A DNA stretch of 63,177 bases, filler included, from Neolecta irregularis DAH-3 (taxonomy: Eukaryota), in assembly GCA_001929475.1 (NCBI GenBank). It is 11 parts of 11 records of this genome, joined end to end, with 100 filler letters (N's around TTAATTAATTAA, not from the genome) between each part and the next. Parts side by side here need not be neighbours in the genome. Positions count along the whole stretch, not along the records: positions 10,810 to 23,751 come from LXFE01000886.1; 10 more parts are not named here. One strand, 5' to 3'. Below, one piece after another: positions 1 to 63,177 of the stretch. The position numbers were made by a program, and so were the translations under genes. Each line of letters starts with the position of its first letter. Position 1 is the stretch's first letter. The notes under the pieces were generated by a model that had not been told where the DNA came from, did no database searches, and saw nothing but the letters and a program-made list of their open reading frames with translations.

Positions 1-158
1 AGTACGTTTACTTAGGCTAGTTATATCACTTGGTCTTATCGTACTTCTAAGCGCATAGCTTACAAGTAAGTCCAGACTTGCAAGTAAAATAGCAAGTAAG
101 TCCAAGTAAGTAAGTCCAAAGTCCAGACTTGGACTTACTTACTTATTAGCAAGTCTGG
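1..158. repeat. Dispersed repeat end with AAGTAAGTCC sub-repeats and a 16-bp inverted repeat; probable non-autonomous transposon remnant
   Basis: Bases 1-53 are identical to 48643-48695. AAGTAAGTAAGTCCAA (104-119) is the perfect reverse complement of 129-144. Confidence 0.6.
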
Positions 159-1139
159 TTGTGTGAAAATGTTCTAATGAGTGTTATCAAGATGAATAAA
201 TTCAATGATATGCACATGTAACCCGAAATCAACTGATGAACTTGCTCAGCAGGCAAGCAACGCTGAGTGCATGGATAACAGGTGATTAAGCAGATTCTGC
301 TGCCAGGCTTACATAATTCGAAATGGTAGTCAGGGCAACGACGGTAAGCTGCGAGATCTCCAGAGCTAAAGATGCATAAAACTCATTTCTTACCTTTTGA
401 CTTGAAAATCTCCTCGATGGAAACCTATCAATATATAGTAAATAATTGCTGAGACCACAGCCTAAAGCTACCCGTTCAGGAAAGAGTTTTATTTAGCTGT
501 GCCCCTTTATATTTACATTTGTCAATGAAGTTTCCTTAAAACAAGGGACCCATTGGACATCGGTAGAGCTGAGAGTAACGCCGTTAGGGTTTCGTGAATG
601 TGTTCTCCAAAAAACAAAGCGCTCTTCAGGATTTGCGGTTGTTCTGCGGAGAGCAGGGAGCTTCCTTCATATAGAGGGAATTAAAGAAAACTAATTCACT
701 TGGATTGGAATCTCTCAGAGCCAATTCGTGGTGCCTAGTCAGCTGAGGTCCCGAGGTGATGTAAACTGTGCAACCTCAATTAATCGAGTGCCAGCTCCTG
801 AAATTTTCATCTATAGATTTATCAAATATCACTCTTGTTAACTCTTCAAAAACTTCCAAAGAATGATTAAATGATTAAAATCAACTACTCAATTGCCAAA
901 AATATCTTCTGTTATATTATTTTCCCGATTATCTTCATGATTAGCCTAAATTGACTATTTTTAGTAATTGTTATTTCGTAATCAAGCGTATGGAGGTAAC
1001 GTTAACTGCGAATTGACCGATATCGGCATAATGCCTTTAGCAAGATTTATTGTGTTACAGTGCGTTAAGAAATCTATATAAATCCGCCATATTCTCTCCA
1101 ATTCTTTTCCATCAATAAGATCCATCAATCCATTCAGTC

Positions 1140-1764
1140 ATGCAGTTCACTTCAACAATTGTTGCCACTCTATTCGCTGTTACGGCCTTTGCATCTCCAC
1201 TCAAGGTGCGCCAGAACGACCAATCTCCAATATACCCTGGAGTACGCCTTTCATCCAATCTTTGCTGATAAAAAAGCTTTTTGTTCCCCTTCGCCAAGAC
1301 CAACCGGAGACTGCGTTTGGAAACCAGCCAACGGCATTCATCAGTCAACAGGACAACCAAAGTAAAATCACTACGTTGACATCCTTCAACCTCGATCCAA
1401 ACTACAACACCTGTTCTCTTTCATTCAAGGTTTCGCAAGGTGAAGGACAACTTTATTCCTTCACTGGAACCCAATCATTTGCAGTTTATCCATCCTCAGG
1501 TTTCTCATATTCCGATGTCACTTGGAATACACAACCTCAGCCTGCAACCCAGTCTTATGGTGTTATTCAAATTAATACGCAAGGAGAGAGCAATCAGCTT
1601 TCTTTCCCATGCCAACATCCTTATAACGAATTGTTGTTGACACCAGCTGATGACAATAACGTTGATGTTCGTCTCACCGATGTGAAACAAATGCTGATGT
1701 TCAGATTTGGTGGACTGAATTGGATAACCCGACCGTTGGTCTAGTCTTGACTCAGAGCACTTGA
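1140..1764 (+). CDS. Secreted But2 C-terminal-domain-like protein, paralog A (3 exons)
   Basis: Signal peptide MQFTSTIVATLFAVTAFASP. Introns 1242-1276 and 1667-1704. The spliced product YPGLFVP..TCSLSF..VTWNTQP..FPC..NPTVGLVL follows the fungal But2-domain pattern. Confidence 0.75.
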
Positions 1765-3057
1765 TGGGCGCGAAACCGCACAAGCTCGACTCTATCAATT
1801 TTTATTAATGTGACGTCTTACGTAGAAGAATGAAGAATGACTTTCTATTTTTTTTGAAGCAAATTAATTGAAAAACCATAATATTTACATTTTTCTGACT
1901 ATTTATTCGGTATATCAATCATCTCATCTTATTGACGACCGAATTGGAAATTCCGATCGTCAAACTTGGAAAGTGTGGCTGGTGTGTCCCCCCGCCAGCC
2001 CCCGCCCACCGCAGGGTCTCCGACGGGCGGGCGGGTTGGCGGTTGGTCTTTTTTGACAATTTATATAGGTGCAATACAATATTCACTAAATAACCAAAAT
2101 AACAGATATAAAATGGTTTCTATCTGGCCATTTCTTTCGTTGGTGAAGCATGCTGCACCTACTCCCCAAGTTTACGTCGAATCATCCTGATCACTATGTC
2201 ACGTGATCAGTGACAATCTTGCGAGCATAACCTGGAGCAAATTGCAGTCAATTCACAGTTGAACAACCAACCAACGGATTCAAACGGAGCAAAGAGATTG
2301 TAACAAATTTGTTATCATAAATCCCACGCCGTTGAAAGATAATCTAAAGCAATATGCTTTGTTCTATTGCAACGATTCGACGTAAGGTGATGCATGATCG
2401 ATATCGGAGAGGTACAAGAAAACCAAGTCAATGTGAGATTAAATTTCTCTGAGTCAAATCAGATGCCTAGTCACTTTGACATCCCGAGATGATCAAAACT
2501 AGGAAATCTATCACACAGAATCTTTGGAAAATATTTTAGCATATTGGTTAATACATCCTCTTATCAGTCTCCTGGATACTATTGTCACACCTTCTCTCAC
2601 ATCATCATCTTCCTAATCATCTTTATCCCCACTCCTATTAGCTATCCCCATTTGGATCCTTATACTTGACACCGGGCTTGAAACAATATACTACGCTATA
2701 CATTTTATCCCTATGTTCCTTCTGTGGGACCCGCTCAACCACCCACCGGAGCACTTCCCGGCGGGCGGGCAATTGGACACACTGTTTGGGGATCCCTGGG
2801 ATGGAGTATATGGGAGCACTGCTAATTTAACCGCCCGCCTATCGGAGGGTCTGACGGGCGGCTGGACACTGTCCATGATAGCCTAAATTGACTATTTTTA
2901 GTGATTTTTATTCGTGATCAACTGATTTCAGACTAAGATAACAGTGGGCTGAACGATATCGTCATAATGCATTAGCAAAATTCAGTGTGTTGCACTATAT
3001 AAACCCGCTATATTCTCGCCAATTCTCCATCAAGAAGATCCATCAATCGATTCAGCC

Positions 3058-3687
3058 ATGCAATTCACAGTATTCTCCGCCATTCTATTCACGACTATGG
3101 CCGTCGCGTCTCCAACCGCTACCCCAGCGAATACAAATATTATTTATCCTGTAGTGCGCCATTCTTTGGCTTTTTATTAAAAAGCAGGTTCTTGTTCCCC
3201 TTGACGAGCGAAATGCCGATTCAAACCTCTTTGGAGCCTCTGGGTCCAATGGTCTCATCGCTAGCTCGAATGGCAATGATCGAGTGTATACGTTGGCTTC
3301 CTTCGATATTGACAAGACCAAGACTCAATGTACTCTTAAATTTGTGATTACCGAAAATCCAGGTCAACCAGGGCCGGGTCTCTTCGGAGACAACCTGAGA
3401 TTTGATGTCTGGGCGTACCAAGATTTCGACTCTAAAACTGTAACTTGGAATAATCAAGGCCCCCGAGGGGACTACTATGGTAGAATTTACGTTATTCGAA
3501 ACGCAGAGAGCAGTCAAATTCATTTCCAATGCGCATCGTCTTCTATCTCTTTGCTGTTGATGCCAGTTGATAATGATGTGGTTGACGTTCGTCTCTTGGA
3601 TGTGACACAAATGCTGATGTTCAGATTGGTTGGGTAGAACAAGTTCAGCCTCTTGTTGGTCTGATCATGACTCAAGCCCAAGAATAA
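3058..3687 (+). CDS. Secreted But2 C-terminal-domain-like protein, paralog B (3 exons)
   Basis: Signal peptide MQFTVFSAILFTTMAVASP. Introns 3154-3187 and 3587-3624 lie at the same positions as in paralog A. Motifs YPVVLVP..CTLKF..VTWNNQ..FQC..PLVGLIM. Confidence 0.75.
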
Positions 3688-4230
3688 GCGCTCGGCCTTA
3701 TAAATCTCCACACGTTGAATATTTTTATGCAATGTGACGTCATATGTTGACGAATACAAGATTGTTTATTTTTAGGAACAGATTAATTTTGAAACACCAA
3801 TTCTTTCTTTTAGTTGATTATTATCTAGTATATCCATCCATCTTATGACGACCGAGTTGAAAAAAGTGAGATCAGCTTTTTAGCAGTTTCAGAATTCCAA
3901 TGTGATCATTAATATCCTATGGCATAAACTTTTTGAATGACCGCGCAATTTGAAATTTCTAGTGAGGAAAGCCTGTCGCGCAGAATCCGTCCCAAGGGTC
4001 GAAGTCAGGAAAAGGATGGATGTAGAGTGATTGTAAGTTGAGGTGGATGGTAGGGTAGGAGCGGATAGGGTTCTTAGAGTTGTGCTTTTATCTTTGAAAT
4101 ATTCTTGAGTGATGTTCCAAGAAAGAGGGGCGGAGGACTAATCTATATACCTGCAGAACTCAATATACTTCCTTCCAGTACACGCTGTAGGTTAAAAAAG
4201 GAAAAGCTAAGCTAAGCCCCGTTTTATATA

Positions 4231-4330
4231 NNNNNNNNNNNNNNNNNNNNNNNNNNNNNNNNNNNNNNNNNNNNTTAATTAATTAANNNNNNNNNNNNNN
4301 NNNNNNNNNNNNNNNNNNNNNNNNNNNNNN
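4231..4330. other. Artificial contig spacer (N-run + TTAATTAATTAA + N-run); others near 10711, 23752, 42571, 48530, 54110, 57488, 59336, 60562, 62001
   Basis: The same approximately 100-nt design with a six-frame stop linker occurs ten times. Confidence 0.98.
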
Positions 4331-5084
4331 GGAAGATGCACCGGTAGCACGGCCCCGCCACGTCCGTCAGCACCAGCAGCTGCCCGTCGCTGCGGATCGC
4401 CGCCCCGGAGATCAGCCCGATCCCCCGCGCCCGGCACACGTCCGAGATCAGGTACCGCGTAAACGGCCGGTCCGTGCAGTCAAGCACAAGGTCGTACCCC
4501 CGCACGCTGGCCGCCCCGTTCTCCGGCGAGATATGCTGCCGGTGCCCCCGCAGTCGCACGTGTGGGTTCAGTCTGCATCAGCATGGTCCCCGTCTTGCGT
4601 ACCGTTGTAGATACTCGATCGCACTGTCCACCTTGGATATCCCTGCCCGCGTGTGCAGTATCTGCCGGTGCAGGTTGCTCTCTTCAACTGTATCCCCGTC
4701 CATGATTCCAATAGTGCCTCGTTAGTACTGGGTGAAGGAGGATGTACCAAAGCCAGATGAGGTGAGGTAGAGTAGTGCAGGGCACCCAAGGCCCCCGGCG
4801 CCGATTACAAGAACCCGGAATGATTTGAGTCGGAGTTGCCCGGGGAGTCCGATGCTCGGGAGGATTAGTTGTCGCGAATATCGACGGTATTCAGCGAGCG
4901 ATAGCGATGCCCGAGGCGATAGCCGTGCGGATATTGGCGATCGAGGAATACATCCACCAGGCGATAGCCGAGATAGAGACCAGCCCGATAGCGATGCATT
5001 AGATTCATACGACCCATACGACCCATACGAGTCATACGAGTCATACCGGTCATACGAGTCATCATCATCTTCAAATTCGTACAT
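4331..5084 (-). CDS. UBA4: Uba4/MOCS3 adenylyltransferase-sulfurtransferase (ThiF family), 3'-truncated by the gap
   Basis: [62 protein letters not shown]. 30-nt intron at 4718-4747. Confidence 0.9.
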
Positions 5085-5999
5085 GTCTGTTGAGAGAAAT
5101 TTTATACATCACGTGAGATCCTGCTCTAATATTATTACTACAATATTACTATTAATAAGAAAAATGCTCTTCGGCTAAATTACCCACCTGTCAATGAACA
5201 CATGCCACTATTGGTTATTTCTTGTTGACGCAGGAAAAAAAGCTTTGAGATTTTCATCACCACTAAAGCTAGCTTCAATTTGCGTCGCCTCTACAAAATC
5301 CCTTAACCGAGTACCTTTTATCTTCTCCTATTTCTTCTTAACTATTATCTATGTATATGAAACAGACCTAGATTCATGGAAAGTTCCTACGAGAAGTTGC
5401 TCTTCCCAGAGTGCCTTCAAAATATGGCGTTGACTTTTCTGCAAATACTCGGCGAGAATATTGGTCAGGCATTACCACTCAGTTCAATGAGAAATATCGG
5501 TTTTTACTTTCTGCTATGCAGCTACTCATTGGTTTCCCTAACGTCGGAGAGTATATTATCATATTCGGCAGACCGGCTCAAAATGAAGACGATCCAAATA
5601 TCGCATATTTCAATTTTTTCAGAACAGTGTTGTTATTCATCACATCGGAGACCCTCTCCTGAAGTATTCTAAGATCTTTGAAGAATTGATGATTCTGCTC
5701 GGCCTCACATATCCATCTCGCCAGCCTCTTCCATCTCGCCCTCCTCTCCCGGCTTGCGTGCCCGCCTCTCCAGCTTTCCTGCATTTAAGTATCATTGTTA
5801 ATAAGATATACTATATCTATTCAATTCTGCTTTGCTGGTTGGCTCTGCTGGCTTCAACTTCAGATACTATCATTTCACAAACTGCCCTTATACAACATCA
5901 CACTTTTCATCAAAGTCATTTTCAAATTCTAATCTTTGAAATATAGGTTGTAAAATATAGGTTACTTATTGGCTGTTTCTACATACATCAGGATATCTT

Positions 6000-6527
6000 C
6001 TATTCTTGAGCTTCGCTAGGGCGGGGTGGGAGGTTAGATTCTCCATCTCTTCTGGGAGGTTTTAACACTTCGATACGACCTAAAAGTTCAAAAACTGACC
6101 GGGAGGTAGTTGATAAACATACTGACTAAGACTTGTAGACTTGAGTGCTTTCGGCCCTCTGCTTCATAAACGACCTGGTTAGGCGTTCCTTCGACGAGAA
6201 TACGTGCTCTACCAGTTTAATCAACGTATTTTAAATGGACGAGGCACCCTTTGCCGCCTCGCTCGTTTAATACCGAGATGTCTTTGTCAATGAAAGCAGT
6301 GCATCGAAACCAATTAGTCTTGTCGGCTATCGTGTATTAGAGGTTTGCTGTCGCTGATATGTTCAAGTACGTCCGGCATTCACAGCTAATGCATATTTCG
6401 CATAATGTCTGCCTGTCGGTGTTTGTCCGTTCTCGATATCGCTTCCGATATTGCCAACTAGGGTTATTCGCGAAAAGTTTGCAGGCGTAGAGGTGGAGAA
6501 CGTTCTTCGGGCTACTTGTCGAAGCAT
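6000..6527 (-). CDS. RIM1: Mitochondrial single-stranded DNA-binding protein (multi-exon; not in the ORF track)
   Basis: Manual translation MLRQVARRTFSTSTPANFSRITLVGNIGSD..YALAVN..KTNWFRCTAF..ILVEG: presequence plus SSB OB-fold motifs. Confidence 0.85.
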
Positions 6528-6632
6528 TGTAGATGAGTTTAAACCGAAGAGGGGATGTGAGAAAGTGCCGAGCGAGGCAAAGTTAAAACCCCCTCAATTG
6601 CCGTAAATTAGCCTTTCTGCGCGAGCGTCCTC

Positions 6633-7002
6633 ATGAGTCAGTCCCAGCTACTCAGAGCATATAGAAGCCTCTGGAGGACAATTCTGGGCAAGTTTCGGGG
6701 TAAAATCTCTTAGAAATGAAGATTGATATACTATAGATGACCCAATAGCCCTCGTGGCTGCTCACCAGCGGTTGCGTTCCGAATTTGCTACTTTTAGAAA
6801 GTCTTCCGAAGAAGGGCTTGCACTAGCAAAAGATGTAGAGCAGATTTTGCGCAAGAATGTCGTACGAGCAACAAAAGAAGGCAATCTAATGAGTTTATAT
6901 CCTGCACTTGATACCTCTAACATTATAGGGATGGAATTATCAGAAGAAGCAGAGATGGGCGATAACACAAAAGAGTACGCTGGGAAGAAACGATGGGACT
7001 AA
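6633..7002 (+). CDS. MZM1: LYR-motif complex III assembly factor (Mzm1/LYRM7-like)
   Basis: MSQSQLLRAYRSLWR..F.DD..L.AA..RLRSEF..AKDVEQILRKNVV..EMGDN, with two short introns. Confidence 0.75.
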
Positions 7003-7150
7003 TTGCTTCTCCGCAATAACAATCAATCAAGAATATCTACCCCGGCCTCCTTGGAATTTTCGAAAAATAAGTGTAGGTGTGCTAAAATATCAAGAACGAC
7101 GTGTTACGCGCAAGTATAGACCTACACTTGTGTGGAACATTAATCCAAGC

Positions 7151-7178
7151 GATAAAGATAAGACTATCTTACGATAGG
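7151..7178 (+). promoter_or_regulatory. Cluster of GATA motifs upstream of the urea transporter (possible nitrogen-regulation sites)
   Basis: GATAAAGATAAG..TATC..GATAG about 300 bp upstream of the ATG. DUR3 genes are known GATA-factor targets in fungi. Confidence 0.4.
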
Positions 7179-7468
7179 AAGAACTGTGACGCATCAGTTT
7201 TCCATTTTTCGCTGCTACCCTCACACAGCTTTGTAGAGGAATTATTTATAACTCTGAACCGTGATCTGTAATTGGTGTCTAAATTCAGTCAACTTCACCC
7301 CCAATGGTAGATTATGAGTTAACGCAAATGATGATGATAGAGACTGAAGACGAAAATAAAGAAGCTAGGGGCAGAAGAACTAAAAGGGAAACACTAGGCC
7401 TGAATCTTTTTTCCATGGTTGTACAGCAGTTATAAGAATCGTATCTGTCACATTACTGGCCTGTAACT

Positions 7469-9913
7469 ATGCCGGGCGATCCTCCACTATCGAGTACTGT
7501 CGGCTACCTTATAGTCATCTTCTTGAGTCTCTTTTTCGCTCTGGGGATGAACGCAACGACATCATTGCTTAAACGGTATCTCTGGCTTGATAGAAAATAA
7601 TTAAAACTGAAAGATACACAGGCGAAACCCAGACAAGCGAACAATTTAATACGGCGAATCGAAGCGTAAAGACGGGTTTGGTCGCAGCCGCTGTGGTATC
7701 TAGTTGGACATGGGCTGCTACGTATCAAAGCCGTTAGTGGAAGTTAAATTTGATCCAAGACTCCTTCAAAGTAGCGGGGTTGCCTATCGATATGGAGTAT
7801 CTGGACCATTCTGGTACGCTGCTGGAGCCACGGTTCAGATATTACTTTTCGCGGTGCTGGCGATCGAATTGAAGAGACGAGCACCTAATGCACATACTTT
7901 TCTTGAAGTGATTCGAGCGCGATACGGGATATATGGGTATTTTGACCGCATAGAGTTCAGCTCACCTCTAGACATGCTGTGTATATGATATTCGGACTCT
8001 TGACGAATATACTTGTGACTGCCATGTTACTGACGGGAGGAAGCGCGGTACGTTAACCCGATGTGCCAGACTTATAGACAGGTCATAACTGCATTAACCG
8101 GGATGCCTACTGCCATAGCTTGTTTTCTATTGCCAGTAGGTGTTGTCGTGTATACTACTTTTGGAGGCATAAAAGCGACCTTTCTAGTATGCTTGATACT
8201 GATATTGCACTAACCGTGATAGACAGACTATGTGTGAGAAGCCTTCCAAGTTCATTTCAAATTAATGACAGCCATACTTTGGTCATACTTGTTATAGTTA
8301 TAGTTTTTAGCGTGACGGTATATGTATCATCGCCATTAGTTGGGTCTCCGGGAGAAATGTGGAATTTATTACAAGGCGCTTCTGCATCTCACCCGGTAAG
8401 GTTGCTCAGTACAAATCGAGTCATATCTTTAGGTCCAGGGAAATTCTGAGGGAAGTTACTTGACAATGAAAAGTCATCAAGGTGCCATTTTCTTTGTCAT
8501 AAACATCATTGGGAATTTTGGGACGGTATTCATGGATCAAGGATATTTTCAAAAGGGTGCGTTTCTACCAAGAATATCGCCAAGTCTAAGCCATCGCGGC
8601 GGACCCCGTTTCTGCTTTGCCTGGTTATATTCTTGGAGGATTGAGCTGGTTCGCTATTCCATGGTTAATCAGGTACCCAAGCTCGTTGCTTGTCATTTTC
8701 TTACAGACAGCACAACAATGGGCCTTGCTTGCGTCGCGCTGGAATCTAATCCCAAGTTTCCAACTTCGCCAAACCGCATGTCAGTTCAACAAGTAAATTC
8801 TGGACTCGTCTTGCCGTATGCTGCAGTTACTCTTCTTGGCTCTGGAGGTGGTATGACTCAAGCGCAGATTGTTGAGCTCAATTGCAGCTGTTGCGACATT
8901 GCTTCTTGTGTTTATGGCCGTCACTTCAGCAATGTCTGCAGAGGTATGCTTGATTCTGCCTTTGATTGAAGGATAGCTCATTGCCGTCTCCTCGATCTTC
9001 ACCTATGACATCTATCGGTATTTGTACTTTACATCAATTCTCATGATTATATGCTACATAAATCCGAAAGCCACAGGAAAAGAATTGATCATGGCCAGTC
9101 ACACTGCTGTGGTAGCGTTTGGGGTATTGATGGCAGGATTGTCGACGGCATTGTATTATGTCAATGTCAGTATGGGGTACCTTTATCTCCTGATGGGCGT
9201 CATCATTAGCTCTGCGGCATCTCTTTACAAAAACTATTCTTATGCCACAGGTTCTTCCTGCGGCGTTGACATTGCTATGGAAGCGGCAGTCCCTACTTGC
9301 CGCTGTTCTTTCACCGCCATTGGGTCTTTTATGTGCGTTATGCACTTGGTTGGGAGTTACCAAGCAAAAATATGGCGAGATCAGTATTGAAACATCCGGC
9401 CAAAAGCAAGTATGCCTTGGGCCAGAGGTATTGACTTCAAGTGGTCCAATGATTGCGGGAAATGCGGTTGCGCTTCTGAGTCCAATTATGTTCATTGCTG
9501 TTTTAACTCTGATAAAGCCGGATAACTACGATTTCGAGAGTATGAGGAGGATTTCTCTTGTTGACGATGTCGATAAAAGAGATATGATGGCAGATGCGAC
9601 TACTGGAGCCGCTCTTGCACGGGCGTCCCAAATTGCTAAAATCATTTCAATAGCATTAACGCTAATATTGATTGTTATTTGGCCGTTGCCTTTATATGCG
9701 ACAGGCTATGTATTTAGCAAAGGATTTTTCAGCGCATGGTACGTGGGTCATTTCCCGTTTTCTTATGGTAGGATTGTTGTTGGCAACGCTTGGATCATTT
9801 TCTCGTTGTTTGCTGTTGGGTTATTCCCTGTATGGCAAGGACGGAACGCGATCATGACAATGATTAAAAGTATGTACTGGGAAGCAATTCACAGAGGTGA
9901 AACTGTAAAGTAG
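7469..9913 (+). CDS. DUR3: Urea active transporter (sodium:solute symporter family), many short introns
   Basis: [79 protein letters not shown]. Confidence 0.95.
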
Positions 9914-10152
9914 AAAGACACCAATTTCTATGCACACCGTTCTATCACCGCCCACCTTGTAAAGCACGACAAACTACCTACATTACCTGCCACCAGCTAA
10001 ACAATAACAGACACAAGGGATAAACTGACAACGACAAAGAAAGAGAATGAATGACCGTGTTAAATCCTTTTTCCCAAAGAGAAGAATAAACCGAGTAAAA
10101 ATAACCAATGCCGAAGGAAACCAAGAAAAGAGGACAGTAAAACCGCAGCCCA

Positions 10153-10710
10153 TCAAAAGCCGCGACTTAGAAGCAAGCCCTCGCTTTTTGCGCGCTCGGG
10201 AAGGGAGTGCATGTTGTAGTCCATACCCAGGAAACTCAGAGGGGATCTCAAAGAATAGGTTGGTCTTGAATAGGCCGAGAGATCGAGTTCGTTTGAATTT
10301 GAGTAGACGTAATTGGGCGGGGTGCTACTCATCTCTGGACTGGATTCCTCGCAGGTGCTGATCATGGGCGGAACTGCCGATGAATGTGAGCTGCTAGAGG
10401 AGCAAGTCCGTTGGTGCATTTTGTTGTGTTGTTTAAGATTATCTGATCGTGAGAATTTCTTGGGACATAAAGTGCACGAGTATGGTTTTTCCTGGGTATG
10501 TGTACGGACATGCCTGCTTGTTAGAGGGGGGGGTTAGAAAATATCGACCTTTTGAGATGTTCCAGGCGTTTAAACAGCTTGCTGCAGTTTGGAATTGGGC
10601 AGGTGAATGTTTTCCCGTTTTCGTATTCTGCGCCGAGGCCGGTTGACTGTTCGATGCCGTGTGAGAGTAGACGATTTAAACGGATGGGAGCCGCGGCGGG
10701 GCCCGAGCCN
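10153..10710 (-). CDS. STE12: C-terminal part of a Ste12/SteA-like transcription factor with two C2H2 fingers (5'-truncated)
   Basis: [54 protein letters not shown] matches the SteA-type finger pair. The STE domain would lie in the gap. Confidence 0.7.
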
Positions 10711-10809
10711 NNNNNNNNNNNNNNNNNNNNNNNNNNNNNNNNNNNNNNNNNNNTTAATTAATTAANNNNNNNNNNNNNNNNNNNNNNNNNNNNNNNNNNN
10801 NNNNNNNNN

Positions 10810-11100
10810 TTTATTAGTGATATCAAATAAATCGTACTCTTTTTGTAGCCATCTTTCGGACCTGCTCCTTTATTAGTGATATCAAATAAATCGTACTCTT
10901 TTGGTAGTCATCTTTCGGACCTGCTCCTTTATTAGTGATATCAAATAAATCATACTCTTTTGGTAGTCATCTTTCGGACCTGCTCCTTTATTAGTGATAT
11001 CAAATAAATCGTACTCTTTTGGTAGCCATCTTTCGGACCTGCTCCTTTATTAGTGATATCAAATAAATCGTACTCTTTGAGTAGCCATCTTTCGGACCTC
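10810..11100. repeat. 59-bp tandem array (about 4.9 copies, running into the gap); each unit = 30-nt exon + 29-nt intron on the minus strand
   Basis: TTATTAG recurs at 10811, 10870, 10929, 10988 and 11047. The minus strand of each unit contains GTAYGA..CACTAAT..AAG. Confidence 0.9.
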
Positions 11101-11329
11101 CTTTCTCTTTTACATTCTTGTTGGTATTCTTGTTGGTATCGATTCTGGCATCGATTCCGATTCTGGCATCGATTCTGGTATCGATTCTGGCATCGATTCT
11201 GGCATCGATTCTGGCATCGCTTCTGGCATCGAATTTTGCAAAAATACTATCAATTTCATTGCAAACTCGCACGTCCGGCGATCTTGGTAAAGGGCCCTGT
11301 GGAGCCTTTAGTTTTTTGCGTTTGACCAT
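10810..11329 (-). CDS. Hypothetical Lys-rich protein with DARI repeats and spliced RAGPKD(G/D)Y(Q/K)K repeats (3'-truncated)
   Basis: MVKRKKLK..EIDSIFAK..(DARI)n..GGPKDGYSK, then continuing in frame after removal of the 29-nt introns. Head-to-head with gap1. Confidence 0.6.
11137..11232. repeat. 12-bp tandem repeat (GGCATCGATTCT-like) encoding DARI
   Basis: About 7 imperfect copies are directly visible. Confidence 0.9.
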
Positions 11330-11447
11330 ATCTCGGGCAAACTCCGACTTCACCCTGTACCTGAAACCTTCTGGCCCTCGTCATAACAATCACTGCCCAT
11401 AACTAACCCCGACTTAACCTCTAGCTGGTCACACTCAACTTGAAGCA

Positions 11448-14139
11448 ATGTCGCTTCTCAGTGCAAACGGACCGCCTCCGTCACCAGGCATAAGCCGTTT
11501 GGCTTCGCGACGTACCACTACTTTCTCTTCCCATTCAGACTCGAGTCGGTCTGCACGGAGCAGCAAGCGCTACAGCGTCACTGCAATTTACTCCATCGCT
11601 GCAGAGCAGGATGTCGAGGTCCAGGATGAATTATCTCGCGGTGCGTCTCTAACCCCTATCTGTACCCATCTGTAGCCCAGCGAAAGCTTCGAGAACTAAA
11701 GGCAAAGATATCCGTACAGTCAAAGAAGAATTTCGTGCTAGAAAGGGATGTCCGCTATCTCGACTCGCGTATCGCTCTGCTTATCCAGAACCGCATGGCC
11801 CTTGACGAGGTACACAACCCGCAAGATTGACGTTGACCAAGTAGCAAAACGAGGTCGCCAGTCATCTCGAGGGCGCAGAAGAGCTCCTGGTCGGAACTTT
11901 TCCAGATGACCGCAAACTTAACGTGCGCTCTGTTACGTGCCCATACTGACCAACAGCTCTACAGCAACCTCTTCTTCCTTTTGCAAACCGAACCCAGACA
12001 TATCGCTTCCCTTTGTCGTCTTGTCACCCTTACAGAGATCGACACTCTCCTTCAAACAGTAATGTTTACGATTTACGGTCAGCAATACGAAAGTCGAGAA
12101 GAACACCTCTTACTCACAATGTTTCAGGTACATTGTCTGACATTCTCGTTTGATTGCTAGTCGGTACTTTCTGCTCAGTTTGAAGCCACAACCGAGTTTG
12201 CCTCTTTGCTCCGTCAAAACACTCCTGTTTCTCGAATGATGAATACGTATACAAGGCGGGGCCCCGGCCAAGCTTACCTCCGCACCGTCCTCGCAGAGAG
12301 GATCAATTCTCTCATCGAACACAAAGACCTCAACCTAGAAATTAATCCTCTAAAAGTCTACGAGCAAATGCTCAATCAGATTGAGCAGGAAAGCGGAAAG
12401 CTACCCGGCCATTTGCCAAGAGGAGTTTCTGCAGAGGTTGCTGCTTTGAATGACGATACAGTCGCCATCATTCGACCTCGATTGACAATGCTCATGGAAG
12501 TGGCGAATTCTTTCCTAAATACAATCATTGGGAGTATCGACGCAGTTCCCTATGGAATTCGCTGGATCTGCAAACAAATTCGAAGTCTGACAAGGGTATG
12601 TCTTTCAACTGTTGTCCTGATGAAGCAGAGGAAATACCCCGAGGGCTCAGAGTTAGCCGTTTGCTCACTCATTGGCGGTTTCTTTTTTCTTCGATTCATT
12701 AATCCAGCGATCGTCACGCCTCATGCATACATGCTCGTTGACGGAGTGCCGAGGGATTCTCCCAGGAGGACTTTGACATTGGTAAATACCCCAACGATGT
12801 GTCGCCCATGTTTTAGGTTGCAAAGATGCTACAGAATCTGGCCAATAAGCCTAGCTACGCTAAAGAGCCATACATGACAAATCTGTCACCATTTATAGAT
12901 TCAAACAAGGCAAGGATCAACAAGTTTCTCAACGATTTGTGCGAAGTGGGAGACTTTTACGAATCTCTTGAAGTTTGTCTTATCGAGAGATTTTACTGAC
13001 CCCAGATCGATCAGTATATCGCCCTTTCAAAAAAGGACCTTCGTCTTAACATCACTCTCAATGAGGTCTACAGTACACATGCTTTGTTAGAGAAACATCT
13101 CGGAGTAATCGTATGACCTCTCTGCTTTTATTCTCACAACAGTCGCCTGATTCCAATTCGCATCTTCGAATCATTTTAAACGAACTTGGCCATGCGCCTG
13201 CCCCGCTTCCACGGAAAGAGAACCGCGCCATTGAGGTCGAACTATACAGCCGATGGGAAAGTCCAGTGTCTGGTTTGATTCATGCACTTTTGTCCACTCA
13301 TTCCTAGAACTGACAGAGGCACTTGATATCACGAGCTCGGACCTCTTATTTATGGAAACCAAATCGGCATTTGTTCAACTAATCCGTTCTCTACCGCCAT
13401 CTTCCTCAGCTCTAAAGTATCCGTTGGATCTACAAAAAGTGGCAGATACGGCCGCAAAATTAAAGGATGCTGGTTTGGTTCGTAAAGGAATCAAGGCCCT
13501 CGATATGCTTCGAGAACTTGCCGAACTACACGTTGTCGATAAGAATGACCGCTTTAACCCTCTTGTGGACGAAGTTGACCAAGAACTCGCACACCTTGGG
13601 TCTTTGCGGGAAAAGGTGATACGTGAGACACGCTCTTTAGATTCGGTTTATAAAACAATCTGCGACCATAACGAATACCTTCGTAGTCAGCTCGAAACAT
13701 ACAAGTCATATTTGCAAAACGTCCGCAGCGGTGGCGTCAGCGGTGGCGTCGGTTTAGTTACGGTTGGCGGCAAAGAGAAGAAAGCTCCAAAGTCTCAACT
13801 TCTCGGACCGTATAAATTCACTTTCCAACAACTGGAGAAAGAAGGAATCATTGTTGCCAGCTCTATACCTGAACAACGAAGGTCGCATACTTTCTTTGAT
13901 CTCTCCTCCCCTGTTCCAGGAACGTTTATCATAGCTCTGAAATACAAAGGTAACAAGACCATTCCATTCCTAGCTGACATTCAGGACGATCCAAGGGACT
14001 TCTTGAGCTTGATCTCAAACTTGACGATCTCTTGGAAATGCAGCAGAACAATATGAACAAGCTGGACTTGGAATATGTTCATCTCGATGTTGTAAAGATC
14101 TTGGCACTGTTAAACAGGCAATTCTCACGTAAGAAATAG
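11448..14139 (+). CDS. gap1: Ras GTPase-activating protein (S. pombe Gap1/Sar1 type)
   Basis: [60 protein letters not shown], and the RasGAP_C end [10 protein letters not shown]. Confidence 0.93.
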
Positions 14140-14298
14140 AATGTTTAATCGGAGGGCGTTGGCTCGGTTCTTGTGGATATTAGTGCTATAATTGATCTAA
14201 ATCTCACTCCCCGTATTCCATTTACATTTTGTGACGTTTTCTTTTTCTTGATGTTTGAGGTCGGATTGGTTGTTTATTCCAAATTCGGCCATCCTGCC

Positions 14299-15061
14299 AT
14301 GACTGGACAAGATCCTCAAACACTACCCAAGATTGAGCTTGAATCGCTAAAAGATTTATTATTCCTCTCAGACAATCTTTCTCGAGCAGCTCACGAGAAA
14401 TTGGAACAAAATTTGCCCTCCACAAATGAAGACGATCCCGTTCGACAAGCCGTCGATAAGGCTCTTCAACAAGTAGCCTGAATTATAACCTATCTTGTTA
14501 ACTTTAGTTCTTAACGCGCACTTTTGAACTGGCTCTTCCAAGTATTCGCGTGAATGGCATGAACGCAGACGTCGTCCAATTCAGGGAGGCCACGAAAGAA
14601 TCGACTGAAGGTGGGAATCGCCGTACAATTGACGACTCATAATTGCAGTATTTGAACCATACAACCCTGATCTGATTCACCAAGTTGAAGATTTACAGAA
14701 AGAGATAGAAGACACCACTCTATCGATCTCTCAGTTACGAAGAAATGCACCTAAAAAGATTGCTCAGATATATGCATCAAGTCTTGAACCAGACGTAGCG
14801 CAGACATTGCCTGTGGATGAAAATGACCCAATGGAAGAGGCCATATCGGTCCCTTTTATTCCCAGAGAAGAATCCGTTAGATCGGAATACATTCACCTGA
14901 TGGAGAACTTGCAAAAATTAACCAAGGTAACCGGTATCTTGTATATCAGACCGGCTGAACCGCAGACAATTCCTTCTGCTGTTGCACACGTAGAAAGGGC
15001 ACATGATGTTGTACGGACTTTGTCAGGGGCGGCAAAGTCTCGGATACCACCACATTCGTAA
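14299..15061 (+). CDS. NSL1: Kinetochore Mis14/Nsl1-like protein
   Basis: KIELESLKDLLFL..AAHEKLEQNLP..FELALPSIRVNG..FEPYNPDL..LRRNAPKK..VERA pattern. Confidence 0.7.
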
Positions 15062-15092
15062 TTTACCTGATTACATTGTAATATCTGTTTTA

Positions 15093-18000
15093 TCAAGCGT
15101 AATACCACGGCTCTTCTACTACATGATTGTTGGCATAATAATGCCCGCGAACCCCCTGTCCTTTAAACATTGACGGATATCGATAGCCTGCAGGAACTTG
15201 CTCTTCTGTTACACGATGTGTGGTTTCAGCTTGCTCTTCAGAATCCACGACGACAAATTTACCGCTCTGAATCTAAAATGTCAGAAGAGAGTAGAATTTA
15301 CAGACCTCTGTATCTGTGATCGAGTCGCGATGCAAACGAGCATAGCCTACTCTCTTCACGCCTCGATACCAGATATATTCGCACTTTCCATTAGTACATG
15401 GTTCTTTTCCGGACAAACCCATCTGTCCCAATCATTAGGCTCGATATCATGCATGCGAGTGCCATTTTCAATGATCTTGTAATTACCCTCAAGAGGTTTG
15501 GTCACCAGATAAGAGAGTAAGATTAGAGGCCGTGGACTTTCCGTCATGATACGTGCAAGTTCAGTTAGTTGAAGGTGTCGATCTTCAGCATCTTCTTCTT
15601 GCCCTGAATGCGCAATCAATACATCAACATGTGTTCCATAAATATCAAGGGTAGCATGAATAGCCGGCGCTAGCTCCCCTACAGGCGAAGGGAGGAGGTG
15701 ATGTGTCGACTGGATGATTGGAAATTTGGATAACAGAGCAGCACCCCATGTGTGAGAATTCGGCCCAGGTCCGAAATCGCTGTACATGCCAAGATCTTCG
15801 GCAATAAACTGGGTGACATCCCTGAAACCTACAGTTCGATTTAACGAGTTGAAAGGGTTGTACCCATAATTATTCTCTGAAGATCAGATTCAAGTAACCC
15901 AATGACATCAATCTCCAGATCTCTAATCACGTCTCTCATACGAACCTCGCTTGCCCACATGTCGTTATCAAGCCCAAAATGAACGGTCCAGATACCAGCG
16001 GTGAAGAGCTTCTCATCGGCATGATAAGGCTTATAGGTTAACCCAGTGAGCCGCGAGTGTGCAATGATGAGCGTCCATATCATGAGAAGGCCAAGAACAC
16101 TGATAACATTTTGCTTTGTTCGCAAGCGTTTTTCCACTTTGATACGACCGTACGAATAGCCAAAAGAACCCTTATTCTCGCGTATTGAACTGACCCCGAT
16201 GCAGATGCAAATTGACATTAGCAGCGTTACCAGATCAGTTCGTTCGCGCAATGCCCAACCAAGAGGAACAAATGCATACGCTACAGTCCAGACATGGGCA
16301 AGGCAGAATAGGTTGTATACAAGGAACGCAAATCCAAAAGTCTTTCCTGGAGACGGGCTATGAGATATCGATTCGACAAAACTTGGTATGATGGACATTA
16401 AATAGGCCGCAAGCAGAGCTCCACCGGAGTATCCAATCCAACCTTTATTGAAGACAAGGATGAATGTGCCGATAGTAGCCGCGACATACCAAGCCCAACT
16501 AGTCGTGATGTTTGGGCAGTACATTCCGAGGAGCAATCCTGCAGACATAATCATAAGCGTAAGAGCACCATGTGGAACTGCTACAGGGCCAGTGATTGGA
16601 TACCCATCCCAAACCCAAAGGATTATTGTGCTGGAATCGCATAGAAACGAGTGAAGCCCAAACATTAAGCCTGCGAATCCGATAGAAGCACGCCAGTTCC
16701 ACGGCTTTCTGATAGTCTCTGCTTGTTGCAGGGTCTGGAGAGGCGCCGACATTGATCTCCAGATGCAAGCAAGACAAGCAAGCATTATTCCAGACTTGTT
16801 CATTCCACCATTTGCATTGTGCATTATAGGCCAAACGGGATTATTCCCCCAAAAGGCAAATTTTGCAATACTTGAAGAAATTAAACCAATGGCCAATGAC
16901 ATTGCTTTGCGTTCAGAGATCTCTTTGGAAATACTGTTTCCTGAGAACTCCAAAGTCCAGGCCATCGTTGTCAAGGCCGTTCCCAAGCCCACGCATAATA
17001 AACGAAGTGTGGGATCGGGTGATAATGCATATGAAAGCAGCCCGATAAGGGAACAAAAATGAATGAATACAATATTGGAAGAGGCGAGATGGCGGATTTT
17101 TCGAACAGACAGCAGAAAGGGAGATATTGTTGAGAAAAGGACGATTTCAAATCCAGATATTCCCATAAACCAGAGGGGAAAGTACCAGATCGTTAGCCCG
17201 AGAGAAGTTAGTAGAGTCCAAAAGACAAACTTTAACAAATTAGGAATCAAGCAAAGGCGAGACATACCCCCAGGTAGCAGTCTGAACAAAAAGTGATGAA
17301 CTCTTCGCGATTGATGTGGCTGAACCAGGCAAGGGTATCTCTGAACGATTATCAGTTTCGGATGAGAGGAGAGATGGGACCTAGTGCGAATACTCAAGTA
17401 GGGGGTAGCGTCGTCATTTCCTTTTCTAGCCAATTCAATACTTACAGATGGTTTTCATAACTCATACCCTCTTACTGCGTTCAAGACTACGATCTGTAGT
17501 GAAACGCCGCGAAATTCATGATATGTGACCGAGTCATACAAAACATCCAAAATAACCAATGTCCATTCGAAAAATGCGTAACGCGTATAGGCTTTGAATG
17601 AGCTAGTTAAAGAAGTCACAGGTAATACCGCCGGGCACACGGTGAACTTTGTGTTGTACAAAATAGTATATGAGGGGCAGAAGGGAACCAAAGAAAAGCC
17701 CAGAATACAGTTTGCGGTAGTAGATAGACTTGGGTTCTGTGGAGGGTGTTAGGCTAAGAATACCGATGGTCCAGGGGAGAGTGAGTATGAGGTATCCAAT
17801 CATGAAGACATCATGCCAGTGATGGCTGTCGGTGGACGTGATATAAACCCAGCCGCCGCAGAAAAAGCTGCGGAGGACACCGATGATAGCAATAGCACTT
17901 GCGAGCACGGGAGAACGCCGGCGGGCCAAGATAAACCACAAAAGGACGAGGGCAAAACGCGGACCAGCGGCGACCGCAATCAGCAGCTGGAATAGATTGC

Positions 18001-18252
18001 GCTCGGGAAACCAGTCGCCAATAGCGGCAGAAACACTGGGAAACCACTCGACCGGATAGCCATAGAACTCATTTTTTACCACTGAGACATAGTGCAAAGA
18101 GAGGGCAACGACAAGTGTGCCCACGAATGCACTTAGCCCGAAGAAAGTATGCAGATGGGCGATCCATGCAGCGGGTATCTAGAGAGCTTCAGCACCAGCA
18201 GTAGTCTGGACAGCAGCACTGAATATAGCACCGGTCGACCATAGACAGCCAT
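15093..18252 (-). CDS. CWH43: GPI-anchor lipid remodelling protein (Frag1 N-terminus plus C-terminal catalytic domain)
   Basis: [78 protein letters not shown]. Confidence 0.95.
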
Positions 18253-18362
18253 AGTAGATGGCAGGACGATTGGGTGCGAATTGGACTGGGTGTGAAAATA
18301 AAGAGGTGTGGTGGCCGATTTGCGTGGTATTATTCGATCTCATCCCGCCAGAAAAAAAAGAT

Positions 18363-19757
18363 ATGGACAAGGTCCAGTATTACTTAGAGCGCGTATCTCA
18401 AACCTAATATCGGCTTTTCAACAAGCTAATTTTTACTAGGCTATACCCGAGCTGCAAGATCTTGAGCATAAGGGTGTGTATTCACACGATGAAGTCAAAT
18501 CCATCATGAGAAAGAGGACATATTTCGAACGCGCTCTTGCTCGTCGTCATGCAAAGAAAGAAGATTTCCTGCGTTATGCGGAGTATGAAATGAACCTTGA
18601 AAAGCTCAGAAGGCGACGGGCGAACCGTCTTGGCACGGCTTTTGCTCACATTTATTGCTAACCAAAGGCGCCAAGGGAAAGATTTCAATATCAGACTGGG
18701 CCGGTCCACGCCGTGTATTTTTCATATTTGATCGTGCCACGAGAAAGTTTCATGGAGATTTGGCGCTATGGTTACAGTTTCTTGACTACGCAAACTCTGA
18801 AAAAGCCTTCAAGGTATACGGCAAAGTTATTGCATCGTAAAGCATAACACCTGGGACTTTAAATGACTTTTTAGTGCTCTGAAATTTTTACCATCACAAC
18901 CAGCTCTATGGATACTTGCTGCCCAACACGAACTCGACCATACTTTATCGATATCTGCGGCTCGTATACTTATGCAGCGTGGATTACGCTTCCACAACCA
19001 ATGCACACATTTGTGGATCGAGTATGGACGACTGGAACTAATTTATTGCTCGAAAATATTTGGGCGAAGAAAGATACTTCAGATTGGAGAATCAGATATC
19101 AGCAGCATTCAGCCTGAGGAAAAGGATGATCATCAGTTGCTTGGGACAGCCGGCGTCGCAGGGTCTGATGCAGATCTACTATCTTTGAATGATCGTCAAT
19201 TAATGGCACTTCAGAATATCGACGAGAATCCCGCCTTAAACGGAGATGTTCCTCTGACCATCTACCAGTCAGCTTGTGCTGTTCTAAAAAATGATGTCGA
19301 TTTGCACATTGGATTCTATAAACTCTTCAATGAATTTATAGAATTGAAATTCTCAGATCGTTTGAAAAATGCTGTTATATCGGTCCTTTATGAGCAGTTC
19401 GCCGCCAATCCTCGAGCACTAATTTTCATCGCTGCCTTTTCTTTGGAAAATTTCGATTCAATACCCGAGTCGCAGTTGCCGCGAAGACTGGGAACCACCC
19501 TGGACCATATTTTTGACTTATATGACAAGACATCATCAAAGTCAGAATATACTTCGTTAGCGAGTATGTACCTGTTGAGCTTGTGGCGCAGACCTATGCA
19601 CCAAGCACTATTGAAAGCTGTGGAAGCTTCGGTCTTCAGAATCTTGGACCTGGCTGAAGCTGACGGTACATTAAGCCCGGAAGGACAACATATTCGGAAT
19701 GACTGGCTGATTGAAAGAGAGAAAAAACAAGTTACTAGACAAGTGTGGCATAGTTAA
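18363..19757 (+). CDS. UTP6: U3 snoRNA-associated protein 6
   Basis: MDKVQYYLER..IPELQDL..IMRKRTYFE..DFLRYAEYEMNLEKLRRRR..RATRKFHGDLALW..MQRGLRF (HAT repeats). Confidence 0.9.
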
Positions 19758-20361
19758 TCGAAATCTCTGTTTCTACGAGCATCTTTCTTTCTGCTAATAT
19801 GTAACTTAGCCTGCAAACGATGATTATTTTCTTCTTTCTTTAATTTGACAACTTTCTCTTGCTGTTCTGGGGATGTATTTCCAGAAAGATTGGAGTTCTT
19901 TGTAATAAATGTATATAACTTCTTAAAACACTCGTTGATGTTATCTTTTTGAGTTCGATGTTCTTGAGAATGAATAACCAAATCGCCTTGTCGGGTAAGA
20001 AATTGTGATCTCTACCATCAGTCATGTGCTAATGTGCAAAATAAACCGTCTCCATCAATTTGGTTTTTATAAGATTCGGAATAAATGTTGATTGTTGAAG
20101 AGAAAACTTGAGCGTGGCTTTTGTATTGACTATTTTTGAGCTACAACATTAGAAACACATGCTTACCTTTATTGACATTCTGTCCACCAGGGCCAGAACT
20201 TCTGTTGAACATCATTTGACATTTATCTGTTTATGATTTAGCAGATATTAAGCCAAACATTGGCAACCACGAGGAATATTGGAAGGGGTCAGTTGCTGCA
20301 ACCATTCTTTGGCTGCGAATAATTCCGCCAAATAAGATGTAGAGGATCTGGCATAGGTCAT
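19754..20361 (-). CDS. PTH4: Mitochondrial codon-independent peptidyl-tRNA hydrolase (ICT1/Pth4-like); start approximate
   Basis: RSSGPGGQNVNKVNTKA GGQ motif, SQEHRTQKDN, and a basic C-terminal tail. Confidence 0.8.
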
Positions 20362-20517
20362 GCCCTTGAATCACTATGTTCAGCTCGGTTCTATGTATTG
20401 CTCGATCTGGATTTGAAAGTCCGGCTGAAGTTTTGGCTGACTCTTCACTACACCATACGCTAACCTGCCCTACCATATTCCAACAACGAATACATATAGA
20501 TTGCGCGTTGTCTCGTC

Positions 20518-22215
20518 ATGGCCAGTCCATCTTCTTCCCCGCTAGCAACTGCCCAAGTAGATGTGAATTCGCCTGAGCCCGGACCAGCAGGTCAGCTGTC
20601 TTTTCTGCAGTCGCTTCCCGAGATTCTTGCGCAAGCAAAGAATGCTGACCCCGAGACCAAGTCCCCAACGCCAGCCCAGAGCCTTCCCAGCAACAGCAAC
20701 TGCGTCAATCCCAATGTCGATTTGCAGACACTGCTGGCTTCGCTGAACAACAAACCTCCGGCCGATATCCCTCCCATTGTTGCTGTTGACAATTCTGCCA
20801 ATCAATTTTCTCCCAGATCTCAACAGCCAGTAGCTGTACCGCCCAGCCTAACTCCGGACGAAGAACAACTGTACCAGAAATTTCTCGATGATGAGCGGCG
20901 AGTTATGCAGAATCTAACACCAGACACCTTCCCACAAGGTTCCCGTCTCTTTATTGGTATGGAATTTTGCACTACAGACGTTGCCTTATCTTCCAGGGAA
21001 TTTGCCCACTGAAAAGGTCTCTAAAAGAGAACTATTCCGCATATTCCACAAGCACGGTCGTTTGGCCCAAATTTCTCTTAAGCAAGCCTATGGCTTTGTC
21101 CAGTTTCATACAGCAGATACATGTATGGCCGCTATAAGAGCAGAGCAGGGCGTTGTCATCGGCGGCAGGAAAATGCGTAAGATTTGCCTGCGATATAAGC
21201 TAAAAATTCTAGATTTGGAGGTCTCAAAACCACAGAAACGTGGTGCCGCTCATGAAGATCGACGCAATCCTCGAAGATCGCGCTCACCCGAAGGAAGACA
21301 AAATCGTGGTCGAGGCCGCGGATATAATCATAACTCTGAATTCAACAACTCACGCGGTCGGTACGACGAAGTGCCGCATGATCGTCGAGGCAGAGAAGAG
21401 TACAGTCGTGTAAGAGAGCGATCACCTGGAAGGTTTCGCTCTCCATCTCCTGTTCGAAGAGGACCACCATCTGATGAATTTCCTCTCCCTCGTCGTTTTG
21501 GGCCGGAAGTTCCTGAATGCCAAATTATCGTTATCGAAGAGGTAGACCGGTAAGATCAGTCTTTCCTTTTTACAGCTGAGGTCTCAGAGCCTATATTTGG
21601 CATATCGAAAAAGGCCTACGAGACAATCAGTTTCGGGTAGATACGTTGTTTTTATCCCCTCGACTTCCTGTCCAAGTTGTTGTTCGACAAATGATCGTCG
21701 AAGGAGTGAATGCTGTTATCTTCATTGACCGTCAGCTTCAGGCTCACAATAAAGTTTCCGTTCAAATATTCGATCGTAAGGCAAGCCACTCAGATGTTCG
21801 GTTTGAAGGTTTGATTCCTGCATTGACATCGGGTTAAGATATAGAATATGCGAATATTGATATTCCAATTGCTATCGAACTTCTCGTTAGATTAAAATTT
21901 GCTGGTAGCAATTTCCCATCTCAAACCTCACAACCCATCTTCCAGGCCCCAACGCCGCTGCTCAACACTGCAAATCCGAATTTTGCGAACTTGATCGGTT
22001 CCCTGGATCCAAACACGCTCACGAAAGTCCTTGGTGCCTTATCACAGCCTTCGTCACAGCCAGCAACTCAGCAGTACAAAACTCCTGCTGCTCCTACAAA
22101 TACTTCCAACATTGCAGCTCTCTTGTCGCAACAGCCCATCCCACAATCTTCGCAACCTCAGGCAAATCAACAAGTGCAGAATATCATGGACCAACTTGCG
22201 AGGCTGCGAAGATGA
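20518..22215 (+). CDS. NAB3: Nab3-like RRM protein
   Basis: GSRLFIGNLPTEKVSKRELFRIFHKHGRLAQISLKQAYGFVQF, an RS-rich middle, and a Q/P-rich tail ending VQNIMDQLARL. Confidence 0.8.
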
Positions 22216-22477
22216 GTGATTATAGTGACAGTCAGGTAAATATTCAGACTATGATAATTTCTTACAAATAATCTGATTAACTCTTACGTCGTACTCACCG
22301 CTTGCCTCAGGCAACCATTCAGATAGACGCTCTTCCATTTGCCAGTTTTCTAAGTTCTTTGCCCTTATGCCACGCTCTTCCAAAATGTTAGCAAGCTCGT
22401 CATAACCCTAACCCATGAGCTTTTAATGGGCAGGGCTAAGCCCATGGCCCATTGCCAACACTGCCTTAAAGCTGGGT

Positions 22478-23342
22478 TTATTCTGAATTACTCCAAGTCC
22501 CTTCAACCCGAATGCCACCCTCATCATCCAAAATCCATACCTTTCCAAGCCAATCAAAGGTGCATGCCCATAAAACAGGGTGCTATACACTGATAGACTA
22601 GGCGTCTGTATGGCTGTGGATTTCTGCTGCATAATATAATAATGCTCAGAGGTCCAGGGAGTAGAGTAGTTGGATAACCTTCAAGCTTAGCATAATCAGC
22701 ATCCACATGAATTTTATGAGCATTAAAAGAGAGCCCAGCAAAACGACTCAAGAGTATCTGGGTTGGTGTAAAATGGACAACATTTTCAAAGTCTTTCATA
22801 TCAGAAACTATAATATGTAAATCTTAGAGGCAAGATGTGGACTCACTCTTTAGAGGTTGAGTTGCATGGTACTTTTCATTCGAATAGTATAGTCCACGTT
22901 CCTCAGTTATCCAGGCTTCACCTTGTTTGATATTTCTACTTGTCCACACCATGGCTTTATTTTTTCGTTCAATAATTCTCTCAACCACCTCTGTACAATT
23001 TGCCATGTTGCCCAATCGGATTGGCTCCTTTGAAAATTCAATTGAGCCGCCAATCCACAATCTTCGATTATATCCTTCAGGAGCAAAATAGCTTGAGTAT
23101 CCATCTTTGGAAAGAGCTTGCTCAAGATCTGGTGAGGGAAAATACAACAGGTGATACCCAGGTGGCAGAGGAGAGTCAATATGGTATGACAATGGTGAGA
23201 GTGCTAGGTGAGTTGCAAGGGATGTTTCGAGGAGGTAAGTAGTTGTTGGCGATAGGTAGTCGAATGTTTTTTGAGGCGGTTTTGATATCAGAGCTGCCTT
23301 TGTTGTATAGGCATGAATTGATTTGTAAAAATGGGAGCGCAT
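22478..23342 (-). CDS. HTD2: Htd2-like mitochondrial hydroxyacyl-thioester dehydratase (hotdog fold); possible frameshift near 22565
   Basis: LPPGYHLLYF, LSKDG, RRLWIGGSIEF, LSFNAHKIH.D..YA..EGY...L.PGPL. Confidence 0.75.
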
Positions 23343-23367
23343 TTATTTTCGGGTTGATGCTAATTAC

Positions 23368-23672
23368 GGTGGCGAGAGAGGCGGGAGAGACGGGGGTTAG
23401 AGGTGAAGGATATGGGAGGTAGAGGCGGGCGGGACGGACTGGCGGGCGGGAAAGGCCGACAGGAAACGCGGGCGGGAGGGCAGGATGGGCAGGCGGGTGG
23501 TACAGGTGGACGGCTAAGGCGGACGGCAAAGGCAGGCGGGACGGGAGGGTGGGATGGACAGGCGGGCAGGACGGGCGGGAGGGAAAGGGGGGCGGACGGG
23601 AAATGCGGGCGGGAAGGGCGGACGGGATGAACAGGCGGGCTAGATATAATAAATAAAATCCATCCCACACTG
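23368..23672. repeat. GC-rich GGCGGG/GGACGG-repeat element ending in CACACTG; probable transposon terminus
   Basis: Dense GGCGGG/GACGG sub-repeats in a strongly G-skewed tract. Related motifs occur at 1980-2045 and 2725-2871. Confidence 0.5.
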
Positions 23673-24329
23673 TAGCTTCACAAATCCACAATTCCAAGGC
23701 CATTTAAACTTGTTAATTGGCTGATAATGAGTCCTCTGGACCAAGACTAGANNNNNNNNNNNNNNNNNNNNNNNNNNNNNNNNNNNNNNNNNNNNTTAAT
23801 TAATTAANNNNNNNNNNNNNNNNNNNNNNNNNNNNNNNNNNNNNNNNNNNNTTAACGAGTACTTACACAATGGAGGTAGCTATTCAACCATTGGCTAGAA
23901 ACGATTCAAGTAACCCCTGACCCCTATGCAGATTTGAGGAACGCATTGGATAGATCAAAGAAGAATCTAGAAACACTGGTCCACGCGTTTCGCGACTCTT
24001 GGAAGTTTGGAGTGAACCACGTCAGCGAAGACAAAACCATGCAGCGGAAAATAACCAGAGCTGCCTTTGAAAAAAGATATCTACTTTTAGACCGTCACGG
24101 GGCTTAAAAAAGTATTTTAGTTCCAGAAATTCTGGTGGTGGGTGTAGAAAGCGCGGGTTGCAAGGGACTTTGCTGCACAGGGAAGCTGGCCAGTTGAAAG
24201 TTGAAAGGAAGCCCGCCGCCCGCAAATTCGTCTCTTTGACCAACCACTTCTTAAAACCAGTCCCAGCAAAAACCGCATACAACTCAACCCACCTCGCCAT
24301 CTTGCCCCCTCTCCGTCGCGCATTCAATC

Positions 24330-25492
24330 ATGTCCGCAGAACAGCAAAAACAAGAGCAGACTGCCTATGGCGGTGATGACGCTAAATCCTCTCCAGTTCA
24401 AACCGAGGAAGCTCCTCCAAAGCACCGCCTCTTCATCGGAAATCTCGCCTTCAAGACTACTGAAGATGACCTTCGGGGCCTCTTCGAAGGGTTTGAGCTC
24501 CTTTCAATTAGCTTGCCGTCAAGACCTTTCGGTCGACCGGCTGGTTATGCATTTATTGAATTTAAGGACGAAGCTTCTGCAGACGAAGCAGCTATCAAGT
24601 TTCACGGAAAAGAACTCCAGGGTCGGAATGTTAGCATCCAGAAGGCTCGTCCTCCCGAGAAGTCTAAAGACAATGATGCTGCCCGGGTACGAGGAAGATT
24701 TAGGGGTCGAGGTCGAGCTCAAAAGGTATGTCTACCCCCTTTTCTTTTTCGTTCTTGTTGTCTTCTGGGCTTGGTTTGATGCTCATTCTCCTTTTTCAGT
24801 TTCATTTTCTTCGTTTTTCTCAACTTCCTTTCTTCCTATTACGTCATCTTCTCCTTAGGTTAATATATTTCAGCCCAACCGAGCCCGAGGGGTAAAGAAC
24901 GGCGAAGAAAACACCGCCGCTCAAGACGGCGACAAGGCCGCCCTCATCGAGACTACCAACCGTACGTCGAACTTGGAAACGAACGGGGAATCTTCCAATG
25001 AGGTGAAATCGTCCACCAAGAAGCCTTCTGTTCGAAAGCCCGTTGTTCGAGTTCGCCGACAAGGTCCTCCCGCAGACGGTGTAGCAAGCACAACTACCTT
25101 GTTCGTCGCTAACTTGCCTTACGACTTTACCGAAGAACAAGTACGGCCGTGTTAGTCAATGATTGCTTATAGGTCAGCTGAAGCAAGTCTTTTTTGCATA
25201 CAAACCAGCTAGTGCTCATATCGTTCCTCGACAAATCCCAATTTTTGTCCAGAAGAAGCTTGCTGCACGAGGCGAGGCTCGAAAAGGCCGAGGCTTCGCA
25301 TTTGTCACACTTGAGAACGAGGAAATGCAAAAGAAGGCCCTGGCCGAACTCAATGGCAAGGAAGTGTCTGGACGAGAAATTACAGTTAAGATTGCTTTTG
25401 ATCGAGCAGTCAAGGAAGGAGAAAATGATGCCGAGAAGGCTGACAAGGAGAACATGACTGCTTCGGCTCCTGCTGCTGCCAATCAAGCCTAG
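24330..25492 (+). CDS. Two-RRM RGG RNA-binding protein (Sbp1/Rnp24-like)
   Basis: RLFIGNL..GYAFIEF, RGRFRGRGR, TLFVANLPY..KGRGFAFVT. Introns at 24726-24873 and about 25141-25172. Confidence 0.85.
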
Positions 25493-25738
25493 GTGGTGGT
25501 TGGACGATTGATTTGCTGTCTTCACTTGCTGTTCCTCCTTTTTTCCTTTGTCATAAATGGGGCCTTACTTTGCAAATGTAGGTGGAGAGTCTTCGGGGTG
25601 TCTATCAAACGTTGTAGCCTAGGAATTTCGCTCTTTGTCCTTCGATCAAGAACCGGTGCAGTTCCCCCCAATTTGTATCACGTGACCGCCTACCTCCCGT
25701 CTCTTCTCGATTAACCTAGTTTCACCCATTCTAAACGC

Positions 25739-28105
25739 ATGTCTTCCCAGTCCCATAGAATAGCTCCTTTTTCTTATGCGAACCCAAACAACAGGAGCAT
25801 ATATGACAAACGAGATGAGGCAGAAAGGCGACGACTGGTATTGATATGACTTATCTATACATCTCATCCAGCTAGCCAGAGACACGGAACGGCTTCGTTC
25901 AAAGTTTTGAGCAGGATAATGATCTTTCGTGCCACGCATCTGGTAGTTTAACTATTGGGACACATATACTTATTGCATAGAGAATCAGCCAACGTCGCGG
26001 GAACCGAAAATCTCTTCATCTGGGAAACGACATTTCGTCGCCAAGGTAAACACCAATACTACTCAAACAAATGAATTCTAAGTAAAGACTGGAGAATCTT
26101 TTGCTAAAAAACGCAATCTAGATTCATTTCTTGATGAGATCAAGCGGTACCGGAGTATTATGATCTGGAATACTTATTTTTATCCAGTGATCAAGATAAC
26201 CAGGACCGGAATGAAAAGTTAAAGTTGGCTCGGATGGGGAACACTGGTATCTTGTCGATGGGTTGCGAATATCGCGGAACTCACTAATATTCGCAGATCG
26301 AGATGATATCTATGCAGGCGAACAACCTGGCCCAAAGACTATCCAGTTATCTTCTCTTCCACTTGGGACAACCGAGGATTCTTTACGACAATTGGCTTGT
26401 GCTTACGGAACGATATCTTCCTTCAACATCCTTCCGTTAAAGACCCTCGACGATGCCACCAGAAAAGGAATCACAGCCCTATTGACGTTCGATTCATCGA
26501 CGTCAGCAGATCGTGCAAAAACAGGCTTGGATGGGCGATATCTTGGTGATGGGTTCCGGGTCAAAGCACAATGGGGGAAGCAGCTTTCCAGTGCTGTGCG
26601 TGTTGATAAGTCCGGCTTTCCATTCAACGCAAAAGAGGCCACCGGTCCTTTCCCGAATGGTCGAATGGAGATTGTTGTTGGACGACCAAAAGATCTGGGA
26701 ATGATGAGGAGAATACATCGAATTGTGGAAATGGTAATTTCAAATGGGATGGAGTTTGAGGTAATGGTTCATCCCATAAATTTAGAGCTCACAATAAGGC
26801 GTTTCTTATGTCGAGAGAAAAGTCTAACCCCCAATTTGAATTTCTGTTTAATAGCACGGTTTGTCTAGCCAGACAGCTTAAACTCTAATTCTGTTAGTTA
26901 CCAGAACATATATATTATCGCTGGCGCCTCTTTTCAATTTTAAACAGCGATTCGATCACAGATTATCGCAAGGAGCCATTTCAAATGTTTTTCGCTGGCG
27001 CCTTTTGGGTTCCACCCGAGCCATTATGCGAGGTATGCTCCCTCTCTTCACGCATATTGAATCCAAGGATGACGACGAAAATTCCGACGACGAGGCACCG
27101 CACAAAGGTCCTCTCGGAGAATGTAGGCGTCGGAGATTCGAATGGTTGCTACGAAACGTTGACTATCGAAGAGGAAGCATTGCTCGACCTATGGCTTTTG
27201 CCATTGACCATGCAGATGCAGCTGATGAAGTAATCTTTTGTTTTCATTGCCTTTTTTGACCTTGAAGATTGTAGATATAATCATCCAATCTTTGATGCTA
27301 TCTGAAAGCGAAATAAGAAAGAAGGTTGCCCGATTATGGCTGGTGAGCGATATTTTACATAATTCATCGTCGGGAGTGCCTAATGTCTGGAAGTATCGTC
27401 AACTGTAAAGCTCCTCTATGATTGAAAGCTGACGAATTAAGATTCGAGAGTCGACTACCTGAGGTTTTCATCCACTTAAATGTCATCCATAAATCCTTCG
27501 ATGGTCGCATTAAAGCCGAAAATTTTCGTCGACAGATACAAAATATCACTAGTATTTGGGAAAGCTGGATTGTTTTCGGTCAGGGTATTCTCGAAAGCAT
27601 GATTGAACTATTTCTTGGCAGGGAGAAAGGAGACGAGAAAGATAGTTGTTCGAAAGTTGAACCTGTGGAGGAGAAGATTGAGAAGAAGAGTCGAGGCTGG
27701 AAGACTATCGAAGATACTGACGGAGAGGATCAGATAGAAGTCAGTCGGATTGATGAAGGTGAAAATATCGACGACGATCTTGACGGAGTTCCTCTGGATG
27801 GCCAATCTGATGAAGACATTGATGGCGCTCCTATGGATGATATTGATGGAGAACTAATGGAGAATTTTGACGACAACCCACTGGTGAATGAAACACTAGA
27901 TCGGCTCCCTTTGACAGATGAGAAGACGGAGAAGAGGAGGGACTTGCTTGAAGCGGCCGAATTTATTCCAAACTTTTCAGACAGGCCTTTGCGCAAGCCT
28001 GAAAAATCAATGTCGATTGCATTGTCGAGTCAGAATGTCACTCCTACAGGACGGAGAATACCAAAGGCTGAAGACATGTTCGCAGATGATGACAAGGAAG
28101 ATTGA
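25739..28105 (+). CDS. U2 snRNP-associated SURP protein (SR140/U2SURP-like: RRM, SURP, CID)
   Basis: NLDSFLDEIK, an RRM, IHRIVEMVISNGMEFE..EHIYYRWRLFS, IARPMAFAIDHADAADE, RLWLVSDILHNS. Confidence 0.85.
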
Positions 28106-29059
28106 TGGAACACGAGCAATAGAATTCGGTATTCCCTAAACTCTTCATTATAGCTGCAGGGATGTCATGTAATTACATTTTCTTACAAACTCTTCCAATC
28201 AGAGAGTCTAGCCTTTTTTAATTAAGAATAGGTTCAAATTACTTCTTTGTAGGAATAATTAACTCAATCAAGCCTCACTGAATTGAGTTCAAGTTGTAAA
28301 CAGGTTTTATTGAACTGAAAGATGAACTATTTACAGAAAATTAGCTATAAGTACCATGAACAAGGTGACCTGGGTCATTTCATCATCTCAAGGTCTATCC
28401 TCCCAATGTCTAGAAACACTGATAGAGGGTAATAATTTATATAATTTATTTTCCCTTTGTTGAATTGATCGAATCATAGCATCGTTGTAAGATGTCTTTC
28501 TCCTCAACCTTGTTTGACTTGCTATTTATAAATTACTGTTTAGTACAATCTGATATTATTATTAGGGTTATTCTTGTAAACAGTTGAGCCTCTCAAGCCT
28601 ATCATCAAGAAAATCCGGATGAGCATCATCAACATAAATTGATGAACGCATCTGGACGATAGTTGGAAAGAAAGGCAATTAAAGTGATTGAATTTGTGGA
28701 CTGAAGATGAAAGATGTAGAAATTAATAGATGATGATGAGAGTATTGTCTACAAAAGAATATTTGGAGAACACAATGCATGTCTACAGTATTTTGATTCA
28801 TTCAATGATCCGAGAAAACTATCATTCGGAGGATCATTGAATCTCAAAATAAGGCAAAATTCTCCTTAATCTCCAGGTGTATTGGTAATTTTTAATCAAT
28901 AAACACGAATGAAAAAAACGCTAGATTTGAATGTCGGACGCAACCTTGTGATTTTTGGGTTGATATAGTGCAAAGACTTGCAAAGACCAAATTGAAAACA
29001 TAGTTGTTAAATAAAACGTCAACTTTAAACATTGCATTGATCTCGCGGCTCTTTTACTT

Positions 29060-29490
29060 TGATGGTTTCATCCTCTTTTTCAGGTTTTACGATTTTATGT
29101 CGTTCTCGGAGATTTGTTCATCTCCTGCAATCGACTCTTTTATTTCTTTGATAGTTTCTTCTTCATTTTCAGACTGTACGATTTTATGTTCACTCTCAGA
29201 GATTTGTTCGTCTCCTGCAATCGACTCTTTTATTTCTTTGATAGTTTCTTCTTCATTTTCAGGCTGTACGATTTTATGGTCACTCTCAGAGATTTGTTCG
29301 TCTCCTGCGGTTGACTCTTTTACTTCTGTCATAGTTTCATCCTCTTTTTCAGGCTGTACGATTTCATGCTCGCTCTCAGATACGTGCTCATCTCCTGCGG
29401 TCGAGTCTTTTGTTTCTTTGATAGTTTCATCCTTTTTTTCATGCTGCAAGATTTTATCTTCGCTCTCAGACACCTGTTCATCTGCTACGG
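29060..29490. repeat. 90-bp coding tandem repeat (about 5 copies, 30-aa acidic unit)
   Basis: The same register recurs at 29101, 29191, 29281, 29371 and 29461. Confidence 0.9.
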
Positions 29491-30906
29491 GTATTTCATA
29501 ATGATCGACTTTCAAAACTGGGTCCTTGGCAGTAGCGGTATCTTCTTCTGCAAGAGTTTCATCCTCGTTCTCGTCCTCATTCTCACCCTCGTCCTCATTC
29601 TCACCCTCGTCCTCATTCTCACCCTCGTCCTCATTCTCACCCTCATCCTCAAGTTGAATTGCAGTAGTTTGTTCAGATTCACTACTGGCAGCCTTGGCCT
29701 TTCCCTTTGAGACACGCCGTCGTTTACGAGGAGACTCGAGTTCTTCAGAGACTTGCGTCTCTTCCTCAAGGTCCTGCTTTTCGTCTTCGTCTTCATCTTC
29801 ATCGTCGTAGATGGGTTGGTGTTCTGGACCGGCTGCATGTCAGAATATGAAAGGATAAATAGGTGTACCAGCCGTATCAATTGGCGGCTGTCCATCGATT
29901 CGTTTGAATGCATATTTGAGAACTTTAAACCCACTCAATCCTGTATCCAACCACCATTTCTTAACCTGATAGAGTCCATCATATCGATATCCCTCTTTTG
30001 GAGCCCACTTGCTCTTGCCCTTGTACCCACGGACTACTCTGATTGGTTTCCCTGTGTCACAAGAAATCTTTAATGCCAAATTCAACGCGGAGAGTTCCTG
30101 ATCTTTTGATTGAGGAGCGGTTCGAAGATTTTTGGGGTTATTCTTGGTTCCCTTGAGATCTCGTCCACCTGATCCAGTAAAAGTGAAGCGAAACCCTTCA
30201 TCGATATCATCTTCATACCCTCCACTGACAGCAACAGACCAACAGCCTAGTTGAGAATTTCCAGAGATGCCAGCAACGGTAGGCGCGTGAATTCCATCTC
30301 GTGAGCACTCCATTCGAGTAGACCACCAATAGCCCTGATTTATCAAAAACGTGGGGAAGCAGGAACCACATACGACTTTAATATGCTTTTGATTTCCAAA
30401 TATTTTAGGATCAGGCCGAACAAAGTTTCGATCTATATGGGCAACGTATCTGCCATTCGCCATACGCCGGGCGATTCCCTCCGAATCTTCCTGAACCGCG
30501 CTCCGACGCCTGCGAACCGTAAAACCATCTTCATCTTCATCTTCATCAGACCCCGAAAAGTCCGAGCCGTCCCTTTTTTCATCGCCGCTTGCATCTTCCC
30601 GATAACTCCGTTTCTAAAATCGGCAACTGGTCCGAATAAAAAAGCCCGGGTTACCTTTCCCCTTAACCGCTGAGAACTTCTACGACCGCCATCACTAATC
30701 ACCGCTGAAACAAGCGCCTTTCTTTTTCTTGAAACAACACCGTCTTTGAAACTCTCATTCCTGGCCATAGTCTTTGTCCTCGCCTTTCTCATTGGTTCAT
30801 TCGGACGCATAGGCGCCGGCGCACATTGCTCAAGTCCAAGTTGAGCCAACATGGCTCTATTCTCCCTCATCTTTTCATCTCGTAGTTTCTCATAATCAGT
30901 AGACAT
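29087..30906 (-). CDS. SRA/YDG (UHRF1-type methylcytosine-binding) domain protein with a long acidic repetitive tail
   Basis: WWSTRMECSRDGIHAPTVAGISG..SVAVSGGYEDDIDEG..FTFTGSGGRDL..NLALKISC..PIRVVRG..GYRYDGLY is a canonical SRA domain. Confidence 0.92.
29562..29650. repeat. 18-bp coding tandem repeat (EDEGEN)
   Basis: CCTCGTCCTCATTCTCAC occurs about 4-5 times. Confidence 0.9.
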
Positions 30907-31455
30907 GGTGGATGTTGCGGAGTTAATCCAGGGGTGGGGTGAACAAAATCTGGCGGCCGACAAATGTCTACAGCGCGCGAAAATTGCGCGCGCGAGTGGG
31001 TTGGGGAGTTTGGACTACCCGATAATAAAATTTTGTCTCAATTTCTTTTTATTTCATCCCCGAAATTAACAAATGAATAGACAAATATACTTGCCGCGAT
31101 ATGTGATATGTGATTTCATTTAGTTGAATTGATGTCTTGCCGCATGGAAATTGTTATCTTACAGCTCAGCGACATGATCGATGTATATGTATGGACCATA
31201 AAACTGGCGAGGTTGGAAAAAAGACCATGTTTATAAAGAACGGGCGAATGGTCGAATCGCAGGGATACAGAGACAAACAAATTCATTCTTTTGATCCATA
31301 CCCCCATAACTACAAAAAGGAAAAAGCAAACAAGGCAGCAAAGACAGGAGATGTAGTGAAACCAAACGCTTCTAGATGATGACAAAATATATCTAAATAA
31401 CCGTTGCCTAAAGCCCAAAGGGCGGGGATGAAAACGGCTACATGGCATGACCTAT

Positions 31456-32444
31456 CTAATCGCCAAAGTCGTTATCTCCGGGACTGCCGTTTCTGACCTG
31501 GGGGGTGAGAGGGAAGGGAGAAGAGGAGATACCTGTAAGCGACGGCTATAGTCTTCTTCGTCCCTCAGGCTTTTTCTAGAGTGATTCTCGAGAGTCATTT
31601 GAAGACTTCTCAGAGCATCGAGCCTCTGATCGATGGGAATAGGAAAGAACTCGCCCTTTTCGTTTGCGAGGACAGGGATGGAGCTGCGCCTGTCGTCTGA
31701 GAAGCTGGACGAGTGACTGCGTGGCGAGGCTGATCTCGATCGACGTCTTCTCAGGAGGAGGAAGAATAAGGCGCCGGCGATGGTAACAATAGCAACAGCG
31801 GCGATAGCGAAGACGCCAATTACGGCAGCTTTGTTTGAGAAGAAGCTCGAGGGCTTGATGGTGGTGGTATTTGTGGGAGTTGGGGGGTCGTGCACGCCGA
31901 GGGCACCGGCAGCCGAGCGATTGGTGGTCAGATCAGTCGCAGGGGTGAGCGAGATGGGGGCGGCAGTGGCACTGACGACGACAGGAGCGGCAGGCAGGTC
32001 TGTGGTCGGTAGTGGTGTTGGTAATGCAGAGGGGAGGATGGTGGGAGAGGCGACAGGAGGAGGGGTCTGGGCGGCGGGCGCCGGGGAGGAGAGGGGCGTG
32101 GGAAGGGCGGTGCCTGTGGCCTGGCCGACCTGGACATAGCTGAAGGCATTGGTCTCGTCGCTGCCGCACTTGTCTGACGGATAGCCGGGACATGGCTGGG
32201 AGCAATCTTCCGACGGGCTGCGCTGGGCGGGAAACAGGGTGGAGCACCAGCACTGCGGGCCTTGGATGATCGCAAAGGCCTCGGCGATGCAGGTCTGGGT
32301 GCAGGCGCCGACGGACTGGAAGACGGAGAAGGTGGCATTTCCAGCGGAGGTGTTTTGCGTGGAGCAGAAGGGGAAGTACTCGGCGCGCAGGGGCAGCGGC
32401 TGGAGGAGCAGCAGCAGCAGCAAGAGGACCGCTGGCAGGGGCAT
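31456..32444 (-). CDS. WSC-domain cell-wall stress sensor (Wsc1/Slg1 family)
   Basis: Signal peptide, WSC cysteines (QCWCS..CSQPCPGYPSDKCG), S/T/P stalk, one TM helix, and the tail IDQRLD..SLRDEEDYSRRL. Confidence 0.9.
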
Positions 32445-33444
32445 CCGGACGGGCGGCGGCGTATGACGGTCTGGTGGTGAGCAGCCGCTGGTCTGGAGCA
32501 GCAGACAGCGACGGTTTGCGTTGGGCAGCCGCTGGGCTAGAGTAGCAGATCGCGGTCTGTCTGTCTGCCCGTCAGCCAGCACCTTTACCAGCACCCGCAC
32601 TCTTGTGGTGGTAAGCCTTGCAATGTCCCACACGCAGTTCTGGGCTATCAGCTCCTGCAACGCCGCCTGCCAGACCTGGTCGGTGGGTTGTATGTGCACT
32701 ACAGTACAGACGGGCTAGGAGCAGCGCTCAAGGCGCATTGCAGCGGCTGCGGCAGGCTGGAGTAACAGCGCAGTCGCGGCGGAGCTCGGCAGTCTGTTCT
32801 CTCGCGCTAGCCCGCGCCCTCTCACCCACAGCGCTGCCTGTTTGCTCCTGCCCGTCCACCCTGCCTGCTTCCTCCCAGCGACCCTGCCTGCTCCTCGGCC
32901 TCTCACCGCCAATGTCAAGGTCTTTGCTCCCCCTCGCCTATTTGCCCGCTGGCTTTATCCTGCATGTCGCCAGGCCCCGGCCTCGCCAGCCAATAGCTCT
33001 CCATTCCCTTGTCCAAACGCGCCAAACACTAACCAGCGTTCCAGCTTGTTCTTCATCCCCGTCCCCGTGAACTGACCACCCGCCTTTTATTTACCGCTAC
33101 CGTTCCGAGCACTCCCCGTGTTTTAGGGTCTACGACGGAATATCCCCAAGCCTGGTCTTTATCAACTCTGGTGACACGCGTGCAGCCGACTTCTGACAAC
33201 CTCATGCCACTTTTGCAGGCGGCATATGAGCAGCCAGAGAGAGGGTTATGCGCAACACCATAGCTGGACAAGTTATTCACAACCTGCCCAGCCTTTTAGA
33301 CTGACGCCATGCCAAAGGGTGATCTTATCGAGTTTGCTCAATACTATATTTAGGAGTGTCACAAGACGTTGCCAGTCCCCAAGGGACAGCAGCAGCCCCT
33401 TAATACTACCTCCTCTCCCTTTGTTGTCCTTGCAGCGCCAATCA

Positions 33445-38131
<4,687 letters not shown>

Positions 38132-38255
38132 GATTCCCCGTAGGCTGATACAAGAATAAACTTGTCACGTTTTGCGTTATTGTAAAGTGTTCTAATGGTT
38201 CCCGATGATGCACGATGATAAAACTCCAAAGTCCAACTTCACTTGTCACTTTCAC

Positions 38256-39138
38256 ATGGCCAATGTATTAATCAATCCCCTTGCTACTTCCTCACAACTT
38301 CAAAATACGCCGTCGCATTCCGATGGAATTGATTCAAAAACAGAGAGACTGCTTCGATGCACAGGAGTGCATCTTGTCCAATCGGCAGGAATTTTATTAA
38401 AACTGTATACACATAAATCTGGCTTTTTCTTTTAATAACCAAGACCCCAGCCTTGTATCGCAACTGCAATGGTTCTGTTTCAAAGATTCTACATGATGAG
38501 CAGTCTCCGTCAATTTTCAATAAAAGTACTCCATTTCAAAGATCTTCCACCTGCTGATGGACGGATAGGATATCGGCATGGGATCCCTATTTCTCGCCTC
38601 AAAATCCTGCGAAGAACCCCGTAAAGTTCGGGATATAATAAATGTATACACATACCTTTTATCGTCAAAACCTTTTAAGGTGCCCGAATATTTTGATCAA
38701 GCGTATTATGATCAACGAGAAGCTCTCTTCATCGCCGAAATGCAGCTTCTTAAAAGACTTGGGTTTCAAATGAATGTTGCTCTGCCATATGGATTAGCAA
38801 TCAACTATTTACAACTTCTCGAAGCAACAGACTTGGTGCAAAAAGTATGGAATTTAATTAACGATTCACTGCAAAGTATCGTGCATTGTGTGCATCCTCC
38901 CTCGACGATTGCATCTGCATGTATATGGATTGCAACAAGAGAGGAAAAAAAGAAATTACCTCGAGATTGGTGGGAATTATTTGATGTAGAATTTGATGAT
39001 TTAATTGGAACTGCTGCAGGGATCAAGAGTGTATATGGTCAAGCGAGAGATGGCCCAGTCGGTTTAACTGCTCTGGAAAATTATCTGAAGTCGGAGGAAC
39101 AACTGTCTGATTTGGAAGAACAGAGTGGAAGTCGATAA
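38256..39138 (+). CDS. Cyclin L-like protein
   Basis: NPLATSSQL..TPS..DGI..QSAGILLKLPQ..ATAMVLFQRFY..LFLASKSCEEPRKVRDIINV. Confidence 0.85.
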
Positions 39139-40845
39139 GCATGGGATTGCGGATCCAAATTCAGCGAGTTCTTGGCTATTTACCTCACAAAATTTTGTTT
39201 GACGGTTTATGGATCTACCCCGGGCAGGGCGCATACCGTATAAGACGAAATGGGAACAAAAACGGCCTATTGTCAGAATCACGTTCGATAGAATGCTCCA
39301 ACTCGGTATATTCGTTAGCGTTGTATTAGTCCAAACCACGATATTGACCATAATATACACAAGAAAAAGAAAAAAAAGTCTCAAACACCTTTTAACACAG
39401 CACATAACACATTTTTAATATAGCTCATTATGGAAATAACTTGTCTTCCTCATTCCTGCCAACACCAGCAACCATCTTCCATTTCTCGATCTTTTGATAT
39501 GCCTTTCGAGATTTTTCCTTCTCATGCTTCAAGATATTCTCTCTGCGAAAAGAAAGAGAATCATGTGTTTCTGAGGGCGTAACCGTAATTTCAGGAAGCG
39601 TCATAATAACAGAAAAGTCTGGATAAGATTTCTTTTTGGATACGTGGAGTTTTTATATGGCAAGGTACATGTGAGACAATGTGAGACATTGGCTGACATA
39701 AAAAGCATAGGACGGATGAGTGGCACGGGATGAAACCTCTTGCAGGTGCACAGCCACCATTTGTTTGGTTGAAATAAACCCCCCAGAAGAATTGTGGGTG
39801 TGGACTTATCGCACAGCAGCAAGTCAGCATTTGCCACAAATAATGCAACCGTCAACTCCACCTCACAAACTTCTACCACCTCCGTAATTTACTGCTCGAG
39901 TCCCAACCTCCGGAAATTACATCTCTATACTCCGTTGAATGGAAAGAGTAGATAACCCCAGCTAATTACTTACTCATATCTTCTGACTCACTCTTATTGC
40001 TCTAGATTGGTTCTTTGCCACATTTGATTATATCGCTTTCCCTTTTCTCACTCTTCTACTATCGGTTACCTATCCGGTATCTTTAAAGTTTGTCTGTAAA
40101 TACTACGTGCGCTAGACGTTCTAGGACTAGAAAACGTATCTTAGACTTCCTGTTTTAAGCTTTCTCCTTCGCTCATTCAGGAGAATATCCTTCAGTTGCA
40201 ACCTGCATGTGTCAGAATACTCTATCATGTAGACAACAGGTTTAATCGAGACAAGTTCGTCCAGTTATCGTTGTAATTGCAACATATTTAGAGTCAAATT
40301 AATTACACCAACATTAATTAACCATGCAATCACAAAAAAATGGTTCTAGAAGAATACTATTTACAGACTGCATCAGCAAGATATAATAGGTTACTCAGTT
40401 TTGTAAATTGCGAGAAATGTAATGATTGACCAGGCGCAACAAGATGTTCGTTAGCGTCATCAGAGCAGTATATAAATAGCGAGGTGTATCTCATGTTTCC
40501 GTGTTATCAGCATTGCCAGAGAATCAGCGATTCCATCCCATTTGTTTAGGCAAGATGTACAATAAGTTCTACCGCGGTACATAAATCTTGACAGAAAAGC
40601 ATAGATTCCACTCCATTCTTACTGCAAGGGTTGATCATAACTGTACGATTATATCGCGCTAGGACCTGCTTTGGTTTGGTATAGCAATCAAAGGGCTTTA
40701 GAAACCATCGCTACTGTCGTAAAAAACATAGGAATTCTTTTCAATGCCAGGCCAAAGCTAACACTACTATGAAAAGCAAGACAGAAACAACATCAATCAA
40801 CCCAATAAATCATGCGAGACTGCAAACATAAACACAAGGAATTTA

Positions 40846-42549
40846 TCAAGTAGTGCTTAACAAGCTAGCAGCCCATTTGGCATCGACCATGCATTCTTCC
40901 TGTTCTTCGCCTTGGTCGAGTGGGACTCGAGGAATACCGCTCCAAGCGTCACCTTGAGGACCTTGACTCTGCGCCATACTCAAACTCTTTCCACGTTCTC
41001 TAGGTCCGATATGTTCTCTTCCCAGTCGGCCTAATCCACCACTACTATCAATTCCACGGATATCAGGCCGCAAGTTCTCAAGGATACTCAACACGCGACG
41101 TTCTCCTTCGATTTGACGTTTAGCATAATCTTTAAGCGCCGTTTTTAAAAGTTTCCCAGAAGTTTGTTTGTATTGGTGTGTTTCGAGCATTAATTGATCT
41201 GTTACGCGATTTACTTTTGCTTGAAGTGCTGCTTCTGCTGCTTTTGCTTCTTCAAGGGAGACGAGTGCGTCTTCTGCTTTGTGCGGGTTAATCGAAGTGG
41301 ATGCTTTTAATCTCATCGCAGTATTAGATCTCGAACGCGCTGTTTGCTGGGCAGACAAGAATTCTTTGAGGATAAAGTGTCTGGTTGTGAGGGTTTCCTG
41401 GATTGTGAAAAATGAGGTGTGGCGTGTATGGCACCTTTACGATAAAACTGTCGGCTGCAGCATAGTTGAGTGGATCTGCGAGGGTGGCTGCTTCGCCGGT
41501 TGTTTGAGCAGAGTGAAGATCGCCGACGGTTTGTAGGACCTTGCCGAGCTTTCGAAGAGCACTTGACGTTAGCTAATAACCGGGAGGGGGACACGTGCTT
41601 TTTCATGCCGGGGTGACGTTCTATGGAACTCAAGGCTGCGAGTTTGGAGCCGAGTTCGCCTTCAGCCAAAGACAAGTCTAGTAAGTCTCAGTTTTTGAAC
41701 GCGATAGTTACATACGACGCCGTGTTTTTATAGTTTTCTCAAGCCGGGTGGCATTTTCGAGGAGAGCGAGATAGAACTGCTTGATAACGGGACGTGCTTT
41801 GGCTAATTCTATACATTCGTCTGGGGGAGGCGCGAATTGTTTTTTGGCGCGTCTTCCGAGACCGGTGGTTGGTTTTGACTTTGAGACTACGGGAGAGTAC
41901 TTTTAGGTGAGCAATAACAGAGAGGGAAAAGAGGGTACGCCAAAGTCACTCTCGATGAAATACATGACTTCATCATCTTTTATGAGGATCTGATTTGTGC
42001 AGACACGATCGAGCCAGGTTTGAAAATTTGCTCGCATGCGGCGTTCATCTTCTTCTGTGCCAGCGCCTGCGGCGGTGAGAGAAGGGGGCACTGCTGGGAC
42101 GATGCATTCTGGGTTTACAGAGATAAGATGGTCTGCGAGCTTGACAAACTCGTGGTGGGTGCGGCGGATGTCTCTAAACTGGGTAGTGCGGTAGTTTGGG
42201 AGGTTTGTCTGGGAGAGTCAGCGGGCCATGTTTTTGGCGGGAGGAAAATTGCCTGGGCATCGAAACGGAGGATTGGGTCTTTGCGCGCAGCGCGTTCTAT
42301 GGTGGTGATGCGGGTGTTGAGATAGTAGCGGGGGGTGGTTGATTTTGGAATAACGGGATCTGGGACATGATCCGAGGAGGGTGACTTTGCGGGAAGATCT
42401 GAATCTACTGGAAGATCCGAATTAGCAGGCCGGCCCGGACCAGCCGGCTGTTCTGCAGCAGAATCGCCCTGTGCTGCACTGTCCTGGCCCGCAAACGCAT
42501 CGTCGCGGAACGGATTCTGCTCGAGGCTCGGCGGGAACAGCGAAGTCAT
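40846..42549 (-). CDS. VPS17: Retromer PX-BAR sorting nexin Vps17
   Basis: ITTIERAARKDPILRFD, TNLPNYRTTQFRDIRRTHHEFVKL, FIESDFG, RPDIRGIDSSGGLGRLGRE. Confidence 0.9.
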
Positions 42550-42701
42550 GGCACGCTTACTCCGCCTGCCNNNNNNNNNNNNNNNNNNNNNNNNNNNNNN
42601 NNNNNNNNNNNNNNTTAATTAATTAANNNNNNNNNNNNNNNNNNNNNNNNNNNNNNNNNNNNNNNNNNNNCCTATATGTACTTTGAACAATTTGCGTATG
42701 T

Positions 42702-45221
42702 ATGCCTATATTTGAGAACTCACATAAAAGGCTTACATCTGATGCATTTCGAATCAAGTATATGTCTGAATTGTATTCGAACATATATTTGACAGAATTG
42801 CCCTCAGCCAAGGGTGTATCATCCACAACCAAGGATTTATCAGGATTGTCGTTAACCAAAGATCCGGCTGAATTTTCCTCAATGGAGTACGGCTCCGTAT
42901 TGCACTCCCACGAATCCCGTCTGCAATCTCCGATTTCCGACTTGCCCGACAGTGATAGTTTTAGTTCCGAGTATTCCGATACACTCTCGGATTCGGAAGA
43001 CGACGGCATAGAATTTATCACTTATAAAACATCTGTCATTATTAATACACTTGAGGATGAGGCGTTATTGCATGTAAGCAAAGATAAATCTCCCCTTATT
43101 GTACAAAGGCTACCCCGTGGAGATTTGCAGCCGTTTGATCGTCCTATAGCGGTTATCTTTCCCTCGAAGAAATTCCACGGTGGTCCACCCATATCCACAC
43201 GAGAAAATCTTGCCGCAGGTCAAATGGAATTACAACGAGAAACATCGCTACCGTCTGAAAAGAAATCTGTAATACTACTAAATGAAATGGCGACCAAACG
43301 AAAGATTGGATCTCCCATTGAACATCCTGTCAAAGTCACAGAAGAGAATTCCTTTCCGCCAATTCCAAATGTTTCTCAGTCGAGTATCAAAGCAAAAGAC
43401 CAGGAAACATCTGAACTTACAAGGACGAATGGCAATAATGACAACACTAATTTAACGTGGAGCCAAACGCTTGCTAGAATGATTTCCTTCGCTGACACGC
43501 CGACACCCTTAGCAAAGAACCCCAAAGGTAGGTCCTATAATAATCCTGCAAAGAATATTCCCAAGGAAGTCCTTACTACTGATAGAGGAATCGTCCGGCC
43601 AGCCTCAAAAGTTGCAAAGACTAATGACAGCCATAGCAGAGAGTCTCTTGCAAAAAAAGGTACCCCATCAATGGGTGTTATGAAATCTGTGGCAAATGAT
43701 TCCAAGAACGATTCCGATGGGTTTACTAAGCATGTACCCAAGCAGGTCATCCCGAAAGATAGAAGTATCGAGCGACCTGTCGCAGCCTCAATTGTTGTAA
43801 AGACGAATGACAACGACAGCGGGGTTCTTGTAAAGAAGAATAGTCCTTCTGTTGGTGCTTCAAAATTCGTAGCACATCGACGGAAGGAATATCTCGATAA
43901 TGATCTTGATGTACCCAAGCCTGTCATCACGAAAGATAAAAATATCGACCAGTTTGTCTTGGCCTCAAAAGTTGTAAATATAGATGGCAACACCAGCAAA
44001 TCTCAACCAAGGTCTTCCCTTGTTGCTTCGAAATCCATAGGAAATAGTTGCAAGGAAAATTTCGACAAGTTTCTTGCCAAGAATATGCCCAAAGAAGTCG
44101 TCTCTAAAGATAACAATATCGATCCTCTTCCAAAAAGAGGTAGCCAATCCATTGGTGCTTTGAAATCTGTAGCAAATAATTCCAAGGATGGTCCTAAGAT
44201 GACAGGATCGCAAAGCTCTTTCACATCATTTGGCAAAACATCCCTGAAAGCGAAGGTCAATACGATATATGATCACTTGGATCAAACAAATGTTGTCGAG
44301 AGCACAGATATCTCTGAAAAGGTTCAATCCACTCCTGTTCTAGCATCTAAGAGTGGTGCTTCTGGGAAAGGCAATAAAACAGCCCTAGAGAAAAATGATA
44401 ATAAAAAACCGAAAAAGGGTGGCGATGATAGCGATTTGGATCAGTTTTTAAAATCGTATGTCAAATCACCTGTAGAACTGGATCGAATCACAGACTCGAT
44501 GAACCTACCTAAGATCGAAGTCCCGAAAGTATCATTCTCTTCGCCAGAGTTTGGACAGCTTTATTCAACTTTATCAAATCCTCGAGATATAGTTCCTCTA
44601 AAGCTACTAGATCGCTTCGCGAGGATTTTGTATGCTCAGAGTTCAGAACATTTTAGGAAAACAGTTCTTTTCCTTGACGCAAGTGAAATCGCCCTCGGAA
44701 GGCGTTTATTTGAGGAAACCCATTATGGCAAACATTTTGTATCTTCGGATTTCCTTTGGAACCCCGACACCTGCAAATATCCTGTAGACCGCTTAGTTAT
44801 GTTTTGGGTACCCAAAGAAGAATCTCAGGCAATATTCCTAATCAACATGGAGCTGAAAACTGGACATACAACTGTTAATGGCAAGAAGGAGTTTGAGAAC
44901 GAATTTCTTAAAAATACCTCGGCTCTTTGGGAGCTAATAGGAGTGGTTCTTTCAAATTGTGGTCTTGGTTATCCTCCTACCTTCAAGAAGGTGCGGGCTA
45001 ATTATTCGATTATTGATAACGCAAAATTCCGGGCCTTCGGGTTGGATGCAAATATCTTCCTCGCTGGCGAGGTTATGACAATCATGCAAAATTTGACGCC
45101 AGAATCAACGTATCACCGCACTCAATCTTATAAGAAACCTGTCGAATTCCTTTATATGATGAAAAAGGATATGGCGAGAACCTTGGCGAAACATGCGGGG
45201 AAACATGCGGGGAAAATCTAG
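42702..45221 (+). CDS. Intronless 839-aa hypothetical protein: disordered N-terminal part, four degenerate repeats of about 58 aa, globular C-terminal domain (start may lie in the gap)
   Basis: 2.5-kb open frame. Repeats begin KNIPKEV, KHVPKQV, DVPKPVI and KNMPKEV. Confidence 0.8.
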   Translation: MPIFENSHKRLTSDAFRIKYMSELYSNIYLTELPSAKGVSSTTKDLSGLSLTKDPAEFSSMEYGSVLHSHESRLQSPISDLPDSDSFSSEYSDTLSDSEDDGIEFITYKTSVIINTLEDEALLHVSKDKSPLIVQRLPRGDLQPFDRPIAVIFPSKKFHGGPPISTRENLAAGQMELQRETSLPSEKKSVILLNEMATKRKIGSPIEHPVKVTEENSFPPIPNVSQSSIKAKDQETSELTRTNGNNDNTNLTWSQTLARMISFADTPTPLAKNPKGRSYNNPAKNIPKEVLTTDRGIVRPASKVAKTNDSHSRESLAKKGTPSMGVMKSVANDSKNDSDGFTKHVPKQVIPKDRSIERPVAASIVVKTNDNDSGVLVKKNSPSVGASKFVAHRRKEYLDNDLDVPKPVITKDKNIDQFVLASKVVNIDGNTSKSQPRSSLVASKSIGNSCKENFDKFLAKNMPKEVVSKDNNIDPLPKRGSQSIGALKSVANNSKDGPKMTGSQSSFTSFGKTSLKAKVNTIYDHLDQTNVVESTDISEKVQSTPVLASKSGASGKGNKTALEKNDNKKPKKGGDDSDLDQFLKSYVKSPVELDRITDSMNLPKIEVPKVSFSSPEFGQLYSTLSNPRDIVPLKLLDRFARILYAQSSEHFRKTVLFLDASEIALGRRLFEETHYGKHFVSSDFLWNPDTCKYPVDRLVMFWVPKEESQAIFLINMELKTGHTTVNGKKEFENEFLKNTSALWELIGVVLSNCGLGYPPTFKKVRANYSIIDNAKFRAFGLDANIFLAGEVMTIMQNLTPESTYHRTQSYKKPVEFLYMMKKDMARTLAKHAGKHAGKI

Positions 45222-45841
45222 GCCAAAATTATGTTTTTAGAAATATCAATGTTGCTAGCCTTCTCTATCATAAAAACCTGATTAAAGGACGATACCTAAA
45301 ATGATATTCCAAAATCTCGAAATGTTGGTTGCTAACCGTACCGTTTCACAATTATCATGATCGATCGGTAGTTGCTGGTTTTTGAGATGCTCGTATCCTG
45401 AAAAGATGACTATTCCCATTTGCTATTCTGATTAACAAACTACTGGTCAATACTTTGTTCCTGGTCTTATTATTTATGCATTGTTTTGAGGTTCAATCTG
45501 AGTTGAAGAGTCAGCCTGGATGTATTGGATTATATATTGAATTTCGAGTACTGTCAATCAATATAACCTGATTATTTTGACGTATCATTAAAAGCTTGAC
45601 AGAGTTTGATGTTATTCCTATCAAGGTTACTGTTGAGATGGATTTCGGAGCATAACGGGTGAGTGATGCGATATTACAAGTTGAGGCCTCCAGGTTTATG
45701 CAGTACTCTTTTATAGGTTGAGATGATATTTAATTACATTGAAGTTTAATCTGGGTACTAGAATTTAGTATTGGCGGATTTTCTTTCAAGGCGTGTGGAA
45801 GGGCCTAGAGGGAAACCGGAATAACAAGAGAACCATGGAGA

Positions 45842-47003
45842 TCAAGGTTCAAGATGGGATTGCCACCATGGCAGTGTACGTATTCTTGCCACTGCCTGTT
45901 TCGAAATACATAATGCTGCATCGATATCGTTTAGTCCATGTTCATTAGATAATGCCAGCGAGGCAAGACCTAGATATGAATGGAGAATATCTACCGTGAG
46001 CTCTGGAGAAAAAAAAAGGTACCGGGGTAAGTATCTGGGGTTTTTCCGAACCCGCCCAACTTGTGCTGTGTTTTTTCAAAGAGGAAATTTCGGTTTTCAC
46101 TGATTGGAACGAGATGAGCGAAACCGAGAATCTGTATTTGTAAGGGATATTTGATACTGGCATACTTGGATGGAACCACCGGCCCAAAAAGAATAACATG
46201 TATCTGCGGGTTTATTCACTCTACCATTGAACCCGCCGTTATCAACAAGTTGTCGTTGGAGCAACCAGTGTAACGTCTTGTCTTTACAATCCAAATCGTC
46301 GAGCTTGCCAAGTAATTTGAGAGCAGCGAGGGCACAAAAAGTAAGACCAGCTATTCCGTTAATATGAACGACAAAGGCACGAACCGTGAGATTCACTTCC
46401 AACCGCCTGCCCAATTCCATAATCGTAATTCTACAAGCTTAGAAAAGAGGGAAACAAGGATTGTACTCTGATTGCGCGAATATACTGGACCACACGGTCC
46501 GAATCGATTGTTGAACCGTGGAGAATATACTGAATCGCCGAGGCACAATAAATAAACCGTAAATCAACTTCACCGTGTCTAACTCCCTCAAACACCACTG
46601 GCGCAAAACTTCCATCGTCTCTTTGAAAGCTAGACAAGGAACGCAATATACCGTCACGATCGACACTACTCAAATCATCTCCCAAAACAATCAACATGGT
46701 TAGGGCGAAAAAAGTCGCGGCGAGATGGGGAGGATCGTATTTTGACGGAGAGGGTAATTTCAACGAAGGGGATCCTCGGAATCCGCCTGGAATCTGACAC
46801 GAGTAAATCCATTTAATCCAATTTAATCTGCGCAGCGGGGTTGTATCGGTGTATAACGTATTCAATAAATCTAACCCGCAGACGCCAAAATACGCCAACG
46901 TCAGCCGCGAGGAATCGTTGGGTGTGTATTGATGAGGAAGGATATTTACGCAGCGTAAAAAGAACCTTGTATGGAGTTGTACATCGAGTGATGACGAGGG
47001 CAT
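45842..47003 (-). CDS. CDC43: Geranylgeranyltransferase type I beta subunit
   Basis: NDSSRLTLAYF..GLDLL, GGFRGSP, DLRFIYCA, GFNGRVNKPADTCYSFWAG, DILHSYLGLA. Confidence 0.92.
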
Positions 47004-47067
47004 GCTTTATAATATACGTTTGTTCGTGAATAGCCGCGTTGTCATGTGATTACAGACGTATCCTGTG

Positions 47068-47328
47068 ATGTCCAGCAAAAAAAGTACGCAACCGACAGGA
47101 GTTATTGCTGATATTGCAGAAGCTCATACTAGTCCGCACACCGCTAAATTTATCTCGATGCGAGTGAAACAAGGGACAAGAGTCAAGACAGGGGATGTTG
47201 TTGCTGTTCTTGAACATTTGAAAACGGTGGTAAAAATCACTGCGAGTGTACCTGGAATTGTACGATTCCGTGCTGTCGAAGGACAAATGGTGTCTATTGG
47301 GGAGGTGGTATTTGATATTGAAGAGTGA
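47068..47328 (+). CDS. Small stand-alone biotinyl/lipoyl-attachment-like domain protein (86 aa)
   Basis: SPHTAKF..VKQGTRVKTGDVVAVLEHLKTVVKITASVPGIV..VEGQMVSIGEVVFDIE fits the biotinyl/lipoyl fold pattern. Confidence 0.75.
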   Translation: MSSKKSTQPTGVIADIAEAHTSPHTAKFISMRVKQGTRVKTGDVVAVLEHLKTVVKITASVPGIVRFRAVEGQMVSIGEVVFDIEE

Positions 47329-47517
47329 CGAAAGAAGGAAAGATTTAAATTTGTTTCATGACTACATTTCTTCCAGGAGATAATCTCGAGTAATCTTTTT
47401 ATACCGACGACGACTTTTCTCGACAATTTTCCAAGCCAAAAAGACTCCGGTCAAAGCTATACATAAAAAAGCCATTTTTTCAAGAGTCGAAAAGTTGGTA
47501 TTGGCATCGCCGTCTAG

Positions 47518-48363
47518 TCACAATTCATTATGAAAGGGTGCGTCGATTGGGATTTCTCCACAGTCGGCAATAGTTATATCCAAGACGGGTTTGTCATTCT
47601 TGGTTTCTGCATTTTCCATCTTTTTAACGATATCCGAGCCGGAGAGGACCTGCAGGTTAACACTGATACCTGGAGGCATACCTCTCCAAAGACTACGTGA
47701 CGGTTGTCTAACCAGCTAGTAACAACAGTCGTTATAAAAAACTATATTCTCAACGTGAATAGGAAGACAGCGATACTTGACCTGATATTAGCAATTTTAA
47801 AAGGGAGGTGAATACTTCCGTTGGTGTCTTTTCCAGCATTGGCCATAGACAACAGACTTGAATTAGACTAAAAACAAAATCACGTACAAAGGTCTAGAGT
47901 GAGTCAATTTGAAATTTTCATCCTCGAATTTAGGCCCGTAGACTGTGTGTCAGAAACTCAAGGAGGGGAAATACTCGAACTGCCACCTCTTCCATCCCCG
48001 CTTTCGAAATCTAGGTAAGCAATGGGAAAAACAAGATAATACCGCCCCCCTGAATCATAAACTAGGAATCAGCAAGTAGAAAAGGACTAGGCGACATCTT
48101 TGATGATACGATGGAAGGAACTGCCTTTATACCCAAAGCCTTTTTCTCCGGTGCACAATGCGCGGAAATTCTCCGCTGTTTTAGGGACCGTTTTTCCAAA
48201 CAGTCCGAATACTATTTCTCCCAATTCTTCATTTCCATGGACGACTTTAAAGAAGACTAGATTAATTAGACGAGAAACGAGGTCGGGGACCCTTGGATGT
48301 GATTAGGGGGGTGGTAGTGGCGAAAACTGTGGTGAAAAAGAGGAGAAGAGATGGGAGATGCAT
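47518..48363 (-). CDS. CPR5: ER cyclophilin B (PPIase), 9 exons
   Basis: Signal peptide, [58 protein letters not shown], and C-terminal HNEL. Confidence 0.92.
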
Positions 48364-48427
48364 GGTTGGTGAGTTGAATTCACATGGATTTTTAATACCA
48401 ATACAAACAGGCATTGAATATATATTT

Positions 48428-48529
48428 GACATTTCTGATAATAACAGTGAATATATATTGACATCTGATAATAAACAGTGAATATAGACATCTCTGATAA
48501 TAAACAGTGAATATAGACATCTCTGATAA
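48428..48529. repeat. Tandem repeat of about 29 bp at a contig end
   Basis: GACATCTCTGATAATAAACAGTGAATATA-like unit, about 3.5 copies. Confidence 0.85.
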
Positions 48530-49254
48530 NNNNNNNNNNNNNNNNNNNNNNNNNNNNNNNNNNNNNNNNNNNNTTAATTAATTAANNNNNNNNNNNNNNN
48601 NNNNNNNNNNNNNNNNNNNNNNNNNNNNNACTTACCTAGCCAAGTACGTTTACTTAGGCTAGTTATATCACTTGGTCTTATCGTACTTCTAAGCGTCTAG
48701 CCCTGGGAATGGGAAATCAAAAGTTTACCTAGTTGATCACAATCGGAAGTTTTTGGTACTTATTTGTTGAGAACTTTTCAACTATCAACCTGTATAAAGG
48801 ATCGTATTTCCAACTGTGAAGCCGAGATAAGCCGAGATAGGCCGATAAGATAAGGTATTATGTTTAATATTTAGGCCTACCAAAGTAAATGCAATAATAT
48901 CATCATCTCTGACAAACACCAACCCTCCTTGTGACCCTTGTGTTATCGCTGCTGCTGGGTCTGGATCTTCTAGATGACAAATTTAAGACGACAGCGAATT
49001 TGGATTGTAAAACATTCGTTGAATCACCCAAAGAACTAGTCACTGCAGGTTACAAATAAACAGATTTTATGAAATGCATTGATACTTGTTAAAAACACTT
49101 TTAGCTTCCAAGTTTTGCTCCCCGGTCCATCCATCAATGACATTTCACCACAGCGAAAAAAAGATACAGAAAGAAGAGACCGCAACGAAAACAGAAAAGT
49201 TAAAAATGAATACCTTTTCAGCTTTTCTGAAAAAAGACTGGGGAGTGACTTGTT

Positions 49255-51534
49255 TCAATCAGATATCCAAACGACGAGAACACTACCAACACCCAATAGA
49301 CAACTAACTCCAAACCCTACACCTGCAATTAACCCCGCGTCACTCGCCCTCAGTAAAAAGTTGACAGTTACAAATGCTGAAAAAGCCATTGCTAGACAGG
49401 CGCCAAGGGAGGCTATAGTAAACGCTACATTTTCCGCTTCAATGTAGAGACCAGCCATCATAGTACCAATAATAACAGAAGCGACGACAAACATGCAGAG
49501 AAGATATCCTCGAAATAAAAGATTCCCTCTGAAAGTCGAAGTGTACATGGGTACCGTCCCGTATTCCGAGAAAAATGCTTCTTGGTCCTCGTCAGAATCA
49601 TCGAGCTCCTGTTTATTAAAAAGATTCTTTAGACTAATTGCTGATTTTTTGACTTGGATTCTCATTCTTCGTGTTATTCGTCTTCCAAAGCCTGTGTCTT
49701 TGTTTTCATTATCGGATGACAGTAGGTCTTCTGCGGTATGCCTTGACGGCGCCAAAAGCCGAGTATGTTCGTTTATTTGGACGGTAAAAGCTCGTTTGCG
49801 GTCACGTTCGTCCTGGTCTAGTTCGTTCCAATATTTGACTTCACAGGTGGTTGCTACTCGAGAATGGGATGCAGAGGTATTCGACGAGGTTTGATGGTGT
49901 TCATCTCCAGTTGCATCGCCCGTTGAAGCACCCGTCGACGAACTGGGTTTTTTGAAATGAACAACTGCAGGTCTACGAAGAAGGTGAGTTTGATGTTTCT
50001 GTGGCGGGGTTTTCCGAATGTCTTTTTGAAGAAGAGAAACCCAGGTTGGGAGAAGTAGTCTAGTTGAAGGACATAGAGTTGCAACTCCGTGGACGTAGGG
50101 CGAAAACCCAGATACTCGTTCAACCTATATTCAGCGTATTTAAAAGTCGAAAGGTACAAGGTGACTGCAATCCAACTCGTGAACAAGGCGCGGTGCTTCA
50201 TTCTGCCATTCTATTTCAAGGATAACATGAGGAAAGGCAGTTTCTTTTTCTTCTTTATCGTTGTTGATATATGATAATTTTACATCTTGAGACAGCGACG
50301 CAGTGATAACATCAAACCCACGTTCTTGGGCGAACAAGGTTTGTGAAGATTGCATCTTGATTACTGGCCGAGCTTTTGTGGTAGTGATCCAAGCGACGAC
50401 AGCATGAGCTGCTTGAATCCACCCTTCCATGTCCTTGGAACTGACAATGTCATTTGCGTAACTGTGAATGGTGTTGGCGTCAAGACGGCCCTCCAAGAAC
50501 TCTTCGACCCACTCATATTTTATAGGAAGAAGATTAATGCGACTTTCATCATGAATGTCTGGTGTGCTGATGCTGACTTCAGCGCATTCAAGACTTTGAA
50601 TGACGCCGAGTTTACCTTTTGTGTCCTCTGCATTAATCAATCCAGAGTACGCTTCGAGATCGGGAGAGTCAAGATACAAAAGATCACATGCCTGCTGAGC
50701 GTCTTTCAAGGGAAGATGTCTCAAAATGAGCAACTCTGCTTCCACAAAATTGTCGGTATGGATCCAAAATGTAACCTTGTTGAATTCAGGCGGCTCAAAG
50801 GCGGTTAGGTCTGCGACCCGGGCTTTTGACGGATGTTGTTTACGAGGGCCTTTGTGTCTAACCGCATCGTATAAAGCAGATATATCTAATAATACCGCAT
50901 TGAAATCCAGCCTCTTATGAAATGGATGCTTTCGTTCAAGAATGGGTTGAAATTTTTCACTTAGAGAGGGACGGCAATGATTGGTACACCATTTCTGATG
51001 CTTCTTTAGAAGTTTCTTAAATCCTACAAATGAGACGAAAACGGAAAAGATGTACCGGTTCTTTGGACACCGACAAAGCGAGCCAGAGATTGAACGTCTC
51101 GTGTAATGCTGAGCCTGTTAGAAAACAAGACAGAGGATGTTACCCGTCGATTTCTTCGTTCACCTTGATGAATTGTTTGAGATGCTGAGGAGACTTTGCG
51201 GCGGACAGTCGATATAGATCCTCGACGGATTTTTGGCAGTCCTCTAAAATTCAGTGTTGTGGGAAAATGGAGCAAAACGTACGTATTCTCCCTTCGAGCT
51301 CTAGAGCCTTTGTTTTGACAAAGTTGTCAATCTGGAAACGAGTGAGCGGGGCAGTATTAAGTGAAATACGCTTGCAGCCTCGTCCTGCAGCAGGCGGGCG
51401 AGGTGTTCCTCGTCTGGGGTAGAGCATCCGCGGGTTGTGGCTTCCTTGATAACGTTTTTAATATCGTTGTACTGCAGATTGTAGTGTTTCCACTGCGCTG
51501 CACTACGAAGCGACAGGACTGAGCCAAACTTCAT
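49255..51534 (-). CDS. VTC5: SPX + VTC-like domain membrane protein (Vtc5-like)
   Basis: MKFG..QWKHYNLQYNDIKNVIK SPX start, SLARFVGVQRTGFKKL, YLDSPDL..FPHVILEIEW, and three C-terminal TM helices. Confidence 0.7.
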
Positions 51535-51720
51535 TGCCGGGGCAAAGGCAGATCAACGGGTTTGCGAGATAGGGAGGACGGGAGGACGGGAGGTGGGGAA
51601 GGGAAGTTTGTTAATTTAGACGTTGCGCCGCTACCTATTTGCGTCCGCCTGTTATCTTGAGTCATCTCCACACCTTCCAAATTTTTTTTTTCGCTTGATT
51701 CACACCTGCATTCCCATTCC

Positions 51721-53553
51721 ATGCCCAGGCTATTCTATTCTCTCCTGCGACTGCGTTTGATTGTCCCTGCTCGTTTGATTGTCCCTGCTCGTTTGATTGT
51801 CCCTGCTCGTCCAATCTACACAAACGCCAAACAAAAGCGACAATTATTCCGGCCGCTAATAATTCTTCCTCTGTTTGCGGGCGCCCTCGCCGTGCATGAC
51901 ACATACTTTAACGCCCAGGTGCTCAGACGGACGTTGCGGTACTACTTACTCCTGGCGAAATTTGATAGTATGTAGAACCGCCTATACCGGTGTCGCGATC
52001 GCCGTCGATTACAAAGTTTGTTTCTACCGCTATCCACCGCTTATCATAGTTAAATTTCAGCCCCGAGAACCCAGATCAAATACACGAACGCGTAGCTGAG
52101 CGATTAGCCGATTTAATTCGCAGAAATGGCGGATTGTATATTAAACTCGGCCAGGCGGTTGCCAACAATGCACGCAACTTGCGATATTTAGCTTACCCAT
52201 TTGCAGGCTGCTGTTTTACCGAAACCGTATGCTCGGTTATTTTCTAGTTTGTACGACGAAGCTCCTCAAGTTCCGTGGTCAATCGTGCAAACTCTTATTA
52301 TCCAAGAATTCGGCAAACGACCCAGCGAGTTATTTTCGCATATAAGTAAACGGGCGAATGCAAGTGCGAGTATTGCGCAAGTGCATAAAGCTGTTCTTCG
52401 AGATACAGGACAAGTAGTAGCTCTTAAAGGTATTATTCTGTGGTTCCTGGTTGATGATAGTTCAAAAACCTGATATTCGAAAACAAATGGAGTGGGATCT
52501 TTGGTCGTACAAGTGTTTGATGTATATCTACGACAAATACCTCTTTGATCTTCCACTTTATTTCACGGTCGATTATATATCGAAACATATCCGTGCTGAA
52601 ACCAATTTCGTTCAAGAAGCTCGGAATTCGATGGAATCAGCAGGATATATATACAATGACAAACACCTGCAGGATAAAATATATGTACCCAGGATATATT
52701 GGGATCTTACTACGGAGCGGATTATGACTGCGGAATGGATTGATGGATGTAAAGCCAACGATGAACGGCAGATTCGCAAAATGGGACTGAGTGTCGGACA
52801 AGTCATGACGAACATGATTGAGCTATTCTCTAGACAAATATTTGATTATGGCTTTTTACATTGGTATGGAGATTCTTTGCTGAAGCTGACTGTTTGAGTG
52901 ATCCGAATCCCGGGAATATGTTGATCCGCCCGAGTCCTAATGATCGGTCTCGGGTGCAAATAGTGTTACTGGACCACGGATTGTATACGCGTCTCGATCC
53001 AGATTTCCAGTCATCGTATGCCAAATTCTGGAAAGCAGCAGTCAGCTCCGATACAGCTGCTCTTTCCTCGATTACCGAGTCGTGGGGAGTGCGCTCTACG
53101 GGGTTATTGGCAAGCGCTGTGTTGCTGAGACCGTATATACCAGAGAGTGATTTGAGCACTTTTGAAAGACAGGTCGAGTTGAAACAAAAGATCAAGGAGT
53201 TTTTATATGATCAGGAACGGTTACCAAAAGAGCTTATTTTCATTACGAGGACGTGGAGGATGTTGCAGAACAATAATCAAGTGCTGGGGTCACCGGTGAA
53301 CCGGATATCTCTTATCGCTCATTCTGCGTCTCGGAGTATTGTTACGAAAGCAGACGGTTGGCGAGATTGGGCCCGTTTGGAATGGAGACATTTGAAGTTT
53401 CTCGGGGTATTGGTGCTTTTTGATGTACAGTTTTATTGGACGCGGGCCAAACAGTTTATAGGGAAAAAGGATGGATTTGAGGATGTATTGGAAAGACAGA
53501 TCAAGGGAATTGCAAAACAGGTTCTGGGGATCGATTTAGAGGACGATGTGTAG
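51721..53553 (+). CDS. MCP2: ABC1/UbiB atypical kinase (Mcp2/ADCK1-like)
   Basis: NGGLYIKLGQ, ASASIAQVHKA, VALKVQKP, TAEWIDG, HCDPNPGN, LLDHGLY. Confidence 0.85.
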
Positions 53554-53642
53554 ATAATAATAGATAATTAAAACGCGTCGGCAGCAAGCTTGGTTGATCA
53601 GGGGATGAGGATATGATACCACCGCAAGGAGTGCGACCGCAA

Positions 53643-53750
53643 CTAGGCACTGGGATGGGCAGATACAGTACAATGGATGGGCAGATACAGTACAATGGAT
53701 GGGCAGATACTAGCAGGATGGATACTAAGATGGGCACGGATAATGGGCAG
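53643..53750. repeat. Degenerate 22-bp tandem repeat / element remnant
   Basis: GATGGGCAGATACAGTACAATG, about 2.5 copies. Confidence 0.7.
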
Positions 53751-54062
53751 GGTTTGTAGGGGTGCGAGAGGCACCGTATGCGATGGCGCCTCCCCTGTTT
53801 GCGGGGCTAGCAGCACCCTTGTGCGGCTTGCGAACAACCAGCGTCTGCAGAGAAACCAGCCAGGCCGCGGCGAGAGCGACAGCGGGGCACGAACAGGCGA
53901 GGCCTGTGTCTGGCGGCAGCACGGCGAGAGGCCGGAGGGGGGACGGGAAGGGGGGAGTCACGGGACGGCGGAGATTTGGCAGCGAGGTGTTGTGCAGATC
54001 ATGTTTTGCTAGACGGGAGCGGCAAGGGGCAGCAGCACCCTCTTTGGGCTGCGAGGGGCTCC

Positions 54063-54109
54063 GGGCAGGGCAGGGCAGGGCAGGGCAGGGCAGGGCAGGG
54101 CAGGGCAGG
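54063..54109 (+). repeat. (GGGCA)n microsatellite at a contig end
   Basis: At least 9 perfect copies; G-quadruplex-prone. Confidence 0.95.
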
Positions 54110-54209
54110 NNNNNNNNNNNNNNNNNNNNNNNNNNNNNNNNNNNNNNNNNNNNTTAATTAATTAANNNNNNNNNNNNNNNNNNNNNNNNNNNNNNNNNNN
54201 NNNNNNNNN

Positions 54210-54431
54210 CCCGCCGCCGCCGCCGCAGCACGCACCAGCTGCTGCACTGCCGCCGCCGCCGCCGTGTGCCTGCGCCTGCAGCCGCGTCTTGACCACGTCC
54301 AGCGGCGTCGCTAGCGTCAGCGCCCCTCGCACACAGTGCGTACCCAGCAGCGACGTCATCAGCGCGCCCGTCACGGCACTCGCACACCTCTGCGCCATCG
54401 ACAGCTGCGGCGGGGGACTGTCGGCGCACAT
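54210..54431 (-). CDS. MTM1: 5' fragment of a mitochondrial carrier (Mtm1/SLC25A39-like)
   Basis: SAVTGALMTSLL[33-nt intron]ATPLDVVKTRLQ carries the PxDxxK/R carrier signature, followed by a CC-containing loop. Confidence 0.7.
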
Positions 54432-54907
54432 TTGGAGGCGTGTCGTTGTCCTGCGCCAGGAATTTTCTTCCTTCCGCGCCCTGTACAGATATCCGAGTCG
54501 CCGATAACGCTGCAGCCAAATGTCCATGCACCTACTATCTTGTCAAATCCTGGGTAATGCCCCGCCCGTAGAAATATTATTTCGCCCAGGCCTGCCGCCT
54601 CTGCTCGATCAGAGCACGTGCACGAGATTCAATACACCGCACGTGCACGGCGATTCTAAAATTGGAGGCTCCTACTAATTACCGCGCCCTTGAATATTCA
54701 GTCGAGTCCAGTGACGCCTATATCCGGTGCGATCCTTCTGGACGCTCCATGCCGAGTCACGTATATTGTATCCCTTGTTTCCCATATCAAGGTCTTATCC
54801 TGATCGACTATATCAACGTGTCAATCTCAGTTCAAAAATGTTACCATATTTCACAACGATATATTCCGTATATCAGACACCGTCGCATCAGCTGGATGTA
54901 AGCTAGG

Positions 54908-55088
54908 AGGTAATGGGTGATGGTAATGGGTGATGGTAATGGGTGATGGTAACAGGTAATGGTGGCTAGGTATGGTGACAGGAATGGTGGCTAGGTATGG
55001 TGACAAGTAATGGTGACAGGTAATGGTGACAGGAATGGTGGCTAGGTATGGTGACAGGAATGGTGGCTAGGTATGGTGACAGGTAATG
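54908..55088. repeat. Compound 13-bp / 25-bp G-rich tandem repeats
   Basis: GGTAATGGGTGAT x3, then GGTGGCTAGGTATGGTGACAGGAAT about x4. Confidence 0.85.
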
Positions 55089-55119
55089 CCTGCCAGTATT
55101 AGTATATCAACTCCATCTG

Positions 55120-57371
55120 ATGTCTTCACAATGGCCTCCATTCGACAAAGATATAAAAGATACAGACATGTTCTTATTTGACACAGACCACATGATATGG
55201 ATCAACTTGCCTCCAACTAATTTCAAGCAATATACAAAGAGCAACACTCTTCTCACCCCATCACAAGTCTTCTAATATGGCTTGCAGGCACTTTCTCCTT
55301 TCTGCCCTATTTAATATGCTGCAGGCACTTTTCTCCTCATCGCCCTCTTCTTTAAAACGTCTTGGAAAACACTCTATGACAACCAAGATGGATTGCAGTA
55401 CCTTTGGCTCGAGATATCCTGGTCAACATTCTTCCTTTCAAAAGTAATCGCAAAATACCTCCCGCAAATTATCGCAAAACCTCTTGCAATTATTACTAAT
55501 CATACCCAAACAATTAAAAATGCGCTTTCCTCCCTTTATAAAGATTTGCTGATAGCAATTTGGGCACTGTTTCTGTGGATAAATACCTCTTATATGGAAC
55601 CGTATGAATATATTTGATATTTATTCATTATAGATACTTGTCGCAAATAAATATAGGACTTTTATCATGTCCTCTACCTCTCTGCTTCAAGTTTCTGTTT
55701 GTTTCTATGCTAATTTATATCCTCATGGCGCTCGCTGCTCATTTATAGTACCACTCTTATCGTATAGTCTAATTACTAGTTCTTCATACTTGAAGGAACA
55801 AAGATTTGGCGAGAGGAAGACGAAAAACAATCTGCAGATTGCCATATTAACTCGGATGCTCGATCATTTGCTACAAACTAAGCCCGAGCTTCTTACTTCC
55901 GATCCCTATCTTGTTTCAGCCAGACAGCCAATTTCAGATACAATAGGCTCAATAATCGCTGCAATTACTTGTCAGAAATACTGCCATTCCCAAGCCGCTC
56001 CCCAGCTTGTCTATAATCTTTTGGATTCTAGAGGTGGGGCTAGGAAGCTGGCTAGAATATTGTTCACTGGCTATCGCGGATATATCCGCCAATTCCATCT
56101 TCAAGAGATTGGCGGGATCTATCTCATAGAGGAACACATGCTCGAGACATGTTTCCCAGATGACGATGAACGACAAAGAGTCTTTGAAAACCTCAAAATG
56201 GTAATCCTCCAATACTCTGGTTTGACTGTAGGGAAGTGATGACTTTGTCAGTGAATCTGCTCTCGAAAACTATTGTGTACGCGTAAACTGGAATCTGCTC
56301 ACTTTAAGGAGACAGTTTACAAAGACCGATTGGATATCCGGCCTGATGTCAAAATGGATCCTGTATTCAAAAAGGCTTACACTCTATTTACTGTCATTTC
56401 CCACGTATAGCAAGTCCAACAATATTACTTACCGTCAGGTTCTAATAGTCGTCGAAATCTTTTCAAGTTTCACAATTTCGCTTTTCCTCGTTATCATTCT
56501 CATTGGCCGCGCACTCACCAAAAGTGAAGTATCCATGGGAGGCTCGATGCTGAGTGTTGGCCACCAATACTTTCTTTGCAATTTCTTTTATCATTTCTTC
56601 GAGTTTCATCTTATACAAGACATCTTTGACATTTAGGGTTGGAGACTTTATCAAAATGGAGTGGAAGAACCCTGAACCCAAAGAAACTACAACTTTCTCG
56701 GGTCTATCGGCACTTTTTCCAGCACTACATAAACACCATGCACCCGACAATCAAATTTCAGCTTTTGTCAGACATATAGGCTTCTTTAATACAACTTTTC
56801 AATTACTCACCGGCGAAATCTTCACCATGAGAACATCAAAGGTCTACGATAGTACAATCTTCAATATGCAAAGAACTGCAGCTTTTTGCAAGACATATTC
56901 CTTTCAGGTCGCATTCGATACCCAAACCTCACAAATTGAATCTGTAAAACAACAGGTTGAAGCGTTCCTGAGTCAAAACTTTGAGTATTACAAACCCATG
57001 TTTATCTTTCAAATCGAAGACATACATTCACTAATGTCCTTGGAACTAGGCGCAACTGTATTTTACGATTTTAGTCCCCAGAACGAGATTCTTAGAATCG
57101 AGAAAGAGAACGAGGTAACACTAGTCCAACCTGTTTCTGAGATTAGTTCCTCCAAGCTCTTCATTCGGCTATGATGGATTGCAAAATTCGGTCAAAGTTG
57201 GCTGGGTTCCCTGGATATACAGCGGAACATCCACTTTACATAAAACTCTCTAAATCCACTCGCAGAGAATTTATTTCTGACGCTGACAGTGAGGCCGAAG
57301 CAGCAGCAAGCGACAAATGTCTCTCGTCCGATGATTTGAGTCTTCTAATGGTCGGTCAACAAGGAGTTTAA
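55120..57371 (+). CDS. Highly diverged MscS-like mechanosensitive channel (Msy1/Msy2 family); boundaries approximate
   Basis: ARKLARILF, FRVGDFI, IGFFNTTF..GE..IFNMQRT..FQVAFDT..IESVKQQVEAFL, in the eukaryotic MscS order, with hydrophobic N-terminal segments. Confidence 0.65.
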
Positions 57372-57674
57372 ATATATTTGCGTTCGCCAGCAAGAAAAAT
57401 ATCTCCATTTTCTAAAACAGGTGTTCTGTCCCACCTGTGGAATCGTCCCACCTGTGGAATCGCACAGCCACACCACCAAATCTGTAANNNNNNNNNNNNN
57501 NNNNNNNNNNNNNNNNNNNNNNNNNNNNNNNTTAATTAATTAANNNNNNNNNNNNNNNNNNNNNNNNNNNNNNNNNNNNNNNNNNNNTTTGCCGCGAACG
57601 ATAGTTGGGAGTTTTTCCAGCTATATTTTACCTATACTTATGGTAAAATTCAAAAAAGCAATCAAATAAACCAA

Positions 57675-57965
57675 ATGTGGGAGAAAATGGCTAATATAAA
57701 TTTCCTGCAAGATTTCGAATGTCCTCCTTCTGGACCCTCTGAGAACTACTTTCAACTTGTAGATCTTCTCATCTCACTTTTGCAGGGGCGTGATATCAAA
57801 TTTACATACGAGGAAGCCGACGAGTTTTTCAGGATGTATGTCCTTACAACAGAGCAGATGGATTCCAAAAAGGTCACTCGAGAGTATTTTGAGGAATTTA
57901 TCGATGAATATGTGAAAATGGTGTCAGTTGAGAGTGATTTGAACAATTTATCAATAGTTATATGA
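57675..57965 (+). CDS. Hypothetical 96-aa acidic protein
   Basis: ATG-initiated ORF with protein-like composition; no family recognised. Confidence 0.3.
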   Translation: MWEKMANINFLQDFECPPSGPSENYFQLVDLLISLLQGRDIKFTYEEADEFFRMYVLTTEQMDSKKVTREYFEEFIDEYVKMVSVESDLNNLSIVI

Positions 57966-60222
57966 AAGTGTCAGAGTAGATTCCTGATGAAATTGTGTGT
58001 TTATGGAAATTGATTAGTCTCTAGTGTTGCAGATGGCCCATATGAAGCTGTTATAGTCCTAATGCCAATGTGCTACACATTGAGATACCATCTAAACTTT
58101 GTAGTAGCAGATTATAGAGTGGCAATTATTACTGATCTCAGCATTAATGCTGCTGTTGTCCCTAAGCGTGAAGCACAGCACGCGCACTCGTTTCCAATGC
58201 GCCTTCCATCGGGGCTTTGCAGGCGAGGGTGTGGGTAAAAGAGCATTGCGGTGCTGGGTTTAGCAGCATAACAGGTCAAGGGCGTGGCCACCGTGTTGGC
58301 ACTTGCCAAGGATATTATTGTGAACAATCCAGTCTTTCGGGCAGCTTATTTTCCGTTGGTTGAACTAGGCTTCTAGGACACTATATGGGCCTGTCTATTG
58401 AGGGAGCAGCTTTGCTGATTTTCCTTCTTTCGCCATTGCCTTCCGGAAGATCTCTGTGCTGAGTAGTATTGAAGTGTCCCCATACTAACGGTGATCCACG
58501 GGTCGCCACAACCGTTCGGGGCGGCTAAAGGAACGGACGAAAGAAGCCGTCAACGTCATAGCCTCGGGCCCTCGGGGTAGTCATCGGACGGAATGGGAGT
58601 CAGAAATACTACATGCTGTCGATCACCTATTGCCCGCAACGTGCCCGACTGCCGCTAGTGCTGTTGTTCTCCGAAGCTCAGGCCCAGGCTTAGAAAAGTT
58701 GTAGACTAAAAGAGGCTATCTTTGCTGACAGAATCGCTGTCGTTCCCTTCTCAACTCCAAGTAAACGATCTGTCTGCTGGCGGTAGATTAAACAAGCTTC
58801 ATCCATTCTCTTGGATGATTGGTCAGATCTACCATCTGCAGATATGTATGTGATCTCATCATGTGATTCGCCAGCAGTTATGGTAACATAGTGACCTGAC
58901 CCAAACGAAACGACCAATACACGAGAGCGGTCACCAGTATTGTGTTTCCGTATGGCAAAGTAATATGAATTAGACTGATACGCAAAAGTATCTTTGGGCC
59001 CATACAACTTAAGAAAGAGTAATACAAGCTAATCAAAGTATGTTGAAAATTTAGGATCTGGAAGAATCCATGACTTGAGTGCCGAAATGAGTGACTTTCG
59101 ATCCAGATTATGCGATAGCAAAGCATGTGTTAGAACACTCGAGGATCTAGGACCGAAAATTTTCTCTGGTAGTGCAGCAGCGTACTAAGGGGACACGACT
59201 TCACCACAACGTCGCAACCCCCACCAGCTTACCACCGCCACCGCCAAAGTATCGGAACCAGCACAAGCAGCAGCAAGGGTAGCCGATCACCCCAGTCGGG
59301 CCTGTCACAGGCATCGCCACCCAGCCGATCAATAGNNNNNNNNNNNNNNNNNNNNNNNNNNNNNNNNNNNNNNNNNNNNTTAATTAATTAANNNNNNNNN
59401 NNNNNNNNNNNNNNNNNNNNNNNNNNNNNNNNNNNGCGCGGAACCGGGGGGGGGGGGGGTCTAAATAACCCCTACCCCCCACCAACCTTTACGGTAGGTT
59501 TATCCCACCCCCAACACATTCTGTGTTGGGGGGTACTGTTAGTGTTAACACCAATCATTAATTCTTCTCATCCAGCAGTATGATTTTCAGTCTAAAAGAA
59601 TGGCACATACTTGCTCAGCCCCCTGCCCACCAGCGCTGCTGCCCAAAAATCCCATCACTCCCACTGCTGTTACCACCCCAACCTCCACTGGGCGCTCGCG
59701 AAGCAGGGATGGCAAGGAGGGTGGAGAAGATGGCAGAGTTGAGGGGTGCGTGGAAGTGGGTGGAGACGGGGATGCCAAAGAGCAGGATGCTGCAGGGGCA
59801 CAGTTCAGCATGGCGGTTGAGCATGCGCAGGGCGAGACTGGGGAGGCATGGTCCAAGGAGACGAGGGCGATGTTTGCGACGAGGTGGACCGAGTGCAGCG
59901 GGTATGGCCGAGTGGCTGCAAAGTCTGGAGATGCTGTGAAAGCTGCGAAAGAGACCATGCAGAGATAATGTTGATTTGAGAAATATTGTAGAGAATATTG
60001 ATGATCTGGGCGGCCAATAAAATACGAATGGAGATTACAGGTAACGGCGCTGCCAACATCGAAAGAGCAGGCATACTTGCTGTACTTGAGTGAAGTAACG
60101 TCGTGGTCATGTGGAAATGCGCAGTTTGGAATTTTGTGTGCCGCCCAGCACCGAACACATTTTGTCGTGTTACGCGACGAAACCTCTTCTTCATTCAACT
60201 TAATTATCGTTTGAAGTCCACA

Positions 60223-60561
60223 CTGGCGCTGGGAATCTGCATCGTCTGCGAAAAGCAAAAGGGCAAATATAAATGTCCTAAATGTGAGAAGCCATAGTAG
60301 GTTTGTTTCTGAGCCATTGGTAACATCATAGCTGTTCTCTTCATTGTTATAAATCTCATAAAGACTCCCACCATAGCGAAGATGAGAAACCCAGACCATT
60401 GTTGAAAGAAGCACAAAGTCATTCAGAAAGAGAAGAGAAAATAGTCTCACTGCTCCCAGAGCAGCTCAGTAATCATCAACTTGATCAAATTTGTGAGGTT
60501 CCGAAAAATATATCTTACCATCACTAGTATCAGATCCACGAATCAACGGATTTCTTACACC
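60223..60561 (+). CDS. HIT1: zf-HIT protein (Hit1/ZNHIT3-like), 3'-truncated; start uncertain
   Basis: Spliced CIVCEKQKGKYKCPKCEKPYCSLHCYKSHKDSH. Confidence 0.7.
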
Positions 60562-60661
60562 NNNNNNNNNNNNNNNNNNNNNNNNNNNNNNNNNNNNNNN
60601 NNNNNTTAATTAATTAANNNNNNNNNNNNNNNNNNNNNNNNNNNNNNNNNNNNNNNNNNNN

Positions 60662-62000
60662 TCTCAAAAGGTAATGAATTTGGGGGTCCAGCATGCATCA
60701 CAATGTTCTTGCATTCGAGTAAAAGAGGTAGGTAGAGCTTTTGGAGGAAATTAGAGTCCGGTGGATCGAATACTGGTGATCCCCCATATTTTTCTAAAAT
60801 ATCCCTGGACCACTCTTCTACAGATTTAATTCTCATATTGTGAGAAAAATCTATTGAATCAACTTTTTGTGATGGCGTTGGCGATGCCAGTGATAGCCCA
60901 GGCTGTACAAGGTCGCGAATGCCATCTTTAATTGTATTGAGCAAGGAAAGACCTTCCTCATAGCGATCTTCGTCGTCATCATCTCGTGATTCCTTTGTTG
61001 TAGTAATAGGTCCAAGCGGGATGATTTTCATGGCATCATCAACTGCAATTGTACCAACGCCTTTCAGTCCTTTAATTCCGTATCCCATGGCACCGAGAAT
61101 CGCCCTGGTCTTTGGTCCTATGGAGCCGACAACTGATCGCTTCAATGAGTCATTTGGTGATAGGTAAGGATTCATCAAATAGTCGGCGTTATTGTCTTCG
61201 ACATGTGAGCTATCCGGCGAACTCGTAATGATATCATGATATAAATTTGAAGCGAAAACCACGTCTCCGTTCGTCGTCGTTGCAAATTTGAAAGCAGTTG
61301 CTATCTTCTCAGGAAAAGTTCCAACACCATCGCGCCAATGTTCGGTATCACTTCCCCAACGGTTGTTTAGCATCCTTCTTACTTCAGTTGTTGTTATCCA
61401 ATTATCTTCGAGCTTAAACTTGATGAATTTGCAGTACGCAGTATCATAATGCTGACTGGTTATTGTCTTATCATTTTTCACATCTTCCGTATAGTGGGAA
61501 ACAGGAGGCATTAACATGCTTCCTCCAAGCCACCATGAAAGGTGGAAGCCAAGTGTGTGTATCATTTCGTGCATCAGTATTTCAATGTGAAAGTTATCCA
61601 AGCCCGGCTGCATTAATCTTAGCATACTTTAACAAGTTGAACATACCGCATTCCAATGGTTATCAGGATTGAGAGATATTGTACTATCATATTCCATAAA
61701 AGGTGCTTGCAATGATTCGTATTCCCACCGGAAAAACATATTCTTGACAAGCGGCTGAGGATAGTACCTGAGTCGTAAGAAATTGGGATTTTGCAATGCA
61801 CTATAACCGTATTTCGTTGCCTATATCCAAAACAGGAATAAATGTACCGCCGTTAGCATATGCTAATGCTGAAATGTAAGGCAGAGTAGATTATGAAAGA
61901 GTACAATTTGTATATCGTAAATGTTCATCAAAAATGAAAAGCAATTTGATATTTTCATGGATCGAGACGACTTCTGCTATTCGCCTTCCAGCATCTTGGC
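60662..62000 (-). CDS. HExxH zinc metallopeptidase-like protein, truncated by gaps at both ends
   Basis: RYYPQPLVKN..YDSTISLN..W..ILMHEMIHTLGF..SSHV..DYLMNP..IGPKTRAILGAMGY. Confidence 0.75.
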
Positions 62001-62100
62001 NNNNNNNNNNNNNNNNNNNNNNNNNNNNNNNNNNNNNNNNNNNNTTAATTAATTAANNNNNNNNNNNNNNNNNNNNNNNNNNNNNNNNNNNNNNNNNNNN

Positions 62101-63069
62101 GTGTTGGCGGTACCTCGGGAAATCGAGATGGATCATTTGAAAAGACGATTGATTGTGAGGGAATATGTGAGAATGTTGTGAAAACTGTTAGTCAAACAGT
62201 GTCGAGTGAGAAAATCAGTCAAACAATGTCCAGTGAGAAAATCAGTCAAACAGTGTCGAGTGAGAAAACAGTGTCGAGTGAGAAAATCAGTCAAACAGTG
62301 TCGAGTGAGAAATCTCTCTTTGACATGATACAAACTCGAAAAGAGGAAATTTCCAAAAAGCGAGGGGCGATGGAATTTGATGTACCGATCCTGAAAAAGA
62401 TCCGCAGTGCGAAAAAGTTGACAGAAAAGACACCCCCGATGTCGTCTGATTCTTTAGAAAGCGAGAATAGCAGCAAGACTGGTTGTTTGAAAAAAGCAAA
62501 AAGAACAATGCCCAAGCCGCCGCATTTAGGAGATGGTATTGAGAAAAGTGAGACGGATAGGAGTGAGACAAATAGGGTATTGGAGACGGACAGGGTATTG
62601 GAGACGGACAGGGTATTGGAGACGGACAGGGTATTGGAGATGGACAGGACGGTATATGAGAAAGGCAGATTGGGCTACAGCCAACCGGGTGAAAGGGCAG
62701 CGGCCAAGGATGCGACCTCACGGATCAAGTGCGGCACAGGCGAGGAAAAGCAGGGGTGTGCAAAGCGGGGGCCGCCGCAGAAGAGACGGTGTCTGTGCTG
62801 TCTTGTGGAAAGCACGCCATGCTGGAGGCCGGGATGGCGGAATGCGGGCGGGATTCTGTGCAACGGGTGTGGACTACGGTACGACTGCCACGGCCAGAAC
62901 TAAGCGCGACAGGTACAAGAAGGGCGGGCTGCGGTGTGTGAACAGGGAGTGCCGGCACATTCCGCCGCGAACGGAGGTTCGGGCGATGCGGCATACGGCC
63001 GAAGAGAGGGAGGGTGGAATGCGGTGTTTGAAGTGTGGGGGCGCAGTGAAAAGTCGCGACGAGGAGTAA
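62101..63069 (+). CDS. Ash1-like GATA zinc-finger protein (5'-truncated)
   Basis: CLCC..ESTPCWRPGW..LCNGCGLR[intron]YKKGGLRCVNRECRHIP..CLKC is the Ash1-type extended finger. Contains 27-bp (SQTVSSEKI) and 18-bp (ETDRVL) tandem repeats. Confidence 0.8.
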
Positions 63070-63177
63070 GGCGCGCTATATAGGCATGTATATAATGGCT
63101 GTTGTTAATTTGAGGGAGAATTAGATAAGAACTCGATGTGTGGAGCATTCGGGGTGCGGGGGATTAGCGATCAACGG

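Follow-up and report, generated by a model that had tools for sequence, protein, structure and literature searches.

A 59-bp tandem array in Neolecta irregularis that is probably a run of exon-plus-intron modules

A 59-bp tandem array at the first base of a contig of Neolecta irregularis DAH-3 is, on our assessment, probably a minisatellite-sized run of exon-plus-intron modules, carried on the minus strand by an unannotated, lineage-restricted gene that is divergent from a RasGAP gene. It lies in a window of 63,177 nt, the whole stretch of DNA analysed here. Contigs of a cDNA-like run that are spliced from the donor at 11073 support the view that each unit is such a module. Each unit would comprise a 24-nt phase-1 micro-exon and a 35-nt intron, with the spliceosome mainly picking a CAG acceptor (35 nt) and sometimes a GAG acceptor (32 nt). 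As the period of 59 is indivisible by 3, the reading frame stays open in spliced RNA only; every spliced unit would add SPKDGYQK or TGPKDGYQK, and RNA retaining the intron would stop at a TGA at 11002-11000. The original prediction for this locus, made from the sequence, is partly supported by these results.

The array and its extent

The existence of the array is confirmed, and it far exceeds what chance would yield. Tandem Repeats Finder (TRF) gives a period of 59 at 10810-11099, with 4.9 copies, 96% matches, 0% indels and a score of 538. The matches of a 31-nt unit probe fall within the array in 5 cases of 5, where 100 shuffles lead one to expect none, and a 28-nt intron-only probe likewise matches five times there and nowhere else in the 63-kb window; with an exact 43-nt unit probe, no match was obtained in metagenome contigs. 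TRF and the probes thus bear out what had been predicted of an array of non-3n period at the end of a minus-strand ORF, the 96% identity of its units fits the recent tandem amplification that had been proposed, and the unspliced frame does stop after one unit, since the ORF from the ATG at 11329 ends at the TGA in the second unit. The units vary at four columns, 1 of the 35 in the intron and 3 of the 24 in the exon, and all three in the exon are amino-acid changing. Furthermore, unit 1 differs from the later units by a 3-nt indel.

Base 10810 directly follows an artificial spacer (N44 + TTAATTAATTAA + N44), so the array is cut at a contig end, and the DNA on the two sides of the spacer need therefore not be adjacent. 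As the array begins at the first base of the contig, the 3' end of the putative gene and its stop codon are missing. Contigs and unitigs of two sequencing runs were aligned here at a likeness of 90: X1 is a DNA-like run, and X2 is of a type that the tool guessed to be 'DNA?'. No X2 contig extends beyond 10810. Among the X1 pieces listed (8 of 13), the unitigs that fall in the array reach 0.5-2.8 times the single-copy value of 451.8, which means that the array in the genome is close to its assembled length and no collapsed giant. One unit-specific X1 unitig at half depth (227.5 vs 451.8) is a bare hint at an array that is already dissimilar between the two haplotypes of the material sequenced.

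Elsewhere in the window, a 29-32-nt AT-rich array at 48415-48529, upstream of a cyclophilin gene, has an intron-like look; it was considered as a series of stacked introns and rejected, being apparently non-coding DNA. A 90-bp array at 29057-29483 would encode, from its sequence, a minus-strand acidic repeat that stays in frame.

Table 1. Features of the array, the putative ORF and their surroundings (positions along the window)
Feature	Position	Strand	Basis or remark
Contig joiner, artificial (N44 + TTAATTAATTAA + N44), non-biological	10710-10809		10 identical joiners in window
Tandem array, 59-bp unit x 4.9	10810-11099	-	TRF and probes; truncated by contig end at 10810
Putative intron 5, first 28 nt; contig end here	10810-10837	-	sequence and probe
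Putative micro-exon 5, 24 nt, SPKDGYKK	10838-10861	-	sequence
Putative intron 4, 35-nt form	10862-10896	-	sequence and probe
Putative micro-exon 4, 24 nt, SPKDDYQK	10897-10920	-	sequence
Putative intron 3, 35-nt form, donor GTATGA (only variable intron column)	10921-10955	-	sequence and probe
Putative micro-exon 3, 24 nt, SPKDDYQK	10956-10979	-	sequence
Putative intron 2, 35-nt form, identical to intron 1	10980-11014	-	splicing inferred from identity
TGA reached in frame when intron 1 stays unspliced (110 aa)	11000-11002	-	translation
Micro-exon 2, 24 nt, SPKDGYQK (27 nt with 32-nt acceptor)	11015-11038	-	sequence and joint sides
Intron 1, 35-nt form (GTACGA...CACTAAT...CAG)	11039-11073	-	sole junction position directly seen in RNA contigs
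Intron 1, alternative acceptors	32-nt form at 11042, seen; 29-nt form at 11045, no joint listed	-	
First exon of putative ORF, ATG 11329 to first donor	11074-11329	-	translation; X2 pieces
12-bp in-frame repeat in exon 1, (D-A/T-R-I)n	11134-11232	-	TRF; translation
RasGAP/RasGAP_C gene, divergent neighbour, 14 annotated introns	11448-15058	+	Pfam; P0016 threading

Intron signals and splicing

Donors GTACGA or GTATGA are found on the minus strand at 11073, 11014, 10955, 10896 and 10837, so that the 29-nt segments first proposed as introns had been correctly placed at all five positions. Each putative array intron runs from its donor GTAYGA through a branch-like CACTAAT to AGs at 3-nt steps (AAG, GAG, CAG), with the branch A of CTAAT at 5, 8 or 11 nt from the end of the 29-, 32- and 35-nt forms, respectively, and its GC content is 0.31 vs 0.46 in the exon. 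The four full intron copies and the partial one have a single variable column, are all in phase 1 and are flanked by homologous exons, and near-identical introns of the same phase in adjacent homologous exons are what is expected of intron multiplication by tandem duplication. All three acceptors keep the frame from the ATG at 11329, the exon remainder being a multiple of 3. Taken alone, the sequence is nonetheless weak evidence for introns: with both strands counted, a random 59-bp unit should contain an intron-like GT..YTRAY..AG of 32-39 nt about 0.20-0.26 times, and by a rough multiplication the chance falls to a few percent when strand and frame must also be correct and the frame open.

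The local intron style was drawn from the neighbouring RasGAP gene. The annotated model of this gene includes a fused downstream gene. Protein P0016, as annotated, threads exactly on 11448-15058 with all of its 1032 aa and defines GT..AG introns of 35, 35, 34, 33, 33, 35, 33, 32, 35, 35, 63, 35, 38 and 39 nt. Thirteen of these 14 introns are 32-39 nt long, 13 end in YAG and one in GAG, and among the 12 with a branch-like motif, 11 place the branch A at 6-9 nt from the end of the intron. The commonest length, 35 nt, is also that of the array form ending in CAG, and both the 35- and 32-nt array introns fall, with GT..AG ends, inside the local 32-39 nt range, the 29-nt form falling outside it. 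A naive scan for GT..AG segments in open frame had a flat length histogram and was discarded as a reference. A scan filtered for donor and branch placed 28 of 139 candidates at 32-41 nt, vs about 10.6 if lengths were uniform, a count that includes the array's own forms and overlapping alternatives; because of this contamination, we relied on the exact threading of P0016. We found no literature on short introns in Neolecta. A word search of the main text of the Neolecta genome paper (PMC5309816) finds no mention of introns, splicing, RNA-seq, a transcriptome or contigs, and the accessible portions of other N. irregularis intron literature, including PMC8476143, have nothing on the array locus or on Neolecta intron length.

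Contig 13 of X2, of 5573 nt, skips exactly the first four introns of the RasGAP gene, with bin depths that fit zero intron cover, and a 7105-nt contig of X1 retains the same four; X2, devoid of these introns, was therefore taken as cDNA. In the array, an X2 contig joins 11036 to 11072 (cut +2) and skips 11039-11073, that is 35 nt, with the CAG acceptor and a depth of 23.4, and another joins 11041 to 11074 and skips 11042-11073, that is 32 nt, with the GAG acceptor and a depth of 12.1. Both skips read CT..AC on the plus strand, which is GT..AG in the minus-strand orientation; each begins at the donor that had been predicted, and the shorter sides of the two joints, 24 and 27 letters, are the micro-exon lengths that each acceptor predicts. 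Run X1, DNA-like and deep at about 452 for single-copy sequence, shows neither skip. In one cDNA-like run, 35 and 32 nt are thus seen to be removed at one junction or more, although the support is thin, with one contig per joint, both joints flagged 'Between: not known', and the listed joints covering one junction position only. Judging from their sequence, units 2-5 are probably spliced in the same manner. Unspliced X2 pieces cover the array at a similar or higher depth (63 for a 53-nt piece at 10968-11020), unlike the four neighbour introns, which have no X2 cover; therefore, either splicing is incomplete or the unspliced signal stems from the other strand.

The exon-plus-intron module of the original prediction is sustained by the X2 skips and their GT..AG ends, but its division of the unit into 30 + 29 nt is replaced by 24 + 35 or 27 + 32. 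Removing the 29-nt segments in silico does reproduce the series GGPKDGYSK RAGPKDGYQK RAGPKDDYQK RAGPKDDYQK RAGPKDGYKK, whereas the acceptors seen in RNA, CAG at 35 nt and GAG at 32 nt, yield SPKDGYQK or TGPKDGYQK in place of RAGPKDGYQK. Neither a 29-nt joint nor an exon-skipping joint (e.g. of 94 nt), such as had been envisaged to tune the repeat number, is present among the 16 of 54 pieces listed, a count from which absence cannot be demonstrated because contigs drop rare forms.

These observations bear on three other explanations of the array. That it is spliced mainly as 29-nt introns ending in AAG, with 30-nt exons and RAGPKDGYQK as the main product, appears very improbable: every unit contains GT..AAG with CACTAAT, the removal of which preserves the frame, and a minor 29-nt isoform may exist since contigs drop rare variants, but the joints listed are of 35 and 32 nt and none of 29 nt, this length is below that of all 14 neighbour introns (32-63 nt), none of these 14 uses AAG (13 YAG, 1 GAG), and the branch A would lie 5 nt from the intron end vs 6-9 nt in 11 of 12 neighbours. 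Slightly less improbable, yet still unlikely by a wide measure, is that the joints are artefacts of wrongly placed repeat contigs, variant DNA units or another locus, and that the array is merely unspliced repeat DNA or RNA. The sides of 24 and 27 letters, the likeness of 90, the tool's warning that joints with sides <30 or likeness <95 are often repeat-derived, the single contig behind each joint and the guessed type of X2 would all agree with this. On the other hand, we reason that an artefact should produce 59-nt skips or arbitrary ends, whereas the skips have exact GT..AG ends on the strand of the gene, use the predicted donor, have intron lengths typical of the genome and differ from each other by 3 nt at consecutive AGs; furthermore, such forms are lacking in X1, and the four neighbouring introns are lacking in X2. 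Hardly any credence can be given to an assembly artefact, with an array absent from the genome as drawn: its location at a contig end is one where assemblers fail on repeats, but X1 unitigs tile it with 0 mismatches, including unit-variant-specific ones at about 0.5-1.4 times the single-copy depth, and the four variable columns among units argue against a pure loop artefact.

Coding status of the putative ORF

The first exon of the putative ORF comprises 85 whole codons (P0001) and one base, and the intron is therefore in phase 1. In X2, pieces extend over 11081-11250, and contig 13 spans 11221-11639 with no skip. In X1, the 12-bp repeat of this exon has a second form in which 6 bases are omitted at 11155 and a C>T change is found at 11167 (depth 210/491). 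The 126-aa translation of the ORF matches no Pfam family at E<=1, which leaves the earlier guess of DUF1764 unsupported. Using the 85-aa first exon as a query against 1.84 billion representatives, HMMER returned 14 matches at E<=1e-3; the 7 that were inspected are all D-x-R-type low-complexity repeats and no orthologs. As no near-identical protein was found in this library, the ORF seems to be unannotated there. The Atlas gave no usable match for the ORF, and Rfam none for the entire window. The array ORF is thus an orphan and its protein-coding status is putative and unproven.

Accordingly, the array may be spliced and yet non-coding, a neutral minisatellite that has usable splice signals by chance in a divergent-promoter or antisense transcript or in a UTR, and whose open frame is an accident of low-complexity repeats. 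We regard this as rather unlikely, while granting it a real share of the probability. It would account for the lack of any homolog, Pfam family or Atlas neighbour, for the non-synonymous nature of all three variable exon columns and for a large unspliced fraction where the neighbour introns are cleanly spliced; moreover, the ORF consists mostly of two internal repeats and so has few independent open codons, intron-like segments occur about 0.2 times per random 59-bp unit, and the intron-like AT-rich minisatellite at 48415-48529 lies in apparently non-coding DNA. The start codons of the RasGAP gene and of the array ORF are 118 nt apart, and X2 contig 13 runs unbroken across this gap, which implies either overlapping transcripts or a long RasGAP leader. 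Against a non-coding transcript, no frame other than this minus-strand one passes from an ATG across both repeats and on into the array, each of the three acceptors leaves an exon remainder divisible by 3, and the indels keep the frame (3 nt between units, 6 nt between haplotypes). Exon-1 contigs also have depths of 35-82, within a few-fold of the neighbour's 168, which does not suggest a mere trace of transcription, depth being a poor measure.

Origin of the array and known forms of intron multiplication

A run of exon-plus-intron modules would most likely have originated by slippage or unequal exchange of a segment extending from the exon end through a donor and a branch site. The donor and branch of this duplicated segment would come from the following intron (or downstream sequence), and the new introns appear to have acceptor AGs copied from sequence that was once exonic. 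In unit 1, AAAGGAG/GTCCG (the slash marks the unit boundary) is exonic, and in the later units AAAGGAGCAG/GTCCG is an intron tail. AG/GT stands at the boundary in both, as GGAG/GTCC in unit 1 and GCAG/GTCC later, and that AG is the main acceptor. We infer this duplication history, as we do the translation of the array.

Tandem acceptors of the NAGNAG type have AGs 3 nt apart that are used alternatively, with a one-residue change and no frameshift. The 32- and 35-nt joints resemble them in sharing one donor and in using, in X2, two AGs 3 nt apart; unlike NAGNAG sites, the array stacks three AGs (AAG, GAG, CAG) in each unit, and the choices could combine along its length. In the kringle IV-2 region of LPA, exon-intron modules are repeated in tandem. 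Near-identical introns are likewise present throughout the repetitive Flag and MaSp2 silk genes of spiders, according to PMC3522626. With these genes the array shares the tandem arrangement of modules and almost identical introns within a gene, its intron being at least as uniform as its exon (1/35 vs 3/24 variable columns), but silk and LPA units are far larger, at hundreds to thousands of bases, and their products are folded or long repeats, where the array packs 8-9 residues and a 35-nt intron into 59 bp.

Closer still, the array appears to be a miniature form of intron multiplication by internal tandem duplication, new at this scale. In Arabidopsis TOUCH3 (Knowles & McLysaght 2006; Gao & Lynch 2009), an existing intron was multiplied by internal tandem gene duplication, as related in PMC4974935. 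Common to both is the tandem duplication of an exon-plus-intron segment within a gene, leading to near-identical same-phase introns and peptide repeats. The array differs by its unit of only 59 bp in at least 4.9 copies, a minisatellite scale, and by a duplicate that seems to hold only the 5' part of the intron (donor and branch), the acceptors coming from copied exon.

In the AGGT tandem-duplication model of intron creation of Rogers (1989), exemplified in PMC4974935 by vertebrate ATP2A1 and potato RdRp variants, as in the array, the duplication itself supplies the splice signals of the new introns. The potato RdRp, so far as described there, and the array both inherit some signals from a parental intron and recruit others from exon. 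A variant of AGGT type with 24-nt repeat units is described in the fission-yeast genes SPOG_01682 / SOCG_00815 (PMC3629103); these and the array both belong to Taphrinomycotina and both have 24-nt repeats, but in the former one intron spans several repeat units, whereas each array unit has its own. Under the Rogers model, splicing removes the duplicate and leaves the mRNA as it was; the array does have splice sites at its AG/GT boundaries, but through the internal donor GTAYGA every unit lengthens the mRNA by 24 or 27 nt, and the strict form of the model does not apply. Schistosoma micro-exon genes possess very short symmetric exons, introns up to 5 kb and exon skipping (bioRxiv 10.1101/2023.06.21.545858). 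Like them the array has very short exons that keep the frame when included; unlike it, they have long introns and no tandem-identical modules and vary by skipping, no skipping joint being listed for the array. Finally, fungal introner-like elements are near-identical introns that imply recent gain (PMC4457414). Introners are dispersed among unrelated genes; within the 63-kb window, the 5 copies found of the array intron all lie in one array.

Recent intron gain with a known source sequence is rare: a fission-yeast survey traced just 2 of 62 gained introns to a definite source (PMC3629103), and few proven cases exist according to the potato paper (PMC4974935). In this array, at least four near-identical introns adjoin their source, in a genome with introns near the smallest workable size, and the exonic first unit beside the intronic tails of later units points to the origin of the acceptors. 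A lesson for annotation is that an array of non-3n period at a contig end was apparently omitted from the protein set searched. A stronger reading, which we put forward tentatively and at somewhat less than even chances, is that of a translated, length-variable 'spliced minisatellite' with a working 35-nt intron per unit, in which DNA slippage adds or removes introns and 8-residue units together, stacked acceptors give combinatorial isoforms and inefficient splicing acts as a switch. If true, the locus would display serial intron gain while it is under way; the acceptors stacked three to a unit would provide combinatorial 8/9(/10)-residue repeat isoforms from one gene, and through inefficient splicing the output would alternate between a truncated protein of 110 aa and a long repeat protein. 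If the module structure is confirmed, it would mean that tandem slippage can propagate introns at minisatellite scale, that splicing can cope with a 24-nt exon flanked by 35-nt introns on both sides, and that variation in repeat number can alter intron number within a population.

A 59-bp tandem array at a contig end

The tandem array was recovered as first described, TRF finding 4.9 head-to-tail copies with 96% matches, no indels and a score of 538. Across the 63,177-base window, probes of 31 nt (from the unit) and 28 nt (from its AT-rich half) each matched five times, always within the array (5/5), with 0 matches expected from 100 shuffles. Ten artificial spacers of one sequence (N44 + TTAATTAATTAA + N44) separate the 11 contigs of the window, and contigs flanking a spacer need therefore not be adjacent in the genome. 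Since the first base of the array lies directly after a spacer, the array is truncated by the contig end; any gene containing it thus lacks its 3' end, and the zinc-finger ORF beyond the spacer need not adjoin it. This C2H2 ORF (zf-C2H2, Pfam E = 1e-5) extends from the neighbouring contig into the spacer and is truncated by the contig end; one or more short intron-like breaks separate its frames.

Other repeats were observed in the window. One, an AT-rich array, also runs up to a contig end; each of its 29-32-nt units has the look of a small intron (GTGAAT...CTGAT...AACAG), the first G being common to the previous unit. Because this array seems to occupy non-coding DNA, upstream of a cyclophilin-like gene on the minus strand, the resemblance is probably due to chance. 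A 90-bp array (4.8 copies, 86% matches), with 12- and 18-bp acidic repeats beyond it, would read as an in-frame Glu/Asp/Lys-rich repeat, and a nested 25/51/76-bp array rich in GGTAAT/GGTGAC is found near a contig start.

Coordinates of the features along the window
Feature	Position	Strand
Artificial spacers	4231-4330, 10710-10809, 23752-23851, 42571-42670, 48530-48629, 54110-54209, 57488-57587, 59336-59435, 60562-60661, 62001-62100	
C2H2 zinc-finger ORF	10153-10757	-
59-bp array	11099-10810	-
TGA of the unspliced frame	11002-11000	-
12-bp in-frame repeat	11134-11232	-
Gap between divergent start codons	11330-11447	
RasGAP coding region (P0016 threading)	11448-15058	+
63-nt intron of the P0016 model	14092-14154	+
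90-bp array	29057-29483	-
12- and 18-bp acidic repeats	29559-29651	
AT-rich 29-32-nt array	48415-48529	+
Nested 25/51/76-bp array	54909-55088	

Evidence for splicing of the array

The style of local introns can be read from the divergent neighbour, whose product carries RasGAP and RasGAP_C domains (Pfam E = 1.6e-55 and 1.3e-28) and has as its best database match the annotated protein P0016, named at source 'GTPase-activating protein [Neolecta irregularis DAH-3]'. All 1032/1032 residues of P0016 thread on the DNA with zero mismatch, which requires 14 GT..AG introns of 35, 35, 34, 33, 33, 35, 33, 32, 35, 35, 63, 35, 38 and 39 nt. YAG ends occur in 13 of the 14. A branch-like YTNAY motif is present in 12, and 11 of these place the branch A 6-9 nt from the intron end. 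The odd 63-nt intron ends in GAG and stands apart from the thirteen others of 32-39 nt. P0016 also carries PF08641 and, as Pfam suggests, its model looks like two adjacent genes fused in annotation; the 63-nt intron, which joins the two apparent genes, may be an annotation error. The genome (14.5 Mb, N50 16 kb, 44% GC, 5,546 predicted genes) was obtained, according to part of its paper (PMC5309816), from fruiting bodies for both DNA and RNA. Neither introns nor splicing turned up in a word search of the main text of that paper, as far as it was covered, and the literature searched yielded no paper on the short introns of Neolecta.

Segments resembling such introns (GT, 32-39 nt, YTRAY 5-12 nt before the terminal AG) start at 215 of the 124,594 strand positions of the window, that is, an expected 0.20 per 59-bp unit on both strands (0.26 in shuffled sequence). 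If the segment must also lie on the strand of the ORF, leave a remainder that is a multiple of 3 and keep the frame open, the chance falls to a few percent, by rough multiplication rather than a computed test. This argument from sequence is no more than suggestive, and the case for splicing is carried by the joints seen in X2.

X1 and X2 are the only two public sequencing runs found to match the locus, the type of both being guessed as 'DNA?'. X1 behaves as genomic DNA, with a contig of 7105 nt unbroken over 11197-12200. X2 behaves as cDNA: the four segments missing from its 5573-nt contig (35, 35, 34 and 33 nt, with GT..AG ends) coincide exactly with introns 1-4 of the P0016 threading, and its bin depths there are consistent with zero intron cover. 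Within the array, one X2 joint (11036->11072, cut +2) removes 11039-11073 and another (11041->11074) removes 11042-11073, with shorter sides of 24 and 27 letters, respectively. Both are CT..AC on the plus strand, hence GT..AG on the minus strand, and neither is present in X1 among the pieces listed. The two joints share one start, the very donor that the original prediction had named, and their acceptors, CAG and GAG, lie just beyond its AAG. The idea of an exon-plus-intron module thus held in kind; the 29/30-nt boundaries and the peptide RAGPKDGYQK did not, the joints being of 35 and 32 nt. A 29-nt intron would be shorter than all 14 neighbour introns and would end just 5 nt after the branch A in AAG, an end used by 0/14.

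Alternative acceptors in the 59-bp unit, all in the frame from ATG 11329
Removed	Exon kept	Peptide	X2 joint (contig depth)
35 nt	24 nt	SPKDGYQK	yes (23.4)
32 nt	27 nt	TGPKDGYQK	yes (12.1)
29 nt (original prediction)	30 nt	RAGPKDGYQK	none among joints listed

Each array joint is supported by a single contig with a shorter side under 30 letters, detected with likeness set to 90 and flagged 'between: not known', and one junction position in the array is listed (16 of 54 pieces listed). The shorter sides equal the micro-exon lengths predicted by the CAG and GAG acceptors, which fits contigs that break at the next junction. Unspliced array pieces also occur in X2 (e.g. 10968-11020, depth 63). Genomic contamination is an unlikely source, because the four RasGAP introns lack cover; these pieces reflect either inefficient splicing or RNA of the opposite strand, and contig depths do not yield a spliced/unspliced ratio.

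The unit therefore consists, in the 35-nt form, of a 24-nt exon (GTCCGAAAGATGRCTACNNAAAGA) and an intron with the donor GTAYGA, then CACTAAT, then AAG-GAG-CAG at its end. GC is 0.31 in the intron versus 0.46 in the exon; variable columns number 1/35 versus 3/24, so that the intron is at least as uniform as the exon, although such small numbers do not permit a test. Each of the three changes in the exon (3/3) alters the residue.

Coding status of the orphan ORF

The conceptual product of the 35-nt form is MVKRKK...EIDSIFAKF(D-A/T-R-I)n...KEKGGPKDGYSK followed by SPKDGYQK, SPKDDYQK, SPKDDYQK and SPKDGYKK, open at the contig end; the unspliced frame stops after 110 residues. We lean slightly towards a protein-coding ORF. 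In its favour, this frame alone on the minus strand leads from an ATG across both repeats and on into the array, none of the three acceptors or of the indels observed (3 nt, 6 nt) disrupts it, and exon-1 contigs stand above trace level. Against it, the open frame depends largely on two internal repeats, and no Pfam family is found at E<=1, which also leaves the earlier guess of DUF1764 unsupported. Among 1.84 billion representatives, 14 matches reach E<=1e-3, of which seven were inspected and are low-complexity D-x-R repeats; no near-identical protein was found there, so the ORF seems unannotated in that set, and no Atlas neighbour was found. Also counted against coding is an X2 contig that spans the whole 118-nt gap between the divergent start codons (11221-11639 unbroken), implying head-to-head overlap of the two transcripts or else a long RasGAP leader. 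Altogether, the proposed exon-intron array has limited support, from cDNA-like evidence, and lies in an orphan ORF with a putative translation and a missing 3' end.

Origin of the array and relation to known systems

Beyond the exon itself, homology between units includes the 7 nt just before it. Unit 1 has AAAGGAG|GTCCG as coding sequence (K-G-G-P); in later units AAAGGAG plus CAG forms the intron tail, the extra CAG being present in all of these and not in unit 1. As AAAGGAG is exonic in unit 1 and intronic later, we infer that the duplicated segment would have comprised the end of an exon together with the donor and branch site of the sequence beyond it. At each new junction, CACTAAT|AAAGGAG(CAG), AGs that had been exonic would come to lie 5, 8 and 11 nt past a branch site, a position from which they could serve as acceptors; of the three, the extra CAG is the best and the most used. 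The array thus probably has a hybrid origin, in which an existing intron was propagated by internal tandem duplication together with Rogers-type recruitment of splice sites from the duplicated exon.

Among the pieces listed, unit-specific X1 unitigs have 0.5-2.8x the single-copy depth of 451.8, so that the length of the array in the genome is close to that assembled. A half-depth unitig (227.5) is among them, and the 12-bp repeat, which codes (D-A/T-R-I)n, also occurs in X1 in a second form (depth 210 of 491) that lacks 6 bases at 11155 and has C>T at 11167. These observations hint, no more, at two haplotypes in the sequenced material, perhaps differing in these repeats.

Whole introns were reportedly multiplied by tandem duplication in TOUCH3, and Gao and Lynch (2009) are likewise said to have described such multiplication. 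Part of PMC4974935 cites both for intron-multiplying tandem duplication and argues for Rogers-type recruitment, in a diversified form, in a potato RdRp gene. Furthermore, the spider genes Flag and MaSp2 are repeat genes with almost identical introns (PMC3522626, in part), and fission yeasts have introns made of 24-nt tandem repeats (PMC3629103, in part). No described case of such a miniature module was found in the literature searched, which was covered by titles and abstract starts, with most subscription journals outside its scope. Like TOUCH3 and the cases of Gao and Lynch, the array would follow a known route of intron multiplication, here in miniature. It is unusual in scale: a whole exon-intron module fits in 59 bp, which would not be feasible if the introns spliced in this fungus were not as short as about 35 nt. 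Each unit has its own intron and three stacked in-frame acceptors.
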